From assembly GCA_965232115.1 (NCBI GenBank), contig OZ246958.1, forward strand, positions 4,806,991 through 4,870,990: 64,000 nucleotides of DNA. The letters run 5' to 3'. Shown one piece after another: positions 1 to 64,000 of the stretch. Numbering within the stretch: the stretch's first letter is position 1; every line of letters starts with the position of its first letter. The notes below the pieces were generated by a model, which worked only from the letters and a program-made list of their open reading frames with translations, made no database searches and had not been told where the DNA came from. Both the position numbers and the translations under genes were made by a program. Source of the stretch: Candidatus Poribacteria bacterium. Its GTDB lineage: Bacteria; Poribacteria; WGA-4E; WGA-3G.

Positions 1-58
1 CGAATTTGAAACATTGCTGGCGAAAATAGAACATCTCAAACAGGAAGAACCGTTATGA
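1..58 (+). CDS. 3' end of an upstream ORF (partial); its stop overlaps the next start as ATGA
   Basis: Frame 2 is open from the window edge to TGA at 56-58. It overlaps the ATG at 55, which suggests translational coupling with the nucleotidyltransferase gene. Confidence 0.25.
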   Translation, partial: EFETLLAKIEHLKQEEPL

Positions 59-369
59 AATACGGTTTATCAAATAGCACCCTCCAAAAAATTCAGGGCG
101 TTTTAAGCCATTATCCTCAAGTTGAAAAAGCAATTTTGTACGGTTCGCGCGCCACAGGTACCTACCGAAACGGTTCTGATATCGACCTTACGCTTTACGG
201 TGATGCCTTAACGCACAGCATACTCTCCCGAATTGATACCGAACTCGACGATCTTCTGCTACCCTACACAATTGACTTATCCATTTTTCATCAGATTGAC
301 AATCCTGCTATGGTTGAGCAAATTCAACGCATCGGGGTAAACTTTTATGAGAGATACGGAGAGGTCTAA
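55..369 (+). CDS. Nucleotidyltransferase-domain protein (MNT-like antitoxin type, Pol-beta superfamily)
   Basis: GSxATGTxxxxSDIDL motif typical of minimal nucleotidyltransferases; 104 aa. Confidence 0.7.
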   Translation: MKYGLSNSTLQKIQGVLSHYPQVEKAILYGSRATGTYRNGSDIDLTLYGDALTHSILSRIDTELDDLLLPYTIDLSIFHQIDNPAMVEQIQRIGVNFYERYGEV

Positions 370-402
370 CTTCAGGACTATTTACAATAACCCATTTTTC
401 AC

Positions 403-431
403 TTGACATCAGTTAACAAATAGAGTATAAT
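403..431 (+). promoter_or_regulatory. Consensus sigma70 promoter (TTGACA-17 bp-TATAAT)
   Basis: Exact -35 TTGACA at 403-408 and -10 TATAAT at 426-431 with a 17-bp spacer. The identical promoter recurs inverted at 55987-56015. Confidence 0.5.
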
Positions 432-682
432 ATATCATAAGACTTTCCAAAGAGGTGAATATTGTATCAATCTCCAAAACGCTGGCGCAGAAACCGACAC
501 AACATTTTTAGGGACTCCAGAAGTTTCTGACTGACTATCAACCACTGACTGCTGATTGCTGACCGCTGACTGCTAACTCAAAAATGTTACACTTTTCGCC
601 AAATTATTTTTTTTACAGCAGAAAATTAAACATCAACGAACCCTTACGGCCACTATGTTCTCTAACGTTACACACTGGACAC

Positions 683-709
683 AAAATGTTACACCAGTGT
701 AACATTTTT
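683..709 (+). terminator. 26-bp perfect palindrome AAAATGTTACAC-CA-GTGTAACATTTT followed by a T-run; putative intrinsic terminator or operator
   Basis: Perfect 12-bp arms. TTTTT follows immediately. Conserved in copy B (55767-55792) with a compensating loop change. Confidence 0.4.
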
Positions 710-1062
710 AAGGCAAATTGCCGAAAAATATACCATTAAGTTAAAACTGTATTCACATCCGTATTTTCACAGAGGACCGATTTATTCAGCAGTCCAAACC
801 TGCGCGACACCGATCCTGCAAACCTTTGAAGCCACAATCCTGACACTGAAAAGCACCCGAAAATTTCAGAGTGCCGCTGAATCCAAACCCATCCCAAAAC
901 CCTAAGAACCCATGCCCTACCTACATTTATACCGCTTTCCCAAGTTTACAGATTTCCCATTTTACTCTGAAATTCAATAATCCGTGATGTAGACACAGAA
1001 AACTATCAACCCAGAAATATCTCTAATCCTGAAAACCCTAAAAATCCGGATTTTGACAAATA

Positions 1063-1095
1063 TCTGCTGACTGCCAATAGCCAATAGCCAATAGC
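1063..1095 (+). repeat. Short tandem repeats (CTGACTG, then CCAATAG x3) upstream of glyQS
   Basis: ctgctgactgccaatagccaatagccaatagcc. Same motif family as 529-580, 11074-11098, 17493-17555 and 55898-55935. Confidence 0.6.
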
Positions 1096-1189
1096 CATTT
1101 GAAAATCCTTTGCTTAAAGAAATCTATTATGCTACAATAAATCTGCATCAATCAATACCAAAACGGAGCGTGCTAAGCAAAAAACAGAT

Positions 1190-4100
1190 ATGACTCTTCA
1201 AGAAATAATTCTGACATTAGAGAAATTTTGGGCAGATCAAGGCTGCATTATCCAACAACCTTGTGATATAGAAGTCGGCGCAGGCACATTCAACCCTGCA
1301 ACGTTCTTGCGGTGCCTCGGACCAGAGCCGTGGAAAGTCGCTTATGTAGAACCTGTCCGGCGCCCGACCGATGGCAGATACGCCGAAAATCCATTCCGCG
1401 TTGGGGCATACTATCAATATCAGGTAATCCTCAAACCCGCACCTGAGAACGTACTACCGCTCTACCTTGAGAGCCTTTATAGTCTCGGTATCTCCCCCCG
1501 CAAGAACGATATCCGATTCGTCGAAGACGACTGGGAGTCCCCGACCCTCGGTGCCTCAGGACTCGGTTGGGAAGTCTGGTGGAACGGCGCAGAAGTAACA
1601 CAATTCACCTATTTTCAGCAGATGGGAAGCATCGATCTCGACCCGATATGTGCTGAGATTACCTACGGGCTTGAACGCATCGCACTTTACCTACAGGATG
1701 TCGATGACTTTTTCGATATTCGCTGGAACGAACACGTTAACTACGGCGATGTCCACCGGCAGAGCGAAGTCGAATACTCAACTTACAACTTCGAGCAGGC
1801 AAACGTCCAGATGCTTTTCGACCTCTTCAGCACCTACGAAAAAGAGACGCACGCCTGCTTAGATGCCGGGTTAGTGCTACCAGCGACCGACCACGTCCTG
1901 AAATGCTCTCACACCTTCAATATGCTCGATGCCCGCGGTGTCATCAGCGTCACAGAACGGGTGAGTTACATTGAACGCGTGCGACGACTCGCACAACGGA
2001 TTGCACGGGCATACGTCAAACAGCGTGAAGAAATGGAACATCCCCTCATGGGACGTTTCGGCACGGTATCGCCTTCCACCACCATAGATGAGGTTTCTAA
2101 CCGCACCGAACTAGCTCCCACCCCGGTAGATACGGTTTCTAACCGCACTGAAACCACTGAGCTCCTCTTTGAAATCGGCACCGAAGAGATACCAGCAGGT
2201 TATGTCCCACCTGCGCTTGAGCAGCTTCGCGAAATCGCAACCGACTCCCTTACAAACCACAGAATCCCATTCGGCGAAATTGAAGTCCTGGGTACACCAA
2301 GGCGTATCACACTCAGTGTCAAAGACATAAAAACGCTTCAAGAAAGCCAAGAAACAGAAGTGGTAGGTCCCCCAAAACGCGTCGCGTACGACGAAAACGG
2401 TGAACCTACAAAAGCCGCTATCGGTTTCGCAAAGACGCAAGGCGTGGAACTCTCAGCACTCCGCATCGTTGAAACCGAACGTGGAGAATACGTCGCCGCC
2501 ACTAAACTCGAAGTAGGCGAACCGACGCAAAAGGTGTTGCAAACGCTTCTGCCTGAATGGATCGAAACCCTCCGCTTCCTGAAAACCATGCGTTGGGAAA
2601 CGGAGTATAAAGGACAGCGCGGGTTTGCACGTTTCGCACGTCCCATCCGGTGGCTCCTTGTGCTGTTAGGGAACGAAGTTGTCAACTGTGTTTACGGAGG
2701 ACTGGATGCAGGACGTGTAACTTACGGGCACAGAGCCTTGCATCCGGAACCCATAAATTTGGCATCAGCGAACTTAGACAATTATACCGAAGAACTCCGT
2801 GCTGTCGGTGTAGTCGTTAGTCAAAACGAGCGGCGCGAGACAATCAAAAAACAGGTAACACGTATCTTAAAAGCAGAAGGGTGTCTCCCAAAACTCGACG
2901 ACGAACTACTCGATACGGTGAATTACCTCGTAGAGAACCCACAACCTATCGTCGGCAATTTTAGTGAGTCGCATCTGGAAATACCGCCTGAAGTGCTAAT
3001 CACAGCCATGAAGAAGCATCAACGCTATTTTCCAATGTGGAAAGACGACACGGCACTTACGGCGAAATTCATTACAATCTCCAACGGGACAGATGGCAAT
3101 AGTGATGGCGTTCGACACGGAAACGAACGCGTACTCCACGCCAGACTCAACGATGCCGAGTTTTTCTACAATGAAGATCAGAAAACCAGTCTTGCGGATA
3201 AGGTAGAACGTTTAGGCGCAGTTATTTTTCATACCAAACTCGGTTCACTCTTCGAGAAATCAGAACGGCTTAAAGCACTCGTTTCGTTTATCGGTAAACA
3301 GCTGCAGCTCGAAGAAACAATCGTCTGTCATGCAGAACGCGCAGCTTGGCTCTCTAAGGCAGATCTGACAACCCAAATGGTCATCGAATTCCCATCACTG
3401 CAGGGTATTACGGGGAAATATTACACCCAAAACTCCGGTGAAGAGGAACCCGTCGCTATTGCCATCGCCGAACACTACCAACCCCTTGGCGCAGATACAC
3501 CACTGCCCGAAACCGAAATCGGCGCGATCGTCTCTATTGCCGATAAAATTGACACCATCGTCGGATATTTCGGGATAGAAGAACGTCCAACAGGCTCGCA
3601 AGACCCGTACTCGCTACGACGACATGCCCTTGGGACAATCCGTATCCTCCAAGACCGACAGCTTCCGCTCGCTTTAGATGCCATCGTCCAAAAAGCCGTC
3701 TCACTGTACAAGGTAGCGTTAGCCGACGACACACAAACGAGTGTCCTGAACTTCATCAAAGAACGCCTACGCGTCATCTTGTTGCTGACAGAGCAATACG
3801 CTCCCGACCTCGCCGATGCCGTCTTAGCAGTTGGCAATGTAGACATTATCAACATTCTCAAACGTGCCAACGCACTTGCCGAATTTCGCTTGACACCAAA
3901 TTTTGAGGAAGTATATAATGCACTAAATCGGGTCCTGAGGATTTTACCACAGAATCCCCCAGAAACCGTAGATGCTACGCTGTTGCATGACGATGCCGAA
4001 AAGCAACTGTTCGACCTTATCACTGAAGTAGAACCGAACTTTAAGCAAAGCGTTCAGGAACGCGACTATGCCAAACTTCTAACACAACTCGCCGCTTTAC

Positions 4101-4249
4101 AACCAGCAATAGACACATTCTTTGATGAGGTGCTGGTCATGGCGAAAGAACCCGCACTCCGCACAAACCGATTGGCATTGTTGAACCGAATCGGACGAAA
4201 CATTTATGCTATCGCAGATCTTACAAAACTTGTAATCGCAGGGAAATAA
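1190..4249 (+). CDS. glyQS: Glycine--tRNA ligase, fused alpha (GlyQ) and beta (GlyS) subunits
   Basis: N-terminal 300 aa is the GlyQ signature ([18 protein letters not shown]). The remaining ~690 aa is GlyS-like. One ORF of 1019 aa. Confidence 0.9.
2088..2158 (+). repeat. Two in-frame copies of the GGTTTCTAACCGCAC palindromic element in the glyQS inter-domain linker
   Basis: gaggtttctaaccgcaccg and acggtttctaaccgcactg encode VSNRTE twice exactly at the alpha/beta junction. The same element follows stop codons at 8288-8318 and 8712-8746. Confidence 0.5.
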
Positions 4250-4422
4250 CAAATAGCAGTCAGGTCGTTCTGTGCTGCGCACGCCACTTTCAGCCGTGAG
4301 CGGTCAGTCACTCGCTTGTGGAAAATAAAAACGTTTGTGACTGCTATACGGTTTAACTGACAACTGAAAGTGAGCGTAGTGAACGTACTGACAACTGACA
4401 ACTATAAAACGAGAGGAAAAAC

Positions 4423-7400
4423 ATGAAACGACGCGTTGAATATCTGCTGTGGCAGACACACCTTATTCTCTTATGTATCGCTGCTACCGCCTTTCTGATG
4501 GGATGCGGTGAGAAGGAGAATAGGGACATTATCGAAGCGCGAGCCGCCATTGTTCGCGGGGATTATACCGCCGCACAAGCCGCCGCTGAAAGAACAGAAG
4601 CTGGAAACCAAGAAGCGACGCACTTACGCGCCTTCTTGCAAAATCGGACACGCACTGATGCCAACAGTTGGCATCAAGCCATTGCAGCGTCAAACGCGTA
4701 TCTCGAAACATTGGCTACCGACATCCGCGCGATCTCATTACAAGAAGATCCTGACTCCGACGAACTCGATCGACAAGAAAGACTCACCCGTTCACAGAAC
4801 GCTATCTCTGGACTCTTTGCCCTGTCACTCGCTGAGGCGGTCGAAAAACGGGCAGAACTGCTATCCGAACTCACCATACCCGCAGACACCGGGGTCGTCA
4901 TAGCACTTTTAGCTGCGGAAAAGTGTTATCAATCTAATGCCCGGGCAGCTGCCAGACAACTGATAACCCAACTTGGAGATGGAGAACGCGTTGCTGAATT
5001 ACTCCAACAAGCAACACACCATTCAGACACAGCCGTACAAAAAGAAGCAATCCGCCACCTCGGTGCCATGCGTAAACCTGACTTTATACCGGTCTTTGAA
5101 GATGCGCTCGCCAAAACCGATAGCTCACCAGAGGTCGCGTATAGAGCAATCGTCGCTCTTGAACAACTCAGAAGGGTACTCCCCGATGGTACAGCCATTG
5201 TAACCGGACTGCAACTTGCACTGAAACATAACAGTGCTCAAGTTCGGATGCACGCCGCAAAACTCATCGGAGCCATCCAAGCCCAAACCGCTGTGCCCGA
5301 CCTTATCAGGCTCCTCGCGGATCCGAATACTTATGTCAAAGATACAGCCATAGATGCCCTTAACCGCATAGGCGAACCCGCGGTTGCACCACTGATTGAG
5401 GTCCTCAACACAAAAGCACACAACCTCATCCCTGACGAAGATAGCGGTTTCACCACAGAATACCAATACATCGCGAGTGCATACATCGACGATTTATGGA
5501 TGAAAAAATACCGAATCGGGACACAATCCGCTGCAATCAAAGCACTCGGACTGCTCCAAGCAGAAGCCGGCGCACAGCCACTCATAAATGAACTATCAAA
5601 CGAAGAATTACAAACAGAAGCCTTAGCAGCACTCGTCCAGATGCGCAACGTCGCTGTGCCTTTTCTGATTGATGCCCTTAAAAACGCCTCTGATGCAATT
5701 CGCGTACAGGTCGCAGATACGCTCGGACAAATCGGGGATCGGCGCGCAATAGTACCTCTCATTGAAGCACTAAATACAGATCCACATAAAGAGGTGAAAG
5801 CATTCGCAGCGATAGGACTTGGTAATATGTACGCCCGCGGCGAAAACAACAGCGCAGTCACGGCACTCACCAACGCACTCTCCTATGACGATACCACTGC
5901 CACTAACGCAGCGGAGGCGCTTGGAAAAATCAGCGTCACCACAGAAGATGCCGTCCAAAAACTGATTATCATTGCGCTCGATAAACAGATGCGTGAAACC
6001 TTGCGCGCTGCAGCACTTACCGCACTCTGGCGACTCAAACCGGAAAAAGCAGTTCAACCGATGCTACTCCTCACGTTCAGCGACGAAACCAGCCCCGTCC
6101 TCCGTGCCAGTGCCGTCAAAACTTTGAGCCGCATAAAAGCACCTGAAACCGTGCCTATTTTGACATGGATGCTCTCTACACGATTCGATGAAATCTCAGA
6201 TTTTCAGAGGCACATGAAACGCGAGTATAAAACGCTTGACACACTTCGAACACAAGTTGATTCCTTCCAGATTCAGTGGACCCCTGACTACCCACAAACC
6301 AACTACCGCACATGGGGTGAACTTAAACCGATTCCCAGTCTCGTCCGTAGTGAAGTTGCCCGGGCACTTGGCGTTATCAAAGGAGAAACCGTCATAGAAC
6401 CCTTAGTTCGCGCACTTGAAGACGACGGACGTGCTACGGTGCGACAGAGCGCAGCATGGGCACTCGGTGAAGTCAAAGGCGACCCGACAATCGCACCACT
6501 TGTAAATGCACTGAAAAAGGATAAACAAGGCGTCGTCCGGCAAGAAGCAGCCATTGCCTTGGGAAAAATCAAAGGACAAAAAGTTGTCGATCCGCTTGTA
6601 GATGCGCTGAAAAATGATAAGTATGAAACGACACGCTTTCAAGCCGCAAAGGCTCTCCGAGAAATCCAAGCCGGAGATGAAGGGCTTGTTGATGTTGTCA
6701 AGAAGGGGTTAGGAAACTTTGATGACGGATATGAAGTCCAATCCGTACAAGACGAAGTCATCGGCGCACTAATCAAAGATGGAAATGTTGCAACATCTAC
6801 ATTCGCAGTCGAGGCATTAAAATCTGCCGATGATGAGTGGACGCGATGGGCACTTGTACATGTTATCGGCACACTGAGTAAAAAACCCGCGCTTGATGCA
6901 ATGGTGGCAGAACTGAATCATCCGAGCTTCGTCGTCCGTAAACGGGTGACAGAAACGCTCGGCGGTTTCAAAGAACGGAGCGTTGTCGATTCATTAATTA
7001 TTGTTCTCGAAAACACCGATGAGATGAAATCCATACGTGCTGGCGCTGCCAATGCACTGGCTGGACTCAAAGACGAACGCGCTGCAGCAGCACTCCTGAA
7101 CGCACTCACCGATGAAAACGCCGAAGTCCGGTTGAGAGCCGTCACAGGCTTAGGAAACCTCAAGGATGCAAAAGCCGTCGCGAAACTCAGCGAAATTCTT
7201 GAGAATCCGTTAGAACCAGATGATGTCCGCGCCGCCGCTGCAACTGCTCTCGGTAACATCGCCGATAAAACAACCGAACCCGCTCTGATCCGCGCGTTAG
7301 ACATCCGCGTAGGAAATATCTCCAAAAACGCTATTATTGCTCTCGGTAAACTCGAAAGCGAAGCCGCTATCCCAAAACTCATCGCTATCCTTGAGGATAA

Positions 7401-8271
7401 ACGGATCCCATTGGATGCCAGTACAAACGCGTTAGCCAATGCCTCATCACGGACAAAAGCCGCAATTGCTCTTAGCGAAATCGGTGGATCCCGTGCCGCT
7501 GAAGCACTCGGGAAACGTCTCATTGACGACACAGAATATATCGTCGCTCTTGAGGACGCAGCAAACAGGAAAGCTATCGGTGCTGATGACCTCAAACGAA
7601 ATTGGAGTTGGGAAGCCTTCGTCAACGCTGGCAAAAAACTCGACTTACCAGCGTTCGTTGCTCCCAAAATGGCTGAGCGTACAGCGGATACGTGGGAAAA
7701 TCATCAGGTCAGAAACGCCGCAACGGTTGCCCTCGGTAAATCTGGCACTGTTACGGATACCTCCTATTTTAAAGAACTCTTAACCGATCCGGTTGTGGAT
7801 ATCCGAAAAGCCGCGGCACTCGCCATCGGACAAGCTGGAATCCGGGAACTCACGCCAGAACTCATCCAGATAATGACAGGTGAAACCGAAGTCAACAAGG
7901 ATGTCCGGCGCGCCGCTACACAAGGACTCGGCGAAATCGCTGATGAAACAACAACCGATATCCTCATCGAAGTTATGAATAACGACGATAACCACGTCGA
8001 AATTCGCCGCGATGCGTCAAGGGCATTGGGTAATATCGGAACCGACAAAGCGGTAGATGCGTTAGTCAAAAAACTCAGAGCACTGCATGAAGCCCAAATT
8101 ACAAGAGGGCTCCGCCTTGACACCATCAAGGCTCTTGGCGATGCAAAAAACGCGAACGCCATCGCAGTGTTAGAATTGGTTCTCAAAGACCAAGACGCAG
8201 AGATTCACTTCCAAGCTGCTGCTGCACTTTTTGAAATTACAGGTGAGGGCTACGGCTACAACCGCATCTAA
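4423..8271 (+). CDS. Large HEAT/PBS-lyase-repeat lipoprotein
   Basis: Signal peptide with lipobox (LMGCG). Dozens of HEAT-like repeats (VRxxAAxALGxIxxxxAVxPLxxxLxD) across 1282 aa. Confidence 0.75.
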   Translation: MKRRVEYLLWQTHLILLCIAATAFLMGCGEKENRDIIEARAAIVRGDYTAAQAAAERTEAGNQEATHLRAFLQNRTRTDANSWHQAIAASNAYLETLATDIRAISLQEDPDSDELDRQERLTRSQNAISGLFALSLAEAVEKRAELLSELTIPADTGVVIALLAAEKCYQSNARAAARQLITQLGDGERVAELLQQATHHSDTAVQKEAIRHLGAMRKPDFIPVFEDALAKTDSSPEVAYRAIVALEQLRRVLPDGTAIVTGLQLALKHNSAQVRMHAAKLIGAIQAQTAVPDLIRLLADPNTYVKDTAIDALNRIGEPAVAPLIEVLNTKAHNLIPDEDSGFTTEYQYIASAYIDDLWMKKYRIGTQSAAIKALGLLQAEAGAQPLINELSNEELQTEALAALVQMRNVAVPFLIDALKNASDAIRVQVADTLGQIGDRRAIVPLIEALNTDPHKEVKAFAAIGLGNMYARGENNSAVTALTNALSYDDTTATNAAEALGKISVTTEDAVQKLIIIALDKQMRETLRAAALTALWRLKPEKAVQPMLLLTFSDETSPVLRASAVKTLSRIKAPETVPILTWMLSTRFDEISDFQRHMKREYKTLDTLRTQVDSFQIQWTPDYPQTNYRTWGELKPIPSLVRSEVARALGVIKGETVIEPLVRALEDDGRATVRQSAAWALGEVKGDPTIAPLVNALKKDKQGVVRQEAAIALGKIKGQKVVDPLVDALKNDKYETTRFQAAKALREIQAGDEGLVDVVKKGLGNFDDGYEVQSVQDEVIGALIKDGNVATSTFAVEALKSADDEWTRWALVHVIGTLSKKPALDAMVAELNHPSFVVRKRVTETLGGFKERSVVDSLIIVLENTDEMKSIRAGAANALAGLKDERAAAALLNALTDENAEVRLRAVTGLGNLKDAKAVAKLSEILENPLEPDDVRAAAATALGNIADKTTEPALIRALDIRVGNISKNAIIALGKLESEAAIPKLIAILEDKRIPLDASTNALANASSRTKAAIALSEIGGSRAAEALGKRLIDDTEYIVALEDAANRKAIGADDLKRNWSWEAFVNAGKKLDLPAFVAPKMAERTADTWENHQVRNAATVALGKSGTVTDTSYFKELLTDPVVDIRKAAALAIGQAGIRELTPELIQIMTGETEVNKDVRRAATQGLGEIADETTTDILIEVMNNDDNHVEIRRDASRALGNIGTDKAVDALVKKLRALHEAQITRGLRLDTIKALGDAKNANAIAVLELVLKDQDAEIHFQAAAALFEITGEGYGYNRI

Positions 8272-8287
8272 TCGCCTATTTTCCCTT

Positions 8288-8318
8288 TTTAATCGGTAGG
8301 CGAGGTTTCTAACCTCGC
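8288..8318 (+). repeat. Palindromic element CGGTAGGCGAGGTTTCTAACCTCGCC just after the stop codon
   Basis: Perfect hairpin GGCGAGGTT/AACCTCGCC around a TCTAA loop. Family member of 8712-8746. Confidence 0.55.
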
Positions 8319-8377
8319 CAATGTTAATGTCCAATTAATTCTAAAATCTACCATATTTTTTTATTTAGGAGCGTTAC

Positions 8378-8701
8378 ATGGCTTTCTTTGAATTACGGCA
8401 ATACAGAACGCAACCCGGGCAACGCGAGAATTGGGTCAAATACATGGAAGAGACCGTTATCCCCTTCCAAATTTCTAAAGGGATGGTCGTCATCGGCAGC
8501 TTCATCGGTGAAGAAGAGGACGACCTTTACGTCTGGATCCGCCGCTTTGAGAGCGAAGCACAGCGCGAACAACTCTACGCAGCCGTTTATGAAGATGACC
8601 GGTGGTTAAACGAAATTTCACCCCGCGTCGGCGAATTGATTGATAGGGAAAAAATCGTCGTCACACGCCTCAAACCCACTTCTCGCTCAGCACATCAATA
8701 G
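8378..8701 (+). CDS. NIPSNAP-family protein (dimeric alpha/beta barrel)
   Basis: 107 aa. ELRxY...G...GxF..E.G..N.V..L..Y.....R...R.....D..W pattern typical of NIPSNAP. Confidence 0.6.
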   Translation: MAFFELRQYRTQPGQRENWVKYMEETVIPFQISKGMVVIGSFIGEEEDDLYVWIRRFESEAQREQLYAAVYEDDRWLNEISPRVGELIDREKIVVTRLKPTSRSAHQ

Positions 8702-8711
8702 TCCTCGTTAA

Positions 8712-8746
8712 AAGACCCGGTAGGTGCGGTTTCTAACCGCACCGGA
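8712..8746 (+). repeat. Palindromic element CCGGTAGGTGCGGTTTCTAACCGCACCGGACC after the stop codon
   Basis: Perfect inverted repeat GGTGCGGTT / AACCGCACC. Could act as a terminator hairpin, but no T-tract follows. Confidence 0.55.
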
Positions 8747-8814
8747 CCTTACCGAATTATTTTTTTAACTTCATTTACCTTGCGCCCCTGTTAAAAGTCC
8801 AAAACGGAGGTGAT

Positions 8815-9564
8815 TTGATGGGACCTGAAGAAAAATATCTGTTTGACCTTTGGGGCTATATCAACATCGAAAACGTCTTAGAAACAGACGAACTCGCTGC
8901 ATTGAATGCCCTAATCGACGCACAAGAGTACCCCGATCCCGTCGACGATGATGTTTATTCACAGAGGTTCGGCGGATTCTTGAATTGGGAGAACGACGCA
9001 TTCCGAAAACTCCTCAACCATCCGCGCATCATGCCGTTTTTGGCGGAGATCGTCGGTCCAAAATTCCGACTCGATCACGTCTACGGCATCCTTATGATAG
9101 AGGGAAACCCAGGCGGAAGGCTCCACGGCGGCGGTACGCCTTACGACCCAGCGCAGTACTACGTCTTTCGGAATGACCGGATGTATAACGGCTTAACCGT
9201 CGCATCATGGGCATTGACCGATATGCTGCCAGGACACGGAGGTTTCTGCTGTATTCCCGGAAGCCACAAGAGTAATTATCGGTGTCCAGACGATTTCCGA
9301 CCCGTTGAGGAGAACAAAATCTGCATGGCACCGGTACATCAGAAGGCGGGAGATGTCGTCATCTTCACAGAAGCATTGACGCACGGCACCCTCCCCTGGA
9401 CCGCTTCACATGAACGCCGTTCAATTCTGTTCAAGTACTCACCAGGGCACTCGTCATGGGGGCAAGGCAGATACGACGATGAACTCCGCAACCTAATGGC
9501 AGATGAGGATCAGAAGTTGATGCTGGAGCCGCCTTACGTCGCAAATCGGAAACAAGTGGTTTAG
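8815..9564 (+). CDS. Phytanoyl-CoA dioxygenase (PhyH) family Fe(II)/2-oxoglutarate dioxygenase
   Basis: PhyH-like HxD...H signature (HGGGTPYD, IPGSHK). One of three paralogs in the window. Confidence 0.7.
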   Translation: MMGPEEKYLFDLWGYINIENVLETDELAALNALIDAQEYPDPVDDDVYSQRFGGFLNWENDAFRKLLNHPRIMPFLAEIVGPKFRLDHVYGILMIEGNPGGRLHGGGTPYDPAQYYVFRNDRMYNGLTVASWALTDMLPGHGGFCCIPGSHKSNYRCPDDFRPVEENKICMAPVHQKAGDVVIFTEALTHGTLPWTASHERRSILFKYSPGHSSWGQGRYDDELRNLMADEDQKLMLEPPYVANRKQVV

Positions 9565-9589
9565 GAATATTTTCAGTGTTACACCCTTT

Positions 9590-9725
9590 TTGCTGGCGAG
9601 GTTTTGCGGCGTACTCGCCCCCGGTGAAGCCCACACGGGCTTCATACCCGGTGAATGCCCATAAGGCATTCACACCGTTGATTCTGATTTGGAATGCCGT
9701 AAGGCATTCATATCGTTGATTCATG
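9590..9725. terminator. Cluster of three or four hairpins (GAAGCCC..GGGCTTC; GAATGCC..GGCATTC x2) between convergent genes
   Basis: Perfect short stems with 4-6 nt loops, directly repeated. Lies between the convergent PhyH and enolase-superfamily genes. Confidence 0.4.
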
Positions 9726-9767
9726 CGATGTGCATTCAAACTTCGCCTACTAATAACTAACCAATCT

Positions 9768-11003
9768 CTACCAATCAGCGACACTGCCATCTGTATCGTA
9801 ATAGTATTCGCCACCTAACTCCTCCGTATAGGTGTCAAGCGTCTGTTCAGCCTCTTGCGTGTTAATCTCAAACCCAAGTCCCGGTTTTGTCGGCAATTCG
9901 ATGTGACCATCTGTAACCTGCCACTCCTCAGTAAACAAACCGTCGCCCAAACCGGCATCAATTTGCTCTTGAATTAGGAAATTCGGCACAACAGCATCAA
10001 CATGAAGGGAGGCAGAAAAAGCAACCGGTCCAATAGCGCAATGCGGTGCAATGTGCATATAGTAAACCTCCGCCATGTTCGCAATTTTCTTGAGTTCCGT
10101 AATACCACCAGCGTGAGAGGTATCGGGTTGTAAGTAAGCGACCACCTGTTTCTCAAAAATCTCGCGGAACCCCCAACGCGTCAGCAGGCGTTCACCCGTC
10201 GCAATCGGAAACGGCACATGGTCAGAAATCAGTTTCAGCGCATCTACATTCTCTTGCGGAATCGGTTCCTCAACGAACATCGGACGCATGCCTTTAAGTT
10301 CATGACAAATTTCAATAGCGAGCGCAGGGGTCATCTTACCGTGAAAATCAAACGCAAGTTCGACATCCGGTCCCACCCACTCGCGCATGAGATACGCACG
10401 TTCTACAAATTCGTCAATAACCGCGGGAGGTTCATGTCCACGCCACTTGCCACCGGGACCAGTCTTAAACGCTGTGTAGCCACCTTTTTGTTGTAAAAAT
10501 TCGAGACGCGCTTTCGCAGCGGCTTTGCCTTCGTCTGTTAAACTCCCGATGCCCCAGTGCGCATAAACGCGGATACGGTCGCGCACAGCACCACCCAACA
10601 ATTGATAGGCAGGTACATCGTGGTATTTACCAGCAATGTCCCACAACGCCTGATCAATACCGGACAAAGCAGACATGAGGATGTTTCCGCCGCGGAAGAA
10701 AGCCGAGCGATAGACGTGCTGCCAATGATGCTCAATCCGTAGCGGATCTTTACCGATAAAATAATCGGCAAGCTCCTCAACAGCTGCACAAGTACTTTTA
10801 GGTTTACCCTCAAGCGTGGTTTCACCCCAGCCGATGATACCCGTGTCTGTCGTAATCTTGACCAAGCGCGTCCGACGGCGTGGGAAGAATTGTTCAATCT
10901 TAGCAATTTTCATTTTTTTTACTATGTGATCCTGGGCTAAAGAAATGCCCAAGCAAAACCCCTCTATTTTGTTTCGGGTAGCACGTAGGTTGGGTTGAAA
11001 CAC
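9768..11003 (-). CDS. Enolase-superfamily dehydratase (mandelate racemase/MLE family; galactonate/mannonate dehydratase-like)
   Basis: N-terminal KITTDTGIIGWGE capping-domain motif. TIM-barrel length is typical of acid-sugar dehydratases. Confidence 0.8.
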   Translation of the reverse strand: MFQPNLRATRNKIEGFCLGISLAQDHIVKKMKIAKIEQFFPRRRTRLVKITTDTGIIGWGETTLEGKPKSTCAAVEELADYFIGKDPLRIEHHWQHVYRSAFFRGGNILMSALSGIDQALWDIAGKYHDVPAYQLLGGAVRDRIRVYAHWGIGSLTDEGKAAAKARLEFLQQKGGYTAFKTGPGGKWRGHEPPAVIDEFVERAYLMREWVGPDVELAFDFHGKMTPALAIEICHELKGMRPMFVEEPIPQENVDALKLISDHVPFPIATGERLLTRWGFREIFEKQVVAYLQPDTSHAGGITELKKIANMAEVYYMHIAPHCAIGPVAFSASLHVDAVVPNFLIQEQIDAGLGDGLFTEEWQVTDGHIELPTKPGLGFEINTQEAEQTLDTYTEELGGEYYYDTDGSVADW

Positions 11004-11115
11004 AGTTGAAACCCAACTTCACACATTAGTCAGTAAAAAGGAGTCCGAGAATCCTAACATCTCTTGTGACTAACTGCTGACTGCTGACTGCTGACAACTA
11101 TTATAGGAGAAAAAT

Positions 11116-12453
11116 ATGTCTTCACGCCCCAATATTCTTTTCATGATTGCCGACGACCACCGATGGGATGCCATCGGCGGTATGGGCGATCCGACTGTGA
11201 AAACACCGACCCTCGATTCACTGATGGCACGTGGTACGACTTTCCGTCAAACACACATCATGGGTTCTCTCGTCGGTGCCGTTTGTGTTCCGAGCCGTGC
11301 CGCCGTTCTTACCAGCGCGAACCTGTTCCGTAGCGGGGGCAACCAAATTAATCGAGATTTAGCAGTCTGGCCAGAAGTGATGCGCGAGGCAGGGTATCAC
11401 ACATTCTTTTCCGGCAAGTGGCATAACGATCGACAAACGTTCACGAACAGCTTTGATGAGGGCGCAAAAATATTCTTCGGCGGCATGAGCGACCAATATA
11501 AAGTACCAGTCTTCGATTTCGATCCAACAGGAAAATATCCGAATGATGCCAAATACATCGGAGAAAAGTTTTCTACAGAACTCTTTACAGATGCCGCTGT
11601 GCAATTCATAGAAAACTACGACCAAACGGATCCATTCCTCCTTTATCTCTCCTTCACTTCACCACACGATCCGAGGACTGCACCCGGAGAATACGCGACG
11701 ATGTATCCACCAGAGGATATACCTGTCCCAGAAAACTTCGTCCCCGAACATCCATTCGATAACGGGGAAATGCGTATCCGAGATGAAGTGTTAGCACCCT
11801 TCCCGCGCACCCCCGAAATAGTCCAACAACACATCGCTGACTATTACGGGATGATTACACACATGGACGCTGAAATGGGACGCGTGCTAAGAACCCTCGA
11901 AGCCAAAGGACATCTCAACAACACAATCGTCATCTACACTGCCGACCACGGACTCGCCGTCGGGCAACACGGACTGTTAGGCAAACAAAATCTTTATAAC
12001 CACAGCATCCGCGTTCCATCAATATTCGCTGGCCCCGGAGTTCCCGAGGGCGTAACTGTGGATGCTTTAACCTATCTGTACGACGTATTCCCTACTGTTT
12101 GCGATCTCACGGATGTCACATGTCCAAACACAACCGAAGGGTGTAACTTAGTGCCGTTGATGAGAGGTGATATAGAACAGGTAAGAGCCACAGTCTTCGC
12201 GGCGTATAAAGACATTCACCGCACCATCAGCAACGGACACTGGAAACTTATCCGTTACTATGTGTCTGAGGAAACGGGTACTGGCACGAATTGTATCCAA
12301 CTTTTCGACCTGGAGCAAGACCCGTGCGAGACAACCAACCTTGCAGATATGCCCGAACACGCCGACCGTATCCGTTCACTCGCTGCTGATATGAAAATGT
12401 GGCAAATCGAAACGGACGACTTTATGAAGGACATACCGGTACTATTAGAGTAG
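11116..12453 (+). CDS. Sulfatase (formylglycine-dependent arylsulfatase family)
   Basis: CVPSRAAVLTS = C-x-P-x-R formylglycine motif. N-terminal ILFMIADDHRWD metal-binding motif. Confidence 0.85.
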   Translation: MSSRPNILFMIADDHRWDAIGGMGDPTVKTPTLDSLMARGTTFRQTHIMGSLVGAVCVPSRAAVLTSANLFRSGGNQINRDLAVWPEVMREAGYHTFFSGKWHNDRQTFTNSFDEGAKIFFGGMSDQYKVPVFDFDPTGKYPNDAKYIGEKFSTELFTDAAVQFIENYDQTDPFLLYLSFTSPHDPRTAPGEYATMYPPEDIPVPENFVPEHPFDNGEMRIRDEVLAPFPRTPEIVQQHIADYYGMITHMDAEMGRVLRTLEAKGHLNNTIVIYTADHGLAVGQHGLLGKQNLYNHSIRVPSIFAGPGVPEGVTVDALTYLYDVFPTVCDLTDVTCPNTTEGCNLVPLMRGDIEQVRATVFAAYKDIHRTISNGHWKLIRYYVSEETGTGTNCIQLFDLEQDPCETTNLADMPEHADRIRSLAADMKMWQIETDDFMKDIPVLLE

Positions 12454-12532
12454 TAGGCACACGCCGTTGTGCCGTAACCCATTGGAAGATTAGAAGAGTC
12501 CGTCTTCTTTTCTTCCAACCTTCCATTTTTTC

Positions 12533-13675
12533 CTATTTACCAAGACCGATAGCGATCAATCGTGCCGCTTGCTCCGCCGTGTCAGCGATTAACCGTGTCG
12601 CATCTTCAACAGCAACCTCAAGAGACATCGGTTCTTGGACGATGCCCAACATCGCATCAATACCGGCTTCGTAAACGGCTTCAGCACCCTCAGCAATGCC
12701 GCCAGCAATTGCAATGACAGGGATATTGTGTGCTTTCGCTACCTTTGCGACCCCAACAGGCGTTTTACCAAACGCCGTCTGAAAGTCCAATTGCCCTTCA
12801 CCTGTAAAAACGAGGGAAGCACCTTCCATGCGTTTTTCGAGTTTAACGGCATCAATCATAATATCAACGCCGAGTTTCAATTCCGCGTTGAGAAACGCCA
12901 TGAGCCCCGCGCCCAATCCACCAGCAGCACCTGCACCGGGGATGTTATTAAAGGATATCCCAAGCGTCTCGGTTAAAACCTTGTCAAAATGTCCGAGACA
13001 TTCATCTAAGGTTTCAATCATTTCAGGGGTGGCACCTTTCTGTGGTCCATAGACGTGTGAAGCACCCTCTGGACCCGTCAATGGGTTGTTCACATCGCAA
13101 GCAACAACCGTCTCGGTTTCAGCAATAGCCGGATGTAAACCCGTTATATCTATTGACCGCAATTGCCCGAGGCTCCCACCGCCGCGTGGAATCTGTTTCC
13201 CATCTGCATCCAGCGAGCAGACACCAAGTGCCTCCGCCATTCCGACCCCACCATCGTTCGTCGCGCTACCACCAATACCGATAATCAAACGTCTGCACCC
13301 CGCTTCTAAAGCAGCGTGGATAAGTTGCCCGGTACCATAAGTAGTCGTGCGAAGCGGATCCCGTTCCTGCGGATTAACAAGCGTGAGACCGGAGGCGGAT
13401 GCCATCTCAATAACAGCCGTCTCCCCATCTGCAAGGATACCAAATTTCGCCTCGACCTCGTTTCCGAGTGGCGCAAGCACACGACGCGTTTGAATGTGAC
13501 CACCCGTTGCATCAACGAGGGATTGCACAGTCCCTTCGCCGCCATCCGCCATCGGCACTTTTTCAATAACAGCCTCTGGAAATACGCGACGGATCCCTTG
13601 CTCAATCGCACGCGCAGCTTCAAGAGCACTGACACTCCCTTTAAATGAATCAGGTGCAACTACAATTTTCATGAC
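12533..13675 (-). CDS. Glycerate kinase
   Basis: MKIVVAPDSFKGS...ADGGEGT N-terminus characteristic of the GlxK/GarK family. The ORF runs upstream to 13738, but the start at MKIVVAP is the likely true one. Confidence 0.8.
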   Translation of the reverse strand, partial: VMKIVVAPDSFKGSVSALEAARAIEQGIRRVFPEAVIEKVPMADGGEGTVQSLVDATGGHIQTRRVLAPLGNEVEAKFGILADGETAVIEMASASGLTLVNPQERDPLRTTTYGTGQLIHAALEAGCRRLIIGIGGSATNDGGVGMAEALGVCSLDADGKQIPRGGGSLGQLRSIDITGLHPAIAETETVVACDVNNPLTGPEGASHVYGPQKGATPEMIETLDECLGHFDKVLTETLGISFNNIPGAGAAGGLGAGLMAFLNAELKLGVDIMIDAVKLEKRMEGASLVFTGEGQLDFQTAFGKTPVGVAKVAKAHNIPVIAIAGGIAEGAEAVYEAGIDAMLGIVQEPMSLEVAVEDATRLIADTAEQAARLIAIGLGK

Positions 13676-13774
13676 GGATAATTTATCACAAGCCTCACAA
13701 CTTGTCAAGTTCCTACCGAAAAATTGCTTGACACCCAATGCAAATTTATGCCAAAATCATAGTATCGGAGGTAA

Positions 13775-14620
13775 GTGGAAATGAGAGACATCTATACTAA
13801 ATTAGGCATTCGCTGGAGTGTCATAAGTGTTCTGATACTAATGTTCACCACACACGGATTCGCCGCCGTCGATCCGGCAACTGCTATAGCAGTTTGGCTC
13901 TTTGATGAAAAGAAAGGCGACCTCGCCAAAGACTTGTCGGAAAACGCGCTTGATGTGGAGCTCGGAAACGGTGTAGAATGGGCTGAAGGTGAATTTGGTG
14001 GTGGGCTGGAATTCGAGAACGGCAGCTTAGTTAACGCTGGCACTTCACCACTCCTAAACGTCGGAACAGAGAACTACTCTATAATGGCATGGTTCAAGTA
14101 TTCCAAAACCTCACCCAATTGGCACACGGTCCTTATCCAAAAAGCCGATTTCGCCATGCCGAGACACGGCTATCTCTTGGGAATCCGCGGAGACCTCGAT
14201 CCGAATAATAGAGGGAAACCCTTGTTTTGGTTTGGATTAGCGCAAGGCGCAGGTGTTCACCTCTTCGGTATATCCCCTATCAACGACGGAAAGTGGCATC
14301 ATCTTGCCGCAACTGCCGATCGGAAAGGCGCGATGAAATTGTATCGAGATGGAAAATTCGAGGTTGAAATAGACATCTCGGCACACCAAAAACAGAATGA
14401 GGATAACCAAAAACCTCTCACACTTGGTGGTGAAGTTGGTGTCCCTTCTCGAACCCTTGCAGATGGCATAATAGATGAAGTCGCACTGTTCAACGTCGTC
14501 TTGACAGAAGATCAACTAACGGAAATTGCCGAAGCGGGTCTCGCACGGGCATTAGGTGCGGAAGCTGTCTCGCCAAATAACAAATTAGCTACCGCCTGGG
14601 GAAAAATAAAGACGAGGTAA
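13775..14620 (+). CDS. Secreted concanavalin-A-like/LamG-domain protein
   Basis: Signal peptide. Pattern resembles LamG/pentraxin-like lectin folds. Function unknown. Confidence 0.4.
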   Translation: MEMRDIYTKLGIRWSVISVLILMFTTHGFAAVDPATAIAVWLFDEKKGDLAKDLSENALDVELGNGVEWAEGEFGGGLEFENGSLVNAGTSPLLNVGTENYSIMAWFKYSKTSPNWHTVLIQKADFAMPRHGYLLGIRGDLDPNNRGKPLFWFGLAQGAGVHLFGISPINDGKWHHLAATADRKGAMKLYRDGKFEVEIDISAHQKQNEDNQKPLTLGGEVGVPSRTLADGIIDEVALFNVVLTEDQLTEIAEAGLARALGAEAVSPNNKLATAWGKIKTR

Positions 14621-14710
14621 ACTACTACCTTACGGTTGTATTATAAACGATACCCTCGCTAACGAGGTCTGCTCTTCAACAATGGGTTAAAATAGAAAAA
14701 TAGGTGACAC

Positions 14711-15478
14711 ATGGATTGGAAACTGGAAACGACCGTCTCCGATGAACAAGTCGAATTTTACAAAGACAACGGTTATCTCACATTCGGACGTATCTTCACA
14801 AAAGAAGAATTAGACACACTCCGAGATTATGTGGACGATATGATCGAAAATTTGCCGGAAGGAAGACGTCCGGAACAGATGGATGTACCGCATTTTGAAC
14901 ATCCATTTCTGTTCAAATACCTGACACACTCCCGTGTGCTGAAGGTCATCGAACGGTTTATCGGACCAGATATCGTCCTCTGGTCGAGCCACTTTATCAG
15001 CAAACGGGAACACGACGGTATGGCAGTCCCATGGCATCAAGACGGCGTTTATTGGGGCAAGTCCCTTGAACCGATGCACGTTATCACGATGTGGTTAGCC
15101 GTCGATGAATCGACAGTTGAAAATGGATGCATGCGCGTCATACCCCGCAGCCACAGATTACGGGACCGCCGCTATGAAGAGGTCGATCGCACAAATAATC
15201 TCTTCGGGACCGAAGTCGTGGAAGCCGATTTAGATACGTCGAAAGTGGTTAATCTGGAGTTAGAAGTTGGTGAGTGTCATTTTCACGACGCATGGACCAT
15301 CCACAATTCCAGTCCCAACGCCTCACAAAAACGTCGGTGCGGTTACACCATGCGCTACATGCCAGCAAACGTCCGTTATCCCGGCGCAGAGTGGCGGCGC
15401 AAACACTATATCTACCTGCTGCAAGGCGAAGACAGAACAGAAGGTTTTAACACCTACACACCTGTCCCCGAATTCTAA
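14711..15478 (+). CDS. PhyH-family Fe(II)/2OG dioxygenase (second paralog)
   Basis: WHQDGVYW and IPRSH motifs of PhyH-like dioxygenases. Confidence 0.7.
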   Translation: MDWKLETTVSDEQVEFYKDNGYLTFGRIFTKEELDTLRDYVDDMIENLPEGRRPEQMDVPHFEHPFLFKYLTHSRVLKVIERFIGPDIVLWSSHFISKREHDGMAVPWHQDGVYWGKSLEPMHVITMWLAVDESTVENGCMRVIPRSHRLRDRRYEEVDRTNNLFGTEVVEADLDTSKVVNLELEVGECHFHDAWTIHNSSPNASQKRRCGYTMRYMPANVRYPGAEWRRKHYIYLLQGEDRTEGFNTYTPVPEF

Positions 15479-15596
15479 CAAAAGTCTGAACTATGATTTA
15501 TATGATTATCTGATTTACCCTGATTATCGGAAGTCTCATCCTTCTATCATGGTCAATCACATAAATCACAATAATCCTGGTCAAAAAGGAGAGGCC

Positions 15597-16457
15597 ATGT
15601 GTTCCTACTTTGATGTACATTGTCACATCGGAATGACGGTATCGCGTGCCCCTGTCGTTGGGCAAAGCATTGGAAAATGTCTGGCGCGGATGGCATCAGC
15701 AGGTGTTATCGGCGGGATGCCATGTCCAACAGCCGGCAGCCCCCAAGCACGCGGTGTATTGGACACACGCACACAACACGAAACAATCGCCAACGCATGT
15801 AAATTATATCCTGAACGCTTTCCGATTGGACTTGGAATCGCGGAAGTTCGACACGAACAAGCCGGCATTGACGAATTAGAACGAGCGATGCGGGAAGATG
15901 ATTTAGTCGGTTTTATGTGTCATCCAGGGTTGTCGGGACATTCACTCGGCGGTGAGCTCCACGGATTCCTTGAAGTCGTGGCAATGCACAACGGGCTCTG
16001 CCTGCTCCACCAGGCAGGTTCCACCCAGAACATCGCCGCTTATGCAAAGCGATTCCCATCGGTAACGTTTATTATTGGACACGTCTCAATGAACAAAGCC
16101 GGACACCTTGATGCAATAGCACAGTGCGCTAAGTCTGAGAACATCTGGTTCGACGTAGCACAGAAACCAGAAGGTGCAGACGCAAGTTGGGATCTGGTAC
16201 ATCTCATCAACAATCTTGGGAACGATAGAATCATGTTCGGGAGCGATCTGCCGTATTACGATTTCCGGTTGGTACAAGCACAGATTGAGTCAGCACAACT
16301 CAATGATGAAACAAAGGAGCGAGTGGCTTATCAGAACGCAGTTCGGTTGGTCCAGCAATTTCGCGCCGATTGGACACCGACACTAACTCCCATAAAGCCG
16401 CCACAGGCTTATTCAGATACTGAAATGTGGGATGCAAATGGAGCGAGGTTACGCTAA
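15597..16457 (+). CDS. Amidohydrolase-2 family metal-dependent hydrolase (TIM barrel)
   Basis: N-terminal FDVHCHIG metal-binding HxH motif. RBS aaaaaggagag sits upstream of the ATG at 15597. The longer ORF starting at 15267 overlaps the preceding gene and is probably not real. Confidence 0.6.
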   Translation: MCSYFDVHCHIGMTVSRAPVVGQSIGKCLARMASAGVIGGMPCPTAGSPQARGVLDTRTQHETIANACKLYPERFPIGLGIAEVRHEQAGIDELERAMREDDLVGFMCHPGLSGHSLGGELHGFLEVVAMHNGLCLLHQAGSTQNIAAYAKRFPSVTFIIGHVSMNKAGHLDAIAQCAKSENIWFDVAQKPEGADASWDLVHLINNLGNDRIMFGSDLPYYDFRLVQAQIESAQLNDETKERVAYQNAVRLVQQFRADWTPTLTPIKPPQAYSDTEMWDANGARLR

Positions 16458-16491
16458 TTGGTAAGCAGGACATTCAGACCGCAATAAATTG

Positions 16492-17355
16492 CTATTTGAC
16501 AACTTCAACGGCACGGATCCGACGACGAAGCACGAAAAGGTAGAAAACTATCAGCGCGATTTGGATAAAGAGGGACCAAATCCAATGCACGCTATAATCC
16601 GGTGAACCGCCAAATAGGGCTGTGCCGAGAATGTCGTAGTTCGCCCAAATCGAGACCAAAGCCACTTTGCTGGTGCGTGCTATCTCTTTAAGAACTTCAT
16701 AAAGGACAATTGAGCCAAACCACACGGCAGAGAAACCGATGATGGCATAACGCGCATTTGTGGTCAGCGATGAAAACACGAGTATTAACAGACCCGTAGA
16801 CAGGATAATAATTACGGAGTAGGCGATGATTGAAAAAGGAACCCAATAGTTATCTTTCAGAAAAGCCGTGCCCGCTAATAGCGACTGTTCAAGAAATAAT
16901 AACAACCCAGGGACCAACGTCAGGCAAGCCAATAAGATACCAATAGCAGCAAACTTACCAATTAAGTAATCTATCCACGAAATCGGTTTAGACAGATAAA
17001 GGGACAGCGTGTTGTTTTTCAGATCCGTAGCAATTAATCCCGAACCTCCGAAAACAGCAACCAAGGCGACGATAAATGTCGATGGAAATGGATAGATTCG
17101 GAACAGAAATTTTTGGAAAAATTCGCTATCAACCTTAATAAACGCGAACTCCACACCCGGGACCTGATTAATGATATAGATAAGTACTGCGTGGGCAAAG
17201 ATGTACATTAAGGGTGGAACAGCGACAATCAATCGGACGATTTTGCGCTGTGCAAGCAGTTTCAACTCTGCCTTCGCAATAATCCACCACCGCGTATGAC
17301 TTTGGGTTTTCAGCGTGCCTTCCCAATGTCGGTAGTTCTGTGTGTGAATAGGCAT
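16492..17355 (-). CDS. Polytopic membrane protein, ABC-2 permease-like
   Basis: About six predicted TM helices. No adjacent ATPase gene, so the assignment is weak. Confidence 0.35.
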   Translation of the reverse strand: MPIHTQNYRHWEGTLKTQSHTRWWIIAKAELKLLAQRKIVRLIVAVPPLMYIFAHAVLIYIINQVPGVEFAFIKVDSEFFQKFLFRIYPFPSTFIVALVAVFGGSGLIATDLKNNTLSLYLSKPISWIDYLIGKFAAIGILLACLTLVPGLLLFLEQSLLAGTAFLKDNYWVPFSIIAYSVIIILSTGLLILVFSSLTTNARYAIIGFSAVWFGSIVLYEVLKEIARTSKVALVSIWANYDILGTALFGGSPDYSVHWIWSLFIQIALIVFYLFVLRRRIRAVEVVK

Positions 17356-17554
17356 ATTTTTTTCGTTTTCAGTTGTCGTTTAAGAAGTTTTCGTTTGAAT
17401 TGGCTATCGGCTTTCAGCCATCGGTGTTTGGCTGGAAGGAAACCGTAAGGTTGAGTCCCTTCTTCCACCCCTCCCCTCTTCCATCCCAGTCTCTTGCTGA
17501 CTGTTGACTGTTGGTAGAAACCATTCCCCTGACTGCTGACGGCTGACAGCCAGT

Positions 17555-18055
17555 TCAATACTTATAGATAGCAGTTCTCTCTAAGGTATCCGTGAACGGA
17601 CCCTGTTTCTCAGTCTCGATTTCAACCACTATGACACCTAAATGGGTATCGCGTTCCGGATCCTCCTCAATGAAGACGCGTGGGATCTCCGCCGTTAAGA
17701 GCCGATCCAGTCTATGGAGTTCCTGTGACCAACGAAGGTCAATTAGTCTGCCATCGTAGACTTTTCGATGCTTTGCACCATTACGGATGGAGTAGACTTT
17801 AGCATTGGTGGTAAAATCGGCTTCAGAAATCGTACTTACCCCAACACTCGGACTGAGAATGCTCTGGTTCCATATAAGCGGCGTGCCATTTCTATCCACC
17901 AAATAAATCCGTAAGTCGATCCTGTCAACGCGCGGATCCGATTGAAGTTCAATCCCCTCAAAATTCTGGATCACACCACTCCCACATGAAAAAATAAAAA
18001 GAACACAGATCCCAACGAGCACAACACTCCGCAATTTCAAATTCAAGCGAAACAC
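17555..18055 (-). CDS. Hypothetical secreted protein
   Basis: N-terminal hydrophobic signal (VVLVGICVLFIFSCGSG, possible lipobox). No recognisable family. Confidence 0.4.
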   Translation of the reverse strand: MFRLNLKLRSVVLVGICVLFIFSCGSGVIQNFEGIELQSDPRVDRIDLRIYLVDRNGTPLIWNQSILSPSVGVSTISEADFTTNAKVYSIRNGAKHRKVYDGRLIDLRWSQELHRLDRLLTAEIPRVFIEEDPERDTHLGVIVVEIETEKQGPFTDTLERTAIYKY

Positions 18056-18284
18056 ACCTATTCTCCTCTTTTATGCCTCTTAGGGGCAGCTTGCAGGCTT
18101 CCCATAGCAGTCTGTTTCATCTATTATATCCTTTCTGAGTGTCAGAAGTCAATCCTATTTCTATAGCGAGCTTTAGCTTGCCACGCCGCCAAAATCAACC
18201 TTGAATCTTTTTCCAAAAGTGATATAATGACAACCATGACACCCACTAAAGTTTTAATCGGTTCAGAGAATTCGGAGGAACCTC

Positions 18285-19367
18285 ATGAAAGCTGCAGTAT
18301 TATATGAAACCGACACGCATCTAAAAATTGAAGAGTTCGACTTACCGCGTCCGAGTGCAAACCAAGTTCGAGTGCGATTGGTCGCCAGTGGTGTCTGTCA
18401 TTCCGATTGGCACGTCGTTAAGGGAGAGTGGCCTTTCGTCAAGTTACCCGTCATCCTCGGACACGAAGGGGCTGGCATCGTAGAAGAGATCGGAAACGAT
18501 GTAACCCAAGTGCAGGTCGGCGACCATGTGATTCTCTCATGGAAACGGAACTGTGGATTTTGTGAGATGTGCCAGAAAGGGTATCCGAACCTATGTGCAC
18601 TCCCCGCTGACGGTTCAGGCAAACCCGCTATCAAAACAAGTGGACGTGAAATCGATCAAATGTCCGGACTCGGAACCTTCGGTACCGAGACACTCGTCCC
18701 CCAAGACGCTGTGGTTCCTATTGATAAAGATATGCCATTCGCACAAGCCGCGTTAATTGGATGTGGCGTGATGACAGGGGTCGGCGCGGCCATCAACACC
18801 GCACAAGTTACCCCAGGCAGCTCGGTCGCCGTTTTTGGATGCGGTGGGGTCGGACTCAATTGCATACAAGGTGCTGCGCTCTCTGGTGGCGAACCAATAA
18901 TCGCTGTCGATGTGTTAGATAACAAACTCGAACTCGGCAGACAGTTCGGTGCTACGCATACCGTTAATGCCGCTGAAGTAGACCCCGTAGCACAGATTAA
19001 AGAGATTACCGATGGGCGCGGGGTCCACTATGCATTTGAGGCAATCGGTCTGATTGGCGAAACCTTCCGGCAAGCGATCCTCTGTACACGGAGCAGAGGC
19101 GTGACGGTTTTCGTCGGACATGCCCCAGAAAACACCGCCGTTGAATTTGACGCACGGATGCTGATGCCAGAAAAAATGGTCATCGGTTCGATGTATGGGA
19201 CAGCGCGCCCGCATGTGGATTTCCCGCGTTTGGTTTCGCTCTATAAGGGCGGACAACTCAAACTGGACGAACTCGTCACGCGTACGTACCCGTTGGAAGG
19301 AATAAACGATGCATTCGAGGCATTAGCAAGAGGCGAAGTCGCACGGAGTGTACTGGATTTGACTTAA
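18285..19367 (+). CDS. Zinc-dependent alcohol dehydrogenase (MDR family)
   Basis: GVCHSDWH catalytic-zinc motif, structural-zinc Cys cluster (CGFCEMCQKG), GxGxxG NAD motif. An upstream promoter matches TTGAAT-16-TATAAT. Confidence 0.8.
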   Translation: MKAAVLYETDTHLKIEEFDLPRPSANQVRVRLVASGVCHSDWHVVKGEWPFVKLPVILGHEGAGIVEEIGNDVTQVQVGDHVILSWKRNCGFCEMCQKGYPNLCALPADGSGKPAIKTSGREIDQMSGLGTFGTETLVPQDAVVPIDKDMPFAQAALIGCGVMTGVGAAINTAQVTPGSSVAVFGCGGVGLNCIQGAALSGGEPIIAVDVLDNKLELGRQFGATHTVNAAEVDPVAQIKEITDGRGVHYAFEAIGLIGETFRQAILCTRSRGVTVFVGHAPENTAVEFDARMLMPEKMVIGSMYGTARPHVDFPRLVSLYKGGQLKLDELVTRTYPLEGINDAFEALARGEVARSVLDLT

Positions 19368-19377
19368 AATCGAAAAA

Positions 19378-19410
19378 AGGGACGGTTATGCAAAGACCGT
19401 CCGTATCTTA
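19378..19410 (+). terminator. Hairpin GGGACGGT-loop-ACCGTCC after the adh stop codon
   Basis: aaaaaagggacggttatgcaaagaccgtccgtatctt. Stem of 8 bp followed by a weak T-run. Confidence 0.4.
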
Positions 19411-19660
19411 AGAAAGACTTTTTGAAGGAAAGAAAATCCGTACGCAATCTTTATCGATCATCGGTTGGGGGAGAAGGCACAATAGTCTCGGGCACATGCG
19501 GCCCCTCGCCTTCACCTTGCAACTCAATCAGGTAGTTCCAAGTTTTACCGTCTTTATCCATCGCGTTGTAAATTTCAATCCAGGCCTGTTCACGAGGCAC
19601 TTCGCTGATGTCCCAACCTGTTTGAAGGGTGCCATCTGAAATAGCAGCTAATTGTTCATC

Positions 19661-20374
19661 CTATGTTTTCGTCGGATCATTGAGACGTTCAAGATCAACA
19701 TGACGAGACATGGAGACATTTCCGCTCAAGACTCGTCCTGGTTCCTGTAGACTCCGGTGTCTCCAGATACTGTCATCTACATTGCTCATCCTGTCAATCA
19801 CCCCGTTCACCGTTGTATCGGTAGCATCTGGCATGGCACCGTAAGTAAACCGAATTTGCCAATTCTGAAGATTAATGCGACTTTTAGTCGTATTGTAAAA
19901 CTCAATCAAGACCGTATGGGAAAGCACAACAATGTAACCCTTTTTAAACAATTCATCAAGCTGAAACCTGACTGCTGAGCGTTCTGCTTTCTCCTTTTCA
20001 ACTAACTGTGCCGTGTGTTTCGGTGTGACCTTACGAATGACGAGAGCTTTAGAATGTGCTATAGAATCTGTAGGTTTCAGCAATTCAATTGTCACACCCG
20101 TGCCATCAGTCTCCTTCGCAGGCAAAGCATTCACAAGTCTCAAAGCTTCACTCCGGGTTAGCCCTAAATCCTCAGAGACATCCAAAGTGAACGTCCCACC
20201 TCCATCAATATGCATTGACGGTATATCTTTCGTTATAGAGTTTTGGGACATCTGTTGTGCGGAAGCCAAAGGCAACAGACACAAACCTGCCAATAGCACA
20301 ACGATGCTACTAATTATCGAAAACAAAATTTTCGTCTTCATGGAAATCTCCTCCTTGAAAAGATAATGGCTCAT
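19661..20374 (-). CDS. Hypothetical secreted protein
   Basis: Signal peptide (ILFSIISSIVVLLAGLCLLPLASA). No recognisable family. Confidence 0.4.
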   Translation of the reverse strand: MSHYLFKEEISMKTKILFSIISSIVVLLAGLCLLPLASAQQMSQNSITKDIPSMHIDGGGTFTLDVSEDLGLTRSEALRLVNALPAKETDGTGVTIELLKPTDSIAHSKALVIRKVTPKHTAQLVEKEKAERSAVRFQLDELFKKGYIVVLSHTVLIEFYNTTKSRINLQNWQIRFTYGAMPDATDTTVNGVIDRMSNVDDSIWRHRSLQEPGRVLSGNVSMSRHVDLERLNDPTKT

Positions 20375-20501
20375 GTCAAGACTAAGTGCGAACGGAAAAT
20401 TAAACCAGCATTTTCACTGACTTCGTTAGAGCAATAGCACGTCCTTTTTACATGAGCCAAGATAATATCGTTTCGTAAGAATTTCGTCGATAATTTGGTA
20501 T

Positions 20502-21098
20502 TTAACCAGTTTCAGAATTTTCTGATTCATCCTCTTCAAAGCGTTTCAGATATTCAATCGCTGTCTCCAAAATTGCAACGTTATCTTTGAACCTACCTAA
20601 ACCAGTATTACAACTATCGCATATCCACTCCCGACCCATCCCTGTGTCATGGTCATGATCAGGAACAATTTTTGCAGTTACATCGACAATTGTGCGTTTC
20701 TCACAGATAGGACATATAAAAACGGTTTGGTCTAATGGCCGCCTTGCTGTCATCTTTCTACGCTCTGATGCCCGCATCTTTTCTCCATCAATAACTTTTC
20801 GACAATCTTTACAACTCGGACGTGTCGTAGGCCTGCCACTCGCATTCGTCTGATTTCTGTCAAACTCTTCTTTTAGTTTGAGAATGTGACAGACATTGCA
20901 AATTTTGACTGAGTATTCTTCTCCGGTCTCACCAACATTTATAACAGAAAGAGAATCAAATGGTGCTATTACTACCTCATTCCTGCCAAGAAAATAAACC
21001 TGTACACCTTTTTCACAAAGTGAATTGATTATCCCAACGGAATTTATAACAATTCCATTGATAGGTTGAGTTGCAATAACAAAATCATCAGGTTTCAT
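20502..21098 (-). CDS. Putative type II restriction endonuclease, HNH (beta-beta-alpha-Me) type
   Basis: CPICEKR...DHDHDTG...CDSCNTGLG zinc-ribbon-flanked HNH motif. Overlaps the upstream methyltransferase gene by 11 bp. Low-GC segment. Confidence 0.55.
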   Translation of the reverse strand: MKPDDFVIATQPINGIVINSVGIINSLCEKGVQVYFLGRNEVVIAPFDSLSVINVGETGEEYSVKICNVCHILKLKEEFDRNQTNASGRPTTRPSCKDCRKVIDGEKMRASERRKMTARRPLDQTVFICPICEKRTIVDVTAKIVPDHDHDTGMGREWICDSCNTGLGRFKDNVAILETAIEYLKRFEEDESENSETG

Positions 21099-21888
21099 AT
21101 TGTATCTCTAAGCTCAGGGTCTCTATTCGTTTGTTAGCGATAGCAATGTACTCCTCGGAAATATCAATACCTATAAATCTGCGCCCGTGTACAAGTGCCA
21201 TCTTACCTGTTGTACCGCTGCCACACATGGGGTCAAAGACAACATCTCCAGGATCTGTCCAAGACAAAATATGATCTTCCGCTAACCTTTCTGGGAAAAC
21301 GGCAGGATGTTTGAAAGCAACCTTATCGGTGGTTGTGCCTCCATAACCTACGGCATAAGACCAGATGTTAGTACGCGTCTTTTCTTTTTTTAATTCCTTG
21401 AGCACCTTCTTGTTTATGCCATCAGACTTTTTGTTGTGGACAAGCATCTCCTTCCCATGTCTGACAGTTTTAGTTTTCAGCGGATTGAATGTATTAGGAC
21501 TACCCTTTGATAAGACAAACATAAATTCATAGCAGTTCGTGTAAGCGTTGCTTCGCATAAAGGGAGTATTCTTTTTCTGATAGATCATCACATCGTGCAT
21601 CTGAAAACCTATCTCTTGAAAAAATATCCCTTGTCTGAAACTGGTGAGCGTGCGTCCACCATTAATTTTGTCGCCGACTACCCAAACAACGATCCCGCCG
21701 GGTTTTGTGACTCTGTATAGCTGCTTTGCGATATTCTCAAAATCAAACGAGTAGCCCTTATAGTCTCGAAGATTGTCATAAGGTGGAGAGGTCACAGTCA
21801 AATCGACAACTTCCTCATCCATGTTAGACATAAATTCGACACAATCTCCAACAAAAAACCCCTGTTTTACCGCCATTTTTTCCTCCAT
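21088..21888 (-). CDS. DNA methyltransferase, beta class (N4-cytosine or N6-adenine)
   Basis: Motif IV SPPY (VTSPPYDNL) near the N-terminus and motif I FDPMCGSGTT near the C-terminus. This circularly permuted order is beta class. Confidence 0.8.
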   Translation of the reverse strand: MEEKMAVKQGFFVGDCVEFMSNMDEEVVDLTVTSPPYDNLRDYKGYSFDFENIAKQLYRVTKPGGIVVWVVGDKINGGRTLTSFRQGIFFQEIGFQMHDVMIYQKKNTPFMRSNAYTNCYEFMFVLSKGSPNTFNPLKTKTVRHGKEMLVHNKKSDGINKKVLKELKKEKTRTNIWSYAVGYGGTTTDKVAFKHPAVFPERLAEDHILSWTDPGDVVFDPMCGSGTTGKMALVHGRRFIGIDISEEYIAIANKRIETLSLEIQYET

Positions 21889-22023
21889 AAAAATTGGGTT
21901 GACATTCTATGGCGAGCAGAATAAAATAGAAGTGCCAACATAAAATGACAAAACTCACTCAGTTCATTTGGTTGGTCCGGGGCGACCCACATCGCCCCTT
22001 CCTTTAATATTCCACACTCTGAC

Positions 22024-22344
22024 CTATTTTATTGCTTCAACAACTACTTCAACCTTGATCCATGAACTCCATCCGTAAAATTCAGCCATTGCTAAAACAT
22101 AGGTTTTCGATCTACTGATCCATTCATCCATAATTTCTTTATCTACATCATCAAAATGACTGACTCGTAAGCAGATACTCTCTCCATCTATTCCAGGAAA
22201 ATAATAACCACTGAACTTATCTTGAACTATATCATCGCGCTGAAAAAGATCGTTTAACTGAAGTGCAAGCCACTCCAAACGGTTCGGAATATATCTTTCC
22301 AATCCTGGTGCTTTCTCAGACATTGTTAATCCCCTTTTTGCCAA
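22024..22344 (-). CDS. Hypothetical protein in the low-GC islet
   Basis: ORF of 106 aa immediately downstream of the XhlA-like gene (start adjacent to its stop). No recognised motif. Confidence 0.35.
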   Translation of the reverse strand: MAKRGLTMSEKAPGLERYIPNRLEWLALQLNDLFQRDDIVQDKFSGYYFPGIDGESICLRVSHFDDVDKEIMDEWISRSKTYVLAMAEFYGWSSWIKVEVVVEAIK

Positions 22345-22545
22345 TTAAACAAATTTAACAATTATAGCGACAACGATGCCTGTAACACCTATAGCTACGG
22401 TTACAGACCATTGCAGACGCGTTTCCAACCGAGTTATTCTATTATGGAGGTCCTCTTTGACTCCCCGAATATCACCCTTTAGATCGTCCTTTACTTCCTT
22501 AATTCGATTATCCAGACGTGTTTCAACTTTATCAACTTCTTCCAT
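22345..22545 (-). CDS. XhlA-like small membrane protein (coiled coil plus C-terminal TM), phage-associated family
   Basis: 66 aa. N-terminal heptad-rich coiled coil (RLDNRIKEVKDDLKGDIRGVKEDL), C-terminal TM (VTVAIGVTGIVVAIIV). The architecture matches XhlA-family proteins. Confidence 0.4.
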   Translation of the reverse strand: MEEVDKVETRLDNRIKEVKDDLKGDIRGVKEDLHNRITRLETRLQWSVTVAIGVTGIVVAIIVKFV

Positions 22546-22738
22546 TTTTGCTTGGAAACGAATAAAATCTTCTTTTGCTGCAGTTATATCAGGAATATTT
22601 TGCTCCTACATAAAGATCTCCTACAAAAATTCATACGGTTTTAGTGGGCGAATTCGTGATAGCACTACCCTAAACCGGTTTGGATAGTATAACATAAAAA
22701 TTCAAAAATTACTAATTTGTTACGTCTTAAAGCAGCAT

Positions 22739-23542
22739 CTATTTAAGGATACGCGCCATCCGCTCTTGAATCCACGCTTTATGTTCAGGATGCGTGTGAA
22801 TATAGAACGTGCCGTTTTGTATAGCACTATAGACCTGATCCGCCACCTTCGCAGGGGACAGTCCCGCCTCCATCTCAGCACGCGTATTCCGTGAACCGCC
22901 GATTACTATATCATGCGTCTGCTCCGCTGAATTTCGCAATGCGTCCGGTCGGTTCCGAGCAGATTCCAAAATTCCCGTACGGACCCATCCGGGACACAGC
23001 ACATGCACCTGAATATTTGCACCCTTCTGTGCCAACTCATCAGCGAGGGTCTCCGAAAGTACGACGACCCCGTGTTTGCTCACCTTATAGATGCCTTCGC
23101 CACTGCCGCCCACCAAACCCAAGATAGAGGCAGTGTTCACAATATGACACGCGTCCCCTTGTGCAAGCATGCGCGGTACAAACGACCGGATGCCGTGAAT
23201 CACACCCCATAGATTAACGCCTAACACCCACTCCCAATCGGCGAGGGTATGCTCCCAGACAGGACGACTACAGACGACCCCTGCATTGTTGCAAAGGATA
23301 TGCACCGCACCAAAAGTGTCCAGTGTCTGCACAGCAAGACTTTCGACCGCATCGGGATTTGAGACATCCGTTTTGACAATGAGAACCGTCGTACCTTTAG
23401 CACTTAAGTCCGCCGCAAGTTCGGCTAACGGTTGCTCTTCAACATCGGCGAGAACGACTTTCATGCCTTCCGCAGCAAATCGTTCCGCCAACCCTCTCCC
23501 AATCCCGCTCGCCGCACCCGTAATAACAGCAACCTTCTGCAT
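22739..23542 (-). CDS. Short-chain dehydrogenase/reductase (SDR)
   Basis: VAVITGAASGIGRG cofactor motif and a YxxxK catalytic region. Likely start is MQKVAVITG. The ORF extends to 23650 in the track. Confidence 0.8.
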   Translation of the reverse strand: MQKVAVITGAASGIGRGLAERFAAEGMKVVLADVEEQPLAELAADLSAKGTTVLIVKTDVSNPDAVESLAVQTLDTFGAVHILCNNAGVVCSRPVWEHTLADWEWVLGVNLWGVIHGIRSFVPRMLAQGDACHIVNTASILGLVGGSGEGIYKVSKHGVVVLSETLADELAQKGANIQVHVLCPGWVRTGILESARNRPDALRNSAEQTHDIVIGGSRNTRAEMEAGLSPAKVADQVYSAIQNGTFYIHTHPEHKAWIQERMARILK

Positions 23543-23657
23543 GACCTTTGTTTCCCCACAGAGTAAAATTAAAAAGTAGCCTGCAACAACGGCGCAGGCG
23601 GGTCTACGGAGAGATACCTCATCCATCAAAACCATCTGACCGAACCGCAAGGTAAGT

Positions 23658-24344
23658 TTAAAAATTCGATTGGCGTTGTTGGTGATATTCTTCTAACGCC
23701 TGATTCGCATTCACAATCGTCTCCAACTTCTCGACGAGGGCATCAATGTGTTTGCCCGGAAAAGCGAAGTAGAAATCATCGTCAGAAAGTGCGGTATAGA
23801 CGCGGTTACCGATACACCCCAAACTGCTCGCACCTCGATCCGATTGTATGACAGCAGGAATCACAGCACAAGTTGGTCTACCCATAACTCCGTTTTCAGT
23901 TCCAATACCGGCAGCAGTCGCGGCTTCCGCTAAGAGCATCATCTGTCTCGGCGTACCAGAAATAATAACGACATCCGGCGTGTCAGAGGCATCCGCTAAC
24001 GGAGAATAGACCGCGCTCTGGAAAAGGTCTTCGCGTCGCGGAATACCCGGGACCTCCTCCATGGAAATATAGCCGAGCTCGACCATCAATCCGAGGGTAT
24101 TTTGAAGTTCTTCGGCTTGCGCGTCTGGCAATTCAACGTTGTGGGTATAACACCCGATTGGACAGTTATAATGGTCGGATGCTTCGGTATAGAAAGTTCT
24201 GCCTTCCGCGGCGCGTCGCCAATAGGTGCAACCAGAGGCTTCAACTTTCTCGGTTTGAAGGACGTTATCAGGGGGTGTATCGTGAAAGGTTATCGCAACA
24301 GGGGTAGTTTCCAAATTGAGGAGTTGTTGAATTTGATCTGACAT
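23658..24344 (-). CDS. DUF169-family protein
   Basis: Matches the uncharacterised DUF169 family by length and pattern. Likely start is MSDQIQQ. Overlaps the radical-SAM gene end by 13 bp in the long-ORF version. Confidence 0.45.
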   Translation of the reverse strand: MSDQIQQLLNLETTPVAITFHDTPPDNVLQTEKVEASGCTYWRRAAEGRTFYTEASDHYNCPIGCYTHNVELPDAQAEELQNTLGLMVELGYISMEEVPGIPRREDLFQSAVYSPLADASDTPDVVIISGTPRQMMLLAEAATAAGIGTENGVMGRPTCAVIPAVIQSDRGASSLGCIGNRVYTALSDDDFYFAFPGKHIDALVEKLETIVNANQALEEYHQQRQSNF

Positions 24345-24409
24345 ATTTCTTCCTTTAGGGGCGAATTTTAAACGTGAATCGGGGCAAACTGCCCTTCGGT
24401 GGGTTCCGC

Positions 24410-25768
24410 TCAGCAGAACCACGCTTCAGTGATCCGCGGTGCGGGTTGATGTGATTCTTTGATCTGTCTTGGGGGAGCCTCTCCCCGCATATCAGCAGCG
24501 AGTGTCCATATCCGATAAAAGGTCTCCAGAGTGTCAATACCTGCCCGCGCGTCGTTCTCAACGAGGGTATTGACCGTTTTATGAAGTTCATCCATCCGCG
24601 GGTCCGGGTGTGCCCACACGTAACTGAAGGCGGCTTCATCAAGTGTGAGTGAAAGTGCCTTTACTTCAGGTCGGTCGAGTAGGTATGAACCGGGCGGAAT
24701 TAGCAACCGAACGGCATACTGCACGGGATCCACGTGATAAACAAGGCGGTGCATATCAACAAACTGGAGGATTTCAAGATAGTCGTCTAAGGCAGTCCAC
24801 GGCGTGAACGGTACCCATGTCGGACGTAGCGCGATCCCGGCTCCGTGAACGATGTCAAGCGCTTCCGCTACATCGGCGCGTGTATGCTGCTTCTCCAAAA
24901 TTGTCAACACCTGTTCGCTGAGTGATTCCACAGCAGAGATGACGAACCGACATCCGAGCACCGCGAATTCTGGAAACAGTTCCCTATTTTTCAGAATGTG
25001 TTCAATCTTGGTTGTAAAATCGAAGGTAAGACCCGGAGAAGCTTCGTGCATTGCGCGGAGGATGCGGAGTCCGTGCGTCGGACCGTTGAGAAAATCCGGG
25101 TCACCGAATGTAATATGTGTAGCACCTTCTACTACCTGTTCGTGTATCTCAGCGAGTACGGTGTCGCGTCGCACAGCAAAAAACCTACCTTCATAAACCG
25201 GTGGTATCGGGCAGTGTGTGCAGAGATGCTTGCATCCGTGTGTCGTTTCCGTATACCCGACCGTTCGCACCTCGCCTCTGTCTTCAAATTGCGCGTACAT
25301 CTCCAGTGGCGGCAGTTCCGCAATTGGGAAACCGGTTTCCTGTGCCTCAATCCCTTTCCCATCTACAAGAGATTGCATCAACGCAATAAGTTGTGTTGAT
25401 GCTTCACCACTGATACAAAAATCCACGCCGTGCGAAAGCAGGTAGTCGGCATTGAGTTTGGCGTAAAGCCCGTACATGCAGATAGAGACATCTGGATTGA
25501 CTTCTCGGATACGGTGCAAGAGGTGAACACCGAGTCGCAGTGCCGTATGCATCGGCACAGAGATCCCGATAAACCGGGCGCGCGCAACCTTTTCAAGGTC
25601 CAACGGTTCGACAGCAATATCAAGGACATCGGGTGTAAATCCCGCTTCTTCAAGAGCGCGGAGTGGACGGGTAAGCCCGATGGGTCGGTGCCCGAGCTCA
25701 TAGCAGGAGATTAAGAGAACTGCGCCAGGGGCGTGCATCGCTGGAGAGGTTAGTCTTTCCTTTCTCAT
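24410..25768 (-). CDS. B12-binding-domain radical SAM enzyme (class B)
   Basis: CKHLCTHC = CxxxCxxC radical-SAM cluster motif. The N-terminal ~140 aa resemble a cobalamin-binding Rossmann domain. Confidence 0.75.
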   Translation of the reverse strand: MRKERLTSPAMHAPGAVLLISCYELGHRPIGLTRPLRALEEAGFTPDVLDIAVEPLDLEKVARARFIGISVPMHTALRLGVHLLHRIREVNPDVSICMYGLYAKLNADYLLSHGVDFCISGEASTQLIALMQSLVDGKGIEAQETGFPIAELPPLEMYAQFEDRGEVRTVGYTETTHGCKHLCTHCPIPPVYEGRFFAVRRDTVLAEIHEQVVEGATHITFGDPDFLNGPTHGLRILRAMHEASPGLTFDFTTKIEHILKNRELFPEFAVLGCRFVISAVESLSEQVLTILEKQHTRADVAEALDIVHGAGIALRPTWVPFTPWTALDDYLEILQFVDMHRLVYHVDPVQYAVRLLIPPGSYLLDRPEVKALSLTLDEAAFSYVWAHPDPRMDELHKTVNTLVENDARAGIDTLETFYRIWTLAADMRGEAPPRQIKESHQPAPRITEAWFC

Positions 25769-25856
25769 GTTAAATAGGATAACACGCCGTCAGAGAATTG
25801 GCAATAGAATAATCGGTATAGACTGGATGAACCTTCTAACAACGCATCAAACCTAT

Positions 25857-27260
25857 CTACTGTGCCAGCCGTCGCAGAATGTTGTGCGTAATCCGTTCAA
25901 CCACTGCATCGCCGCCCGCCAATCCGTGCGACCAATCGGTTGTGGCAGCCGTAAAGACCGTCCCGCCTTGTGTATAGATGCCCATCGTTGCAGCACCCGT
26001 CCTCCCCCTCTCCCAACGTTCATACCATTCGCAATCATCAGAATGCCAACGTACAGGAGCCGTCGCGAGAATCTTGAAACCTTCAGGCGTACCGTCGCGA
26101 TAGGTCGGAACGGGCAGACCATCTTCAAGCGTCCACTCACATCCGTCACACTCGTAGCCGACGATGGTATCTGCCCCACCGAAAGTGTCATCTCTCGCGA
26201 GGTCTGTTCCCTCAAACACCCAATGCTCCGGACGATGGACGGTATACTCCCCCGGACCGTCCATAAACTGTCCGTGGCTCAAGTGATAACCGCCTTGAAG
26301 GAAACCAACACCCGTCAACTCATTTTCAGGACGACCCACGAGATAGTGACTCCAGAGCGTACTGAGGGTACTGTAATCATCGGTTTTATAAACCGGATCC
26401 TGATTGTAAGTCTGCTTCCAACAGACAAGTGCTCTGCCGTCGTCTTCAGAACGTACCTGCCAACAGACGGAGTTTCCACTGAAGAACGCAGCGTTCCCAC
26501 CGTTTGCGATAAACGCCTCAAGGTTATCACGCATCGGAGCAGACCAGTATTCATCATGCCCGACACTTAGCACGAGCCTATAATGCTCCAACATCTCAGG
26601 ACGGAACTCCAGATCGCTATTTGCAGCGTAATCAAGCGTGTATCCGTTCTGCTCTGCCCAGACAATAAATGGCAATTCCCAGTTCCTGAAGATACCGCGA
26701 GTCGGTCGGTCAAACGAGACACGGTTGCCTTGTATCTTGCTCTTCCCATGATACCCGTAAAGACTGAAGCCTCCCCAGTTGTTGTAAGCGTTGTAGGTAT
26801 TGGTGGAGAGCTGAAGCAAAATAGAGGTGTTCGCTCCCGATCTCGGCGAAGCTTGCAAGCCGATATTGCAAAGGGCAGGGCGGACAATAAAGAAAAGCGT
26901 GCTTTCAGCCGTGCGCCGGTTTCTATAGACGTGCTCACCACCGCCATCGGTTGCACGGAGTGTGCCTTCATAATAGCCGCTCCGCCATGCTTCAGGCACT
27001 TCGAGCGTAAAGACAGGGGACCATCCACATCCTTGCGATGACACATCTTCGGGAATCGGTTGCGCTTCACCGGGCAGCTCTGTTTGACGCCAGACAACCT
27101 CGCGCGTCGCACCGATGCGCGCAATCTCAAGTGAATAGTTCTCCGCACTCGTTGAGATGTGGAACGCAATCTCGTCACCGGGAGCATAACTGAGTTGGTG
27201 GGTGTATCCGTCAATATAGAGCGGTCTAATCTGGTTCTCGGTCTGCGTTAAAGTCGCCAT
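25857..27260 (-). CDS. Hypothetical protein, N,N-dimethylformamidase large-subunit-like (DmfA2-like) fold
   Basis: Pattern HDEYWSAPMRDNLEAFIANGGNAAFFSGNSVCWQVR resembles the DmfA2-like family. Assignment is tentative. Confidence 0.35.
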   Translation of the reverse strand: MATLTQTENQIRPLYIDGYTHQLSYAPGDEIAFHISTSAENYSLEIARIGATREVVWRQTELPGEAQPIPEDVSSQGCGWSPVFTLEVPEAWRSGYYEGTLRATDGGGEHVYRNRRTAESTLFFIVRPALCNIGLQASPRSGANTSILLQLSTNTYNAYNNWGGFSLYGYHGKSKIQGNRVSFDRPTRGIFRNWELPFIVWAEQNGYTLDYAANSDLEFRPEMLEHYRLVLSVGHDEYWSAPMRDNLEAFIANGGNAAFFSGNSVCWQVRSEDDGRALVCWKQTYNQDPVYKTDDYSTLSTLWSHYLVGRPENELTGVGFLQGGYHLSHGQFMDGPGEYTVHRPEHWVFEGTDLARDDTFGGADTIVGYECDGCEWTLEDGLPVPTYRDGTPEGFKILATAPVRWHSDDCEWYERWERGRTGAATMGIYTQGGTVFTAATTDWSHGLAGGDAVVERITHNILRRLAQ

Positions 27261-27419
27261 TATGTTGCTCCTTTGATGTATCCGGTATCACAGCATTGGA
27301 TGAAATATCAACACTCTCAAAGCTATTCTTTTGACTCTTTTTATTAAGTATGCTATTATTTTTACAACTTTTTTGCTTTTTGTCATCTTAATTTTCAAAC
27401 GCTGGGATTAAACAAACAC

Positions 27420-28277
27420 ATGAACACCAATCAAAAACAGTCAACCCCATTATCGCCTCAACAGATGGATCAGTGGGAAAACGATGGTTATTTGCTCCTA
27501 AAAGATGTCGTTCCGATGTCAGCTATCAACGGTGTGCGAGACAGCTTTGATCGCGTCGTGGACGGTATAATTCGCGAATTGAAAGAGGACGGAATTATTG
27601 AAGATGAAGGGGCAGAACTCCCTTTTGAAACACGATTCTCACAAGTCGCAGGCGAACACGCCAACCGCTTCGGTCGTTCTTGGCGCAACCAAGTCGCGAC
27701 CTCCGAAATTTTCGATATACACCACGCCGCGCCACTCGTGGACACAATCGGACAAATCACAGGCACAGATGTCATCGGACACCCCGTTTTCAATGCCCGT
27801 CCTAAACTCCCCGGTCAGCAACTGACCGTCGTACCGTGGCATCAAGACAGCGGCTATTTTGGAACAGTCAGCGAAAAGTCTCTTATCCCGACTGCGTGGA
27901 TACCACTCGTGCCAGTAGATGAAACTAACGGTTGTCTACAAGTGGTCGCAGGTTCACATCGGTTAGGCGTAGTCAATCACCACACAGAAGAACGGGAAGG
28001 GAAGTTTCTTGAGGTAATGGATGAACTCATCGAGGATTCTCGTATTGTCACGTGTCCGATGGAATTAGGGGACGCTTTAGTTTTTCACAACCTCACGCTT
28101 CACCGATCACTACCACACACCACAAGCGAGATGATCCGCTGGGCAATCGACATCCGCTACCTCCGTGATGGCGATCACCCCGGCACAATTTATTGGAAAG
28201 ACCCCGATTTCAAATGGGTCATCCGTAGCGAAACGCAACCCGTGACACCCTTCACGCAATGGCTTGAAATGTGGTAA
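27420..28277 (+). CDS. PhyH-family Fe(II)/2OG dioxygenase (third paralog)
   Basis: VVPWHQDSGYF and SHRLG motifs. Confidence 0.7.
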   Translation: MNTNQKQSTPLSPQQMDQWENDGYLLLKDVVPMSAINGVRDSFDRVVDGIIRELKEDGIIEDEGAELPFETRFSQVAGEHANRFGRSWRNQVATSEIFDIHHAAPLVDTIGQITGTDVIGHPVFNARPKLPGQQLTVVPWHQDSGYFGTVSEKSLIPTAWIPLVPVDETNGCLQVVAGSHRLGVVNHHTEEREGKFLEVMDELIEDSRIVTCPMELGDALVFHNLTLHRSLPHTTSEMIRWAIDIRYLRDGDHPGTIYWKDPDFKWVIRSETQPVTPFTQWLEMW

Positions 28278-28301
28278 GCCCAAAAACAGGGCAACGAAGG
28301 C

Positions 28302-30671
28302 TTAAAAAATTGCCTCAAGTCCAATCCATGCGGCGCGGGGTGCCCCCGGAGACAGAAAACGGGCATCCTCGAATTCGTCTCCTAACACTTCGTCCGCCTC
28401 CCCGAAGAGACCGAAGGTTTCATACCGGTCATCAAAAAGGTTGTTCACCTTAGCAAATACAGAAATATTACCCCAAAACGTATACCTACCACGCAGATTC
28501 ACAATGCCGTAACCTGGAATCTGATCGATTAAATTTCCCTCGTCGCCACGAAAAACCTGGCTGGAATTGACAAGGACATTCGCACCCAAAGACAGCGCAT
28601 CGGTTACAGTAAACGTCACATCCGCTTTGAGGTTGTGCTGCGGGACACCAGGAATGCGGTCGCCTTGCTCGACTTTTATTTCGCCACCGTCTGCTTCAGG
28701 GTGGTTGGGGCTGCTGACCGTCAAATCGGTCTCGAAAGTCGCTGAAATGTAAGTATAGTTAAGCAACCCCTGTAAGCGATTAAAGAAACTACCCCCGACA
28801 TTCACCTCAACACCTTGGCGGAGGGTTCGCGCAACGTTTTCAAAATAGCCTTGGTTGGTCAATGCACCACTGCTAATGAAGATTAGATCGTCAAAACTCG
28901 TCGCCCGAAAGAAGTCGGTGTTCCATGCAAGCCCCCCTAATTCACCCCGTAAGCCCGTCTCCCACGTCTTCGTTATCACCTGATCCAGCGGCGGATCGGC
29001 AACGAAAGCGTTGGGCAATTTACAGGGAGCTTCAGGATCCGCACACGTCAACTCCACAGGTGTGGGTACACGCGACGCTTCACTGTAGCTACCATAGAAG
29101 GAAAGAAGATTATGAAACTGATAGGTTAAACCCGCCGCTGGATTGAAGCGACCAAAAGTGTGGTCCCCATTGAGTTCGACACCAATTTGATCCCGTAATA
29201 TAATCTCAGTGCTGTTATAGCGTCCGGACAGCGTGAGATGTAGGCGCGGTGTGATAGAAAAGGTGTTCGTCCCGTAGATACCCATATTCTGAACCGTGGT
29301 CTCAACATCCACAAAAGATTCGCTTTCAAGGATACCGCTACCGACCGTTCCTCGATCCGGTGTCAGACTTGCCAACTCGGTTTCGGAATTGAACAGAGCT
29401 CCACCACGGTCAAAACTCGCGCCAACAATGAGCTGATTTTCACGACTGGCGATAGGACTCGTGAAGGCTACCTGCAAGGTTGCCCCATAGCCGCCTTGAC
29501 GCGTCTGACTCGTATTATTTGTAGCGTTGAACCCACCTTCGTCATCATCGTCGTTATCCGCATCATCAATCTCAGTCTCTTCGTCATCCGCATCGTAACC
29601 GTTCTCAGGAAGACGGACATCGTTTCCAAACTGATCCTTTATACGCGCCTGGTCTGCCTCTTCACCAACGCATAGGAAACCTTCATTTTCAGGATCTTCG
29701 CACGGCTCAAAATCTGTATCGTCGCCATTGAAGGTCTCAACGTTGTTCCGCCGGTAGTAAACCGTACTCGCCAAAATGAGGTTGTCCGACCACGCATGAC
29801 TGCCCCGCAAATTTGCCATGAGCATATTGTTCTCTGTCCTGTCTGGATGCGTAAACACAGCACTCCGTTCCGTGTTAAGAAGATCAATCGGTAATGCCCC
29901 GTTGCCCAATAATTCGTTATCTGCTAACGTCAGGCTCAAGTCCAGTGTAGAAGCGTTTTCTTTCCAACCGATGTTGCCGAACAACTGCCGGACCTCAGAA
30001 GGCGAGAAATCGCGCCACCCCTCTTCCGCAAAGAGATTGCCGCTCAGGAAATAACTCAATCGCTGATTATGATCCCCACTCGAAAATTCAGCGGCTCTAC
30101 GTGTGAATGAACCGCCATAGACTTTCACGCCGTGACCGGGGTGTGTAAAGCCGGTCTTCGTCTTCAGAGAGAGCGCACCGCCAAGTGTGTTCAAACCGAA
30201 AAGCGGATTTGATCCAGACATCAAGTTGATGCTGGCGATTGCAGATTGCGGAATGACATCCCAATTCACCGTGTCACCAAATAGTTCGTTAACACGTGTA
30301 CCATCTTGATAAGTAGCCAATCCCTGGGGTAATCCGAGCAAAGGAGAAGCCGTAAAACCGCGAAAGCGGACATCGGGCTGGAAAGGATTGTTTTGCGCCT
30401 CGTTAATATGCACACTTCCTAAGTTACGACTAATGAACTCGGTAAGGTCCAAACTCTGGGCAGCATCAACCGCGGCACTATTCGCTGTTTGGATATTGGC
30501 AGGCACTTTATCTTTAGGAAGTCCAACACCGTGTACGGGGGTCACACCAATGACCTCAATTGGTTCTAATTTCACCGGCTCTTCTTCTGAATAGATTAAC
30601 GTTCCTCCAAAGATGAGTAGAAATGTAAACATACAAGTGAAAATCTTGAACAAAATACTTGATGCGGTCAT
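28302..30671 (-). CDS. TonB-dependent outer-membrane receptor
   Basis: Signal peptide, plug domain, many beta-strand repeats, C-terminal aromatic residue (...LEAIF). Contains a poly-acidic insert DADDEETEIDDADNDDDDEGG. Confidence 0.75.
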   Translation of the reverse strand: MTASSILFKIFTCMFTFLLIFGGTLIYSEEEPVKLEPIEVIGVTPVHGVGLPKDKVPANIQTANSAAVDAAQSLDLTEFISRNLGSVHINEAQNNPFQPDVRFRGFTASPLLGLPQGLATYQDGTRVNELFGDTVNWDVIPQSAIASINLMSGSNPLFGLNTLGGALSLKTKTGFTHPGHGVKVYGGSFTRRAAEFSSGDHNQRLSYFLSGNLFAEEGWRDFSPSEVRQLFGNIGWKENASTLDLSLTLADNELLGNGALPIDLLNTERSAVFTHPDRTENNMLMANLRGSHAWSDNLILASTVYYRRNNVETFNGDDTDFEPCEDPENEGFLCVGEEADQARIKDQFGNDVRLPENGYDADDEETEIDDADNDDDDEGGFNATNNTSQTRQGGYGATLQVAFTSPIASRENQLIVGASFDRGGALFNSETELASLTPDRGTVGSGILESESFVDVETTVQNMGIYGTNTFSITPRLHLTLSGRYNSTEIILRDQIGVELNGDHTFGRFNPAAGLTYQFHNLLSFYGSYSEASRVPTPVELTCADPEAPCKLPNAFVADPPLDQVITKTWETGLRGELGGLAWNTDFFRATSFDDLIFISSGALTNQGYFENVARTLRQGVEVNVGGSFFNRLQGLLNYTYISATFETDLTVSSPNHPEADGGEIKVEQGDRIPGVPQHNLKADVTFTVTDALSLGANVLVNSSQVFRGDEGNLIDQIPGYGIVNLRGRYTFWGNISVFAKVNNLFDDRYETFGLFGEADEVLGDEFEDARFLSPGAPRAAWIGLEAIF

Positions 30672-30961
30672 TTCTCACTCCTTTCAGTTAGCAGTGAACA
30701 TGCTATATCTAATAGCTGGACTTTAGTGTCGGTACATGCATGATATACTGCGATCCACTTTTAGACAAGGAAAAACGGGACGATAGATTAAAAAAGGACA
30801 ATAAGGAAGGACTGGCAAGGTCAGGAATTTCGTGAAACAGGCGCGAAATATCTTGCATTTTTCTCAAACATTAGGCATAATGATATCGAGTGATAGACCC
30901 CGTCCTAAAGGATGGCGTTTTGACGCTGAAAATTATGATAAATTAATGAGGACAAGATTGC

Positions 30962-31972
30962 ATGAAACGCGTGCCTTTCCAAATTCTACAAGATGAACTT
31001 TACCGTGTACTCGCGAGCGTCGGGTTCACCGATGAGCGCGCAATGTTATGTGCAAGGCTCTTTGCTGAAAACCAACGTGATGGCGTGTACTCACACGGAC
31101 TCAATCGTTTCCCAGGATTCGTCGCTGGACTGGAGAGCAAACAAATTAACTTCCGAGCAAAACCAGAAAAAATCGAGAGTTTTGGGGCATTAGAACGGTG
31201 GGACGGTAAAATGGGGGTCGGACTTGTTAACGCGCATTTCTGCATGCAACAGGCAACGGAACTCGCAAATGTCCACGGTATCGGGTGCGTCGGGCTTTCA
31301 AACACAAATCACTGGATGCGAGGCGGTGCTTATGCTTTGCAGGCAGCAGAAGCCGGATACATTGGAATATGCTGGACAAACACAACCCGACTCATGCCGC
31401 CGTGGGGTTCTGCAGAAAAAAAGATTGGGAACAATCCGATGGCAATTGGTATTCCGAGAGAAGGTGGACATATCCTGCTCGATATGGCGATGAGCCAGTA
31501 CTCAAACGGGAAGTTAGAGGTGTTGCAGCTGCAAGGAAAAGAATTACCACTACCCGGTGGATATGACACCCATGGAGAACTAACTGTCGATCCGGGTGAA
31601 ATTCTTGACGCCGCAAGAGCACTGCCCATCGGTTACTGGAAAGGATCTGGGTTGGCTCTGGTACTCGACACAATGGCATCCCTTATTTCAGGTGGACAAG
31701 CCACACACGAAATCGGAAAGCAGGGATCCGAATACGCCGTTTCTCAGGTGTACATCGCGATGAACGCCACTGGGATGATGGGACAAGCAGCACTACACGA
31801 GAAAGTAACAGCCATTATTGACGATTTCCATACATCAACACCGTTAGACGAAAATGAAAGTGTACGATATCCCGGGGAAGGCATGTTACGGACACGACAG
31901 GAGAGCCTTGAAAAAGGGGTCCTCGTGGACGAGATGCAATGGCAAGGGTTGTTGAAAATGAACAGTTCTTAA
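30962..31972 (+). CDS. Ldh_2-family (malate/L-lactate/L-sulfolactate-type) 2-hydroxyacid dehydrogenase
   Basis: N-terminus ...RDGVYSHGLNRFPGF... typical of the Ldh_2 family. Confidence 0.7.
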   Translation: MKRVPFQILQDELYRVLASVGFTDERAMLCARLFAENQRDGVYSHGLNRFPGFVAGLESKQINFRAKPEKIESFGALERWDGKMGVGLVNAHFCMQQATELANVHGIGCVGLSNTNHWMRGGAYALQAAEAGYIGICWTNTTRLMPPWGSAEKKIGNNPMAIGIPREGGHILLDMAMSQYSNGKLEVLQLQGKELPLPGGYDTHGELTVDPGEILDAARALPIGYWKGSGLALVLDTMASLISGGQATHEIGKQGSEYAVSQVYIAMNATGMMGQAALHEKVTAIIDDFHTSTPLDENESVRYPGEGMLRTRQESLEKGVLVDEMQWQGLLKMNSS

Positions 31973-32177
31973 AATTAGCCCGAGAGGCATAGCTTGGAAC
32001 GAAGTGGAAAGCGGATATACGTAAAGGAACGTCCAAAAACCAACCCATCTAACCGAACCGCAAGGAAAAGTAAAAAATTTGGCTTGCACTCTTTTGGTAT
32101 TGGCGTATAATACATCTTAATACAGAATTTTCAAACGCCACTCTACATTAGGACAAATTGAATTTGGGAGATAACTC

Positions 32178-33302
32178 ATGACTTTACGGGCAGGAATTGT
32201 CGGTTGTGGCGGAATTAGTCGGAGTCACGCCGGCGCGCATGCGAACTTAGAGGGAGTGGACCTCGTCGCAATGTGCGACATAAATCGTGAACCACTTAAC
32301 AATCGCGCCGATGAATACAATGTCTCACATCGATATACCGACTATGAGGAGATGTTCGCACGCGAGGCACTCGATATTGTGAGCGTTTGCACACACGCAC
32401 CGCTACACGCACCAATCGCAATTGCTGCCGCACAAGCAGGGATCCACGTTTTATGTGAAAAACCGTTGTCTGTCGATTTAGAAACAGCGGATAAAATGCT
32501 CGCGGCATGTCGTGAGGCGGGTGTACATCTGGCAGTTAGTCATCAGTTCCGATTCACACCGCTCTTCCGGCACGCGAAATCTCTGATTGACACAGGCAAA
32601 ATCGGTGAACTCCGCTCCATACGCGAAGTCGGCAAAGGACGCGAAGCCGGGTTCGAGTTGATGGAAATGGGTGTCCACTATTTTGACGAGATGGACTTCT
32701 TCTTGGACAGTATCTCTTGGATCCAAGCGCATATTACATATCAGGGACACGATGTAACAGAAGCAGATATTATGCACAGCAGTGAGTTGTGTAAAACCGA
32801 TCGGCGCGATAACGGCATGGTGGCGGGGGATACAATGCTCGTGCATATCGGCGGCGGAAACGGTGCTTACGGCATTATGGAACTTTACTGCCGCGAACCC
32901 AGACACGGGTGGATGATGGGCCCACACCTGCTCGGTTCGGAGGGACAATTGATGATTAAACCGCACCCAGAAACGGGTATAGACGAAATGTGGTACTGCC
33001 CATTTGACGTATCCTTTGCCGCACATACACCCACATGGGAACAGATAGAACTTGACGCATCAACGTTCGTAATCTCTGGAAAAGCGTGGCAGTCGCGCCA
33101 CACCATCTGGAGTGCGAAAAACATACGAGATGCAATTCTTAACGAAAACCAACCAGAACTCGGCGGACGTAACGCCCTTACGTCGCTTGAGTGCGTGAGT
33201 GCAACCTACGTTTCCCATTTCAGTGGAACAAAAGTACAACTACCATTAAAGGAGCGGAGCCATCCGCTTGTAAAACGTCTTAGTACAGGAGTCACAAATT
33301 AA
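32178..33302 (+). CDS. Gfo/Idh/MocA-family NAD(P)-dependent oxidoreductase
   Basis: N-terminal Rossmann AGIVGCGGISRSHA. The EKP motif (LCEKPL) is diagnostic of the family. Confidence 0.8.
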   Translation: MTLRAGIVGCGGISRSHAGAHANLEGVDLVAMCDINREPLNNRADEYNVSHRYTDYEEMFAREALDIVSVCTHAPLHAPIAIAAAQAGIHVLCEKPLSVDLETADKMLAACREAGVHLAVSHQFRFTPLFRHAKSLIDTGKIGELRSIREVGKGREAGFELMEMGVHYFDEMDFFLDSISWIQAHITYQGHDVTEADIMHSSELCKTDRRDNGMVAGDTMLVHIGGGNGAYGIMELYCREPRHGWMMGPHLLGSEGQLMIKPHPETGIDEMWYCPFDVSFAAHTPTWEQIELDASTFVISGKAWQSRHTIWSAKNIRDAILNENQPELGGRNALTSLECVSATYVSHFSGTKVQLPLKERSHPLVKRLSTGVTN

Positions 33303-34151
33303 ATGAAACTTACATTCTTTAACGATTACCAACTCGGTGTCCTAACAGAAGGCGGGATTGTTGACATCAACGATGCCCTCAGCGGCATCTCTTATCATAC
33401 GCCGCAAGAACTGATACAAATGGTGATTGAGGATTTTGACAATCTACGTCCAAAAATAGAAGATGCCGTTGAAAACGGATCTGCTGTCGATTTGGACAGC
33501 GTCAGCCTCAAAGCACCCGTCCCGCGACCGGGGCAACTCGTCTGCCTCGCAGGGAACTACATCGAACCAGATAGTCCGTCTCGCGGTGAATTCAATGCCT
33601 TCTTGAAGTCTCCAACCGGCATCATTAACACGAAGGACACTGTCAAACTCCCGGAAGCAGATGTAACCGTCTTCCACTTTGAACCGGAATTAGCGATTGT
33701 TATTGGAAAAACAGCAAAACACCTCACTGAAGAAAATGCGTTAGACTGCGTATTCGGGTACACGCAGTTCATTGATGTCTCTGCACGGGGTTTGCCCGGC
33801 GGTTTCTTTTTAGGGAAAAGTTGGCACACGTTCGCCCCGATGGGACCCGCCCTCGTTACTGCTGACGAAGTAGAGGACGCGAACGCCCTTAGTGTACAAC
33901 TCTGGATTAACGACGGTCTGCAACACGATTTCTCTACCAATTCTATGGCACGTTTCATCCCAGAACTGCTCGCGGAGGTAACCAACGTGGTAACACTGGA
34001 ACCGGGTGATGTCGTATCAACGGGAACACACCACGAAGCACTTACGGCAGTCGGGGACGGAGACACAGTCCGATTATCAGTAGAAGGTTTCGGCCCAGAG
34101 TTAACGGTTTCCGTACACGACCCGCTAAAACGGACAACATGGCGCGGTTAA
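33303..34151 (+). CDS. Fumarylacetoacetate hydrolase (FAH)-family hydratase/isomerase
   Basis: FAH-domain pattern. Start codon directly abuts the stop of the upstream Gfo/Idh/MocA gene (TAAATG). Confidence 0.75.
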   Translation: MKLTFFNDYQLGVLTEGGIVDINDALSGISYHTPQELIQMVIEDFDNLRPKIEDAVENGSAVDLDSVSLKAPVPRPGQLVCLAGNYIEPDSPSRGEFNAFLKSPTGIINTKDTVKLPEADVTVFHFEPELAIVIGKTAKHLTEENALDCVFGYTQFIDVSARGLPGGFFLGKSWHTFAPMGPALVTADEVEDANALSVQLWINDGLQHDFSTNSMARFIPELLAEVTNVVTLEPGDVVSTGTHHEALTAVGDGDTVRLSVEGFGPELTVSVHDPLKRTTWRG

Positions 34152-34382
34152 AACCTGTGACGAGTAAACCGCTGCTTACAACCTACGCAAAAAAGTGTTG
34201 ACAACCGTATCAATTTATGTGTATAATAATTGAAGGGACAACTTAGAGGCTATTCTCTAATCCACGAAATTCTACTTTTAATAGTCCGTTTTGACTAATA
34301 AACTACGCCGCTTTTAACAGGAAGATTTGGCGCGCAACGGAATGAGAACCTTCTTTCTTGATGATAAGGAGAATCGATAAAA

Positions 34383-35345
34383 ATGAACTTTTTCAGAACA
34401 AGTTTTGACTTGCAAGCTTCGTCAAAACCCAGAAACATAGCCGTACTGGCTGTCCTCACGATTGTCTGCGCGTGGATGGCTGGCTGTGCTGGCTGTAATC
34501 CTGAACCGGTACCCATGGGAATGAACCCGACACAAGGCCCCGAAACGGGCGGGACAACCGTTCAGATTACCGGCGAAAAATTTGACATGAAAAACGGTGT
34601 GACTGTAACGTTTAACGGTATAAACGCTCAAAGTGTGACTGTCCCCAGTGAAACACAAATTACGGCAGTGACCCCCGGCGGCACGGCAGGGCAATCTGTG
34701 ACTGTCGTTGTTACCAACAAGGGAAAACCTGAAGTACCCGTCACGCTCTCACAGCAATTTACCTATACCGACGCGACACCGCCGACTGTGACAATGAACG
34801 AACCGACAGACGGCACAGTTTTTTCTGAATACGAAGATTCACTCGACGTGATGAATAGCGTATCTGTATCGTTTAGCGAACCGATTGACAGTAACAGTGT
34901 CACTGTGGATGTAGCCGTCACAAAAACTGAAGATTCGATGAGCGAACCGATGGACGGAACCCTGTCAGGCACGGTTACCGGAAGCGGGGATTCTGTGACC
35001 TTCACATCCGATATGCCGATGCGTGCTGGCCGTATGTATACCGTTACCGTCTCTGGTGCTGCTGACATGGCTGGCAATGTCCTCGAAAATTCACACAGTT
35101 TTAGTTTCAGTATAACCAGTCCTGAAGTCCTTTACAAATATCATGTCCGGGAAGAAGATATTCAGGAAGATAACGGTGAAGCTGCTCTGAAGCGCATCGC
35201 TGCACGTCCTGAGATTTTTGATAACGCTGAGATGTGGGAACGGTTAGTTACCGCCAACCAAGATGCCTACATTTTTGATCGGACAAGACTGCGTGCAGGA
35301 CAGCTGCTAATTATTCCACGTGGGCGCGCTTGGGGCGACAAGTAA
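34383..35345 (+). CDS. Lipoprotein with IPT/TIG and Ig-like domains and a C-terminal LysM-like motif
   Basis: Lipobox (MAGCAGC). TIG-like beta-sandwich repeats (GPETGGTTVQITGEKF...). C-terminal ...AGQLLIIP resembles LysM. A consensus promoter lies upstream (TTGACA-18-TATAAT at about 34198-34230). Confidence 0.5.
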   Translation: MNFFRTSFDLQASSKPRNIAVLAVLTIVCAWMAGCAGCNPEPVPMGMNPTQGPETGGTTVQITGEKFDMKNGVTVTFNGINAQSVTVPSETQITAVTPGGTAGQSVTVVVTNKGKPEVPVTLSQQFTYTDATPPTVTMNEPTDGTVFSEYEDSLDVMNSVSVSFSEPIDSNSVTVDVAVTKTEDSMSEPMDGTLSGTVTGSGDSVTFTSDMPMRAGRMYTVTVSGAADMAGNVLENSHSFSFSITSPEVLYKYHVREEDIQEDNGEAALKRIAARPEIFDNAEMWERLVTANQDAYIFDRTRLRAGQLLIIPRGRAWGDK

Positions 35346-35366
35346 GCAAACCCTTAAAGAAGTCAA

Positions 35367-35398
35367 AAAGCCGTGTACCCGTTACACGGCTTTTTTAT
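35367..35398 (+). terminator. Rho-independent terminator
   Basis: aaaaGCCGTGTAcccgtTACACGGCtttttta. Perfect 8-bp GC-containing stem followed by a T-tract. Confidence 0.65.
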
Positions 35399-35432
35399 TT
35401 TTCTGAATACCACAAACCGACAGAGGTGACTA

Positions 35433-37198
35433 TGTTTGGCACGCAAAGAGATTTCAAAAACCGTATTGCCGAATATCAAAGCAGCTTGGTAGGTATCAAA
35501 CACCTTCATCAATTATCGCCAATGCGTCCGAAACCGAATCGCCCGATTACTGTCCACGCGACCACATCTGGCAGCATCGCTTACGACTCAGTTCGTTGTT
35601 GGATGAATGTAAACGGTGAAGAAACAACATTCAAACTCACCCCAAGTAAATCAATATGGAATAGACTTGAATGGCGATACGTCCGTCCCTGGCACGGAGA
35701 GATGCCGCCGCAACCAAATGGAGCAACGGTGCGTTACAAGATTGGTGGACGCGTTCTGGACGCAAATAACTGGATTTTTGCGGATAACCAAGCGCGAGTC
35801 CTTTCGGAAGCAACAGAGTTTGCGATTTCGGTGGACGATTACGATGCGTCGACATGGGTTCGTGATGCCGTTATCTATCATATCTTTCTGGATCGATTTT
35901 ACCCAGGAGATGGAGTCCCGTGGAAAAAACCGACAGACCTCTCTGGTTTTTTTGGTGGCACGTTACGCGGTGCAATTCAGAAACTTGACTACATCCAATC
36001 GCTCGGCTGCAATGCTGTATGGCTTTCTCCACTTTTCGCAAGTCCAACCCACCACGGCTATGATGCTACAGATTACTACACTGTTGAACCTCGGTTCGGC
36101 ACGAACGCGGAACTGATAGAACTCATTGAAAAAGCACATCAGCGCGGGATACGTGTTATCCTTGATTTTGTCGCCAATCATTGGTCGAACCATCATCCGA
36201 CGTTTCAAGCAGCACAACGCGATCCAAACAGTGAATATCGGGGGTGGTACACATGGCAGCGATGGCCCGACGAATATACAAGTTTCTTCGGCGTGAAAGG
36301 GATGCCGCAACTGAATCTAAAGCATAAACCCGCAAGCGACTATCTACTGAAATGCGCACAGCATTGGTTACGCAAAGGCGTTGATGGCTATCGGCTTGAT
36401 TATGCCCCAGGGCCTCCACACACATTTTGGGCAGATTTCCGCCAAGCTTGTAAAACTGTGAATCCTGACGCTTTCTTGTTTGGAGAAGTGGTTAGTCATT
36501 CAGAAGCGATAGCGTCTTATGTTCCACATTTCGACGGGTGTCTTGACTTTTTGCTCGCGGACGCGCTGCGGGAAACTTTTATTCTTGAGACTTCAACGCT
36601 ACTGGAATTTGAGGCGTTTTTAGTCGCACACGAGACCTATTTTCCCAAAGATTTCGCACTCCCTGCTTTTTTGGACAATCACGATATGACGCGTATTCTC
36701 TACCTGGCGGGGGAGGATAAAGCAAAGGTGCGCTTAGCAGCATTGGTCCTCTTTACACTCCCCGCACCACCTATAATCTACAACGGTACGGAGATAGGAG
36801 TCTCACAACGGAACCCACTCGGGCGTTTTGAGGAGGCACGGTTGCCAATGCCGTGGGGAGATGAAGCAGACGGAGATTTATTAGGTTACTTCCGACGTTT
36901 GGGGACACTACGGAAACAGTTTTCAGTGCTCACTTCTGGTTTGCGAAAGATTGTTCATCTGAACGTTCAGAAAGGGACTTACGCGTATCTGCGCACTTCA
37001 GAAACGAATTCTATCCTAATCGCCTTGAATACGAGTCGGCGTTCTCAGACGATCGATGTCCCAGTGGAATTGGGACAGCATCGTGATTCGGAGATCGCTC
37101 CTATTTTGGAAGACCGCCTCAATGGAAACCCCGTGACAGTATCAGACGATTCCATAAGTATTTCATTGCCAGCACAAAGTGGGGCGTTTATCGTTTGA
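35433..37198 (+). CDS. GH13 alpha-amylase-family glycoside hydrolase (neopullulanase/cyclomaltodextrinase-like)
   Basis: GH13 conserved regions (GCNAVWLSPLF, RVILDFVANH, GYRLDYA, FLDNHD). The start is taken downstream of the terminator; the 35330 ORF would read through that terminator. Confidence 0.85.
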
Positions 37199-37282
37199 GA
37201 TGTAACATAAAAAATAGAAAAGGGACCGACAACTACAGAATACTGTCCCCGGTCCCCTTCTTATAGGTGTTATGAGATGGGA

Positions 37283-37933
37283 CTATTGGGTATCACCAGC
37301 ACCATCACCCATGTCTTCCATGCCATCATCCATCATCATGTCATCCATGGAGAGCGAAACGAAGACGCTGTCGTTCGTAGCACCAATGTGGCAACCGTGG
37401 CAGCCATTGCCTGCATCTTCAAGGTTGGATCCTCTGATCTGCATATACGCAGCATCTGCACTGGGACGCAGATATTTTTTGTAGACCCAGCCATTGTGAC
37501 CGGCATACATCATATCGTCGCTTTTCATCATCACGGCGACTTTATCAACAAACGTTTCGGTCTTATCCATAATTTCCTTGACGATCACAGTACCAGCCGG
37601 ATATTCTGCTGCTCCCGCCTTGTTCGCCATAGCACCGATATCGTTGATATAGACAGTGCGTGCGGTAAGAGCACCACCGTCTATCGGGGGTGGATTGTGG
37701 GCTGCTCCTGTCTCTGCCGGACTCGTAGCTGCTTCCATCGGGCCTGGGGCTGGAAGTATAACATGCTCCCATGACTGGTGTGCCGTCATGTCCATCATCA
37801 TATCAGCCATCATATCGTCAGCTGCCATCATATCGTCAGCTGCAGGTTTTAAGACTTTTTGCGCTCTGTCACAGGACACGAAGGCAACACAAACAATTAA
37901 AACCGCAATCAAAAAGATTTGGCGTTTTAACAT
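37283..37933 (-). CDS. Lipoprotein with Met/Asp-rich (DDMM) low-complexity arms flanking a CXXCH heme-binding domain (possibly cytochrome P460/c'-beta-like)
   Basis: Lipobox (FVSC). N-terminal DDMMAADDMMADMMMDM and C-terminal SMDDMMMDDGMEDMGDG. Single CHGCH. Central domain motifs (TVYINDIG, GTVIVKE, GWVYKKY) recall P460-like proteins. Confidence 0.55.
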   Translation of the reverse strand: MLKRQIFLIAVLIVCVAFVSCDRAQKVLKPAADDMMAADDMMADMMMDMTAHQSWEHVILPAPGPMEAATSPAETGAAHNPPPIDGGALTARTVYINDIGAMANKAGAAEYPAGTVIVKEIMDKTETFVDKVAVMMKSDDMMYAGHNGWVYKKYLRPSADAAYMQIRGSNLEDAGNGCHGCHIGATNDSVFVSLSMDDMMMDDGMEDMGDGAGDTQ

Positions 37934-38063
37934 TTTTGATGCTCCTTATTCTATATTTATTACAATGAAAAAATAACGAAAAGCAAATGGAACCGGAAAC
38001 CCCAAAATTGAGGTTACCAGTTCCGTTCTTATAGGCACAAATTACACGAATTATAAAATGGAA

Positions 38064-38477
38064 CTACTGATTGGTATCCTCGTCGTCCATACCATTATCA
38101 TCATGGTTGTCCATCATGCCATCGTCGTCCATCATACCATCGTCCATCATGCCATCGTCGTCCATCATGCCATCATCATGCATCATGTCGTCGTCCATCA
38201 TGCCATCGTCCATCATGCCGTCATCATGCATCATGTCGTCGTCCATCATGCCATCGTCCATCATGCCGTCATCATGCATCATGTCGTCGTCCATCATACC
38301 ATCGTCCATCATGCCGTCATCATGCATCATGTCGTCGTCCATCATGTCTTCTGACGAACTGCCTTCCTGCATCATGTCATCGGTAACCGGCATCATGACC
38401 TGCTGTGCCCTTTCACAGGATACAAAGGCGAGACAACTGATTAAAACAGCAATTAAAAGAATCTGAAATTTTAACAT
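38064..38477 (-). CDS. Lipoprotein made almost entirely of Met/Asp/His repeats (DDDMMHDDGMMDDGMM)n; paralog of the preceding gene's N-terminal region
   Basis: Its signal peptide and 5' region are homologous to 37283..37933. The rest of the 137-aa protein is a 16-aa unit repeated about 5 times. The upstream promoter/RBS region is conserved between the two genes. Confidence 0.55.
   Translation of the reverse strand: MLKFQILLIAVLISCLAFVSCERAQQVMMPVTDDMMQEGSSSEDMMDDDMMHDDGMMDDGMMDDDMMHDDGMMDDGMMDDDMMHDDGMMDDGMMDDDMMHDDGMMDDDGMMDDGMMDDDGMMDNHDDNGMDDEDTNQ
38130..38340. repeat. 48-nt coding tandem repeat (about 4.5 units)
   Basis: atgcatcatgtcgtcgtccatcatgccatcgtccatcatgccgtcatc repeated head to tail. 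This produces open reading frames in several frames. Confidence 0.75.
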
Positions 38478-38684
38478 TGTTTATGCTCCTTGTTCTATAT
38501 ATTATACAAAGTAATACGTTAAGGAAGAGGAACAAATCTCTTATCGAGGTTCTAAAGCAACAAAGCCTATCACGTTAGCGCGTCCCTCTCCAAACCCATA
38601 TACCATACAATTTGAGCAAATTATACAATATTGCACTTTAATTTACAATAAAAATCTAAAAACATTGCAACTTATAGATCACTT

Positions 38685-40355
38685 TTATGGATCGGTTTTT
38701 CGGATTTCTGAGCGAACTTTAAGAATATAGGAGTGATTAGGGGCTTGGGTAAAAGCAGCCTCAATTTCACGTCCAGCATCGGGGATCCTATTGAGACGGT
38801 GATAAACAAGTGCCAATGTGGCACGGTGTGCTGGTTGCCCATCGCTTTTAACGGCGGCTTCAGCAAGGATAAGTGCTTCATCAAGATCTCTGTTTTCCCA
38901 TGCAAGCAAGGAGGCCAACGCCTCTTTTGGAAATGAAACATCCGGTGCGAGCTGGATTGCCCGGCGAAAATCGGTCTCCGCCATACCAGATGCCCCCTGT
39001 TTCTGATAAATTTTTCCACGCCACAAATACCCGGGTGCCCACGTCGGTTCGTGCTGTATTCCCATTGTCAAGGCTTGCCCAGCAGCTGCCAATTCTCCGA
39101 TGCTCTCATGTAAGTTTGCAAGCTGCACATAGGCATTCATAAAATCAGGTTCATGCTGGATGAGTGTAAGGTAGCGTGACGCAGCCGCCGTTTGATCTCC
39201 AAGCTTTGCCTCTATTATACCGAGATGTAAAAGTGCCTGACGTGAGGTCGGATCTATCGTAAGGACCCGGTGATACGACAGCCTGGCACTTGTCAATTCG
39301 CCAAGTTGCATCTGAACATAGGCATAATCTTTCAAGGCAGGCGTAAACGTATCGTCCGTATCAAGTGCCTTCTGCAGGGGTGTTAAGGCACGCCGTAGCT
39401 GCTTCTCTTGAATGAACCAATGCGCCTGACGAAGATAGCGTTCAGCAAGCGTCCGACGATAGCGCGTCTCAGCAGCTTTTGCCTCCTTGGCATTTCCCAT
39501 ATCGCGTAGAACATCTGCGAGTGCCTTGTGAAACACCGGTTCACGCGGTGCATAGCGGACAGCACGTTCATAAAAACGTCGAGCAATAGCGAACTGGCCA
39601 CGCCTTAAACCGACTTCACCACGTCCAAACGCTGCACTGGCAAGCGTCTCATCTTGCGCGAGTGCCTCCCTAAAAACGGCATCGGCTTCGTCAATCCGAT
39701 TGAGTTTGAGAAGTACATGCCCGAGATTGTTATAGGCAGCAGTCGTGTCGGGGTGCAATTGGACAGCAACAATATAGTATCTGCGCGCCTGCTCCAAGTT
39801 CCCACGCTCCGTCTCAATCTGTCCCAAAGCGACGTACCACGCCGCGGGTGTGTCCTCACCAGCACCTTTGACGGCTTTTTGAAACCACGTATCAGCCTCG
39901 TCAAGCTCCTTGTTGCGGTGATATGCAGCAGCAAGTTTAGCCTGAACTATAACCCGTAGGCGTGACTTTGTAATATTGCCTTGTGGTTCGGTTGAGAGGT
40001 GTTGCAAGGCACGTTGGAAAGCAGCAATAGCGGTGGGATAATCCTTCAACTTTGCAGCGGCATCCCCCACTCCGATGTGGATAATTGGAAATTCGGGTGC
40101 TTCCTCGGTAAGACGCTGATATAATTGGAGTGCCTCGCGCCACTCCTCTGCCTGGAATGCCCGCTGTGCATCCTTTAACCGCTTCTGAAATGGCTTCGGA
40201 TAGTTCGTTATATCGTTGGATAAGAGATCTCCAAACGTCGTCGTAGTAAACAAAAATAGGAGAACTCCCAGAAAAAATAGATGCCATTTCTCTGTTAGAA
40301 CGTTCCGCTTTATCTCTCTATTTTCCGTGAGGGGTAGGTTATAATAATTCCGCAT
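38685..40355 (-). CDS. TPR-repeat protein with N-terminal membrane anchor
   Basis: Multiple 34-aa TPR units (AxxxxGxxxxxxGxxxEAxxxYxxAL). One TM helix near the N-terminus. Confidence 0.7.
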   Translation of the reverse strand: MRNYYNLPLTENREIKRNVLTEKWHLFFLGVLLFLFTTTTFGDLLSNDITNYPKPFQKRLKDAQRAFQAEEWREALQLYQRLTEEAPEFPIIHIGVGDAAAKLKDYPTAIAAFQRALQHLSTEPQGNITKSRLRVIVQAKLAAAYHRNKELDEADTWFQKAVKGAGEDTPAAWYVALGQIETERGNLEQARRYYIVAVQLHPDTTAAYNNLGHVLLKLNRIDEADAVFREALAQDETLASAAFGRGEVGLRRGQFAIARRFYERAVRYAPREPVFHKALADVLRDMGNAKEAKAAETRYRRTLAERYLRQAHWFIQEKQLRRALTPLQKALDTDDTFTPALKDYAYVQMQLGELTSARLSYHRVLTIDPTSRQALLHLGIIEAKLGDQTAAASRYLTLIQHEPDFMNAYVQLANLHESIGELAAAGQALTMGIQHEPTWAPGYLWRGKIYQKQGASGMAETDFRRAIQLAPDVSFPKEALASLLAWENRDLDEALILAEAAVKSDGQPAHRATLALVYHRLNRIPDAGREIEAAFTQAPNHSYILKVRSEIRKTDP

Positions 40356-40359
40356 CTGC

Positions 40360-41313
40360 TCACTTCGTCGTGTTCTCCTGGTCCAGTGCGTCGCCCAAAA
40401 TGTGCCAACTTACCTCTTGTCTCTGTTGGACTAACCATGCTGTGAATTCCGCCTCTGCTTTCTCTTGCTGAATCCGGTCGATAATCTCCTCACTAACCTC
40501 CTCATAAGTCTTTTGGCGCGCTGGATTGTTCTGGATGCGTTCAACAATCTGATATCCATCTGAAATACGGAGGAGAGCACTCCGATCAGAATCCGACAAC
40601 TCGGCTGCAATAACACCTAACGGCGTGTCTGCCGCAAGCGTCAACACCTCAAGTTCAATAGTTAATTGCGCCTCATAGACTTCACGTACAGTCTCAAATG
40701 TTTCGCCTTGCTGCAAACGCGCATAGAGTTGTTGCACCGTACCTTCGGCTCTCTGCTTCTCCGCTTCTGAAGCATCCTTCGGTATAACGATAGACAACGC
40801 GTTAAGGATAATCGTGGGTGGCACAATAAATTCGGCACTGTTCGCATCATAGTAAGACTTGGCTAACGTTGCGATCTCTGCGCTATTGAGAGCATTGAAA
40901 AATATGCGACGGAAAAATTCATCGTAGACCAGCTGCTCATAAATCCACGCTTTAAGCGCTTCGTCTTCCAACCTATGCCGTTGTAAAACAGTTTGGAACG
41001 CTGCATCCGAATCATATTTTTTACGAATTTCAGCTATCTTTTCCGCTACGCGCACGTTAGGCTCGGCGACAACAATGCCGAGTCGCTTAGATTCTTGTAA
41101 AACAAACTTGCGGTTAATAATAGCACCAAGCGCAACTCGATCATTAGTAATAATAGAGGACTCCATGATAGCAGCGATACCCAATTCATTTTCGAGTTCG
41201 CTGCGCGTAACGGCATCTCCACTAACAACCGCGATGACAGTATCAATTAGGATCTGTGCATCTGCCCTGCTGGTTATACAGAGCAAAAACAAAAAGACGA
41301 CCAAACGTACCAT
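40360..41313 (-). CDS. SurA-N-domain-like periplasmic chaperone
   Basis: Signal peptide. Pattern similar to the N-terminal chaperone domain of SurA/PpiD. No clear PPIase domain. Confidence 0.4.
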   Translation of the reverse strand: MVRLVVFLFLLCITSRADAQILIDTVIAVVSGDAVTRSELENELGIAAIMESSIITNDRVALGAIINRKFVLQESKRLGIVVAEPNVRVAEKIAEIRKKYDSDAAFQTVLQRHRLEDEALKAWIYEQLVYDEFFRRIFFNALNSAEIATLAKSYYDANSAEFIVPPTIILNALSIVIPKDASEAEKQRAEGTVQQLYARLQQGETFETVREVYEAQLTIELEVLTLAADTPLGVIAAELSDSDRSALLRISDGYQIVERIQNNPARQKTYEEVSEEIIDRIQQEKAEAEFTAWLVQQRQEVSWHILGDALDQENTTK

Positions 41314-41314
41314 A

Positions 41315-42496
41315 TTAGCGCGGATTCCTCGGCGTTAGCCACTCTTCTTCAATGTGAAGACCGAGTCCCGGACCGTCATTTGGAGAGATGTAACTTTCCG
41401 TTGGGAGCGACTCGCCTTCAAAGCGTTTGGTTTCCTCCAAAGGCACCCCTGGCGGAACACCGAGGTAGTATTCCACCCATGGCGTATTCGGCATAGCAGC
41501 AGAAAGGTGGAGTCCAGATTGTCGGAGTCCACCACCGTGAAAAATAACCGTCAAACCAGCGGCATCGGCAAGATGACAGATCTTAACACATTCGGTTATA
41601 CCACCCACCCAGAAGGTATCCGGCTGCAAAATATCCAAGCATCGTCTTTCAATAATCTGTTGAAATGGGAACCGAGTGTAGTGGTGTTCACCGCTTGCCA
41701 AACTCACCCAATCGACAGCCTCTCGAACTTTCACCAAACCGTCAATGTCTTCGGGAATGAGAAACTCTTCAATCCACTTGAGGCGATAGGGGCGAAGACG
41801 TTGTGCCAAACGGATAGTATAATCAACATCGAAAGCCATATAGCAATCCAGCATAATTTCAACATCATCCCCGACTGTTTCTCTGGTTTCCGCGACGAGT
41901 TTCTCATTTTCTTTTAAACCCCATTCACCATCCACGGGTCCGTAAGGACACGCTAACTTCACCGCCTTGAATCCCAGCTCCAACTGCCAATCGGTATCAT
42001 TACCCGTAGCGTAGGCAAAGAGTTTCTCACGTACAGGACCACCGAGGAGTTCATAGACCGGTTGGTTTTTAATTTTCCCGATTAGATCCCATAAGGCGAT
42101 GTCAATACCGCTGATTGCACAACTGGTCAAACCCTGCGATCCGTAAGGTTTGGACATACGAAACATCATATCCCAAATCTTTTCAACAGCAAAGCAATTC
42201 TCACCAATCAGCATCGGCGCGAAGTGCTCATCAATAATCGCCGCAACAGGCGTTCCGAAGGAGGTTTCACCGATGCCCCAAGTACCGTCTTCGGCAGTGA
42301 CCTTAACATAGACGGTATCCCACTTCGGCATCCAACTGGAACGGTGGCGTTTGTATTGCGGATAACGCGACATCGGATTCGCAACTTCAGCATGGACGTT
42401 CCACGCCTCGCGACGCGGCTGTGTGCGTTCGCCTTCGCGCGGCGGCACGTCAATTCGGACTGTCTGTATGTCTTTTATTTTCATCTTCTGCTCCAC
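41315..42496 (-). CDS. Enolase-superfamily dehydratase (L-rhamnonate-dehydratase-like)
   Basis: GIGETS capping motif and barrel metal ligands. The long N-terminal extension is typical of the RhamD subgroup. Confidence 0.65.
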   Translation of the reverse strand: MEQKMKIKDIQTVRIDVPPREGERTQPRREAWNVHAEVANPMSRYPQYKRHRSSWMPKWDTVYVKVTAEDGTWGIGETSFGTPVAAIIDEHFAPMLIGENCFAVEKIWDMMFRMSKPYGSQGLTSCAISGIDIALWDLIGKIKNQPVYELLGGPVREKLFAYATGNDTDWQLELGFKAVKLACPYGPVDGEWGLKENEKLVAETRETVGDDVEIMLDCYMAFDVDYTIRLAQRLRPYRLKWIEEFLIPEDIDGLVKVREAVDWVSLASGEHHYTRFPFQQIIERRCLDILQPDTFWVGGITECVKICHLADAAGLTVIFHGGGLRQSGLHLSAAMPNTPWVEYYLGVPPGVPLEETKRFEGESLPTESYISPNDGPGLGLHIEEEWLTPRNPR

Positions 42497-42599
42497 TCAG
42501 AGTTTACAGCATGATAGCATAGATAGGTATTTAATTCAAATGTCCATGAGGGTTCGTAAGACCTATTTGTTTTAAACACCTATATGGAGTATAATAGAG

Positions 42600-44132
42600 A
42601 TGTACTGCAACAATACGATTGAAGTCAACTTGGAGGACCTTGTAATAATGGAAGATTTTGCTCCTCATACATACACGCCGGTATATCCAGGACCCAACAC
42701 AGACCTACTTGAGGCACAAGCGAGAGTTTGCACGGGACCGCATCAGACACGTCCGTTAGGCATAAACCCCTCAGATTCACCGCAACCAGAGCCGATCCTT
42801 GAAACGATTCTGAAATCCATATCCGACGGACTGCCGGAAACAGAGACAGCATCAGCAGCACAGATGGGCGCGTTTTTCGCAGCGATGACGCTCCGCGCCT
42901 ATTTCCCGAAATCAACACAATGGAGCCCAGCGGAAGCAGCTGCATTCCGTAAATATCAATCAGCACTCACAGAACAACTACCACCTGAGATCCAATATCT
43001 GATGAATCCCGATGACGGATACGCGCCAGGGAACCCAACAGAGGCAGTTGTCGTGAACGCATTGGAAAAGATTTTACGCGCCAAACATCTAAGTCACATT
43101 GAAACCCGTGAGATGTGCGAAGCCATCCTTAGCGACGAAGTAAATCCAGCACTTAAAGGTGCTGCATTGATAGGACAACGGATGAACCGCGAAACATATC
43201 AGGAAGTACGCGGCTATCTTGATGCGTTTTTCGGACCGGAAGCCGTCCAACCGATTGATGTCGCCTCACTCACCCACTTCGGACAGCCTTACGACGGCGC
43301 GACACGCTATTTTCGTCCGACCCTCTTTGTCGCAGCCGTGCGTGCAGCACTCGGCGAAGCATCACTCCTTCACGGTGTAGACGCGATGCCACCAAAAAAT
43401 GGTGTAACAGAAGAGGCTATTTTGACAGCACTCGGTGCAAACATATGTCTCTCGTTCACGCAGACGGCATCACTAATTACTGACGAGTCAGTCGGTTTCG
43501 GATATGTCAGCCAGCGAGAGTATTGCCCGGCTGCTTATGATTTACGAGAACTACGGGTGCACATCAAGAAACGTCCACCCTGGGCAGCAACCGAGAAGGC
43601 ACAACAGTTCTTCTCAGCGCGAAAAGCAAACTATATGGTACTCGGCTACTACCATATCGGTTACGAAAAACCGCTCCTGCAACTGGCGTGGGAACGCGGA
43701 TTTGATGCCGCTGTCGCTGTGAAGGGTGAAGAGGGATCGAGTCATTATGCCCTGCGCCTCGGAAAACCCTCTACATCCGACAGAATGGCAATCAACTATT
43801 CGCAAGGTTTTCGCCGTGTGAGGGGTGTCCGTGAAGACTTCGCGATGGACATAAATCCGGAGATTTACGGATTCAACTATGCCCGAAGTCCACGTCCAGA
43901 GATTGTCAGCGCGCAAGCGTTTGCGGAGGCAGGCGTGGCAGCACTATCGGGTGAAAAAGGACATGTCTACGATAGGATCCTGCTGAACACAGCAATGGTT
44001 GACTACCTGTTGGGAATCTGTCCAGAACCGGAAGAGGCACTCGCGCGTGCAAGGTCTGTAATGGATAATGGAAGCGCGTTGAAACATCTACAAGCGTATA
44101 TAGCAGCCAGCAATCGGCTATCAATGGAATAG
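42600..44132 (+). CDS. Glycosyl-transferase-family-3 (anthranilate phosphoribosyltransferase TrpD-like) protein, divergent paralog
   Basis: N-terminal helical domain and a Gly-rich region resemble TrpD. It lacks the trp-operon context and is longer than TrpD. Confidence 0.45.
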   Translation: MYCNNTIEVNLEDLVIMEDFAPHTYTPVYPGPNTDLLEAQARVCTGPHQTRPLGINPSDSPQPEPILETILKSISDGLPETETASAAQMGAFFAAMTLRAYFPKSTQWSPAEAAAFRKYQSALTEQLPPEIQYLMNPDDGYAPGNPTEAVVVNALEKILRAKHLSHIETREMCEAILSDEVNPALKGAALIGQRMNRETYQEVRGYLDAFFGPEAVQPIDVASLTHFGQPYDGATRYFRPTLFVAAVRAALGEASLLHGVDAMPPKNGVTEEAILTALGANICLSFTQTASLITDESVGFGYVSQREYCPAAYDLRELRVHIKKRPPWAATEKAQQFFSARKANYMVLGYYHIGYEKPLLQLAWERGFDAAVAVKGEEGSSHYALRLGKPSTSDRMAINYSQGFRRVRGVREDFAMDINPEIYGFNYARSPRPEIVSAQAFAEAGVAALSGEKGHVYDRILLNTAMVDYLLGICPEPEEALARARSVMDNGSALKHLQAYIAASNRLSME

Positions 44133-44139
44133 CCAATAA

Positions 44140-45282
44140 CTAAATATAACCTGTTGAACCATCTGGACGGATGGGACAGGTGCGTTGCCAATGGATGTAT
44201 TCGTTATCCATGATAGCTGCTTCGTTTACCTCCACACCCAAGCCGGGGCGATTCCGTAACTCCAAATAGCCATCTTTTGGTAGATAGGGTTCATCTACCC
44301 AGTCGTTCCATTCCGTTTCAGTCGGCAAGAGATACTCCAAAATTTTGAAGTTCGGGGTTGCCGCGGCGAAGTGAACATTGACTGCAGTTGCCAGCGGTCC
44401 CATCGGATTGTGTGGGGCAATGCTCACATAGTGTGCCTCGGCGATCGCGGCAATCTTGCGCATCTCCAACAATCCTCCACAAACACAGATGTCTGGTTGA
44501 ATGATGTCGGCACCCTGTCCGGCAATGAGGTCCAGAAACTCAAAACGCGTATAGAGAGACTCTCCCGTCGCAAGTGGGACTTGCATCTGGGCACGAAGGC
44601 GTGACCATGCGGGGATATGTTCAGGTCGGAGTGGCTCCTCGTAGAAATATGGATCGTAAGGCGCGAGGGCATTTGCCAGTTGCAGTGCTCGAATCGGTTC
44701 AAAGATCTTGGCGTGTGGATCGAAGGCAAACTCCCACTCTGTCGGTGTATTCTCTCGAATCTGCTCAAAATAGGTAGCAGCAGCATCGCAGACGCGTCCC
44801 CACCGATTTGCATCGGGATCCAGTTGATAAGGACTGGTCTTGAACGCAGTGAACCCCCACTCTTCATGGAGTTTGTGCGCTTGGTCGGCGGCTTCAATGC
44901 CATCCCTACCCCCGATGCCACGGTAGATACGGATGCGATCCCGGGCATGCCCACCGAGGAGCATGTAGACTGGTAAACCCGCTGCCTTCCCACTGATGTC
45001 CCAAAGGGCATGATCAACAGCGGAAATGACGGCAAGTCCAGCACCACCGGCTGGAAAACGGAACTGCTGATGCAGTTTCATCATGATATACTCAATCCGT
45101 CTCGGATCGTCGCCCTGAATCATCTGAAAAATGTAATCAGCAATAGGCTCAACAGACAGGTCTGGACCTGTGGAGTAGGCTTCACCCCAGCCATAGAGTC
45201 CTTCGTCTGTTTCTACTTTGATGAGTCCGCGGGGTCGGTTACCAAAGCGTGCCATAAAGGTTTTAATAGCAGTAATTTTCAT
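44140..45282 (-). CDS. Enolase-superfamily dehydratase (galactonate-dehydratase-like)
   Basis: KVETDEGLYGWGEA motif. 380 aa. Confidence 0.8.
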   Translation of the reverse strand: MKITAIKTFMARFGNRPRGLIKVETDEGLYGWGEAYSTGPDLSVEPIADYIFQMIQGDDPRRIEYIMMKLHQQFRFPAGGAGLAVISAVDHALWDISGKAAGLPVYMLLGGHARDRIRIYRGIGGRDGIEAADQAHKLHEEWGFTAFKTSPYQLDPDANRWGRVCDAAATYFEQIRENTPTEWEFAFDPHAKIFEPIRALQLANALAPYDPYFYEEPLRPEHIPAWSRLRAQMQVPLATGESLYTRFEFLDLIAGQGADIIQPDICVCGGLLEMRKIAAIAEAHYVSIAPHNPMGPLATAVNVHFAAATPNFKILEYLLPTETEWNDWVDEPYLPKDGYLELRNRPGLGVEVNEAAIMDNEYIHWQRTCPIRPDGSTGYI

Positions 45283-45390
45283 TTTTTTCTCCTTCGTCGG
45301 CTATTAGCAATCAGGGCACTCCACTCTCAGCAATCCGCTATTTGCCGTTAGGAATTCGCTAACCGCTAATTGCTATCCGCCAACCGCCAA

Positions 45391-46935
45391 TTACCAGGGA
45401 TGGGTACGAAACGGTGATGCAGGTAGCTCTTCCTTGTTTACCAAATTGGGTTCAGCACTTTGATGCCAACCGAATCGGACTGCGACCGGATTTGCAACGG
45501 TGTCACTGGAAACGATGATCGTGTCGCCATCAATCACTGCTTGCGCTTCAACGAATTGCTTATCTTCACCTGCAATTTCAAACCATGTGAGAGGTTTCTC
45601 GCCTCGTGCCATCAGTCCACTACCCACAGAGTCGAAACTGAGTCGAATTGTGTTCCCCTCTATTTCCATTGATTTGTAGAGTGGACCGGAGTAAGTTACA
45701 TCTTCTCTGCCGTATGTCTTTGCAAGTGCCCACAACGCAAGCCGTCTTCCGACATCCTGTTTGTTGCGCGGGTGGATGTCTCTGAGGTTACCGATGTCCG
45801 TTGTTACAGCCATGCCCGTATTTGGAACAGACAACGTTGCTGCTTGTGCCTCCCAAATTTGGGGCAAGAAAAATGGACTGGCGTTCCGTCCGCCGTAATT
45901 GAACGGCGCGAGTTGAACGAAATAGAAGGGAAAATCGCCTTGCCCCCAAACCTCGCGCCATCCGTTGATGAGTGCTTTCATTTTCTCGTGGTAGCGCATA
46001 CCGTCTCGAAGGTTCGACTCACCTTGATACCAGAGTGCGCCGCGTATAGCGTAAGGGACAAGCGGATGCACCATACCGTTGTAAAGCCCTGTAGGTCTCG
46101 CTTGATGCCTCAAAGAGTGTCTATTATCAGGCATCTGTGTAAGGCGTGCTTCTGTTTCTAATGCTTTCCGTGTCTCGGCTATCCACGCTTCAATATCCTT
46201 CATCTTCTGTGGAAGCTGCTGGCGATAAGTTTCGTGTGCCTCCTGAATCTCTTTAGATATGGATTCAAGAGCAGGAATACCAGCAAAACCAACAGGCGGG
46301 GTCCACGGTTCAATACGGGTACCACCCCAAGAGGTATTGATTAGTCCGATGGGTACATCAAGGTTTTTATAGAGCTTCCGCCCGAAATAGTAAGCGACAG
46401 CAGAGAAATTCGCGATTGTCTCTGGGTTGGTCTCGTACCAGTCAGCCTCTACATCGTTCTGAAGCAGCCCTGAAGGGACTCTCGGTACATAGAACAGTCG
46501 GATATTTGGATAGTTCGCTGCAGCAATTTCCGCTTCACTGTCTTTTGAGGCACTCACAGACCACTGCATGTTTGATTGCCCAGAGCAAACCCATACCTCT
46601 CCGAAAAGGATGTTTGTCAGTTCAAGGGTGTTACTGCCGGTGACACGAAGTTTGTACGGACCGCCGGCGGACATGGCGGGAAGTTTGGTTTGCCAATTGC
46701 CTTCCGCGCCAGCAGTCACGGTAGTTGAGAAAACGGATTCAGCACCTTCGTCTTCAGTGCTAAGGTTTACCTTAATTTCTTCGCCTGTGGATGCCCAACC
46801 CCAAATTGGGACCTCCATATCGCGTTGTAATACCATATTACTACCAATAACGCGTGGCAGGGTAACTTCGGCATACACAAAGGGCTGGGTGAAAAATAAT
46901 AGGAAACTGATAAAAAATAGTGTAATTCGTTTCAT
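45391..46935 (-). CDS. Sialate O-acetylesterase (SASA/SGNH-hydrolase family carbohydrate esterase)
   Basis: Signal peptide. GEVWVCSGQSNM catalytic block of the SASA family. Confidence 0.75.
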   Translation of the reverse strand: MKRITLFFISFLLFFTQPFVYAEVTLPRVIGSNMVLQRDMEVPIWGWASTGEEIKVNLSTEDEGAESVFSTTVTAGAEGNWQTKLPAMSAGGPYKLRVTGSNTLELTNILFGEVWVCSGQSNMQWSVSASKDSEAEIAAANYPNIRLFYVPRVPSGLLQNDVEADWYETNPETIANFSAVAYYFGRKLYKNLDVPIGLINTSWGGTRIEPWTPPVGFAGIPALESISKEIQEAHETYRQQLPQKMKDIEAWIAETRKALETEARLTQMPDNRHSLRHQARPTGLYNGMVHPLVPYAIRGALWYQGESNLRDGMRYHEKMKALINGWREVWGQGDFPFYFVQLAPFNYGGRNASPFFLPQIWEAQAATLSVPNTGMAVTTDIGNLRDIHPRNKQDVGRRLALWALAKTYGREDVTYSGPLYKSMEIEGNTIRLSFDSVGSGLMARGEKPLTWFEIAGEDKQFVEAQAVIDGDTIIVSSDTVANPVAVRFGWHQSAEPNLVNKEELPASPFRTHPW

Positions 46936-46970
46936 GTTGTCACTCCTTAAAATTTAAACGGTTAATTGTG

Positions 46971-49382
46971 TCAACTCCCATCCCCGTTTTCTTGCAGGCG
47001 CTCGGCGAGGTAACTGTTCCGCTCCATGACCTGATTGTTACGAATACAGATAGCGAGTGCCTGTTTGGTACCGACGATTATGACCCGTTCCTTTGCACGG
47101 GTGATACCGGTGTAAAGGAGATTCCGCTGCAACATGAGATAGTGTTGCGTGTGCAATGGAATAACAACAGCGGGATACTCGCTGCCTTGTGCTTTGTGAA
47201 TAGTCGTCGCATACGCCAAGACGAGTTCGCCGAGGTCTGCTGTATCGTAAGCGACCTGTTTATCAGGGAACTGGATGCGAACTTTTTTGTCAATGTGCTC
47301 AATTGCGACAACCCTCCCGATATCGCCGTTAAACACGTCATAATCGTAATTGTTGCGGACCTGCATCACCTTATCGCCGATGCGGAAACCGCCAACCGTG
47401 CGAGATCGACTGGAAAACTGCGATACCTGCTTGCTGGCACGAGGACCAAAGCGCGCTTTCTCCAACGGATGGATTGCTGTCGGAGCAGTATATTCAAGAT
47501 TCAATACTTCCTGAAGGCGTTTGTTGAGACTTTCAGTACCAAGTGCTCCGCGTCGCATTGGACACAGGAGTTGGATGTCATCTATGGGATGGTAGTCGTA
47601 GTGTTGCGGTAGCCGATCAGAAATGAGAGAACATATCAATTCAACAATTTCGTCTGGATCCTCCTCCTCTATGAAGAAGAAATTTCGGTCAGCCTCGCCA
47701 GTGAGTTCTGGAAAACCACCCTTGTTGATGCGATGGGCGTTCATGACAATCATGCTTTCTTGTGCCTGACGGAATATTTCAGTCAGTTTAATAACGGGTA
47801 TCTTCTGCGAATCAATGAGCGACTTGAGAACATTGCCCGCACCGACAGAGGGGAGCTGATCAACATCGCCAATCAAGATGAGGGTCGTACTCGGGCGGAT
47901 GGCTTGCATCAGGCGATTCATCAGAACAAGGTCTACCATAGATGTCTCGTCAACGATGACGACATCTGTGTCCAACGGGTTCTGGCGATTTCGCTTAAAT
48001 CCGTTATTTTGTGGAGAGAATTCAAGAAGCCGATGGATGGTTTTGGCTTCACCGCCGGTTGTTTCGCTGAGACGTTTCGCGGCTCGGCCGGTGGGTGCTG
48101 TTAAGGTGATGTGCCTGCCTTGTGATTCAAACAGGCGAATCATTCCAACGGTCGTTGTCGTTTTGCCAGTGCCGGGGCCGCCAGTGAGAATCATCGTCCG
48201 CGTCGTCATCGCTGTCCGGATCGCCTCGCGTTGCTGCGGTGCGAAACGGATCCCCATCTCCTGCTCTAATTCGGTAAGGACCGTATCAGTGGTAAATGAC
48301 AACGCTTTCGTGTCTGCGTAACTGAGATCTTGTCCTTCATTAGATAGGAGTCTTAAGAACTGGTTTGCGACACCGAGTTCAGCGTAGTAAAAAGGTGCAA
48401 GGTAAATGGCGGAACGGCTGTCGGCTATCGGCTGTCGGCTATCAGGTGTGGGCTGCAAAACTGCTGTGTCTGCTCTAAAGTCCTCTTGCTGACCGCTACT
48501 CTCGTGATTGCTAATTTCATATCCTTCCTGTGGCTCACCTACATTGACCTGTTCGTTAGCGTGCATTGGGTCTGTAAAGTCGGGGACCATCACTTCTTCT
48601 TTTTCAGCGAGGACATGGATACCGTCTTCAATCGCTTCGGCTTCCTGTTCAAGCATGGTTTGACACGCCTCAACAAGCTCGTTGTGGTGTTGAAAGACGT
48701 GTCCTTCATCTGCCTTTTGGCTGAGAACGTATTTGATTCCCGCTTGTACTCTGTGTGGCGCGTCCTTATCTATGCCAAGTTTTTGGGCGATTGTGTCGGC
48801 TGTTACAAACCCGATGCCGTAAATATCATCAGCGAGCCGATACGGATTCTCCGTGACTACAGCGATTGCGTCGTTTTCATAAGTTTTATAAATCTTTGCG
48901 GCGTGTGTTGTGCTGACATCGTGGGATTGGAGGAAAAGCATAACGTTTTTAATTTCGCGCTGTGCCTCCCACGCTTCTTTGATGATTTTCACTCGATGTC
49001 GTCCAATACCAGGGATACGCGCTAACTTTTCAGGGGCATGCTCAATGATATCCATGGTATCCATGCCGAACTTTTGAACGATGCGTGTCGCCATCCTCGG
49101 ACCGATGCCCTTGATTAATCCCGAGCCGAGGTATTTTCTTAATCCGACAACATTTGCGGGTAGGATGGTTTCGTACTTCTCGATTTGGAACTGTCTACCA
49201 TACTTGGCGTTGTCCACCCACTCGCCTTGGAGGAGAAGACTTTCGCCTGGGTTAACGGATGCCAAATTGCCGACGACAGTGATAAGTTCGGCGTGGTCGC
49301 GCGCCGAGAGCCGCCCGACTGTGTAACCAGTGTCAGGGTTTTCATAGACGATACGTTCGAGTATACCCTGCAATGTTTCCAT
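46971..49382 (-). CDS. recD2: RecD2-type SF1B ATP-dependent DNA helicase
   Basis: N-terminal RecD2 domain and HhH region (GIGPRMA), Walker A GGPGTGKTT, C-terminal SF1 motifs. Contains an internal hexamer-repeat insertion at 48415-48450. Confidence 0.85.
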   Translation of the reverse strand: METLQGILERIVYENPDTGYTVGRLSARDHAELITVVGNLASVNPGESLLLQGEWVDNAKYGRQFQIEKYETILPANVVGLRKYLGSGLIKGIGPRMATRIVQKFGMDTMDIIEHAPEKLARIPGIGRHRVKIIKEAWEAQREIKNVMLFLQSHDVSTTHAAKIYKTYENDAIAVVTENPYRLADDIYGIGFVTADTIAQKLGIDKDAPHRVQAGIKYVLSQKADEGHVFQHHNELVEACQTMLEQEAEAIEDGIHVLAEKEEVMVPDFTDPMHANEQVNVGEPQEGYEISNHESSGQQEDFRADTAVLQPTPDSRQPIADSRSAIYLAPFYYAELGVANQFLRLLSNEGQDLSYADTKALSFTTDTVLTELEQEMGIRFAPQQREAIRTAMTTRTMILTGGPGTGKTTTTVGMIRLFESQGRHITLTAPTGRAAKRLSETTGGEAKTIHRLLEFSPQNNGFKRNRQNPLDTDVVIVDETSMVDLVLMNRLMQAIRPSTTLILIGDVDQLPSVGAGNVLKSLIDSQKIPVIKLTEIFRQAQESMIVMNAHRINKGGFPELTGEADRNFFFIEEEDPDEIVELICSLISDRLPQHYDYHPIDDIQLLCPMRRGALGTESLNKRLQEVLNLEYTAPTAIHPLEKARFGPRASKQVSQFSSRSRTVGGFRIGDKVMQVRNNYDYDVFNGDIGRVVAIEHIDKKVRIQFPDKQVAYDTADLGELVLAYATTIHKAQGSEYPAVVIPLHTQHYLMLQRNLLYTGITRAKERVIIVGTKQALAICIRNNQVMERNSYLAERLQENGDGS

Positions 49383-49409
49383 TTTGTCGGATCCATATAG
49401 TAGAGTGCG

Positions 49410-49979
49410 CTATTCAAACAGGTGTGCGACCGGGCAAGAAAATCCGGTGACAACATCTTCGCCCGTGAGTGTATTATCACGTGTAAGCGTTTCAATGTTC
49501 GTCTCAGAACGATATACCGTTACCGTTTTGGTAACAGGTTCCAGAACCCAGACGAGAGGCGTTCCTGCCTTTAAATACGCGAGTGCTTTTTCGGCAACAC
49601 GAGACTGCACATCTGAGGGCGAAACAACCTCAATCGCCAGATCGGGGGGTATGGAAAAACCTTTTGTTTTGTCCCCAGTCAACCGGTCAGTTGAAACAAA
49701 TGCGACATCCGGTTTTACTGTCCGTTCCCCAATCTGAAATGTCGTCTCTGCCGTATACAAGCGACCAAGTTTATTCTGATACACATGCGCGTCTAAGTAT
49801 CGAATAATATTGACACTAATTTCACCATGCTCTCTTGATGGCGGCACCATTGGTACTAATTCTCCGTTAACGTATTCATATCCTTCTACATCATGCTCAA
49901 GAAACTCCTCCAATGTCATCTTGATACTTTCTGGAGGACGTATCCCTTGCTCAACTTCGTGGATTTCTCGCTGCTTCAT
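49410..49979 (-). CDS. Uma2-family (DUF820) putative restriction-endonuclease-like protein
   Basis: PD-(D/E)xK-like block PDLAIEVVSPS characteristic of the Uma2 family. Confidence 0.7.
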   Translation of the reverse strand: MKQREIHEVEQGIRPPESIKMTLEEFLEHDVEGYEYVNGELVPMVPPSREHGEISVNIIRYLDAHVYQNKLGRLYTAETTFQIGERTVKPDVAFVSTDRLTGDKTKGFSIPPDLAIEVVSPSDVQSRVAEKALAYLKAGTPLVWVLEPVTKTVTVYRSETNIETLTRDNTLTGEDVVTGFSCPVAHLFE

Positions 49980-50070
49980 AGTCTTACTCCCTCCGTACAG
50001 AAGTCTCCGATGTGCTAAGACGAAGCATGTTTAGAAAGTAACGATTCAGCGTCTTTTTTACTAACCGAGC

Positions 50071-51303
50071 CTATCCAATTTCTGTCATCAATTTCCGAAA
50101 AGCGTTGAGTTGCGGGGGAATCGTATAGGGTTTCTCGGTTTTATCTTGGAGTGCCTCAATGGTTTTAAGTCCATTGCCAGTGATGGCGATAACTATGGAT
50201 TCATCCCGTCCGATGTGTCCGCTGTCTATCAATTTTTTCGTTGCGGCGAGCGTAACACCACCAGCGGTCTCAGTGAAGATACCTTCTGTGGCAGCGAGGA
50301 GTTTAATCGCCTCCACGATCTCAGCATCCGTGGCATGCTCACCTGCTCCACCGGAGTTACGGACGGTATCAACGGCATAGATACCGTCAGCAGGATTACC
50401 GATCGCGAGTGATTTAGCGATCGTATTCGGTTTTACAGGTTTTACAAAATCGCCATTTTCTTTGTATGTATTGACAATGGGACCACAGCCCTCCGCTTGG
50501 GCAACGTGGATTTTGGTGTTCGGTTTGTTTATTAATCCCAAAAGATGAAATTCTTTAATTGCTTTACCAATTTTTGTGATGAGAGAACCTCCAGCAGCAG
50601 GTGCTACAATATGTGCAGGTGCTTTCCATCCAAGTTGTTCGAGCACTTCAAAGCAGAGCGTTTTCGATCCTTCAGCGTAGAAGGGCCGGATATTGATATT
50701 GACGAATGCCCACGGATAAACGCCTCCAATTTCACTGCAGAGCCGGTTGACATCGTCGTAAGTTCCAGTGATACCCACAACGGTGGGGGCATAAACGAGG
50801 GACGCAACGACTTTGCCGACCTCAAGGTCTGCCGGAATAAAGAGGAAACAATTCAGTTTTGCGATAGCGGCGTGTGCAGCAACAGCATTTGCGAGATTTC
50901 CGGTAGAGGCACAGGAAACAGTGTCAAAATCGAATTCCTTCGCCTTACTCAAAGCAATCGCTACAACGCGGTCTTTGAAGGAGAGTGTCGGGTGGCAGAC
51001 GGAATCGTCTTTGATATACAGTTCTTTGACCCCGAGTGCGTCTGCAAGATTTGTAGCTCGAATGAGCGGTGTAAATCCTGTGTTGTCGCCATCAGTTGGT
51101 TCCCCATCTATCGGCAGGAGGTCGGCATAACGCCACAAGTTTTCTGGTCCATTTTCTATTGAACGCCTTGAGACAGATTTCTGTATCTCTTCATAGTTAT
51201 AGTCTACTTCCAGTGGCCCAAAACAGAATTCGCAAACGTGAAGCGGTTCTTTCGGATACGTGTTATCACATTCGCGGCATCTGAGGCCCAATACTTTTTC
51301 CAT
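50071..51303 (-). CDS. thrC: Threonine synthase
   Basis: N-terminal Cys4 zinc ribbon (CRECDNTY...CEFCFGP). PLP-lysine motif SFKDR. Length is typical of ThrC. Confidence 0.85.
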   Translation of the reverse strand: MEKVLGLRCRECDNTYPKEPLHVCEFCFGPLEVDYNYEEIQKSVSRRSIENGPENLWRYADLLPIDGEPTDGDNTGFTPLIRATNLADALGVKELYIKDDSVCHPTLSFKDRVVAIALSKAKEFDFDTVSCASTGNLANAVAAHAAIAKLNCFLFIPADLEVGKVVASLVYAPTVVGITGTYDDVNRLCSEIGGVYPWAFVNINIRPFYAEGSKTLCFEVLEQLGWKAPAHIVAPAAGGSLITKIGKAIKEFHLLGLINKPNTKIHVAQAEGCGPIVNTYKENGDFVKPVKPNTIAKSLAIGNPADGIYAVDTVRNSGGAGEHATDAEIVEAIKLLAATEGIFTETAGGVTLAATKKLIDSGHIGRDESIVIAITGNGLKTIEALQDKTEKPYTIPPQLNAFRKLMTEIG

Positions 51304-51339
51304 TATTTTCTTCCTTTTGAATAGTTATCAGGGTTTTAG

Positions 51340-51408
51340 CGGACCGCGTATCGCGAACCGCGGACCGCGTATCGCGAAGAGCGGTTCGCGGTCCGCGGTT
51401 CGCTATAA
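51340..51408. repeat. GC-rich nested palindromes (GCGGACCGCGTATCGCGAACCGC x2 plus the inverse arm)
   Basis: gcggaccgcgtatcgcgaaccgc is repeated directly. gcgaagagcggttcgcggtccgcggttcgc is its reverse complement. Lies between two co-directional genes. Confidence 0.5.
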
Positions 51409-51412
51409 AAAA

Positions 51413-52741
51413 TCAAATTGACAATTGAATGTTAAATTCGTTTTTCCCCGGTTGCAATGTGAGGCGGACAAAAAGTAGATGTTCACCGATCCATCTGACA
51501 TCATCGGCATTAGACTCAGTTAATTGTAATCCATCGTGGTCGCCCCAAACAGTTATCCCGTAAGGCATCGCCCTTGTTGATTCTACTGTGATAGCGATAT
51601 GTAATTTTGTCCGGTGCCGCGTCGGCGAAAAGCCCGTGAGGGTAGGTTTTTGTGTGACGGACCGCGCCCCGCGTTCGCCAGTATAATTTTTGATTTCAAT
51701 GGGCTCCATATTCCCTTCAGCGAAGGTCAATTCGCATGCGGCATCGTAATAGAACATTCTTAACACCGACTTTGGCGCATCAGTTTCGTTCTGTGTTGTC
51801 GGAACCGTTTCTATAATAGCGGTCGGTTCAGTACGCTTGCAACGGTTTACATAATCGTCAACGATTTCAGAAAGCAATACCGGCTTTGTGTTCTTATCGG
51901 AAACGACGTACGCGAAATAGGCATCCAACCGTCCGAGTCCGTCTTGTCCGAGTTGTGCGACGGTAAAAGGGTCAATGTGCTCAACATAACCGAGCCATTG
52001 ATTCCACGCAGTGCTTTTTACATAAATATCGTAATGCTTCTTCACCGTCTCTGTTAAGAGCGCGGCCCGAAGATTATGAATATCTTCTGCGAGATGTGCA
52101 GCAGTATAATATGGGATGCCAACAATTTTCTTAAATGGCTTAGCATCGTTTTCAGTAGCGTCATCTCGCGCCACAATAGTATCAATGGATGTTGAAACCT
52201 CAAACGGATAAAAGCACCCAAAGCCACCACGGTCAAGTTCCGCTCTGGATGCCCGTGTATCTGTAGCATCAACACCTACTTGGTTCCAGTGATACCCCCA
52301 CAGTCCTCGAAACCCAGTCTGCTCAAGCGCATGGAGGAAAACATCATTTTTGAAGGCTGCTCCAGCGACACTCGGTTCTGCCCAAGGTATCGCCCGCTTG
52401 AACCGCTCCCATTCTCTGGCGATATATTCTGGTAGTTTTTCCCGCATCGTAACGAGATGCGATGCCATAGCTTCCGTACTATTACCTGGGTTTGCTGTCT
52501 GTTCTGCCTGCCAACCCGCATCCCAGATTGGTTTGGTATCAAGTACCAGCAAAGGTGCGTCACCATTCTCCGTGTGCCATGTCGTGAGCAACTTAGCAAT
52601 GAATTGGACGGACTTGGTGTTTGTTGCCCATGTGACCGGAACACGATGCTTATGTGCGATTTCCGCAAGGAGCTGTACGCCTACAGTCAGTTGCTCCCGA
52701 TCTTCGCCTATTGCTGTGCTGACCAATCCGTAATTTAACAT
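51413..52741 (-). CDS. Hypothetical protein
   Basis: Intact 442-aa ORF with good codon periodicity. No family recognised. Confidence 0.4.
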   Translation of the reverse strand: MLNYGLVSTAIGEDREQLTVGVQLLAEIAHKHRVPVTWATNTKSVQFIAKLLTTWHTENGDAPLLVLDTKPIWDAGWQAEQTANPGNSTEAMASHLVTMREKLPEYIAREWERFKRAIPWAEPSVAGAAFKNDVFLHALEQTGFRGLWGYHWNQVGVDATDTRASRAELDRGGFGCFYPFEVSTSIDTIVARDDATENDAKPFKKIVGIPYYTAAHLAEDIHNLRAALLTETVKKHYDIYVKSTAWNQWLGYVEHIDPFTVAQLGQDGLGRLDAYFAYVVSDKNTKPVLLSEIVDDYVNRCKRTEPTAIIETVPTTQNETDAPKSVLRMFYYDAACELTFAEGNMEPIEIKNYTGERGARSVTQKPTLTGFSPTRHRTKLHIAITVESTRAMPYGITVWGDHDGLQLTESNADDVRWIGEHLLFVRLTLQPGKNEFNIQLSI

Positions 52742-52857
52742 CTGTTTATAGTTGTCAGTTATAAGTTATAAGTTATAAGTTAAGAAGTATCTGGAAACCA
52801 AAAGACTCTTAGCGAATAACTAACAACTAAAGCGAAGCGTTCCTAAAAACGACTCTA

Positions 52858-53571
52858 CTATTCCAAAAAGACAGTAACCCCCATATCAGCGTATTTTTGA
52901 CGGGTGCTGGGATTGCCGTTTCTAAAGCAGACAGCCGTCGTCGTTCCCTCCAAGGCTTTTGCGACATATTCAACACAAGCGTCCACGGTTTGGAGCGCAT
53001 GATTCGGGTGGCTTTCGATGCTGAAAGTCAGATCCGCGGGACCGAAAGAGAGGCAATCAACTCCCGGCTTCGCGAGTTGCCGAGCATGTGTGACAGCTTC
53101 TATGGATTCGATTTGCATCCAGAGGATGCCGTAGGAGTTCCACCAGTCGGCGTACGCAAGTCGTTCTTTGCCTGCGGAATTCACGCGGGGTGCACCGCCC
53201 CAACTCCGGATACCCTGTTGGGGGTAGTAGAAAGCAGCAACCGCCTCGTTTACCGTTTCATCTAATTCAGTTTGCGGCACCTCGATGCCCGAAGGACCTA
53301 AATCAAGGTAGTTGCCGATAAGATATGTGTTTCGGGTATGCTTAATCCGGAAGTTGACGAAAATACCCAGCTCATTCGCCATATTACAGAAGGCGACGAG
53401 CCGATCCTCATTGTATGCGGAGTGCTGGCTATCGACGGCGACAAAATCATAACCGCCTTCCTCGACTTTCGCGACGAGCGCGTCGGCAGATATTGCCATA
53501 GAGACGTTAGCACCGTAAACATGTTCTCCGTTATGAATACGCTGTTTCAAATTTGCTGCTGACATAGTCAT
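52858..53571 (-). CDS. HpcH/HpaI-family 2-keto-3-deoxy-acid aldolase
   Basis: TIM-barrel aldolase pattern of the HpcH/HpaI family. RBS agcgaggg lies before the ATG at 53571. Confidence 0.7.
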   Translation of the reverse strand: MTMSAANLKQRIHNGEHVYGANVSMAISADALVAKVEEGGYDFVAVDSQHSAYNEDRLVAFCNMANELGIFVNFRIKHTRNTYLIGNYLDLGPSGIEVPQTELDETVNEAVAAFYYPQQGIRSWGGAPRVNSAGKERLAYADWWNSYGILWMQIESIEAVTHARQLAKPGVDCLSFGPADLTFSIESHPNHALQTVDACVEYVAKALEGTTTAVCFRNGNPSTRQKYADMGVTVFLE

Positions 53572-54224
53572 CCCTCGCTTTTTCGGTAGAGTTTGCAAGC
53601 CAAAATTTACTATGAAATATTGCCTGCGATGCCTTTCTATAATTTCACTCTTCTATAACCGAAATAACATAGCGAGACGCTATCCCTGAATCAAGTCAGA
53701 CATTACACGTCACGCTTGAATTCGTATTATAATTATACTCTAAAAATCCCTTTCTGTCAACGGATTTGTGTTTTGGACAGCGGGGTTCAATTTGTTAGTT
53801 TAGTAGTTATCAGTGGAAAAGGTTTAGGTATCTGCGATTCAATTGTAAGCTCAAAGGCGAGAGATTTTGTGAGGGACCTACATATTCTCAGATTTTACTA
53901 ATATTTTCAGAGTATTCAGAGTAAAACCCGAAAAGTGATAGATTGTTAAAAGGGTTGTAAACCTTGACTATAACTGGGTTCTGAGTGGTCTTAGCAGAAG
54001 GCGTTTTGCAGACTTACTCTGAAAATCTACAAATGGGAAGTTAGCAGTGGGAGGCGGAGTTCTCTCCTACAAGAATTCGGTTGTCTATTATCCTCGTAGA
54101 AATTACATTTGTTGGTTGTCGAAACGTAGTTGTTCATTATTTTAGGGACCAGTGGGGATGAGGTAGACAGATTCATCGCCCATTTCGCGGAGAATTTTGA
54201 GATTATCACCGAAGTGGAGTTTGT

Positions 54225-54731
54225 TTATTGTGGATCCCCTTGAGTAGGTAGTAAATCTGGCTCGGTAAAATCAAGAGGAAAAGTATCAGAATATTTTGTT
54301 CCTCGAGAATCTTCATAATTAACCGGAATCTTAACTCGCAATTGACTTAAATCACCAAGTGGATTTGCAACACTGGGTTGATTCTGTCTTCTTTCCTGCC
54401 CTGGTGCAAGGACATCAATTCCATTCTTGAGGAAGCCAATGCTTTCAAGCGGTTCACCACCATAAGGCGCAAAAGAAAGATTATCTCCAAATTCAATTTT
54501 ACGGGCAACCCCCGGTCCTACATTTTTTACACAAAGCGTTATTTCATTAACTTGTAAACTATCATCCCGGATGAACGTTGGGGAGGCACGTAGGTAGACT
54601 ATAATTTCTGGTTTGTAAGAGGCTTCTACGAGCTCCTTTGTCAGACGAACATACCGCCACGTGATAAACGCGAGCGCAGCAGTGCCAATTGCTACAACTG
54701 TCCCCATAATTACTGTTAACCATTCTATCAT
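54225..54731 (-). CDS. Hypothetical membrane-anchored protein
   Basis: Single N-terminal TM (LTVIMGTVVAIGTAALAFITW). Sits 11 bp downstream of the 54743 gene. AT-rich context. Confidence 0.4.
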   Translation of the reverse strand: MIEWLTVIMGTVVAIGTAALAFITWRYVRLTKELVEASYKPEIIVYLRASPTFIRDDSLQVNEITLCVKNVGPGVARKIEFGDNLSFAPYGGEPLESIGFLKNGIDVLAPGQERRQNQPSVANPLGDLSQLRVKIPVNYEDSRGTKYSDTFPLDFTEPDLLPTQGDPQ

Positions 54732-54742
54732 GAACTATACCT

Positions 54743-55288
54743 CTATCGGGCGGACTCAGCTATAACTTCAGCTGCTGTCTTCGCTAACAAGTCCAGTGCT
54801 ACATTCGTTGTTTTGCTCCACCTTGTATCTCCAGTCTTTCGATCAACAACGCGAAATTCAACTTTTATTTCTCCGTTTGTGTCGGCGTACTGCGTGATTT
54901 GTGGATCCCCTACAAAAAGATTCATATACTCGCCGACATAGCACTCCACTATGAGAGGGTCAGTCTTATCGCTTGGATAGGTTATCTTTACATTTTTATG
55001 AAGTTGTTGTTCGCGTACGTTGAACCAAGTCCACTCTGTGGCCCAATTTTGGGAGCCATGAGTGACAACACCGGGGACAAAAAAACGCCTTCCTGTTTCT
55101 TTTTCTAAAATTTTACAGATATTTCCAGCGACCGAAAAATCGCGTTTAGCGTTTAAATGATCCGCTTTAACTTTTACCTTTAGAGCGTTGATGTGTTTAG
55201 AAGCTGCTTCGTCATATTCTAAGTAGTCGTAGTTTTGCAAGGCATGCTTAAGCGCATGCACAATTGCTTGATCTTCCCATAGTTGCAT
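54743..55288 (-). CDS. Hypothetical protein
   Basis: 181-aa ORF with no recognised motif. Lies downstream on the minus strand of the copy-B promoter/RNA cassette. Confidence 0.4.
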   Translation of the reverse strand: MQLWEDQAIVHALKHALQNYDYLEYDEAASKHINALKVKVKADHLNAKRDFSVAGNICKILEKETGRRFFVPGVVTHGSQNWATEWTWFNVREQQLHKNVKITYPSDKTDPLIVECYVGEYMNLFVGDPQITQYADTNGEIKVEFRVVDRKTGDTRWSKTTNVALDLLAKTAAEVIAESAR

Positions 55289-55699
55289 TGTATTCTTCTC
55301 CTTGGTTTATGCCACTCATGTCAAAGGCAGTTAGCGTGACAACCTTCTTGTACGCCCAATCTTTATCAACCCCGGCATGTCTTTATTCACCAAGATGTAG
55401 ACGGAAGCCATCATTTTACCTTCTTTTTACCACTATCACAGCGTATCTCATAAATATCTTGTAGGGCTGGGATATGAAAACCATTACATTTATAGTAAAG
55501 TTTAGAATTAAAGAAACATTTCAGGACTCCAAAACATACTGCAGGAGGGGTTTGTAACCCCGACAGAGTGTCTCATTAATTATCGGACCCAGTGTAATAG
55601 AATAAGATAGCACAGAAGAAAAAGAACGTCAAGTGGAAACCGCTCCTACCAATTTCAGGATGTGTAAATATTTTGGCAGCGGATTATCAGAATCAGGAT

Positions 55700-56018
55700 T
55701 TATAGAATTATACGAACATGAATATGTATTTAACTTAACGGTATATTTTTCAGGCGATCTGGCTTAAAAATGTTACACTCGTGTAACATTTTGTGTGTGG
55801 CGTGTAACGTTAGAGAATCCAGTCACAGTAAGGGTTTATTGACGTTTAATTTTTCTTTTAAAAAAAAATAATTTGGCGAAAAGTGTAACATTTTTTTGTG
55901 GCTGTTGGCTATCGGCTATTGGCAGTCAGTCGTTAGTATTTTGTAGATTGATACAATATTCATCTCTTTGGAAAGTCTTATGATATATTATACTCTATTT
56001 GCTAAATTTTGTCAAGTT
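55700..56018 (-). repeat. Copy B of the inverted duplicated cassette
   Basis: Reverse complement aligns to 403-765 with the same promoter, GTTACAC half-sites and palindrome (55767-55792). It lacks the A-specific 100-bp block. Confidence 0.6.
55987..56015 (-). promoter_or_regulatory. Consensus sigma70 promoter on the minus strand (TTGACA-17-TATAAT)
   Basis: tgtcaa at 56010-56015 and attata at 55987-55992 on the plus strand. The spacer is identical to the copy-A promoter. Confidence 0.5.
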
Positions 56019-56229
56019 AAAATGTGTTGGCAGTTTATATCCTTGAGGATTTAGGGTCAAAAACTTTACATATCGCCAATTTCAAGGTTACGGCACACGG
56101 CGCGTGTCTACTACTTTGAACTACCTTCGACGGAGGACAGCTATATGCAGCTTTGAGAATTGACAAGACTGAATTCTCAGGGTATGATATTGTGGTATCA
56201 AAGTAAAATCGTGATGATGGAAAACAACA

Positions 56230-56648
56230 TGAAACCTTATGAATACCTCGAACACACGGCTGATATGGGGCTATTGGTTAGAGGCAAGAATTTATCCGAA
56301 CTTTTGCAAAACGCAGCACGAGGACTCTTTGAAACAATGGCGGTCGTCGATACGATTGATGAAACGGAATCAATCGAGATTCAACTCACCGCCGAATCCG
56401 TGGAAGAATTGTTTGTGGCGTGGCTCGATGAGTTAATTTTTCGACATGAGACAGCGGAGATATTCTTCAAGCAAGCGAATATTCACCGGTGCAGCGAAAC
56501 GGAGATGTCTGCAACGGTTTACGGTGAACCCGTAAATTTCGATAAACACGAAGTTTACACCGAAATCAAAAGCGTTACATATCATCAATTGGAAGTGCTA
56601 CAAAAACCCGATGGGAGCTGGCGCGCCCAAGTGATTTTTGACCTCTGA
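56230..56648 (+). CDS. Archease
   Basis: YEYLEHTADMGLLVRG N-terminal signature of archease. The start at 56230 is preferred over the ORF start at 56160. Confidence 0.75.
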
Positions 56649-56658
56649 TACGCCGCCA

Positions 56659-58578
56659 CTACGGATAGAACTGATACATCGTCGTATTTAAAAGGATATT
56701 TAGAAGACTCCACGTACTCCCCATCAGGTAATCACCGAGGACCAACCCCAAAAAGAACGGAATCACACGCCGATAACTTTGGATACCGCCGTGTCGCAGG
56801 ATGAGCCATTTTAACGTCAAGGCAATCAATAAGGGTATCCAGAGGTCGGACATCTCTTGGTTGCCCGCCATGACATAACCCAATGGATGCAGGGGCAGCC
56901 AGAAGAATTTTATCCGTAGATAGGTAAGGAGCATCATCACAGAAAAGCCGATGCCGATGAATAGAACACCAAGCCAATCTGTGCCAAGCGGATACGTAAT
57001 CCAATTCGTCAAGCGTGTGAAGTATTGCCGACCATAGCCAAGTGCCCACGGTCCAAAGTAGCCGGAATCCGCACCGAATTGATAATAGAGATGCAGCTGC
57101 ACCCAGAAAGCGACAAGCACACCGAAGATAGTAGCGATTAGGATTGTCAAGAGCATCCGACGTTGGTTAATATTCGCGAGTTCGGCGATTTTAAACGCCT
57201 CCAGTTGATGCGGCATTTGTTGTGGACGGTAATCTCGATTGAAAAAGCAGACGGAGAGAGCCGTTAAGTTCTGGGCACCGAGACGGTGTGTTCCGAGAAT
57301 CGTGGTTAAAATGTACCGAGGGGCTTGCCAATGATAGGCGTGGACAAAGATCCCCGATTCTGCCCGGATGCGTGTCGTCACCAACGGCGTTATAAGAAAT
57401 AGAATCGCGAAAGTAAACGCAAGCCACGGTGCCATACCTGCCTTGTAGAGCAAAAACGCAAACAACAAGATACCAAAAACAAACCCCCATACTGCCACCC
57501 GATACGGCATCGGTTCATCGCGCTGTTCCACCGGCGGCTCACGGCCACGGGACAGCAGGGCACTTCTCAAAACCGCTCCGAAATGCCGTTTGCCCGTCCA
57601 ACCAAAGAAAAAACAGAGTCCTACAAAAGCACCGATGGTCTGCTCATTCAAATAGGGGAAGCGCGGGATATTCCAGCCAACCGCTTGTGCTAAAGCGACT
57701 TCGTTCCGATAGAGAAAATAGAAAAGTGTCGTCGAAAAGAGGATATCCAACGGCATCAGGAACATAAGTCCAATGGCAAATGGGTAGAAGGCGGTGATGA
57801 TGGTGCCGTAGAAACTGAACGGCGGCTCGTGGAACCTGAAAAAACGGCGCGTCACTGGGATGTGTGGGATTACGGGATAGAGATGGCTCAACCCGTTGAA
57901 CAGACTGATACCCGCAGCGATTGCGAAACCGATCCACATCCGCTTATTTCGGAAGAAACCTGACATGGGATTCGTCATCGCAAGCGGAAGTTGGATAATC
58001 GGGAAGGTGAGGCGTTCACGCTGTGCCCACTGCCGACGAAGAATCGTATTGAGGCAGAGGAAGATGAACGCTATTACTATAAACAGCAACAACCATGCCC
58101 CCACCACCGGTGCCCAAACTCGTAAGTGATGTGGACGATACAGACTCGATTCGCCAAGGTAGTAACCCCGGAGTGCGTCTCTATCTGAAACGGTGAGCCA
58201 TTGTGGTAAATGATGCCAGAAGAGCGTTCGCCATTCGTTCTCTTCTGTCGCAAACCAGAAACTGTGTCCGAGGACAGACAAGATCGCTTGTAAGACATCA
58301 CATCCAGCGACGGTGGTAGCGAAACTGAGGGTCACATAGATCAGTAAGAGTTCGCCCTGTCCGAGGGCAAAATCACTGCTGAGGAGACGGATGACCCCGT
58401 TAATCAGCATCACCGCCGTGAGGATGAAGATAACATTGGAGAACGGGACTACCCACGTTGGAAAGGTATAACGCACTATTTCCATCTGGACGAGGAAATA
58501 GCAGTTGATGGGTGCGCTAATGGCAAAAATGCTTATGACGCGCCAAGTCAAGGCACGCTGTTGCGGGGGAGAAGTCAA
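56659..58578 (-). CDS. Large polytopic integral membrane protein, function unknown
   Basis: About 14 predicted TM helices across 639 aa. No transporter signature recognised. Confidence 0.5.
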   Translation of the reverse strand: MTSPPQQRALTWRVISIFAISAPINCYFLVQMEIVRYTFPTWVVPFSNVIFILTAVMLINGVIRLLSSDFALGQGELLLIYVTLSFATTVAGCDVLQAILSVLGHSFWFATEENEWRTLFWHHLPQWLTVSDRDALRGYYLGESSLYRPHHLRVWAPVVGAWLLLFIVIAFIFLCLNTILRRQWAQRERLTFPIIQLPLAMTNPMSGFFRNKRMWIGFAIAAGISLFNGLSHLYPVIPHIPVTRRFFRFHEPPFSFYGTIITAFYPFAIGLMFLMPLDILFSTTLFYFLYRNEVALAQAVGWNIPRFPYLNEQTIGAFVGLCFFFGWTGKRHFGAVLRSALLSRGREPPVEQRDEPMPYRVAVWGFVFGILLFAFLLYKAGMAPWLAFTFAILFLITPLVTTRIRAESGIFVHAYHWQAPRYILTTILGTHRLGAQNLTALSVCFFNRDYRPQQMPHQLEAFKIAELANINQRRMLLTILIATIFGVLVAFWVQLHLYYQFGADSGYFGPWALGYGRQYFTRLTNWITYPLGTDWLGVLFIGIGFSVMMLLTYLRIKFFWLPLHPLGYVMAGNQEMSDLWIPLLIALTLKWLILRHGGIQSYRRVIPFFLGLVLGDYLMGSTWSLLNILLNTTMYQFYP

Positions 58579-58668
58579 GTCGATGTGCCTCTGTTAATCT
58601 ATAGGATGTCTCCTTGATTGTAGCAGATGGGAAATAGAAATACAAGCGAATTGTGGCGTGGTAAAATT

Positions 58669-59940
58669 TTACCACCGCCCATGCACAGGTGTCTCTCGTG
58701 CTTTCTCGAAGAGATCCGTCCACTCCTCACTACCATCGTCGAAGGTTAACTCCAGACGCGCGCCTTCTACTTGTGCCTCGCCGTTACCCGCATTGAAATA
58801 ACTGAGACCATCCCCAACTATATGGATGCAGCTGCCATCGGGATAGACAGCGGTTTTGATGATACGCGGCACTGGGTGAATCGTATAGCCATCAGCATCT
58901 AATTCTTCGGCAGGCACCCGGAAACGTTCAATTGCATCCTCGTCAACTTCAACACCCAATCCAGGAGCATCAGGAATCTTGTGGCAACCCTCGGAGACCT
59001 GTATCGGTTTCGTGAGCAGATGGTCGCTGTAGAGATTAATACAAGTAATTGCGGGCCATGTTGCATGTGTTAGGACACTGCCGAGGTGTCCCGCCCAAGT
59101 TGTTGTCAAACCATTACCGACGATTTGGAGCCAAAACGGCATATCTGCAGCCGCGCTGAGTTGCCCCTCACGCATCACCTGTGACTTGCCACCACCAATG
59201 ACAAACCCACTGCACACATCTTCACGAATACAGGTGGTATAGGGAGGCGAACCGAAGTGCATCGCAATTTGACAACCGACGGTTTGACGAATCTGCTTGT
59301 TTCCTTCAACATCACTCTGAGGTATAGGTGTCTCAAACATAGCCACATTTGGATGCCCAGCGAGTTTTTGTAAGATCGGAATAGCCGTATCAGCGTCCCG
59401 AAGGGAACTGTTTGGATCGAGGTCGAGTTTGAAATCTGTTGGGACGACTTCGGCGACCGCCTCTACCTGTGCGGCGATATCCCACCATGGACGGGGTTTG
59501 TTTTTGAAACTGGTATAACCGTTTCCCACGGCATCCGCGGCTTCTGCTGACCAGTTTTCAGGGGAAGAATCGATACACCACCATGAAATTGGAACAGACT
59601 CACGACACTGGTTGCCAAGGAGTTGATAAACAGGGACTTCCAAAATTTTACCGACGACATCAAAGAGTGCCATTTGCAAACCGGCACCGAGTGAATCGTC
59701 ATTCATGAGTGTGGCGGGACTTTGTCCAAGCACACGTTCGACGCTCGCATCGCTGATACGAGAATAGGTATAGTGAACCACGGTCTCACCCCAACCGACA
59801 TGCCCTGTGTCGGTGGTAACCTTGCACAACTCAAGAATCGACCAGTTGTAAACGGTTGACACGCTTTGGGTGGTAATCTGTTGTTGGCGCGGGGTAAAGG
59901 GAACATCTACAAGCACACGTTCAACATTCGTGACTTTCAT
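58669..59940 (-). CDS. Enolase-superfamily (mandelate racemase/MLE) protein with C-terminal extension
   Basis: TDTGHVGWGET capping motif, barrel region, and an extra C-terminal domain of about 60 aa. Confidence 0.7.
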   Translation of the reverse strand: MKVTNVERVLVDVPFTPRQQQITTQSVSTVYNWSILELCKVTTDTGHVGWGETVVHYTYSRISDASVERVLGQSPATLMNDDSLGAGLQMALFDVVGKILEVPVYQLLGNQCRESVPISWWCIDSSPENWSAEAADAVGNGYTSFKNKPRPWWDIAAQVEAVAEVVPTDFKLDLDPNSSLRDADTAIPILQKLAGHPNVAMFETPIPQSDVEGNKQIRQTVGCQIAMHFGSPPYTTCIREDVCSGFVIGGGKSQVMREGQLSAAADMPFWLQIVGNGLTTTWAGHLGSVLTHATWPAITCINLYSDHLLTKPIQVSEGCHKIPDAPGLGVEVDEDAIERFRVPAEELDADGYTIHPVPRIIKTAVYPDGSCIHIVGDGLSYFNAGNGEAQVEGARLELTFDDGSEEWTDLFEKARETPVHGRW

Positions 59941-60059
59941 GGCAGGACTCCTTAGGTATCAACAAAAGGGAGCAGAAAATACGGATTTGGAAAATCGCTA
60001 AAAAAAAGAAAAAGGACGAGGGGATGTGATTGAAATCATCCGCCTCGTCCTATAAACGA

Positions 60060-60887
60060 TTAATATGAGGATTTAATCTCACTCCAAGTGGTAGAGAGTT
60101 TACCTTTGGCATCAACATCAAAGCCGTTGGCATTCGTAACCAGAACACTATCAACTCTGCCCATTCCCCAGCTTTCATGCCAGATACCGACGCTGCCAGC
60201 ACTGGTATTATCGGCATTTTTGTATTCAAGGATAGGAGCTCCGAGGTCTTCGGAGGATGCAAACAGGTCATCAACCTCAGCAAGTTCCATGTACCATATC
60301 TTGACATTCTTGCCATCGACCTCAACGCGTCCGAAATAAGGGACAGCGTTGGTTTGGTCGAGCCCGCCGCCTAAGCCGTGTGGCACAGATTCTAATTCCT
60401 TACCGCCGTTCTCACACCCGCACTGGTCGAGACACTGGCCAGACGGACAGCAGCCATCTGCGAGATCCATGAAAAGGACAGATGCGGTTTCATTATATCC
60501 AAAGACAGCAAGGTAGCCTTTATCGTCCCCTTTGCGCCGGAACTGAAGCCCCACACTATCATCATCACCAAACGAGAAGACCATTTGGACGATACCGTCG
60601 GTGAAGTTATCAACGCCGGGCAGTGCTGTGTTACCGGAGATGCCACAGCCTTCAGCGGTTTGCTTCATGGATCCTTTTCCGCCGAGTTTACCGCCTTCAA
60701 AATCATCCGCAGCCCAGATGGTCCCGGCGTTCTCGGCTTTATATTTTTTGATGTCGTTCACACCTGCATCAGGTATAGCGTCCTTAGAGCCCGGCTCAAA
60801 ATCGGCGTAAAACACAACTTGCCCGGTAGCGTGAAGTGAAACAAATAGACTCAAAGTGAGAATTAAAAGAAAAAAACGTGTTTGCAT
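60060..60887 (-). CDS. Secreted protein with conserved Cys motif ADGCCPSGQCLDQC(G/S)CENGG; paralog 1
   Basis: Signal peptide. Near-identical architecture to 61538..62362 and weak resemblance to 13775..14620. Probably a beta-sandwich lectin-like fold. Confidence 0.5.
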   Translation of the reverse strand: MQTRFFLLILTLSLFVSLHATGQVVFYADFEPGSKDAIPDAGVNDIKKYKAENAGTIWAADDFEGGKLGGKGSMKQTAEGCGISGNTALPGVDNFTDGIVQMVFSFGDDDSVGLQFRRKGDDKGYLAVFGYNETASVLFMDLADGCCPSGQCLDQCGCENGGKELESVPHGLGGGLDQTNAVPYFGRVEVDGKNVKIWYMELAEVDDLFASSEDLGAPILEYKNADNTSAGSVGIWHESWGMGRVDSVLVTNANGFDVDAKGKLSTTWSEIKSSY

Positions 60888-61537
60888 AACATATCTCCTT
60901 TAGTTTTTATAAGGGGTTGTGTGCCGTTTATTTATCAACAACAAGCAATTTGATTGCACGAAAAAAAATAAACCTTTTCCGAACAGATTAGTCTAAATAA
61001 GCGGACGCAAATATGAGGAATGCCCTTAGAAAGCCTTTCACGGTATCCGTTGCATGTATAGGGTCGCAGGGGTAAAATCCGCACCCGTTGAAAAATCACA
61101 TGTCAAAGTCAAATAGGTTGACCCTTCGGGGTCACATAGCAGGCTCGGCTGCTATTGTGGAGACGGAATAAGACGGTAGACCTTTGGGAACACCGCACTG
61201 TCTACGAAGCACAAGCCCCAACCTTCAGGTTGTGGGTACCGTTGACGGAATTGATACAATCACAATTCCAATAACTAAGTTGCCAGTTAAGCAGGTACAG
61301 GCATTCGAAGATTTCGCGTACTAAATCTATAGGCAACTCCTTTAGGTATGTGGTATGCTGTAAAGGAGTTCCTATAGATTCAATTCTTACCTTAACCCAA
61401 GTTACCATTTATCCATAGACATAGCACCCTTCTGGAACATAAAGCGATACATTTTCTGTGAAAATGCTGCGCGCAAACCTATAGAACCGGTAAGGTGGCA
61501 ACTTGCGTATGGTATTAGTCTATATTAGGGAAGGAGA

Positions 61538-62362
61538 CTAATAGCTGCTTTTAACGTCGCCCCAGGTTGTGGAAAGTTTGGAATGTGGATCGACCGCTGT
61601 CATGCCGCCGGGTCCCCAAACAGAGACGCTACCGACTCTTCCGTTGCCCCAACTTTCGTGCCAGATGCCGACTGTCCCGGGTCCGGCATCATCTGCGCCG
61701 TCATATTCAGCGATTGGATCGCCAAGATCATCAGAGCTTGCGAAGAGATCGGATACATCATCAAGTTCCATGTACCAGACTTGAATGAGGCTTCCGCTGA
61801 CTTCAACACGCGCAAAATAGGCGACGCTGTTGTCTTGTGTGAGATCGGCCCCTAAGCCATGGTCCACACCGACGAGTTCGTTACCACCGTTTTCGCACGA
61901 GCACTGGTCGAGACACTGTCCAGACGGACAGCACCCATCCGCAAGACTTCCGATAATAATTTGGGGGGTTTCGTTATAACCGAATGCGACGAGATAGCCA
62001 CTGTCTTCACCAACACGACGGAACTGGAATCCGACACCGTCATCATCTTGCCATGAAAAAACGGCTTGGATGATACCGTCGGAGAAGCTATCAACACCCG
62101 GAAGCGGTGTATTCCCAGAAATACCACAGCCTTCAGCACTCTGATGCAAAGCATTTCCGCCATCAGGGAATTCAGCGGACTCGACCCAAACAGTACCAGC
62201 GTTTTCTGGCACCCAATTTGCGGGGTCGTTGACGCTGGCATCAGGGACGGCTGCAGAGGAACTCGCTTCAAAGTCAGCATGGAAAATTAGCTGCGCGCTT
62301 GCGTGGCTAATTAGGACAATTGAAAAAAGCGCGATGAACATCGTGAGGTAGGTTCTTTTCAT
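61538..62362 (-). CDS. Secreted Cys-motif protein; paralog 2
   Basis: Same length and blocks as paralog 1 (HESWG, AEGCGISGNT, YLVAFGYNET). Confidence 0.5.
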   Translation of the reverse strand: MKRTYLTMFIALFSIVLISHASAQLIFHADFEASSSAAVPDASVNDPANWVPENAGTVWVESAEFPDGGNALHQSAEGCGISGNTPLPGVDSFSDGIIQAVFSWQDDDGVGFQFRRVGEDSGYLVAFGYNETPQIIIGSLADGCCPSGQCLDQCSCENGGNELVGVDHGLGADLTQDNSVAYFARVEVSGSLIQVWYMELDDVSDLFASSDDLGDPIAEYDGADDAGPGTVGIWHESWGNGRVGSVSVWGPGGMTAVDPHSKLSTTWGDVKSSY

Positions 62363-62693
62363 TTTCTTACTCCTTTACGGGTTGGTTGCTTAAAAACTTC
62401 AGTAGTGTATGCGCCAAAGCCACTTTTGCGTGCTAAGGGCAACTTTTATTACAAATAGGATAGTTTCTGGCGAAACCATTATCCAAAATTTAGCAAAAAT
62501 GCAAATTTTTGTCAATGAAAAAGATATAAAGGGGTTGTCAGTTGTCAGTTTTTGGTTTTCGGTTACTATAAGATTGGAAAAATGGGCTGTCTATTCAAGG
62601 GAAAACAGTGTTCTGACAAGTGGAAGGAAAGACGGGATAGATGACTGTCACAGGGGTGGCAAATAGAAAGGGGTATCTCTGTCGGTATGGAAA

Positions 62694-63800
62694 CTAAACG
62701 CGTTCTGATTGTTGATAGTCCTTTAACCGATTCTGTAAAGTCCGGACGCTAATCCCCAATACCTTTGCCGTTTTGGTCCGATTTCCGTTCTGCCACGCCA
62801 AAGTGTCGCGGATGAAGGTTTCTTCAACAACCTTGAGGCTTGCACCAAGGGGAATATGGGTGGCTTGTTGGTCTTCAGATATAAGCCCTTCTTGTGGAAC
62901 GTTCGCGGGGGGCTGTCCGAACGCCAAAATTTCTTCAGGCAGATGTCTGGGTAGGATAACCTCTTCGTCGCTCAGAAGCACTGCACTGATTAATGCGTTT
63001 TCCAATTCTCTGACATTTCCTGGCCAGGGATAGGTTTGCAGACGGGCGAGTGTCTCTGGTGCCATTTTACGCACCGGCCGGTTGTAAGTCTTGCAATGTT
63101 GTTTGACAAAGTATTCCGCTAACACGCGAATGTCTTCTCGCCGTTCGCGTAAGGAGGGTAAAGCAACAGAAACAGCCTTCAGGCGATAGTAAAGATCTTT
63201 GCGGAAAGTGCCATTTTCAACCGCTTTTGCAAGGTGACAGTGCGTCGCTGCAACAACGCGAACATTCACTGGAATAGGCTTCGTTCCGCCGAGACGTTCA
63301 ATCTCGTTTGTTTCAATAACTCGTAACAACTTTGCTTGCAGGGCAAGTGGCATATCCCCAATTTCATCAAGGAAAAGTGTGCCGTTGTGCGCCCTTTGAA
63401 ATCTGCCGATATGTTGTGTTTTCGCGTCGGTAAACGCGCCTTTTTCATGTCCAAACAATTCGCTCTCAAGCAGCATATTGGGAATCGCTGCGCAGTTGAG
63501 AGAAATCATCTTATTTCGCGCCCGCTCGCTGTTCTGATGTAAAGCACGTGCTATCAACTCTTTACCCGTCCCTGTTTCACCACAAATCAGTACTTTCGCT
63601 ATTGTATTTGCGATTTTATCAACCTGTTTGAGAACTTTGAGCATCTGTGGACTCCTTCCCACGATGCTCTCGTAATTTCCACGTAAGGCATTCTCCGAAG
63701 GTAAACAAGAAGGAGCAAATTGCGACATTCTGGTTTTTGTGATTGGGTGCGCTCCGTCTACGTGTTGTTGCGATTTATCTCCTTTGGTTCTATGAAGCAT
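62694..63800 (-). CDS. Sigma-54-dependent transcriptional activator (AAA+ plus Fis-type HTH) lacking a receiver or sensor domain
   Basis: Walker A GETGTGKE, GAFTGA-type region (EKGAFTDA), ESELFGHEKGAF, C-terminal HTH_8. Only about 50 aa precede the AAA+ domain, as in PspF-type activators. Confidence 0.8.
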   Translation of the reverse strand: MLHRTKGDKSQQHVDGAHPITKTRMSQFAPSCLPSENALRGNYESIVGRSPQMLKVLKQVDKIANTIAKVLICGETGTGKELIARALHQNSERARNKMISLNCAAIPNMLLESELFGHEKGAFTDAKTQHIGRFQRAHNGTLFLDEIGDMPLALQAKLLRVIETNEIERLGGTKPIPVNVRVVAATHCHLAKAVENGTFRKDLYYRLKAVSVALPSLRERREDIRVLAEYFVKQHCKTYNRPVRKMAPETLARLQTYPWPGNVRELENALISAVLLSDEEVILPRHLPEEILAFGQPPANVPQEGLISEDQQATHIPLGASLKVVEETFIRDTLAWQNGNRTKTAKVLGISVRTLQNRLKDYQQSERV

Positions 63801-64000
63801 TGCCTTTCCTATCTTTTTGAATTGAAATGTAGACGCTATCTTATCTACGTTTTATACAATTTTCTATATCTTGTGGACCTCATAATATGATAACGCGGTT
63901 GATGTAAAGTAAGGTTGCATAAAATGCATTGGACTGGAAAAAAGTGCGCTAACCCATGAAAAATTGTGTTAATTTTCGGTTGGATAATAAATTTCCCAGA

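Follow-up and report, generated by a model that had tools for sequence, protein, structure and literature searches.

Correia elements (CREE/NEMIS) of Neisseria are bounded by 26-bp inverted repeats, duplicate a TA target, carry an IHF site and are near-symmetric, with no fixed orientation; they are often co-transcribed with their neighbours and can supply promoter or terminator activity. REPs are sequences of 20–40 nt that start with GTAG, are found mainly at 3' gene ends and rely on RAYT transposases. Members of the Bartonella Brt family are conserved non-coding RNAs of ~200 nt, transcribed from a strong promoter and having a hairpin at their end, with a co-oriented gene downstream; multi-copy leader or small-RNA families of this type precede one gene family and have a conserved structure. 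The hix sites of DNA invertases are two inverted 26-bp sites with identical central dinucleotides, one on either side of the invertible segment, accompanied by an invertase gene and an enhancer, and the attC sites of integrons, with outer ends RYYYAAC ... GTTRRRY, occur in cassette arrays, each site downstream of its ORF. Putative mobile promoters are closely similar upstream regions that occur before unrelated genes, within and between genomes, and this class is defined solely by similarity over the 50–100 nt that precede coding sequences (Matus-Garcia et al. 2012, PMC3488235).

Here we describe a repeat of ~130 bp, the core, that is present in two copies in the window (the whole 64,000-nucleotide stretch of Candidatus Poribacteria DNA that was analyzed) and for which literature searches returned no description. 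Like Correia elements, it measures about 100–155 bp, is bounded by inverted repeats, intergenic and multi-copy; unlike them, its repeats are of 12 bp, no duplication is seen, it has a strongly fixed orientation, and its sequence bears no similarity to theirs. The predicted promoter module of the window recurs before about 10 unrelated loci, in the manner of mobile promoters, whereas the widest-spread part is the ~130-bp core downstream of the promoter, and most cores lack the module. With REP/BIME/REPIN, BOX and ERIC sequences the element shares the character of a short palindromic or modular intergenic repeat under lineage-specific concerted evolution, but it differs from REP/REPIN in its length of ~130 bp, in the absence of GTAG, in not being one long hairpin and in being tied to the 5' side of genes. 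A predicted promoter, a conserved body, a hairpin and co-orientation recall Bartonella Brt; in contrast to Brt, the downstream genes are unrelated and there is no covarying structure. The 26-bp palindrome has the 12+2+12 geometry of hix/gix invertase sites, and its half-site TGTTACAC differs from that of parS, TGTTTCAC, by a single base; identity with either was rejected in view of more than 100 copies around the chromosomes, a variable centre and a 130-bp gene-oriented unit, parS moreover having no 2-bp spacer. Integron attC was rejected as well, the order of the arms being reversed (GTTACAC ... GTGTAAC) and the copies solitary, dispersed and tied to the downstream gene.

Two inverted copies in the window

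The two imperfect inverted cassettes reported in the initial annotation are real. Copy A (396–764, + strand) and copy B (56022–55710, − strand) consist of 83–92% identical blocks over about 320 nt, and three inverted blocks can be aligned, 396–479 with 55939–56022 (92% complementary), 580–728 with 55747–55895 (83%) and 723–764 with 55710–55751 (81%). Each copy has a perfect TTGACA-17-TATAAT promoter with 12/12 matches, at 403–431 (+) in copy A and at 56015–55987 (−) in copy B. The 12-mer AAAATGTTACAC occurs three times per copy, twice directly and once inverted, and forms the 26-bp perfect palindrome AAAATGTTACAC-NN-GTGTAACATTTT at 683–708 (A) and 55767–55792 (B), with TTTTT directly after each; its six matches in the window compare with 0.42 expected, and six were reached in 0 of 100 shuffles. 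The central dinucleotide of the palindrome is CA in copy A and GA in copy B. Promoters, palindromes and T-runs had thus been read correctly. The roughly 250 nt of conservation described downstream of the promoter is present as blocks, but it is not one stretch: a 50-nt 5' block is followed by a variable linker (101 nt in copy A, 45 nt in copy B), a 129-nt core and an extension of ~55 nt. The extra CTGACTG block noted in copy A is likewise there, with 4.9 copies of the heptamer, but degenerate heptamers occupy the same place in copy B, and heptamers akin to CTGACTG lie left of many elements in other genomes. The layout is as follows.

396–479, +: copy A promoter module, with TTGACA 403–408, a 17-nt spacer, TATAAT 426–431 and the conserved 5' block ATATCATAAGACTTTCCAAAGAGG
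480–580, +: copy A variable linker, with the CTGACTG heptamer array at 545–578
581–709, +: copy A core (dispersed ~130-bp repeat), with left inverted repeat AAAATGTTACAC 581–592, T8 run, central AACCCTTAC block, palindrome 683–708 and final T 709
664–673, +: extra half-site AACGTTACAC in the copy A core, specific to the window's subtype
710–764, +: copy A 3' extension, AAGGCAAATTGCC GAAAAATATACC.TTAAGTTAAA..TATTCAC, in the window's subtype only
55939–56022, −: copy B promoter module, with TTGACA 56015–56010 and TATAAT 55992–55987
55895–55938, −: copy B variable linker, with degenerate heptamers ACTGACTG CCAATAG CCGATAG CCAACAG
55766–55894, −: copy B core, with left inverted repeat 55894–55883 and palindrome 55792–55767
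55710–55765, −: copy B 3' extension of the window's subtype
54228–55709, −: ~1.5 kb right after element B, absent from the orthologous loci L019 and L042; context, not repeat
55288–54743 and 54731–54225, −: two hypothetical genes within this ~1.5-kb block, no Pfam match

The neighbours named in the initial annotation also stand: copy A lies upstream of a fused glyQ-glyS gene at 1190–4249, with Pfam matches to both the alpha and the beta subunit, and copy B upstream of two ORFs (54225–55288) that have no Pfam match. The 3' extension of the window's subtype is common to loci L033, L074, L079, L058, L078, L050 and L016, and the promoter module, including its spacer and the downstream block, is also found before different genes in L100, L079, L016, L050, L074, L078, L014 and L059. 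In the window's lineage, the core travels as part of a longer unit made up of sigma-70 promoter module, heptamer linker, core and 55-bp extension. A GTAG-hairpin repeat is also present in the window and is a separate family from the ~130-bp core.

A dispersed repeat family of Poribacteria

A scan with the palindrome retrieved at least 112 loci, nearly all from Candidatus Poribacteria among the matches listed. Both cassettes belong to a Poribacteria-specific repeat that is dispersed between genes, the loci containing at least approximately 105 full core copies in ~40 Candidatus Poribacteria genomes and at least 67 unrelated gene contexts; nhmmer recognizes the cores with E = 2e-29 (A) and 1e-29 (B). 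The core is present at dozens of unrelated loci per lineage, with solitary copies spread around the chromosomes. More than 100 copies before unrelated genes are not what a unique small-RNA gene duplicated once would give, so that this proposal of the initial annotation is abandoned in favour of membership of the conserved body in a large family. Among the matches listed, 103 of 117 palindromes lie inside full-length elements. As every locus was retrieved by the exact palindrome, the invariance of the palindrome is uninformative on selection; the 9-mer at the left end, in contrast, is exact in 85 of 101 copies though it lay outside the search pattern.

The element has sharp edges. BLAST coverage of intergenic regions drops away outside 575–715, and in alignments of 66–101 copies similarity is lost abruptly at both ends. 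The edges of the core are the 12-bp inverted repeats AAAATGTTACAC and GTGTAACATTTT, of the 5'-TG...CA-3' type, the right-hand one being doubled into the 26-bp perfect palindrome and followed by TTTTWARG. The initial annotation had itself set many dispersed copies with the ends of a mobile element against a small-RNA gene, and terminal inverted repeats with sharp edges are what we find. Only 5 of 105 copies fall inside an ORF, by a crude call at the related loci that took the longest ORFs of at least 90–100 amino acids, and the rest lie between called genes.

Within these edges the family varies in an orderly way. The distance from the left site to the palindrome is 102–112 bp, without helical phasing, and the central dinucleotide is TG in 58 copies, CA in 17 and AA in 10. 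Palindrome subfamilies (GTTACAC, GTTACCA, GATACCA), sometimes in tandem before one gene, have perfectly symmetric arms, and several of their half-sites occur in both orientations; in one variant subfamily the palindrome is altered while the left site of the main type is kept. The central AAACCC...GGGTT motif is also found on its own, which indicates a modular make-up, and at one locus the element is split by about 550 nt. The core is poor in G (11–17%) and has invariant C-rich and U-rich blocks. A pattern made from the central core blocks had no match in JGI metagenomes, where a left-end pattern returned a single locus.

Gene context, gain and loss

The gene downstream of the element is co-oriented with it for 84 of 99 copies and, after orthologues are collapsed, in 54 of 67 contexts (p = 4e-7, among the matches listed). 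With the upstream gene there is no significant link (co-orientation in only 42 of 70 contexts, among the matches listed), and convergent gene settings are rare (4 of 60); on these two grounds, a role as terminator of the upstream gene was rejected. Canonical terminators upstream of elements were found at one orthologous locus only. Start codons follow 6–60 nt past the element at many loci, the next ORF lies at a median distance of about 200–250 nt, and promoter-like sites often lie in between (27 forward versus 1 reverse), so that many copies may not directly control the downstream gene. Some copies have a stop codon 8 nt before them and the next start about 20 nt past them, and others lie 6–17 nt ahead of a start codon. 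In L053/L082 the element fills the gap from a terminator of −19 kcal/mol to a start codon 12 nt beyond. The downstream genes share no common functional theme.

Many positions are conserved. The copy before glyQS is kept in L071, with the same downstream gene and a different upstream neighbour. The site of copy B, between archease and aldolase, also holds an element in L019, L042 and L066, and copy B has both flanking neighbours as in its positional orthologues. Element position is kept across species although the surrounding non-coding DNA no longer aligns. At the same time, A and B share 84% identity with each other, and each only 67–73% with its own positional orthologues, and over the family the mean identity is 0.725 within a genome or lineage versus 0.643 between positional orthologues. 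L006 and L037 carry the element between a small gene and nuoE, where L030 has a 19-nt spacer and L018 another filler sequence. The element has been gained or lost at individual sites. The placements in L006/L037 and in L053/L082 are compatible with expression of the downstream gene.

The filled and empty states of an orthologous site, the greater likeness of copies from the same genome or lineage, the symmetric arms with half-sites in both orientations, the split copy and the ~130-bp size with sharply bounded TG...CA repeats would all suit a non-autonomous mobile element of the MITE or Correia-like kind, in which the 9–12-mers would bind a transposase or recombinase encoded elsewhere, and the promoter association and orientation bias would result from selection on surviving insertions. 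However, inspection of 68 aligned copies, and of the filled and empty sites of L006/L037 and L030, shows no target-site duplication. Neither a long form nor an isolated end nor a repeat-flanked transposase was found in 927 kb of related loci, the one DDE transposase gene, 566 nt downstream of one copy, not being flanked by repeats, and viral contigs gave no match to the element. Many copies are also ancient, with conserved position, and so strong an orientation bias is unexpected for a near-symmetric transposon. We regard this explanation as possible, on the improbable side.

The other suggestion of the initial annotation, that the copies are recombination sites at the ends of an invertible 55-kb segment, had in its favour the inverted arrangement of two long similar copies and the hix-type geometry of the palindrome. 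This reading, disfavoured already, conflicts with the presence of the family at more than 100 unrelated loci, with central dinucleotides that differ between A and B and vary across the family, and with the match to orthologous loci in other species of both neighbours of copy B and of glyQS downstream of copy A; in OZ242349.1 the two loci are about 740 kb apart. It is extremely improbable. GC skew across the window is uninformative on inversion.

RNA structure, termination and coding potential

Searches against Rfam 15 at the gathering score gave no match in the window and none at the elements of 18 related loci, where only tRNA was hit elsewhere, in agreement with the initial statement that no known small RNA or riboswitch is recognizable. 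With E up to 10, the regions 350–1250 and 55250–56200 gave only chance-level matches to eukaryotic or viral families. A T-box leader is expected before glyQS in some phyla, and none was found there with Rfam; the same test covered the 'Poribacteria-1' motif, a described RNA family, again with no match. Covariation analysis had been suggested as a check of the small-RNA proposal, and RNAalifold on 68 copies predicted the palindrome alone, whose invariance is imposed by the search pattern, with 0 covarying pairs. The whole putative transcripts fold no better than shuffled sequences (z = +1.4 and −0.26). With neither covariation nor excess fold stability, a role at the RNA level would have the hairpin as its sole basis.

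Three further structures were considered and rejected. A central AAACCC/GGGTTT hairpin has 11–19 C-A mismatches per pair and no correlated change at its first pair. A hairpin after the T-run (GGCA-AAT-TGCC, GGAG-AAT-TCTCC) and similar ones look compensatory by eye but do not hold across the family, the mean z over 102 copies being −0.2. A long-range helix that would pair the 5' block with the 3' extension (GTGAATA/TATTCAC in A, ATGAATAT/ATATTCAT in B) shows one suggestive compensatory change and was dropped because it is not kept in L079, L074 and L050.

The geometry of an intrinsic terminator, claimed for the end of each copy, is borne out as far as a hairpin followed by a T-run is concerned; a consensus terminator scan, however, called the palindrome in neither A nor B. 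The predicted hairpin has 11 pairs, only three of them G-C, and a stability of −9.2 kcal/mol, as compared with −21 kcal/mol for a canonical Poribacteria terminator in L082, and four of its pairs are made by the U-run itself. Being AU-rich, it would be a weak terminator, and insertion within the operon spacer before nuoE also counts against efficient termination. The T-run past the palindrome is kept at 97% and 95%, versus 83% and 72% for the mirror A-run.

A coding function was rejected. A 51-aa ORF at 584–739 meets a stop after 11 codons in copy B, changes in T-run length and a 7-nt deletion break any reading frame, and the short ORFs that follow the promoter module lack conservation.

Predicted promoters around the core

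About one copy in five, including A and B, has a near-perfect sigma-70 promoter 50–150 nt upstream on the same strand. The 927 kb contain 37 perfect TTGACA-17-TATAAT sites, 12 of them on the strand of an element and no more than 200 nt upstream of it, with 0 on the opposite strand; in the bin from −100 to −51 promoter-like sites number 15 forward versus 1 reverse, and promoters with at least 11/12 matches 17 forward versus 2 reverse. As a strong promoter lies within 200 nt upstream of only ~1/5 of the elements, this configuration is not general.

The strong enrichment of perfect same-strand promoters speaks for a multi-copy family of independent trans-acting small RNA genes, which would be promoter-driven, 150–280 nt long and end at the hairpin and U-run, with a conserved 3' domain that bears a single-stranded AAACCCUUAC-type motif; co-orientation would arise only because read-through of a leaky terminator is tolerated in that direction. 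A G-poor core that is predicted to be unstructured and retains C-rich and U-rich blocks would suit such RNAs, as would a second promoter between element and gene in L059, L013, L106 and L048. Just before glyQS, a block with TTGCTT-17-TACAAT is conserved with L071, so that the upstream unit looks separate. Yet about 80% of the copies have no strong promoter upstream, termination would be weak, covariation and Rfam matches are absent, and some copies are squeezed between a stop and the next start or lie directly before a start codon. We judge this family of small RNA genes to be unlikely.

A promoter may also lie inside the element. One such proposal is a promoter-plus-operator module with its −10 hexamer TAACAT in the right arm, TnnACA 18 nt upstream and the start at WARG past the T-run, in which a dimeric regulator on the palindrome, with an auxiliary half-site ~100 bp upstream, would act as the repressor of many genes. 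In the alignment, the best internal sigma-70-like match has a fixed column position, with A2 and T6 in 68 of 68 copies, L008 reads TTGACA-18-TAACAT, a purine is conserved 6–8 nt past TAACAT, and the three sites are conserved at the sequence level. The start codons 6–17 nt past some elements, the element between strong terminator and gene in L053/L082 and a metagenome locus (L113–L116) with ATG exactly at the predicted start point the same way. On the other hand, the internal candidate is weak (mean 7.2/12 matches, poor −35), and TAACAT is fixed by the search pattern, so that its invariance carries no weight. The unphased spacing between left site and palindrome, the lack of a shared function downstream and the variant subfamily that changes the palindrome and keeps the main-type left site also tell against the proposal, which appears quite doubtful. 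An internal sigma-28 reading was rejected, CCGATAA as −10 having, by eye, a 22-nt spacing versus 15 and being missing in the window's subtype, and ECF-type and sigma-54 readings of the core were rejected for wrong spacing.

A proposed role for the core

The reading we favour, which in our estimate has an even chance of being correct, is that the core may be a portable module, read rightwards, that serves the 5' side of genes; the same-strand promoters upstream and the better-kept T-run speak for this direction. It is close to the repeated regulatory leader that the initial annotation had listed as an alternative. Where a strong promoter adjoins, as in A and B (predicted starts near 438 and 55980), a non-coding leader would be transcribed through the core; at other copies the core would be read from the upstream gene or from its own weak promoter (TnnACA, 18 nt, TAACAT in the right arm). 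The hairpin, which is AU-rich and has a short U-run, would act at most as a leaky stop, or as a processing or protein-binding site, and would set the share of transcription that reaches the downstream gene. How the promoters are used, where the RNAs end and what the hairpin does are all predictions.

Each copy retains the 9-mer ATGTTACAC at three places without a structural reason, which suggests a sequence-specific partner. In a more speculative extension, which we think improbable, the element would be the cis-site of a phylum-wide system, either a regulator that reads the thrice-repeated ATGTTACAC or a machinery for oriented dispersal without target duplication. In the first version, an RNA- or DNA-binding protein would act at dozens of gene 5' regions, one large regulon having been built by repeat dispersal; in the second, a promoter-leader cassette would be placed in one orientation before genes. 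The coexisting GTTACAC, GTTACCA and GATACCA subfamilies would then reflect several partner proteins.

Conclusion

For the window itself the result is negative, in that the copies are special neither to the 55-kb region nor to glyQS. Poribacteria are uncultured sponge symbionts without genetics, and we know of no information on the control of their genes. A repeat that lies on the 5' side of 67 or more unrelated genes, is kept across species and is often accompanied by perfect sigma-70 promoters provides a handle for annotating promoters and leaders in these bacteria, and it is best masked or modelled, lest every copy be rediscovered as a new small RNA. The promoter module and the hairpin are candidate parts. 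If one protein reads the repeated 9-mer, the family would be a clear case of a regulon assembled via the spread of a repeat.

A dispersed repeat family in Poribacteria

The window cassette that precedes glyQS (copy A) and its inverted counterpart (copy B) almost certainly belong, both of them, to a dispersed repeat family of Poribacteria. Alignment and a repeat finder resolve the pair into three collinear blocks, and the exact promoters, the palindromes followed by T-runs and the downstream genes (glyQS after A, two hypothetical genes after B) agree with the initial annotation:

396-479 versus 55939-56022, inverted: block 1, 92% complementary
580-728 versus 55747-55895, inverted: block 2, 83% complementary
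723-764 versus 55710-55751, inverted: block 3, 81% complementary
403-431, +: exact TTGACA-17-TATAAT promoter at the start of copy A
56015-55987, -: exact TTGACA-17-TATAAT promoter at the start of copy B
545-578: CTGACTG array inside the copy A linker
683-708: perfect 26-bp palindrome of copy A, formed by its last two AAAATGTTACAC units, TTTTT next
55767-55792: perfect 26-bp palindrome of copy B, formed by its last two AAAATGTTACAC units, TTTTT next
1190-4249: fused glyQ-glyS gene, downstream of copy A

The conserved sequence described as following each promoter is shared between the copies, but it is interrupted by a variable linker between promoter block and conserved body (101 nt in A, 45 nt in B); the CTGACTG block of copy A likewise exists, but as the short array within this linker and not as 100 bp. 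Each copy carries AAAATGTTACAC three times, twice directly and once inverted, and the window holds six occurrences versus 0.42 expected. The two ORFs downstream of copy B have no Pfam match, and its upstream neighbour is a divergent archease gene.

One genome per species was scanned with the pattern AATGTTACAC-N(1-6)-GTGTAACATT, yielding at least 112 loci, all but a handful from Candidatus Poribacteria; the few matches in Chloroflexaceae and Bacteroidetes are unrelated repeats or arose by chance. Among the matches listed, as many as eight loci lie on one chromosome, megabases apart. In a BLAST comparison of both window intergenic regions with these loci, most share just 575-715 and about six share the promoter block, which makes this a dispersed family rather than a pair. 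Aligned with one another, the copies define a discrete unit (median length about 132 nt), and similarity is lost abruptly beyond both ends. The consensus begins with AAAATGTTACACTTTyCGCCAAATTATTTTTTT and an A-rich variable stretch, continues with AAAAtGyCTnTAAACCCTTAC-N5-ACTGGGTT and then ..CGATAAcc.., and ends in CAAATGTTACAC-NN-GTGTAACATTTTWARG. A profile search recovered 105 full-length copies in 927 kb of related loci, and exactly two elements in the window; 103 of 117 palindromes sit within full-length elements, the invariance of the palindrome being imposed by the search pattern. By contrast, 85 of 101 copies carry an exact left-end 9-mer ATGTTACAC, which lies outside that pattern. That the body shared by A and B belongs to so large a family speaks against its having arisen as a one-off duplication of a small-RNA gene.

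A variant subfamily (loci L076, L013, L106 and L051) has other palindromes, GTTACCA-WW-TGGTAAC and GATACCA-TT-TGGTATC, that retain perfect symmetry, together with additional half-sites and a left end with a hairpin and T-run. Its elements can stand in tandem with a main-type element before one gene (L013 3836-3990 and 4159-4296; L106 3017-3105 and 2455-2590; also L076 and L051). The symmetry-preserving change of the palindrome is compatible with a hairpin and with a dimeric binding protein alike. The central motif (AACCC.TAC...GACTGGGTT) is also found alone, at L071 5759-5779 and 5860-5880 (-), between element and glyQS, at L057 4739-4759 and at L066 6288-6307, which suggests that the element was assembled from smaller modules. 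Tandemly repeated heptamers (CTGACTG, GCCAATA and variants) are a recurrent feature of long intergenic regions, in the window at 545-578 and 1073-1097, and often abut the left side of the element (L043, L005, L004, L063, L058, L079).

Other repeats occur in the window. In a second small repeat, GTAG precedes a short hairpin whose loop is TTTCTAA (e.g. CGGTAGGTGCGGTTTCTAACCGCACCGG); it lies at 2073-2110 and 2115-2152 in glyQS, at 8285-8322 and 8709-8746 in intergenic sequence, and in L062, L014 and L086. Its stems differ through compensatory changes, and the two tandem copies in glyQS are in frame, in the alpha/beta linker, where they encode a 20-letter protein stretch. REP elements are typified by GTAG together with a palindrome. 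At 38071-38387 there is a long tandem array whose period alternates between 15 and 18 nt (CATGCCATCGTCCATCAT..., about 14 or more units), and direct repeats at 60318-60667 and 61799-62148 (70-74% identical, 1481 nt apart) look like a tandem gene duplication.

Position relative to genes and promoters

On crude ORF calls, the element is almost always intergenic (5 of 105 copies fall within an ORF), and 84 of 99 copies are co-oriented with the next downstream gene. After orthologous loci were collapsed by downstream protein, 54 of 67 distinct contexts still showed this arrangement (p = 4e-7); the upstream gene shares the element's orientation in 42 of 70, the usual level for neighbouring genes. 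Elements between divergent genes are common and those between convergent genes rare. Since orientation follows the downstream and not the upstream gene, the element is to be assigned to the 5' side of the former, and a role as terminator of the upstream gene is excluded. The downstream genes are unrelated (peroxiredoxin, nuoE, glyQS, bioD, nucleoside hydrolase, oxidoreductases, HpcH aldolase, a ParA-like protein and many unknowns), at distances of between 6 nt and over 600 nt (median about 200-250 nt). An efficient terminator is hard to reconcile with start codons 6-17 nt past the element and with its insertion inside the spacer between a small gene and nuoE. A purely RNA-level leader is similarly hard to reconcile with L053/L082, a single locus where 22 nt separate a strong terminator from the element and a further 12 nt separate the element from the gene start.

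Just upstream, the element's strand is strongly enriched in near-consensus sigma-70 promoters (15 forward sites versus 1 reverse at -100 to -51 from its start). Perfect TTGACA-17-TATAAT occurs 37 times in the 927 kb, and such promoters thus seem common in these genomes; 12 of the 37 precede an element by at most 200 nt on the element's own strand, and the opposite strand has none there; such zones amount to about 1% of the searched sequence. The whole module ATTTTAAC-TTGACA-..GTTAGCAAA.AGAG-TATAAT-ATATCATAAGACTTTCCAAAGAGG is common to ten loci, both window copies included, and two further recurrent promoter modules are present. A strong upstream promoter is nevertheless the minority configuration: 17 of 99 copies have one of at least 11/12 matches within 200 nt, versus 2 on the reverse strand. 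An independent small RNA would suit those copies in which a strong promoter is joined by a second one before the gene, but most copies do not fit. Downstream of the element, promoter-like sites number 27 on the same strand versus 1 reverse, as expected from the downstream gene's own promoter. The best sigma-70-like site within the element (TnnACA-18-TAACAT, -10 in the palindrome's right arm) is weak, with a mean of 7.2/12 matches. A third perfect promoter of the window, at 53732-53760 (-), lies upstream of an HpcH/HpaI aldolase gene (53598-52858) and is kept in L019 and L066.

RNA structure and the hairpin

Rfam returned neither a match to the element nor a T-box before glyQS, in keeping with the initial view that this is no recognised sRNA or riboswitch. 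The idea of a structured small RNA found no support: RNAalifold on the aligned copies predicts the palindrome hairpin as the sole structure, with zero covarying pairs, and the putative transcripts are no more stably folded than shuffled sequence (z = +1.4 and -0.26). Pairing of the central AAACCC with GGGTTT is contradicted by frequent C-A mismatches. The hairpin itself (-9.2 kcal/mol, 3 G-C pairs) takes the U-run into its stem; a canonical terminator from the same phylum reaches -21 kcal/mol. The T-run is better conserved than the mirror A-run, and on the element's strand the core contains little G. In the main family the predicted fold offers the left 9-mer no local partner to pair with, and its conservation argues for sequence-specific recognition.

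Conservation, gain and loss

Judged from related genomes, both window positions are old. L071 (OZ242349.1), whose GlyQS is 82% identical, has an element 392 nt ahead of glyQS, and outside this element only the 90 nt adjoining the start codon align with the window. L019, L042 and L066 have the gene order found around copy B (membrane protein, archease, element, aldolase). Copies A and B nevertheless share 84% identity, versus just 67-73% with their positional orthologues, and the copies nearest to them occupy other loci in related genomes (L074, L033, L095). Mean identity is 0.725 within genomes versus 0.643 between them; this similarity within genomes points to lineage-wide homogenisation or replacement of copies.

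About 1.5 kb directly after element B, containing the subtype-specific extension and the two hypothetical genes, is absent from L019 and L042. Gene content here differs between genomes (window 54130-54228 and 54225-55288, both -): in the window the hypothetical genes are followed by a remnant resembling a DNA methyltransferase N-terminus, L042 has a T5orf172-domain gene instead, and L019 has neither that gene nor the window's. Upstream of copy A, 1-369 (+) encodes a 104-aa Polbeta/MNT-type nucleotidyltransferase, whose start overlaps (ATGA) the stop of an ORF running off the window start, as is typical of toxin-antitoxin pairs; in L071 another gene takes this place.

One clean filled/empty site separates a 76-aa gene from nuoE, with the element in L006 and L037 and a 19-nt spacer in L030; no duplication of the target site can be seen there. 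A purely selfish MITE fits in part: the ends, the boundaries and gain and loss agree with it, but the orientation bias, the absent duplication and the long-term conservation of position do not.

The possibility that A and B are the ends of an invertible 55-kb segment gains no support from neighbours, palindrome centres or locus spacing. Copy B matches its positional orthologues on both sides; copy A shares the downstream glyQS with L071 and has a different upstream neighbour. The palindrome centres are CA in A versus GA in B, and the two equivalent loci lie about 740 kb apart in OZ242349.1. GC skew across the window is uninformative for inversion.

All contexts can be accommodated if the element is a portable module on the 5' side of genes, read rightwards, for which rightward orientation alone is tolerated, or used, and in which a leaky stop or a binding site would be provided by the hairpin with its U-run. 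We give this reading about an even chance.

We found the element described neither in Rfam nor in the searchable literature. In kind it belongs with bacterial intergenic repeats, alongside the Correia, BOX, ERIC and REP elements, and it is likewise grouped with putative mobile promoters (PMC3488235). It is thus a new family of a known kind, unusual in the locking of its orientation to downstream genes, in its association with perfect promoters and in the retention of a 9-mer three times per copy.

Follow-up and report, generated by a model that had tools for sequence, protein, structure and literature searches.

The 24-nt palindrome described here is very probably the repetitive extragenic palindromic (REP) element of a REP/RAYT system in a clade of Candidatus Poribacteria, a model that includes its insertion into the fused glyQS gene and its decay there. 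The window, by which we mean the whole 64-kb stretch of DNA that was analysed, contains four copies of the core GGTTTCTAACC (at 2092, 2134, 8304 and 8728), all on the + strand, versus 0.05 expected, and none of 100 shuffles reached four. Two of the copies are intact and extragenic, and the other two are located in frame inside the linker that joins the alpha and beta modules of GlyQS (Table 1).

Window copies and their family in Poribacteria

The similarity among the window copies spans about 29-32 nt, (CC)CGGTAG-GYGNGGTT-TCT-AACCNCRCC. The 24-nt element has GTAG as its 5' head, a G+C-rich stem of 9 bp that ends in GGTT/AACC, and a loop of 3-4 nt. The head is found before both extragenic copies and genic copy 2. 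Both extragenic copies fold into perfect hairpins with a 9-bp stem and a 3-nt loop, with energies of -15.6 kcal/mol (z -4.4) for the copy behind the HEAT-repeat gene and -17.8 kcal/mol (z -3.6) for the one behind the NIPSNAP gene. An earlier note on this sequence had described them as hairpins around TCTAA after stop codons at 8288-8318 and 8712-8746; the setting and the hairpin hold for these two copies, while the exact spans are 8296-8319 and 8720-8743. For the genic copies the hairpin does not hold, since their stems have been lost and they fold no better than shuffles (copy 1, -2.9 kcal/mol, z -0.28; copy 2, -5.8 kcal/mol, z -0.72).

Table 1. Coordinates of the genes and repeat elements; positions with an L prefix refer to loci from relatives, all others to the window
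Feature	Position	Strand	Remarks
Fused glyQS, 1019 aa	1190..4249	+	ORF list, translation, Pfam PF02091/PF02092/PF05746
Relic REP copy 1 in linker, ATAGATGAGGTTTCTAACCGCACC	2084..2107	+	Encodes I-D-E-V-S-N-R-T; head ATAG, left arm mutated
Relic REP copy 2 in linker, GTAGATACGGTTTCTAACCGCACT	2126..2149	+	Encodes V-D-T-V-S-N-R-T
HEAT-repeat gene	4423-8271		Stop codon ends at 8271
Intact extragenic REP, stem variant GTAGGCGAGGTTTCTAACCTCGCC	8296..8319	+	24 nt past HEAT-repeat gene stop
Flank module, aatgttaatgtccaattaattctaaaatctaccata	8320..8355	+	Accompanies some REPs in relatives
NIPSNAP gene	8378-8701		Stop codon ends at 8701
Intact extragenic REP, family consensus GTAGGTGCGGTTTCTAACCGCACC	8720..8743	+	18 nt past NIPSNAP gene stop
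Second REP class copy, GCAGGAGGGGTTTGTAACCCCGAC	55541..55564	+	Followed by the same flank module as at 8320-8355
RAYT gene, 157 aa	L084:3963-4436		HUH motif PDHLH, Tyr motif YCYANP
RAYT gene	L064:7452-7925		HUH motif PDHLH, Tyr motif YCYANP

The extragenic copies in the window are singletons with no inverted pairing, and their occupancy differs among relatives. A copy with a differing loop follows the NIPSNAP gene in L001, L123 and L127 and is absent in L125, L128 and others, and L001 has no REP at the site equivalent to 8296-8319. The genes that these copies follow are co-directional, and both copies fall within 3' untranslated regions, where by analogy with other REPs they could stabilise transcripts or attenuate transcription. 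As intrinsic (Rho-independent) terminators they were rejected: a consensus scan of 8150-8900 called neither REP, and the T-run downstream of the REP at 8720-8743 begins about 20 nt after 8743. A search of window positions 1-10000 with the Rfam covariance models, at E values up to 1, gave no relevant match.

We scanned genome contigs with GTAGGNNNGGTTTCTAACCNNNCC, a pattern that itself requires the GTAG head, and obtained at least 129 matches in at least 119 stretches. Among the 119 stretches listed, 116 were from Candidatus Poribacteria MAGs and 12 from the chromosome OY764061.1 alone. Pairing at the three free stem positions was perfect in 111 of the 129 listed matches (1 in 64 expected by chance), and beside the consensus GTGCGG there were at least eight compensatory stem variants, each with a matching right arm, including GCGAGG, GTTCGG, GCGCGG, GAGCGG, GCGGGG, GGCGGG, GACAGG and GGGCGG. 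The family consensus from the listed matches is cccG-GTAGGTGCGGTTTCTAACCGCACC-G, and the variant GTAGGCGAGGTTTCTAACCTCGCC occurs nine times among them. All but two of the 129 were located outside long ORFs. In 270 kb of unbiased sequence around glyQS, a core-only search gave about 12 intact copies, which serves as an estimate of per-genome copy number; the head was GTAG in 8 of the 12 and GCTG or TATG in the rest.

The relatives also carry larger arrangements of the element. BIME-like inverted pairs combine GTAGGTGCGG... with GGCGCAGTTGGAAACAGCGCCTAC, further pairs are found in L068 and L078, and L072 contains five 84-bp units of paired REPs, which were rejected as a CRISPR array because the repetition extends to the would-be spacers, in which the partner REP is found. 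The flank module lies on the 3' side of 13 of 180 REPs in relatives, with the recurrent 3' flank '...gtgtctcattaattctaagatccactata', and two of the 180 have both modules, as in a composite of about 100 nt from L085 with inverted flank modules and the REP at its apex (-28.5 kcal/mol). There is also a second REP class, with 29 copies in 1.2 Mb of related loci, which is the source of the VGGISNPD linker repeats in other strains. Thus, the elements are a dispersed and almost always extragenic family, in which the stem is kept via compensatory changes and copies are often arranged in inverted pairs with a partner REP. The earlier idea of a dispersed REP/MITE-like palindrome is borne out by this family and the four window copies, and the motif, far from being absent elsewhere, is abundant in Poribacteria genomes.

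A candidate transposase

With E. coli RAYT, IS200 and IS608 sequences as tblastn queries, we identified one putative RAYT gene of 157 aa in each of two relatives (Table 1). Both ORFs matched the NCBIfam model NF047646, 'REP-associated tyrosine transposase', with 119 and 122 bits for L084 and L064, respectively (cutoff 80), and the Pfam model Y1_Tnp with 55 bits. The L084 gene is bracketed by REPs at 3868-3891 (forward), 4460-4483 (inverted) and 4495-4518 (forward). The L064 gene adjoins REPs upstream; the locus ends just past the gene, so only the upstream side can be read. No RAYT gene was found in the 64-kb window, and the predicted tie of this genome's REPs to such an enzyme comes from the loci of these two relatives. 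A regular expression that combined HUH with Y[ILVM]xx[NQ]P yielded no RAYT because the motif is here YCYANP.

The Poribacteria RAYT is the predicted REP-mobilising enzyme, and it would act on the hairpins as single-stranded DNA. An IS605 TnpB gene beside a REP in L001 (6350-7447) was also considered as mobiliser and rejected: the REP is outside the IS, and the other end has no matching hairpin. Most likely their proximity is fortuitous, or the IS used a REP as its target.

Repeat-derived segments in GlyQS and a glycosyltransferase

According to Pfam, GlyQS consists of an alpha module (residues 3-280), a linker of 44 residues (281-324, nt 2030-2161), a beta module (325-880) and a DALR domain (924-1003). 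As the earlier note had claimed, two copies lie in frame at the junction of this essential gene, at 2084-2107 and 2126-2149. They are 42 nt apart and contribute the peptides IDEVSNRTE and VDTVSNRTE. Genic copy 2 is preceded by CCCCG, as are the extragenic copies, and shares 28 of 32 positions with the extragenic copy taken as 8717-8748. Left-arm G-to-A changes were observed in the genic copies (GATGAGGTT, GATACGGTT), and Tandem Repeats Finder (TRF) reported no tandem repeat in the window linker because the similarity has shrunk to about 24 of the 42 nt. We infer that the window linker copies are old relics whose stems were destroyed by substitutions and which now act only as spacer peptide.

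We compared the window GlyQS with its 120 closest orthologs at 83-93% identity, 121 sequences in total. Class-1 copies numbered 0-4 per ortholog, with at least one copy in 72 of the 121; of the other linker types, class 2 was found in 34 orthologs, heptamer repeats in 7 and none of these repeats in 16. In relatives the tandem unit is 42 nt, with 97% and 91% identity. There are two perfect 24-nt REPs in frame in L125 and three copies in L127, while in the linker copies of L001 and L131 the stem consists of 8 Watson-Crick base pairs with a G-T pair closing it. In relatives the peptide is thus specified by the palindromic sequence as such, contrary to the case that the earlier note had given as refuting, distant relatives with the peptide but no palindromic DNA.

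That the linker motif is instead a selected peptide with a role in GlyRS, its likeness to extragenic DNA being coincidental or secondary, might be suggested by the recurrence and frequent duplication of a VSNRTE-type motif in the same 72 of 121 orthologs. However, the identity between linker and extragenic copies extends to synonymous positions and to the non-coding-type flank CCCGGTAG, and the peptide varies freely: only 40 of the approximately 115 class-1 copies, a regular-expression tally that over-counts by at least four, translate exactly as VGAVSNRT, and G-to-D, R-to-C/S/P/A and T-to-A changes are tolerated. Moreover, entire alleles replace the peptide with unrelated repeats or with nothing, and it is absent from the 18 distant fused GlyQS that were read (33-66% identity). 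We consider a selected peptide hardly credible and retain the reading of the linker copies as REP-derived.

The earlier note had also proposed that the element may have helped to create the alpha-beta fusion by bridging two once separate genes. In such a scenario glyQ and glyS originally stood apart with a REP between them, and once the stop codon was lost the REP would have been read through as a linker. The element does lie exactly at the alpha/beta junction, extragenic REPs are typically found just past stop codons, and in all cases the beta module, with its T-A/T-D-LLFEIG start, follows the last linker copy without a gap. Against this, the gene is fused in 120 of 120 close orthologs regardless of whether they contain 0, 1, 2, 3 or 4 copies, including the 16 without any repeat. 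The syntenic relative L130 (66% identical) is likewise fused, with an unrelated linker and no element. Among the best 150 of the 50%-identity cluster representatives, end-to-end alignments of about 1000 aa span 66% to 33% identity, and the 18 distant representatives read within this range are all fused and all lack the peptide. Two of the clusters have names, both from other phyla. One is Lentisphaeria, with full-length members; the other, Coriobacteriales, takes its name solely from a member of 724 aa whose annotation is beta subunit. No split glyQ/glyS genes, with or without a spacer element, were seen among the relatives examined. A causal role of the element in the fusion is therefore highly improbable. 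The L130 linker (GTG GGA GAG AAA ATC GAA ACG CGA ACC GAA) was also considered as an ancient decayed copy, but the similarity is too weak to call.

The history that we propose for the REP-derived linker starts from a gene that was already fused. One copy, comprising the element and its C-rich 5' flank, would have inserted into the unconstrained 44-residue linker, using the only forward frame free of stops, GTA GGT GCG GTT TCT AAC CGC ACC (VGAVSNRT); as read from the sequence, the remaining two forward frames contain TAG and TAA. Slippage or unequal recombination may then have multiplied and removed the 42-nt unit that contains it, with alleles swapped between strains, yielding 0-4 copies, and further repeat classes would have entered the same linker. 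An ACT marker in the last linker copy predicts a single ancient insertion. No clean empty site marking the insertion boundaries in glyQS was found among the orthologs compared: single- and two-copy alleles differ by the replacement of 18 nt versus 42 nt rather than by a simple insertion, and REP-free and single-copy linkers give GlyQS of about equal length (1011 aa each). In the REP-free linkers the copies may have decayed completely, or the alleles may have been replaced. Linker types have a patchy distribution on the GlyQS tree, which would require recombination or repeated turnover.

A rival to RAYT-mediated insertion is that extragenic REPs donated the linker copies, through gene conversion or recombination with a similar sequence that was already present. 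The alleles do look as if exchanged in cassettes, with upstream GKW and GRF residues that travel with the repeat class in a patchy distribution, and perfect and decayed copies coexist within the single glyQS gene of L125. Such exchange leaves the origin of the first linker copy unexplained, and the second host gene, which encodes a GT39 glycosyltransferase, presents a clean filled versus empty site with a REP and flank module, as is typical of insertion. We give gene conversion as the source next to no chance and prefer insertion. In GT39, protein P0289 and 10 orthologs (11 of 120) contain 22 additional residues, IVKSIITFIRRSVRLETAPTGGGAD, which correspond to the module and REP read on the reverse strand, while about 105 of the 120 have the empty site. 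The flank module of 8320-8355 and a REP are inserted in the GT39 gene of L030. No GT39 ortholog with empty-site DNA was present in the related loci compared. A protein search with GAVRNRTY/VRLETAPT, the stop-free reverse-frame translations of the REP, yielded no candidate, a result that is unreliable since the database includes P0289, whose sequence has VRLETAPTG. The in-frame host genes found were two only, glyQS and GT39.

A role of the hairpin at the RNA level in glyQS, as a translational pause between alpha and beta or as a processing site, would provide a reason for palindromic repeat classes to accumulate there. Three different repeat classes are indeed found in the same linker, and some strains have kept perfect in-frame hairpins of -17.8 kcal/mol. 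On the other hand, stems have been destroyed by uncompensated substitutions in the window, L002 and L123, and the repeat is absent in 16 orthologs. We had predicted paired compensatory changes within glyQS from peptides such as VSAVSNCTE, a candidate that was rejected when the L002 DNA displayed uncompensated decay. The accumulation is more simply accounted for by a linker free of constraint, in which any in-frame insertion is tolerated, and an RNA-level role seems very unlikely. A broader extension of the insertion model, to which we assign a small but somewhat larger probability, is that Poribacteria REPs and their companion repeats are recurrent protein building material in the interdomain linkers and loops of many genes. 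The glyQS linker would then be a true hotspot, entered independently by at least three repeat classes, and intact mRNA hairpins might persist in some strains as a pause between alpha and beta translation.

Comparison with known systems

A full-text literature search on REPs in Poribacteria brought up just one paper, an unrelated review; the analysis documents a REP/RAYT system in Candidatus Poribacteria. It shows that 'extragenic' elements can be read as protein: in an essential aminoacyl-tRNA synthetase they provide, lengthen and reshape the interdomain linker, and in a membrane glycosyltransferase they do so for a loop. It also removes the attractive idea that the repeat made the GlyQ-GlyS fusion. 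The 0-4-copy polymorphism and the filled and empty sites provide a natural series for the domestication and decay of selfish hairpin DNA in genes, and the linker repeats are usable as a practical strain marker.

In the REP/BIME elements of E. coli with their RAYT (TnpAREP) and in the REPIN-RAYT system of Pseudomonas, GTAG forms the foot of a short G+C-rich hairpin (PMC3479197, PMC3116915). As in these systems, the Poribacteria REPs have many dispersed extragenic copies in inverted pairs or arrays (PMC3479197, PMC3116915), and an IS200-like Y1 transposase gene adjoins them, bracketed in one relative. They differ in phylum and in their unrelated stem sequence, and in that some copies are in frame within genes and tandem coding units of 42 nt occur; furthermore, the Poribacteria stem is perfect, whereas E. 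coli TnpAREP needs an internal bulge.

Naturally fused alpha-beta GlyRS (GlyQS) is found in Chlamydia and plant organelles. The Poribacteria protein has the same layout of one polypeptide with an alpha module, a short linker and a beta module, but unlike in those proteins its linker, hypervariable inside a single clade, derives for the most part from mobile-repeat DNA.

The Rickettsia palindromic elements (RPEs) have a length of about 100-150 bp and are not known to be linked to a RAYT. They are palindromic selfish DNA found in frame in unrelated housekeeping genes (Ogata et al. 2000, 2002, reviewed in PMC10969869). The in-frame insertion that the earlier note called unusual is so only in relative terms, RPEs and other MITEs in frame being well documented (PMC10969869). 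Intragenic MITEs that give in-frame fusions include ERIC, BOX and cyanobacterial MITEs (PMC10969869); the Poribacteria element resembles them as a small non-autonomous repeat tolerated in an ORF, with a composite hairpin of about 100 nt in relatives, but differs in that its transposase would probably be of the Y1 HUH rather than the DDE type. Like RPEs, it adds a peptide segment while the protein is not destroyed, and orthologs differ in its presence or absence. Unlike RPEs, it measures 24 nt as a REP and about 66 nt together with its module, it has no sequence relationship to them, and the host genes found number two versus dozens in Rickettsia. The element 'works like' RPEs, and membership among them is implausible by length and host. 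The Poribacteria elements are thus a new REP/RAYT family that behaves like the Rickettsia RPEs, a result of a known kind.

A dispersed palindromic element in Poribacteria

Four copies of the 11-mer GGTTTCTAACC are found in the window, at 2092, 2134, 8304 and 8728 and on the + strand every time, against an expected count of 0.05, and none of 100 dinucleotide shuffles of the window reached four. The similarity common to these sites spans about 29-32 nt, (CC)CGGTAG-GYGNGGTT-TCT-AACCNCRCC. The dispersed element proposed in the earlier note is thus real, with two sites after stop codons and two in frame in the linker of glyQS, the gene for the fused alpha-beta glycyl-tRNA synthetase. Both extragenic copies follow genes on the + strand, differ from each other by compensatory changes in the stem and fold at -15.6 and -17.8 kcal/mol (z -4.4 and -3.6). 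The genic copies, which encode IDEVSNRTE...VDTVSNRTE, have decayed: their left arms are lost (GATGAGGTT, GATACGGTT), and the folding energies of their RNA, -2.9 and -5.8 kcal/mol, are not better than those of shuffles. The hairpin described for all copies therefore holds for the extragenic but not for the genic ones. Neither an Rfam family nor a terminator-like pattern was found to account for the hairpins.

With GTA(G) directly 5' of the stem, the element resembled a REP, for which a 5' GTAG head is classical (PMC3479197). We refer to the 24-nt palindrome as a class-1 REP. A search of one genome per species with the pattern GTAGGNNNGGTTTCTAACCNNNCC matched at least 119 stretches; of the 119 listed, 116 belonged to MAGs and chromosomes of Candidatus Poribacteria. 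The remaining three came from one MAG each of Chloroflexota and Gemmataceae and from a Gammaproteobacteria bin, the last sharing its sample with a Poribacteria bin. Among the 129 matches listed, the three unconstrained stem positions were perfectly complementary in 111 (chance 1 in 64), the consensus stem GTGCGG was found in 82, at least eight further stem variants (e.g. GCGAGG, GTTCGG, GCGCGG, GAGCGG) each had a matching right arm, and only two matches were inside long ORFs. The element is thus a dispersed family with a covarying stem and an extragenic bias. The listed matches share the extended consensus cccG-REP-G, and many class-1 copies form a pair with a partner REP (GGCGCAGTTGGAAACAGCGCCTAC) in inverted orientation; in one relative, five 84-bp units in tandem, each a class-1 REP plus its inverted partner, form a BIME/REPIN-like architecture.

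Across all the DNA analysed, we counted 228 REP-like hairpins. Between co-directional genes, the GTAG strand was the same as that of the genes in 72 cases versus opposite in 40 (binomial p 0.003); 46 hairpins were located between convergent and 23 between divergent genes, while glyQS and one gene in locus L030 were the only credible genes with hairpins inside. Individual sites are polymorphic. At the site 3' of the NIPSNAP gene (window 8720), loci L001, L123 and L127 have a REP, their loops differing, and L125, L128 and others have none, and the REP of window 8296 is missing at that site in L001, as expected of a mobile or often-deleted element. Another REP in L001 is followed, after about 215 nt, by an IS605-type TnpB (OrfB_IS605) gene, which may belong to an IS inserted beside the REP; a matching hairpin at the other end was not seen.

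Coordinates of the features in the window and in loci from relatives (L numbers)
Feature	Position	Strand	Remarks
glyQS ORF	window 1190-4249	+	1019 codons
Genic REP copies	window 2084-2107, 2126-2149	+	in frame within glyQS; spacing 42 nt
Extragenic REP GTAGGCGAGGTTTCTAACCTCGCC	window 8296-8319	+	perfect 9-bp stem, TCT loop; 24 nt past stop codon
Extragenic REP GTAGGTGCGGTTTCTAACCGCACC	window 8720-8743	+	perfect 9-bp stem, TCT loop; 18 nt past stop codon
Flank module (...gtgtctcattaattctaagatccactata)	window 8320-8355		3' of REP
Class-2 REP GCAGGAGGGGTTTGTAACCCCGAC	window 55541-55564		conserved asymmetry GGAGGG...CCCGAC
Tandem heptamers ACTGACAACTGACA	window 4387-4400; ~62549	+; -	intergenic
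Palindrome AAAATGTTACA-nnnn-TGTAACATTTT	window 683-708, 55767-55792		loops ccag, ctcg
Hairpin TGAAGCCC-acac-GGGCTTCA	window 9625-9644		in region 9431-9814
Hairpin GTGAATGCC-cataa-GGCATTCAC	window 9651-9673		in region 9431-9814
TnpB gene	L001 6111-7447 (with the REP upstream)
GT39 gene	L030 2992-4878	-	628 aa
RAYT ORF	L064 7452-7925		NCBIfam 'REP-associated tyrosine transposase' equivalog + Pfam Y1_Tnp
Tandem REP array	L072 3120-3479		five 84-bp units
RAYT ORF	L084 3963-4436		NCBIfam 'REP-associated tyrosine transposase' equivalog + Pfam Y1_Tnp
Forward REP	L084 3868-3891		upstream of RAYT
Inverted REP	L084 4460-4483		downstream of RAYT
Forward REP	L084 4495-4518		downstream of RAYT
Long hairpin	L085 429-542		REP at apex
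REP with insertion	L124 10895-10960		in glyQS linker
Heptamer array	L126 10961 onward		in glyQS linker

The glyQS linker and a second host gene

Since the Pfam alpha module ends at residue 280 (3-280) and the beta module starts at 325 (325-880), both genic copies fall within a linker of 44 residues. In the best 120 protein matches (83-93% identical, named sources all Candidatus Poribacteria), GlyQS was fused, 1010-1049 aa long and variable in length in the linker. Including the window protein, a peptide centred on VGAVSNRTE was present in 1-4 copies in 72 of 121 proteins, 1-3 VGGI[S/C]NPD units in 34 and the linker type YQLKEDL...LTDNRQL in 7, while 16 had no repeat. GTA GGT GCG GTT TCT AAC CGC ACC GAA translates exactly as VGAVSNRTE, and the DNA of twelve orthologs confirmed that the element itself encodes the peptide, linker and extragenic copies being the same element as DNA. 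Thus, the linker of L125 contains two perfect 24-nt in-frame REPs, one decayed and one 5'-truncated copy, and that of L127 three copies; those in L001 and L131 have an 8-bp Watson-Crick stem and a closing G-T pair, and those in L002 and in L123, the window's closest relative, have decayed by uncompensated substitutions. The GTAG strand has a single stop-free frame, the other two reading TAG and TAA, and therefore only insertions in the open frame could survive.

The linker repeats have expanded as 42-nt tandem units (identity 97% for L127, 91% for L125; Tandem Repeats Finder), so that it is the duplication of 14 codons at a time that changes the copy number. Linker types were interspersed on a neighbour-joining tree of GlyQS inferred with the linker left out and co-occurred with adjacent residues (GKW vs GRF), which suggests that alleles were exchanged or that turnover was repeated. 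A linker REP in L124 is interrupted in its right arm by a segment of 27 nt (AGGGTTCCCACCCGTTACTGGGAAGGG) with its own inverted repeat TTCCCA/TGGGAA, which yields VSNQGSHPLLGRGTE; P0070 shows the same in its protein sequence.

The suggestion that the element helped to create the alpha-beta fusion is not borne out, as the best 120 orthologs are all fused whatever their linker, and so is the syntenic, 66% identical L130 protein, with an unrelated linker. An exhaustive, profile-free search for distant homologs (best 150 cluster representatives at 50% identity) yielded end-to-end representatives of about 1000 aa spanning 66% down to 33% identity; all 18 distant GlyQS sequences read were fused, and none had the peptide in its linker. 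Two of ten clusters looked up were named, Lentisphaeria, with full-length members, and Coriobacteriales, a name carried only by one member of 724 aa, whose annotation is beta subunit. Alignments of unfused GlyS representatives begin at about query residue 323, and the GlyQS relatives compared included none with split glyQ and glyS and an intervening REP. The fusion is independent of the element.

The second host gene, in L030, encodes a GT39/PMT_2-like membrane glycosyltransferase. Here the REP is in frame on the opposite strand, and the protein reads ...STEGP-IVKSIITFIRRSVRLETAPTGGGA... About 105 of 120 orthologs have the empty site (...STEGFNTFGKWFG...), whereas 11, including the query with an additional partial duplication, have a 22-residue insertion, encoded by a REP plus flank module of about 66 nt. 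A short query containing VRLETAPTG missed the GT39 protein P0289, which has this peptide and is in the database searched; negative results of short-peptide queries with this search tool are thus untrustworthy.

Other repeats

The VGGISNPD repeats of other strains are supplied by a second GTAG-headed class, GTAGGAGGGATTT[C/G]TAATCCCGAC, which is also dispersed outside genes (the 1.2 Mb of related loci contain 29 copies). In the third linker type, ACTGACA-like heptamers form an inverted array; the same heptamers, in tandem, were also seen between genes in the window. The flank module follows the REP at 8296 and the class-2 copy at 55541; it was found after the REP in 13, inverted before it in 15 and on both sides in 2 of 180 cases. 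In L085, inverted modules on both sides produce a hairpin of about 100 nt (-28.5 kcal/mol). The module may represent the arm of a MITE, a promoter-like box or something else. The window also contains two copies of a palindrome with perfect 11-bp arms, perhaps an operator or a further small family of repeats, and two adjacent hairpins, both with ccggTGAA in front.

A transposase gene and comparison with known systems

Using IS200-family transposases as tblastn queries, we identified an ORF of 157 aa, present in two Poribacteria genomes and scoring 119 and 122 bits against the NCBIfam equivalog (cutoff 80). Its PDB sequence matches were IS200/IS605-family transposases (best 2fyx, E 1.7e-08), including E. 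coli TnpAREP (4er8, E 8.4e-05). The gene adjoins REPs in both relatives and is bracketed by them in L084; in L064, the locus stops right past the gene and REP context is readable on the upstream side only. Judged from sequence, the bracketed gene represents the defining REP/RAYT arrangement. RAYT-mediated insertion, by a transposase known from relatives, probably put the REP into the glyQS linker, where the encoded peptide would be neutral and recombination between linker alleles could follow.

A full-text literature search for Poribacteria and 'repetitive extragenic palindromic' returned nothing beyond an unrelated review. The events in the linker make a tidy, somewhat surprising story, and the mechanism is not new. 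By its defining features, the element is of the REP/RAYT kind (PMC3479197, PMC3116915); Rickettsia RPEs and other intragenic MITEs (PMC10969869) are alike in their in-frame behaviour but unrelated to this element.

Follow-up and report, generated by a model that had tools for sequence, protein, structure and literature searches.

What might a bacterium gain from exporting a lipoprotein built largely of aspartate and methionine, and how might such a chain relate to the haem protein whose gene lies beside it? We addressed these questions for two genes of a Candidatus Poribacteria genome, within a window (the whole stretch of DNA analysed) of 64,000 nucleotides. Both open reading frames lie on the minus strand, gene A at 37283–37933 and gene B at 38064–38477, with the boundaries assigned in a preliminary description of this DNA. 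The reading we prefer, with a probability of roughly 0.4, is that their products constitute a sacrificial thioether buffer coupled to a cytochrome P460-family haem protein.

Gene B encodes a 137-residue protein with the layout MLKFQILLIAVLISCLAFVSC, ERAQQ..., and then (DDDMMHDDGMMDDGMM)n; the open reading frame and its same-leader orthologues identify it as a Met/Asp tandem-repeat lipoprotein. Its signal peptide and lipobox (amino acids 1–21, 38415–38477), which we judged by eye, end in ...AFVSC with Glu at position +2, and this leader is conserved in orthologues. A conserved mature N terminus follows (ERAQQVMMPVTDDMM, amino acids 22–36, 38370–38414), which has the form ERAQQIMTPVTDDMM in upstream-type orthologues. 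An in-frame tandem array at 38109–38346 contains 4.9 copies of a 48-nt unit encoding DDDMMHDDGMMDDGMM (Tandem Repeats Finder score 386, 93% matches), and the earlier account of the gene as a signal peptide and lipobox followed by a 48-nt tandem repeat therefore holds. The first three units differ by a single synonymous GGT/GGC change, and the sub-periods of the array, 15 and 33, are likewise multiples of 3. A non-coding satellite or CRISPR-like array was rejected in view of the in-frame 48-nt period and the conserved leader, as was on/off phase variation, since every period is a multiple of 3. The 116 mature residues are 37% Asp (41% Asp and Glu together), 30% Met, 10% Gly, and 4% His, with a net charge of −46; in the other open reading frames of the window of at least 120 amino acids, Met makes up 0.5–4.9%. 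Searches of Pfam and NCBIfam with gene B returned no domain or family match, copper families included, which bears out the initial impression that it belongs to no characterised family. The gene B family is uncharacterised.

How are the two genes related? Their leaders are identical at 26 of 36 amino acids (E = 8e-16). Ahead of each lies a conserved 5′ element, at 37934–37975 for gene A (conserved across species and including TATAGAATAAGGAGCAT at 37939–37955) and at 38478–38520 for gene B (found by sequence comparison and including TATAGAACAAGGAGCAT at 38483–38499). The Shine–Dalgarno element common to both is 17 nt long, and TATAGAAYAAGGAGCAT, present at both genes, is confined to them within the 64 kb even when three mismatches are allowed. 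Each gene is followed by a terminator-like hairpin with a U tract, also on the minus strand: at 37218–37260 for gene A (RNA fold −22.6 kcal/mol, z −2.1) and at 37989–38024 for gene B (−24.6 kcal/mol, z −3.4), the latter matched by none of 200 shuffled sequences. The 3′ ends and hairpins of the two genes, which the preliminary description had not mentioned, are homologous, and both proteins end in ...Q. Because they have the 5′ element, terminator, and C terminus in common, the genes are true paralogues, independently terminated; gene B represents a copy of the entire transcription unit, leader included, from which the haem domain is absent and in which in-frame repeat expansion made the arm a 116-residue chain. 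The tandem paralogous lipoprotein genes with a common 5′ element envisaged in the preliminary description are thus confirmed. It had also reported conserved upstream regions, and here conservation falls mainly within the proximal ~45 nt before each ATG. An LTD-domain lipoprotein (P0140) has the same leader; the idea that this leader is merely a common Poribacteria signal peptide was considered and rejected. A consensus scan placed a candidate sigma-70-type promoter (TTGTAA-17-TATAAT, 10 of 12 matches) at 38620–38648 on the minus strand, ~145 nt upstream of gene B. An Rfam scan of 36900–39000 gave no credible RNA family, and exact-sequence look-up of the two proteins gave no match.

Gene A (216 amino acids) identifies the chemistry next to which this chain is encoded. 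The signal peptide and lipobox (amino acids 1–21, 37871–37933), read from the sequence against a PROSITE-type rule by eye, again end in ...AFVSC, here with Asp at +2, and C21 is nearly invariant across the family alignment. By composition, two Met/Asp-rich arms enclose the core: an N-terminal arm with 25% Met (amino acids 22–52, 37778–37870) and a C-terminal arm with 25–27% Met and Gln at its end (amino acids 195–216, 37286–37351). The arms contain 2–3 MxM/MxxM motifs. The core (amino acids 53–194, 37352–37777) matches Pfam PF16694, cytochrome P460, at 41.5 bits (cut-off 27), with amino acids 90–191 covering profile positions 21–124 of 125. It had been described from the outset as a globular CXXCH domain, set between arms behind a leader homologous to that of gene B, all of which agrees with our results; its identity as a cytochrome P460 had gone unrecognised. 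Searched against the PDB, the family profile found M. capsulatus cytochrome P460 (6hiu/9hrk, E = 1.6e-4), and 6hih was also matched. The CHGCH haem c attachment motif (amino acids 178–182, 37388–37402) has C178, H179, C181, and H182 invariant in 23 sequences. Lys119 (codon 37577–37579) is invariant in the same set and aligns with Lys78 of 6hiu and with Phe61 of cytochrome c′-beta (McCP-beta), while R92 aligns with the capping Arg50 of McP460. The cross-linking lysine is Lys70 in NeP460 and Lys78 in McP460, and the residue roles in P460 and c′-beta are tabulated in PMC11928373 (Table 2). By alignment, then, gene A has the residue of P460 proper at the predicted Lys–haem cross-link position, as opposed to the Phe of c′-beta. 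For the catalytic distal carboxylate of NH2OH-oxidising P460s (Glu96 in NeP460, Asp102 in McP460), Asp102 is aligned, in a loop that contains gaps, to a Val of the gene A segment KVAVMMK. An AlphaFold2 model from the 23-sequence family alignment (pLDDT 48, pTM 0.40) was too poor to support a fold search or an examination of the distal pocket. We conclude that gene A is predicted to encode a lipid-anchored haem c protein of the cytochrome P460 family, in which CXXCH is present and Lys is invariant where the cross-link is predicted. PF16694 and a C-terminal CXXCH unite it with N. europaea CytL, McP460, and c′-beta, and the Lys at the cross-link position and the Arg at the capping position make it like McP460. 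It differs from known P460s in being a lipoprotein, in its Met/Asp arms, and in the Val tentatively aligned at Asp102; its host, moreover, belongs to a heterotrophic sponge-associated phylum and is neither a nitrifier nor a methanotroph.

How far does this arrangement extend? We found more than 225 gene A homologues, and those that bear names are Candidatus Poribacteria proteins. Our scan detected the P460 gene in 38 Poribacteria species loci, and in 29 of them it adjoins a gene for a small, acidic lipoprotein that has tandem repeats and the same leader. The neighbours of genes A and B are TPR, SurA-like, and alpha-amylase genes, and the order SurA-like, TPR, small lipoprotein, P460, alpha-amylase is common to the window and a related locus (L001), where the syntenic counterpart of gene B has 133 amino acids. 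Poribacteria P460 proteins are 42–90% identical among the species that keep gene B features. Orthologues of gene B range from 76 to 169 amino acids, and repeat type and number vary among species and also among near-identical strains; even within 90%-identity clusters, the proteins differ by whole DDxMM units, so that the variable repeat number suspected earlier is real. Conservation of the small lipoproteins is limited to their first ~15 mature residues. The terminal Gln is present in 33 of 38 gene A orthologues and in 22 of 34 small-lipoprotein orthologues, the frame being kept through to it. The reading frame is thus maintained while the repeats turn over quickly. Could gene B nevertheless be a decaying partial duplicate, open simply because its repeat has no stop codons? 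On the opposite strand, two further frames likewise run open across the repeat, and an open frame alone therefore proves little. A non-functional remnant is very improbable all the same: the ATG, Shine–Dalgarno element, lipoprotein leader, and mature N terminus are kept in dozens of species, the repeat periods are all multiples of 3, and in most species the frame ends at a gene A-like ...Q. In a single metagenome scan, the combined Shine–Dalgarno and leader pattern recovered only two loci, both of other species.

Is methionine itself the conserved property, or only acidity? Across 20 upstream-type orthologues, the median Met content is 30% (range 11–34), with 40% Asp plus Glu and ~1% Lys plus Arg, and they reach this composition with different repeat units in different species (DDGMM, DGTMM, DDTMM, DDHMEDDMM). 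The gene A N-terminal arm is also rich in Met (median 26% across 38 species). These observations bear on the reading in which gene B and the arms are a generic polyanionic disordered tether or brush, flexible and lipid-anchored—a spacer for P460, an electrostatic or steric brush, or a Ca2+/Mg2+ binder—and Met is a lineage-specific filler promoted by slippage of ATG/GAY-rich repeats. Acidity (18–54% Asp plus Glu), tandem repetition, and the lipobox are indeed the universal features of the small lipoproteins, and the C-terminal arm of gene A orthologues has a median of only 11% Met. Some downstream-type paralogues have acidic repeats with little or no Met (TTPEVE at locus L013, ADETTPP at L023), so the wider family includes members for which Met is dispensable, and P460-like relatives in other phyla, also lipoproteins, carry low-complexity linkers rich in Pro/Glu/Gln. 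We nonetheless consider a mere tether rather unlikely, because the persistence of Met through independent replacement of repeat units argues that Met itself is selected.

Proximity to the P460 gene raises a different prospect, that gene B and the arms are dedicated accessories that contact the haem domain, for instance through transient Met ligation at the open distal site, control of cross-link maturation, or partner docking, and do not serve as a bulk buffer. Adjacency in 29 of 38 loci would fit, the common 5′ element suggests co-regulation, and P460 maturation requires peroxide and ferryl intermediates (PMC10411619). Covariation lends this reading no support, and we regard it as improbable, given that repeat evolution is too rapid to maintain a specific interface and that conservation does not reach beyond the start of the mature chain.

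Could gene B, as first proposed, buffer copper or another metal? Met, Asp, and occasional His could together bind many Cu(I) or Ag(I) ions, with carboxylates binding Cu(II), to make a soft-metal sponge serving as a periplasmic copper buffer, in the manner of SilE/PcoE or of Met-rich segments in CueO and Pseudomonas CopA. Uptake of Cu(I) by human Ctr1 depends in part on MM clusters. In CueO, Met-rich inserts, and in Pseudomonas CopA/CopB, MDHSxMxGM repeats, are periplasmic segments of tandem or clustered Met with Asp, His, and Gly; they lie within copper enzymes and have MxM or MxxM spacing with His, whereas the Met here occur as MM pairs with a period of 5–6, in a haem protein and a stand-alone lipoprotein. 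Methionine is certainly very dense in gene B (35 residues, besides 5 His, in 116). The clustered Met-x-x-Met motifs ascribed to it were, however, not found: gene B has no MxM, MxxM, or HxxM and a single MxxH, and it thus lacks the spacing of a Mets-motif Cu(I) site of the Ctr1, CopC, or CusF type. His, whose density together with Asp had been taken to suggest divalent-cation capture, occurs in only 5 of the 20 upstream-type orthologues. SilE and PcoE are small, exported, disordered proteins that bind 6–9 Ag+/Cu+ via His and Met (PMC5008109), and gene B is similarly small, exported, and Met-containing, with predicted disorder and many predicted sites per chain. SilE/PcoE differ in having ten positionally conserved His together with Met motifs, and in belonging to sil/pco operons; the five His of gene B are not conserved, and it has no match to the family and no sil/pco/cus cluster among its ten neighbours or at L001. 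Pfam labels likewise revealed no cop/cus/pco/sil-type gene among the ten flanking genes of the window or at L001. None of the compositional analogues that we examined adjoins a clear copper-handling gene; at one analogue locus, an RND adaptor with faint CusB/CzcB matches is nearby, beside an ABC transporter. A paralogous Poribacteria P460-like lipoprotein (L053) has a His/Asp linker, DDDHDDHDHDHH, and hence metal-binding-type linkers do occur in the P460-like family, yet it is hard to see why a haem-only P460 enzyme should carry a copper-binding arm. With no metal genes among these neighbours and the closest analogues adjoining exported methionine sulfoxide reductases (Msr), the proposal lacks contextual support. 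Metal buffering by gene B is possible, if doubtful, and another reading is better supported.

That better supported reading is the sacrificial thioether buffer. Thioethers exposed on gene B and on the gene A arms would form, at the periplasmic face of the membrane, a methionine buffer that is sacrificed to oxidants and probably renewed, while the dense Asp would maintain solubility and an extended, disordered chain. Conversion to Met sulfoxide would consume two-electron oxidants (hypohalous acids, peroxynitrite, and peroxide-derived ferryl equivalents) and so shield the P460 haem enzyme along with its neighbours. In P460, peroxide drives formation of the Lys cross-link by way of ferryl intermediates, which tend towards off-pathway reactions and degradation of the haem (PMC10411619).

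By analogy, the closest precedent is MrpX, a periplasmic Met-rich peptide that works with a periplasmic Msr. Hypochlorite oxidises MrpX, a small exported protein in which Met makes up 20% and charged residues 44%, and YedY/MsrP recycles it (PMC4436054). MrpX (Azospira suillum Dsui_0158, of the SigF/YedYZ hypochlorite response) and gene B are both small and exported, both consist almost solely of Met and charged residues, and neither has a recognisable domain. They differ in setting: MrpX is soluble in the periplasm and co-transcribed with yedYZ (msrPQ), whereas gene B is a lipoprotein beside a P460 gene. MrpX is linked to a periplasmic Msr, and for gene B a scan for MsrA/MsrB motifs that covered all 64 kb of the window and ±5 kb around the scanned Poribacteria loci found none, nor did Pfam labels of the ten flanking genes include msrP/Q. 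In MrpX-like peptides Lys is interspersed with Asp/Glu; the chain of gene B is purely acidic and consists of recent tandem repeats.

Do other Met-rich exported peptides adjoin Msr genes? In an unbiased search with the repeat only, the lipoproteins P0152/P0155/P0159 (MHDDGMMKEDKMMKDDGMM...) were found to adjoin MsrA and MsrB, the former with a Sec signal and the latter with a Tat signal, and P0142 adjoins a two-component system, a CcdA–thioredoxin fusion, and an exported MsrAB. These peptides have a signal peptide or lipobox and 68–85 amino acids, and they share with gene B the words DDGMM, MMxDD, and MHDDGMM; they differ from it in being Lys-rich besides acidic, shorter, of other lineages, and unlinked to P460. 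No sequence homology between MrpX and gene B is demonstrable, and the resemblance of gene B to MrpX and the Msr-linked peptides is compositional, in two independent lineages. The contexts of two further analogues, P0141 and P0136, are uninformative. In a phmmer search of the whole library, many matches were unrelated low-complexity proteins (e.g., Leu/Asp or Val/Asp/Glu repeats), which we left out of the evidence, and MMKDD-type small secreted proteins were common.

What would such a system mean for the phylum? Extended to Poribacteria as a whole, a P460 enzyme with a predicted Lys cross-link would be coupled, physically and genetically, to a polyanionic, ~30% Met lipoprotein module; the enzyme's arms and the stand-alone paralogue would serve as a dedicated, renewable thioether redox buffer, under which peroxide could drive haem maturation and NH2OH/NO could be turned over within a sponge host rich in oxidants. 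We hold this full scheme to be quite unlikely. A coupling of methionine redox cycling with P460 chemistry has no known earlier description, and literature searches pairing Poribacteria with P460 or with methionine sulfoxide reductase found nothing. Should oxidant or metal buffering prove true, the MrpX idea would be extended to a membrane-anchored tandem-repeat form and to a sponge-symbiont candidate phylum, with a P460 link in place of an msr operon. With 116 residues and two dominant amino acids, gene B is a clean, easily expressed test case that could help distinguish thioether redox buffering from soft-metal binding, although its practical value is modest. The P460-like lipoproteins form a large subfamily in non-nitrifiers (Poribacteria, Thermoleophilia, Flavobacteriia, and Neptunomonas), where the cross-link position is occupied by Lys, and in sponge holobionts they may be relevant to the turnover of hydroxylamine, NO, and N2O. 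Some gene A orthologues carry two tandem P460 domains.

How are the two adjacent lipoprotein genes built, and how are they related? Gene B (window 38064-38477, minus strand) encodes 137 aa from an ATG start and begins with MLKFQILLIAVLISCLAFVSC|ERAQQ; beyond this, there is little except Asp, Met, Gly, and His. An array at 38109-38346 is reported by Tandem Repeats Finder (period 48, 4.9 copies, 93% matches), with sub-periods of 15 and 33 that are likewise multiples of three. In the codon layout, the first three 16-codon units (DDDMMHDDGMMDDGMM) are distinguished only by one synonymous GGT/GGC change, and the repeat expansion is therefore recent. The mature chain of 116 aa contains 37% Asp, 30% Met, 10% Gly, and 4% His and has a net charge of -46; Met accounts for 0.5-4.9% of every other window ORF of at least 120 aa. 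The long opposite-strand ORFs at 38058-38354 (+) and 38071-38466 (+) (HHAIVVHH... and SSIMPSS...) merely shadow this low-complexity array, and ORFs of the same kind are present at every orthologous locus.

Gene A (37283-37933, minus strand; ATG start, 216 aa) has a CHGCH-containing core flanked by two Met/Asp arms and a leader in common with gene B (26 of 36 residues identical, E 8e-16). Tandem lipoprotein ORFs, the 48-nt repeat, and the common leader had all been correctly described from the sequence; the upstream regions that the preliminary description called conserved are alike mostly in the last ~45 nt before the two start codons. This proximal stretch includes a 17-mer with the Shine-Dalgarno sequence (TATAGAAYAAGGAGCAT), which, even when three mismatches are tolerated, occurs nowhere in the 64 kb except at genes A and B. 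The stop-codon regions and the hairpin/U tracts that follow are homologous as well (RNA folding: -22.6 kcal/mol, z -2.1 after gene A; -24.6 kcal/mol, z -3.4 after gene B). Thus, the entire transcription unit was duplicated, each copy with its own terminator. Directly upstream of gene B (38685-41313, minus strand) are the genes for two periplasmic folding factors, a TPR protein of 556 aa and a SurA-like PPIase (Rotamase_2), whose synteny with the pair is kept on a 5-Mb contig (L001); its order matches that of the window: SurA-like, TPR, 133-aa small lipoprotein, P460, alpha-amylase (opposite strand), and TIG/Big_5. Immediately behind the lipidated Cys, gene A has Asp and gene B has Glu; most orthologues carry one or the other of these two residues there. 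In Escherichia coli, Asp at position +2 retains a lipoprotein in the inner membrane; if this rule applies here, both proteins would be anchored in the cytoplasmic membrane and face the periplasm.

What is the globular CXXCH domain of gene A? The domain is present as first described, but its identity as cytochrome P460 had been missed: the core scores 41.5 bits against Pfam Cytochrome_P460 (PF16694; curated cut-off 27), and a 23-member family profile matches Methylococcus capsulatus cytochrome P460 (McP460; 6hiu/9hrk, E 1.6e-4) and also cytochrome c'-beta (6hih) in the PDB. Invariant Lys119 (AGTVIVKEIMD) aligns with McP460 Lys78 and c'-beta Phe61, and invariant Arg92 with the capping Arg50 of McP460. 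A 2025 superfamily review, in which the words methionine and lipoprotein are absent, lists these same positions and takes the cross-linking Lys as the mark of P460 proper (PMC11928373). Judged by these alignments, gene A encodes a predicted lipid-anchored P460-superfamily member carrying the cross-link Lys. The distal carboxylate (Asp102 in McP460) is present in both hydroxylamine-oxidizing members and missing from nonoxidizers (PMC11928373); it aligns with Val in gene A, but within a gapped loop, and the AlphaFold model (pLDDT 48) is too poor to help with this question. Our search for literature linking Poribacteria with P460 found none.

How widely are the two genes conserved? More than 225 homologues of gene A were found; identity is 47-91% among the best 120, and the homologues bearing a name are Candidatus Poribacteria proteins. 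They span 204-378 aa with arms of variable length, and some have two tandem P460 domains. Many Poribacteria orthologues of 325-473 aa show this doubling, each domain with its own CXXCH and Lys (gene at ~5001 in L021, L024, L027, L029, L031, L033, L034, L036, L037, L039, L041-L043, L047, and L048). A scan with one genome per species gave 77 loci, ~44 of them Poribacteria loci of this clade; an ORF scan located the P460 gene in 38 (37 of the ~44 plus the window), and in 29 of these 38 it adjoins a small lipoprotein gene whose leader is of the same kind. That the small protein is a specific P460 accessory is nevertheless distinctly unlikely in our judgment. Upstream-type small genes (n = 20, including gene B) start MLKFQ...SCERAQQIMTPVTDDMM and encode 90-165 aa with a median of 30% Met (range 11-34), a median of 40% Asp+Glu, and ~1% Lys+Arg; their units vary by species (DDGMM, DGTMM, DDTMM, DDHMEDDMMDDGMM, and GDDM). 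The nine downstream-type genes are more diverse (DMD, PMEE, PMAD, DMPEP, and GMGGMANDDDDDD), and Met-free repeats occur among the small lipoproteins (TTPEVE in L013, side unclassified; ADETTPP in L023). Neither Pfam nor NCBIfam contains a family that gene B matches, and its few orthologues with a source name are called hypothetical. Searching the whole protein library with phmmer returned 83 matches at E ≤ 0.001, comprising Poribacteria orthologues and a mixture of low-complexity proteins, among them more small secreted peptides of the MMKDD type. Gene B represents a real, conserved, uncharacterized family.

Could gene B be a remnant? The 5' element is kept across species for both gene types, and a C-terminal Gln follows wholly different repeats in 33 of 38 P460-type and 22 of 34 small proteins (..GDAQ, ..GDTQ, ..NGGTQ; codons at 37286-37288 in gene A and 38067-38069 in gene B). 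The reading frame has thus been maintained through arrays under continual replacement, which argues against a dead remnant and makes that explanation very improbable. The shared Gln may serve as a signal for recognition or attachment at the C terminus, or may simply reflect shared ancestry. Repeat number, suspected from the outset to vary, does so between close strains, although such repeats are difficult to assemble: within 90%-identity clusters, exactly one DDDMM unit separates P0124 from P0145, and four units separate P0123 from P0144. The C terminus of P0144 (CLLYTSPSPRDGLL...) appears to be translated sequencing adapter and would then be an artefact in the assembly of a publicly deposited contig. 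Upstream of the small genes, an inverted repeat (TTGACAAC-n3-TTTGTCA), a possible operator site for a regulatory protein, is conserved ~35-50 nt before the ATG of downstream-type genes (L013, L015, L022, L023, L025, L035, L040, and L050; not in the window), and a Shine-Dalgarno-containing motif (TATAGAATAAGGA...) is tandemly duplicated before gene B orthologues in L011, L016, L026, L028, and L044.

Where did the Met-rich arms come from? The Lys of YPxGTxIVKE is kept in P460-like relatives from Thermoleophilia, Gaiellales, Flavobacteriia, Neptunomonas, Spirochaetes, and other Poribacteria paralogues, many of them lipoproteins in which a low-complexity linker follows the lipobox Cys. These linkers are rich in Pro/Glu/Gln (Pro/Glu in actinobacteria), whereas a more distant Poribacteria paralogue (L053:4845-5345) carries a linker rich in His/Asp after its lipobox (DDDHDDHDHDHH; CGEDDDHDDHDHDHHG). 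The relatives' linkers therefore identify the gene A arms as the usual lipoprotein tether, turned Met/Asp-rich in this clade (the N-terminal arm has a median of 26% Met over 38 species), and gene B is an expanded stand-alone tether. That it serves simply as a generic acidic tether or brush is unlikely.

What, then, might the methionines do? The preliminary description proposed copper or metal buffering, and Met density is the basis for a soft-metal sponge. That argument was over-read: a motif count found no MxM or MxxM in gene B, whose Met forms MM pairs at period 5-6 with a single MxxH; His is unconserved, present in only 5 of the 20 upstream-type orthologues; and Pfam and NCBIfam yield no copper family match. 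SilE/PcoE, which rely on ten positionally conserved His and are located in metal operons, are less close precedents than MrpX-type peptides. We consider a metal sponge rather unlikely. Hypochlorite oxidizes MrpX, which a methionine sulfoxide reductase of the periplasm then recycles (PMC4436054). Searching the gene B repeat part alone against 5.8 billion proteins, we checked the non-Poribacteria matches on contigs long enough to show neighbors. Three related lipoproteins of 68-69 aa (MHDDGMMKEDKMMKDDGMM...) all adjoin an MsrA bearing a Sec signal and an MsrB bearing a twin-arginine one, and a secreted peptide of 85 aa (MMDDGMKKDGGM...) is encoded directly upstream of genes for a two-component system, a CcdA-thioredoxin fusion, and an MsrA-MsrB fusion that is exported (L004:5968-10643, L087:6001-7404, L088:2198-3616, and L090:262-1667). 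Met-rich composition thus accompanies extracytoplasmic Met-sulfoxide repair in two independent lineages, in what looks like an MrpX-type arrangement with MsrA/B replacing MsrP. Two other analogues have uninformative neighbors, and none of those examined has a clear copper-handling neighbor; at one locus, an RND adaptor that matches CusB/CzcB faintly is found beside an ABC transporter. Because the P460 Lys cross-link forms by peroxide-driven chemistry, via ferryl intermediates prone to off-pathway reactions and heme degradation (PMC10411619), there is a chemical reason for thioethers beside this heme. Against an oxidant buffer, however, a motif scan found no MsrA/MsrB in the window or the Poribacteria locus flanks, the likeness of gene B to MrpX and the Msr-linked peptides is compositional only, and Met-free paralogues exist. 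The ten flanking genes (dehydrogenases, hydrolases, alpha-amylase, the TPR protein, the SurA-like PPIase, and enolase-superfamily enzymes) include no pathway-indicating neighbor for either gene. Weighing these points, we tentatively favor an oxidant buffer for gene B and the arms, at a probability of roughly 0.4. Elsewhere in the window, two adjacent ORFs (60060-60887 and 61538-62362, both minus strand) with similar secreted N termini (...FYADFEPGS.. and ..FHADFEASS..) look like another pair of tandem paralogues.
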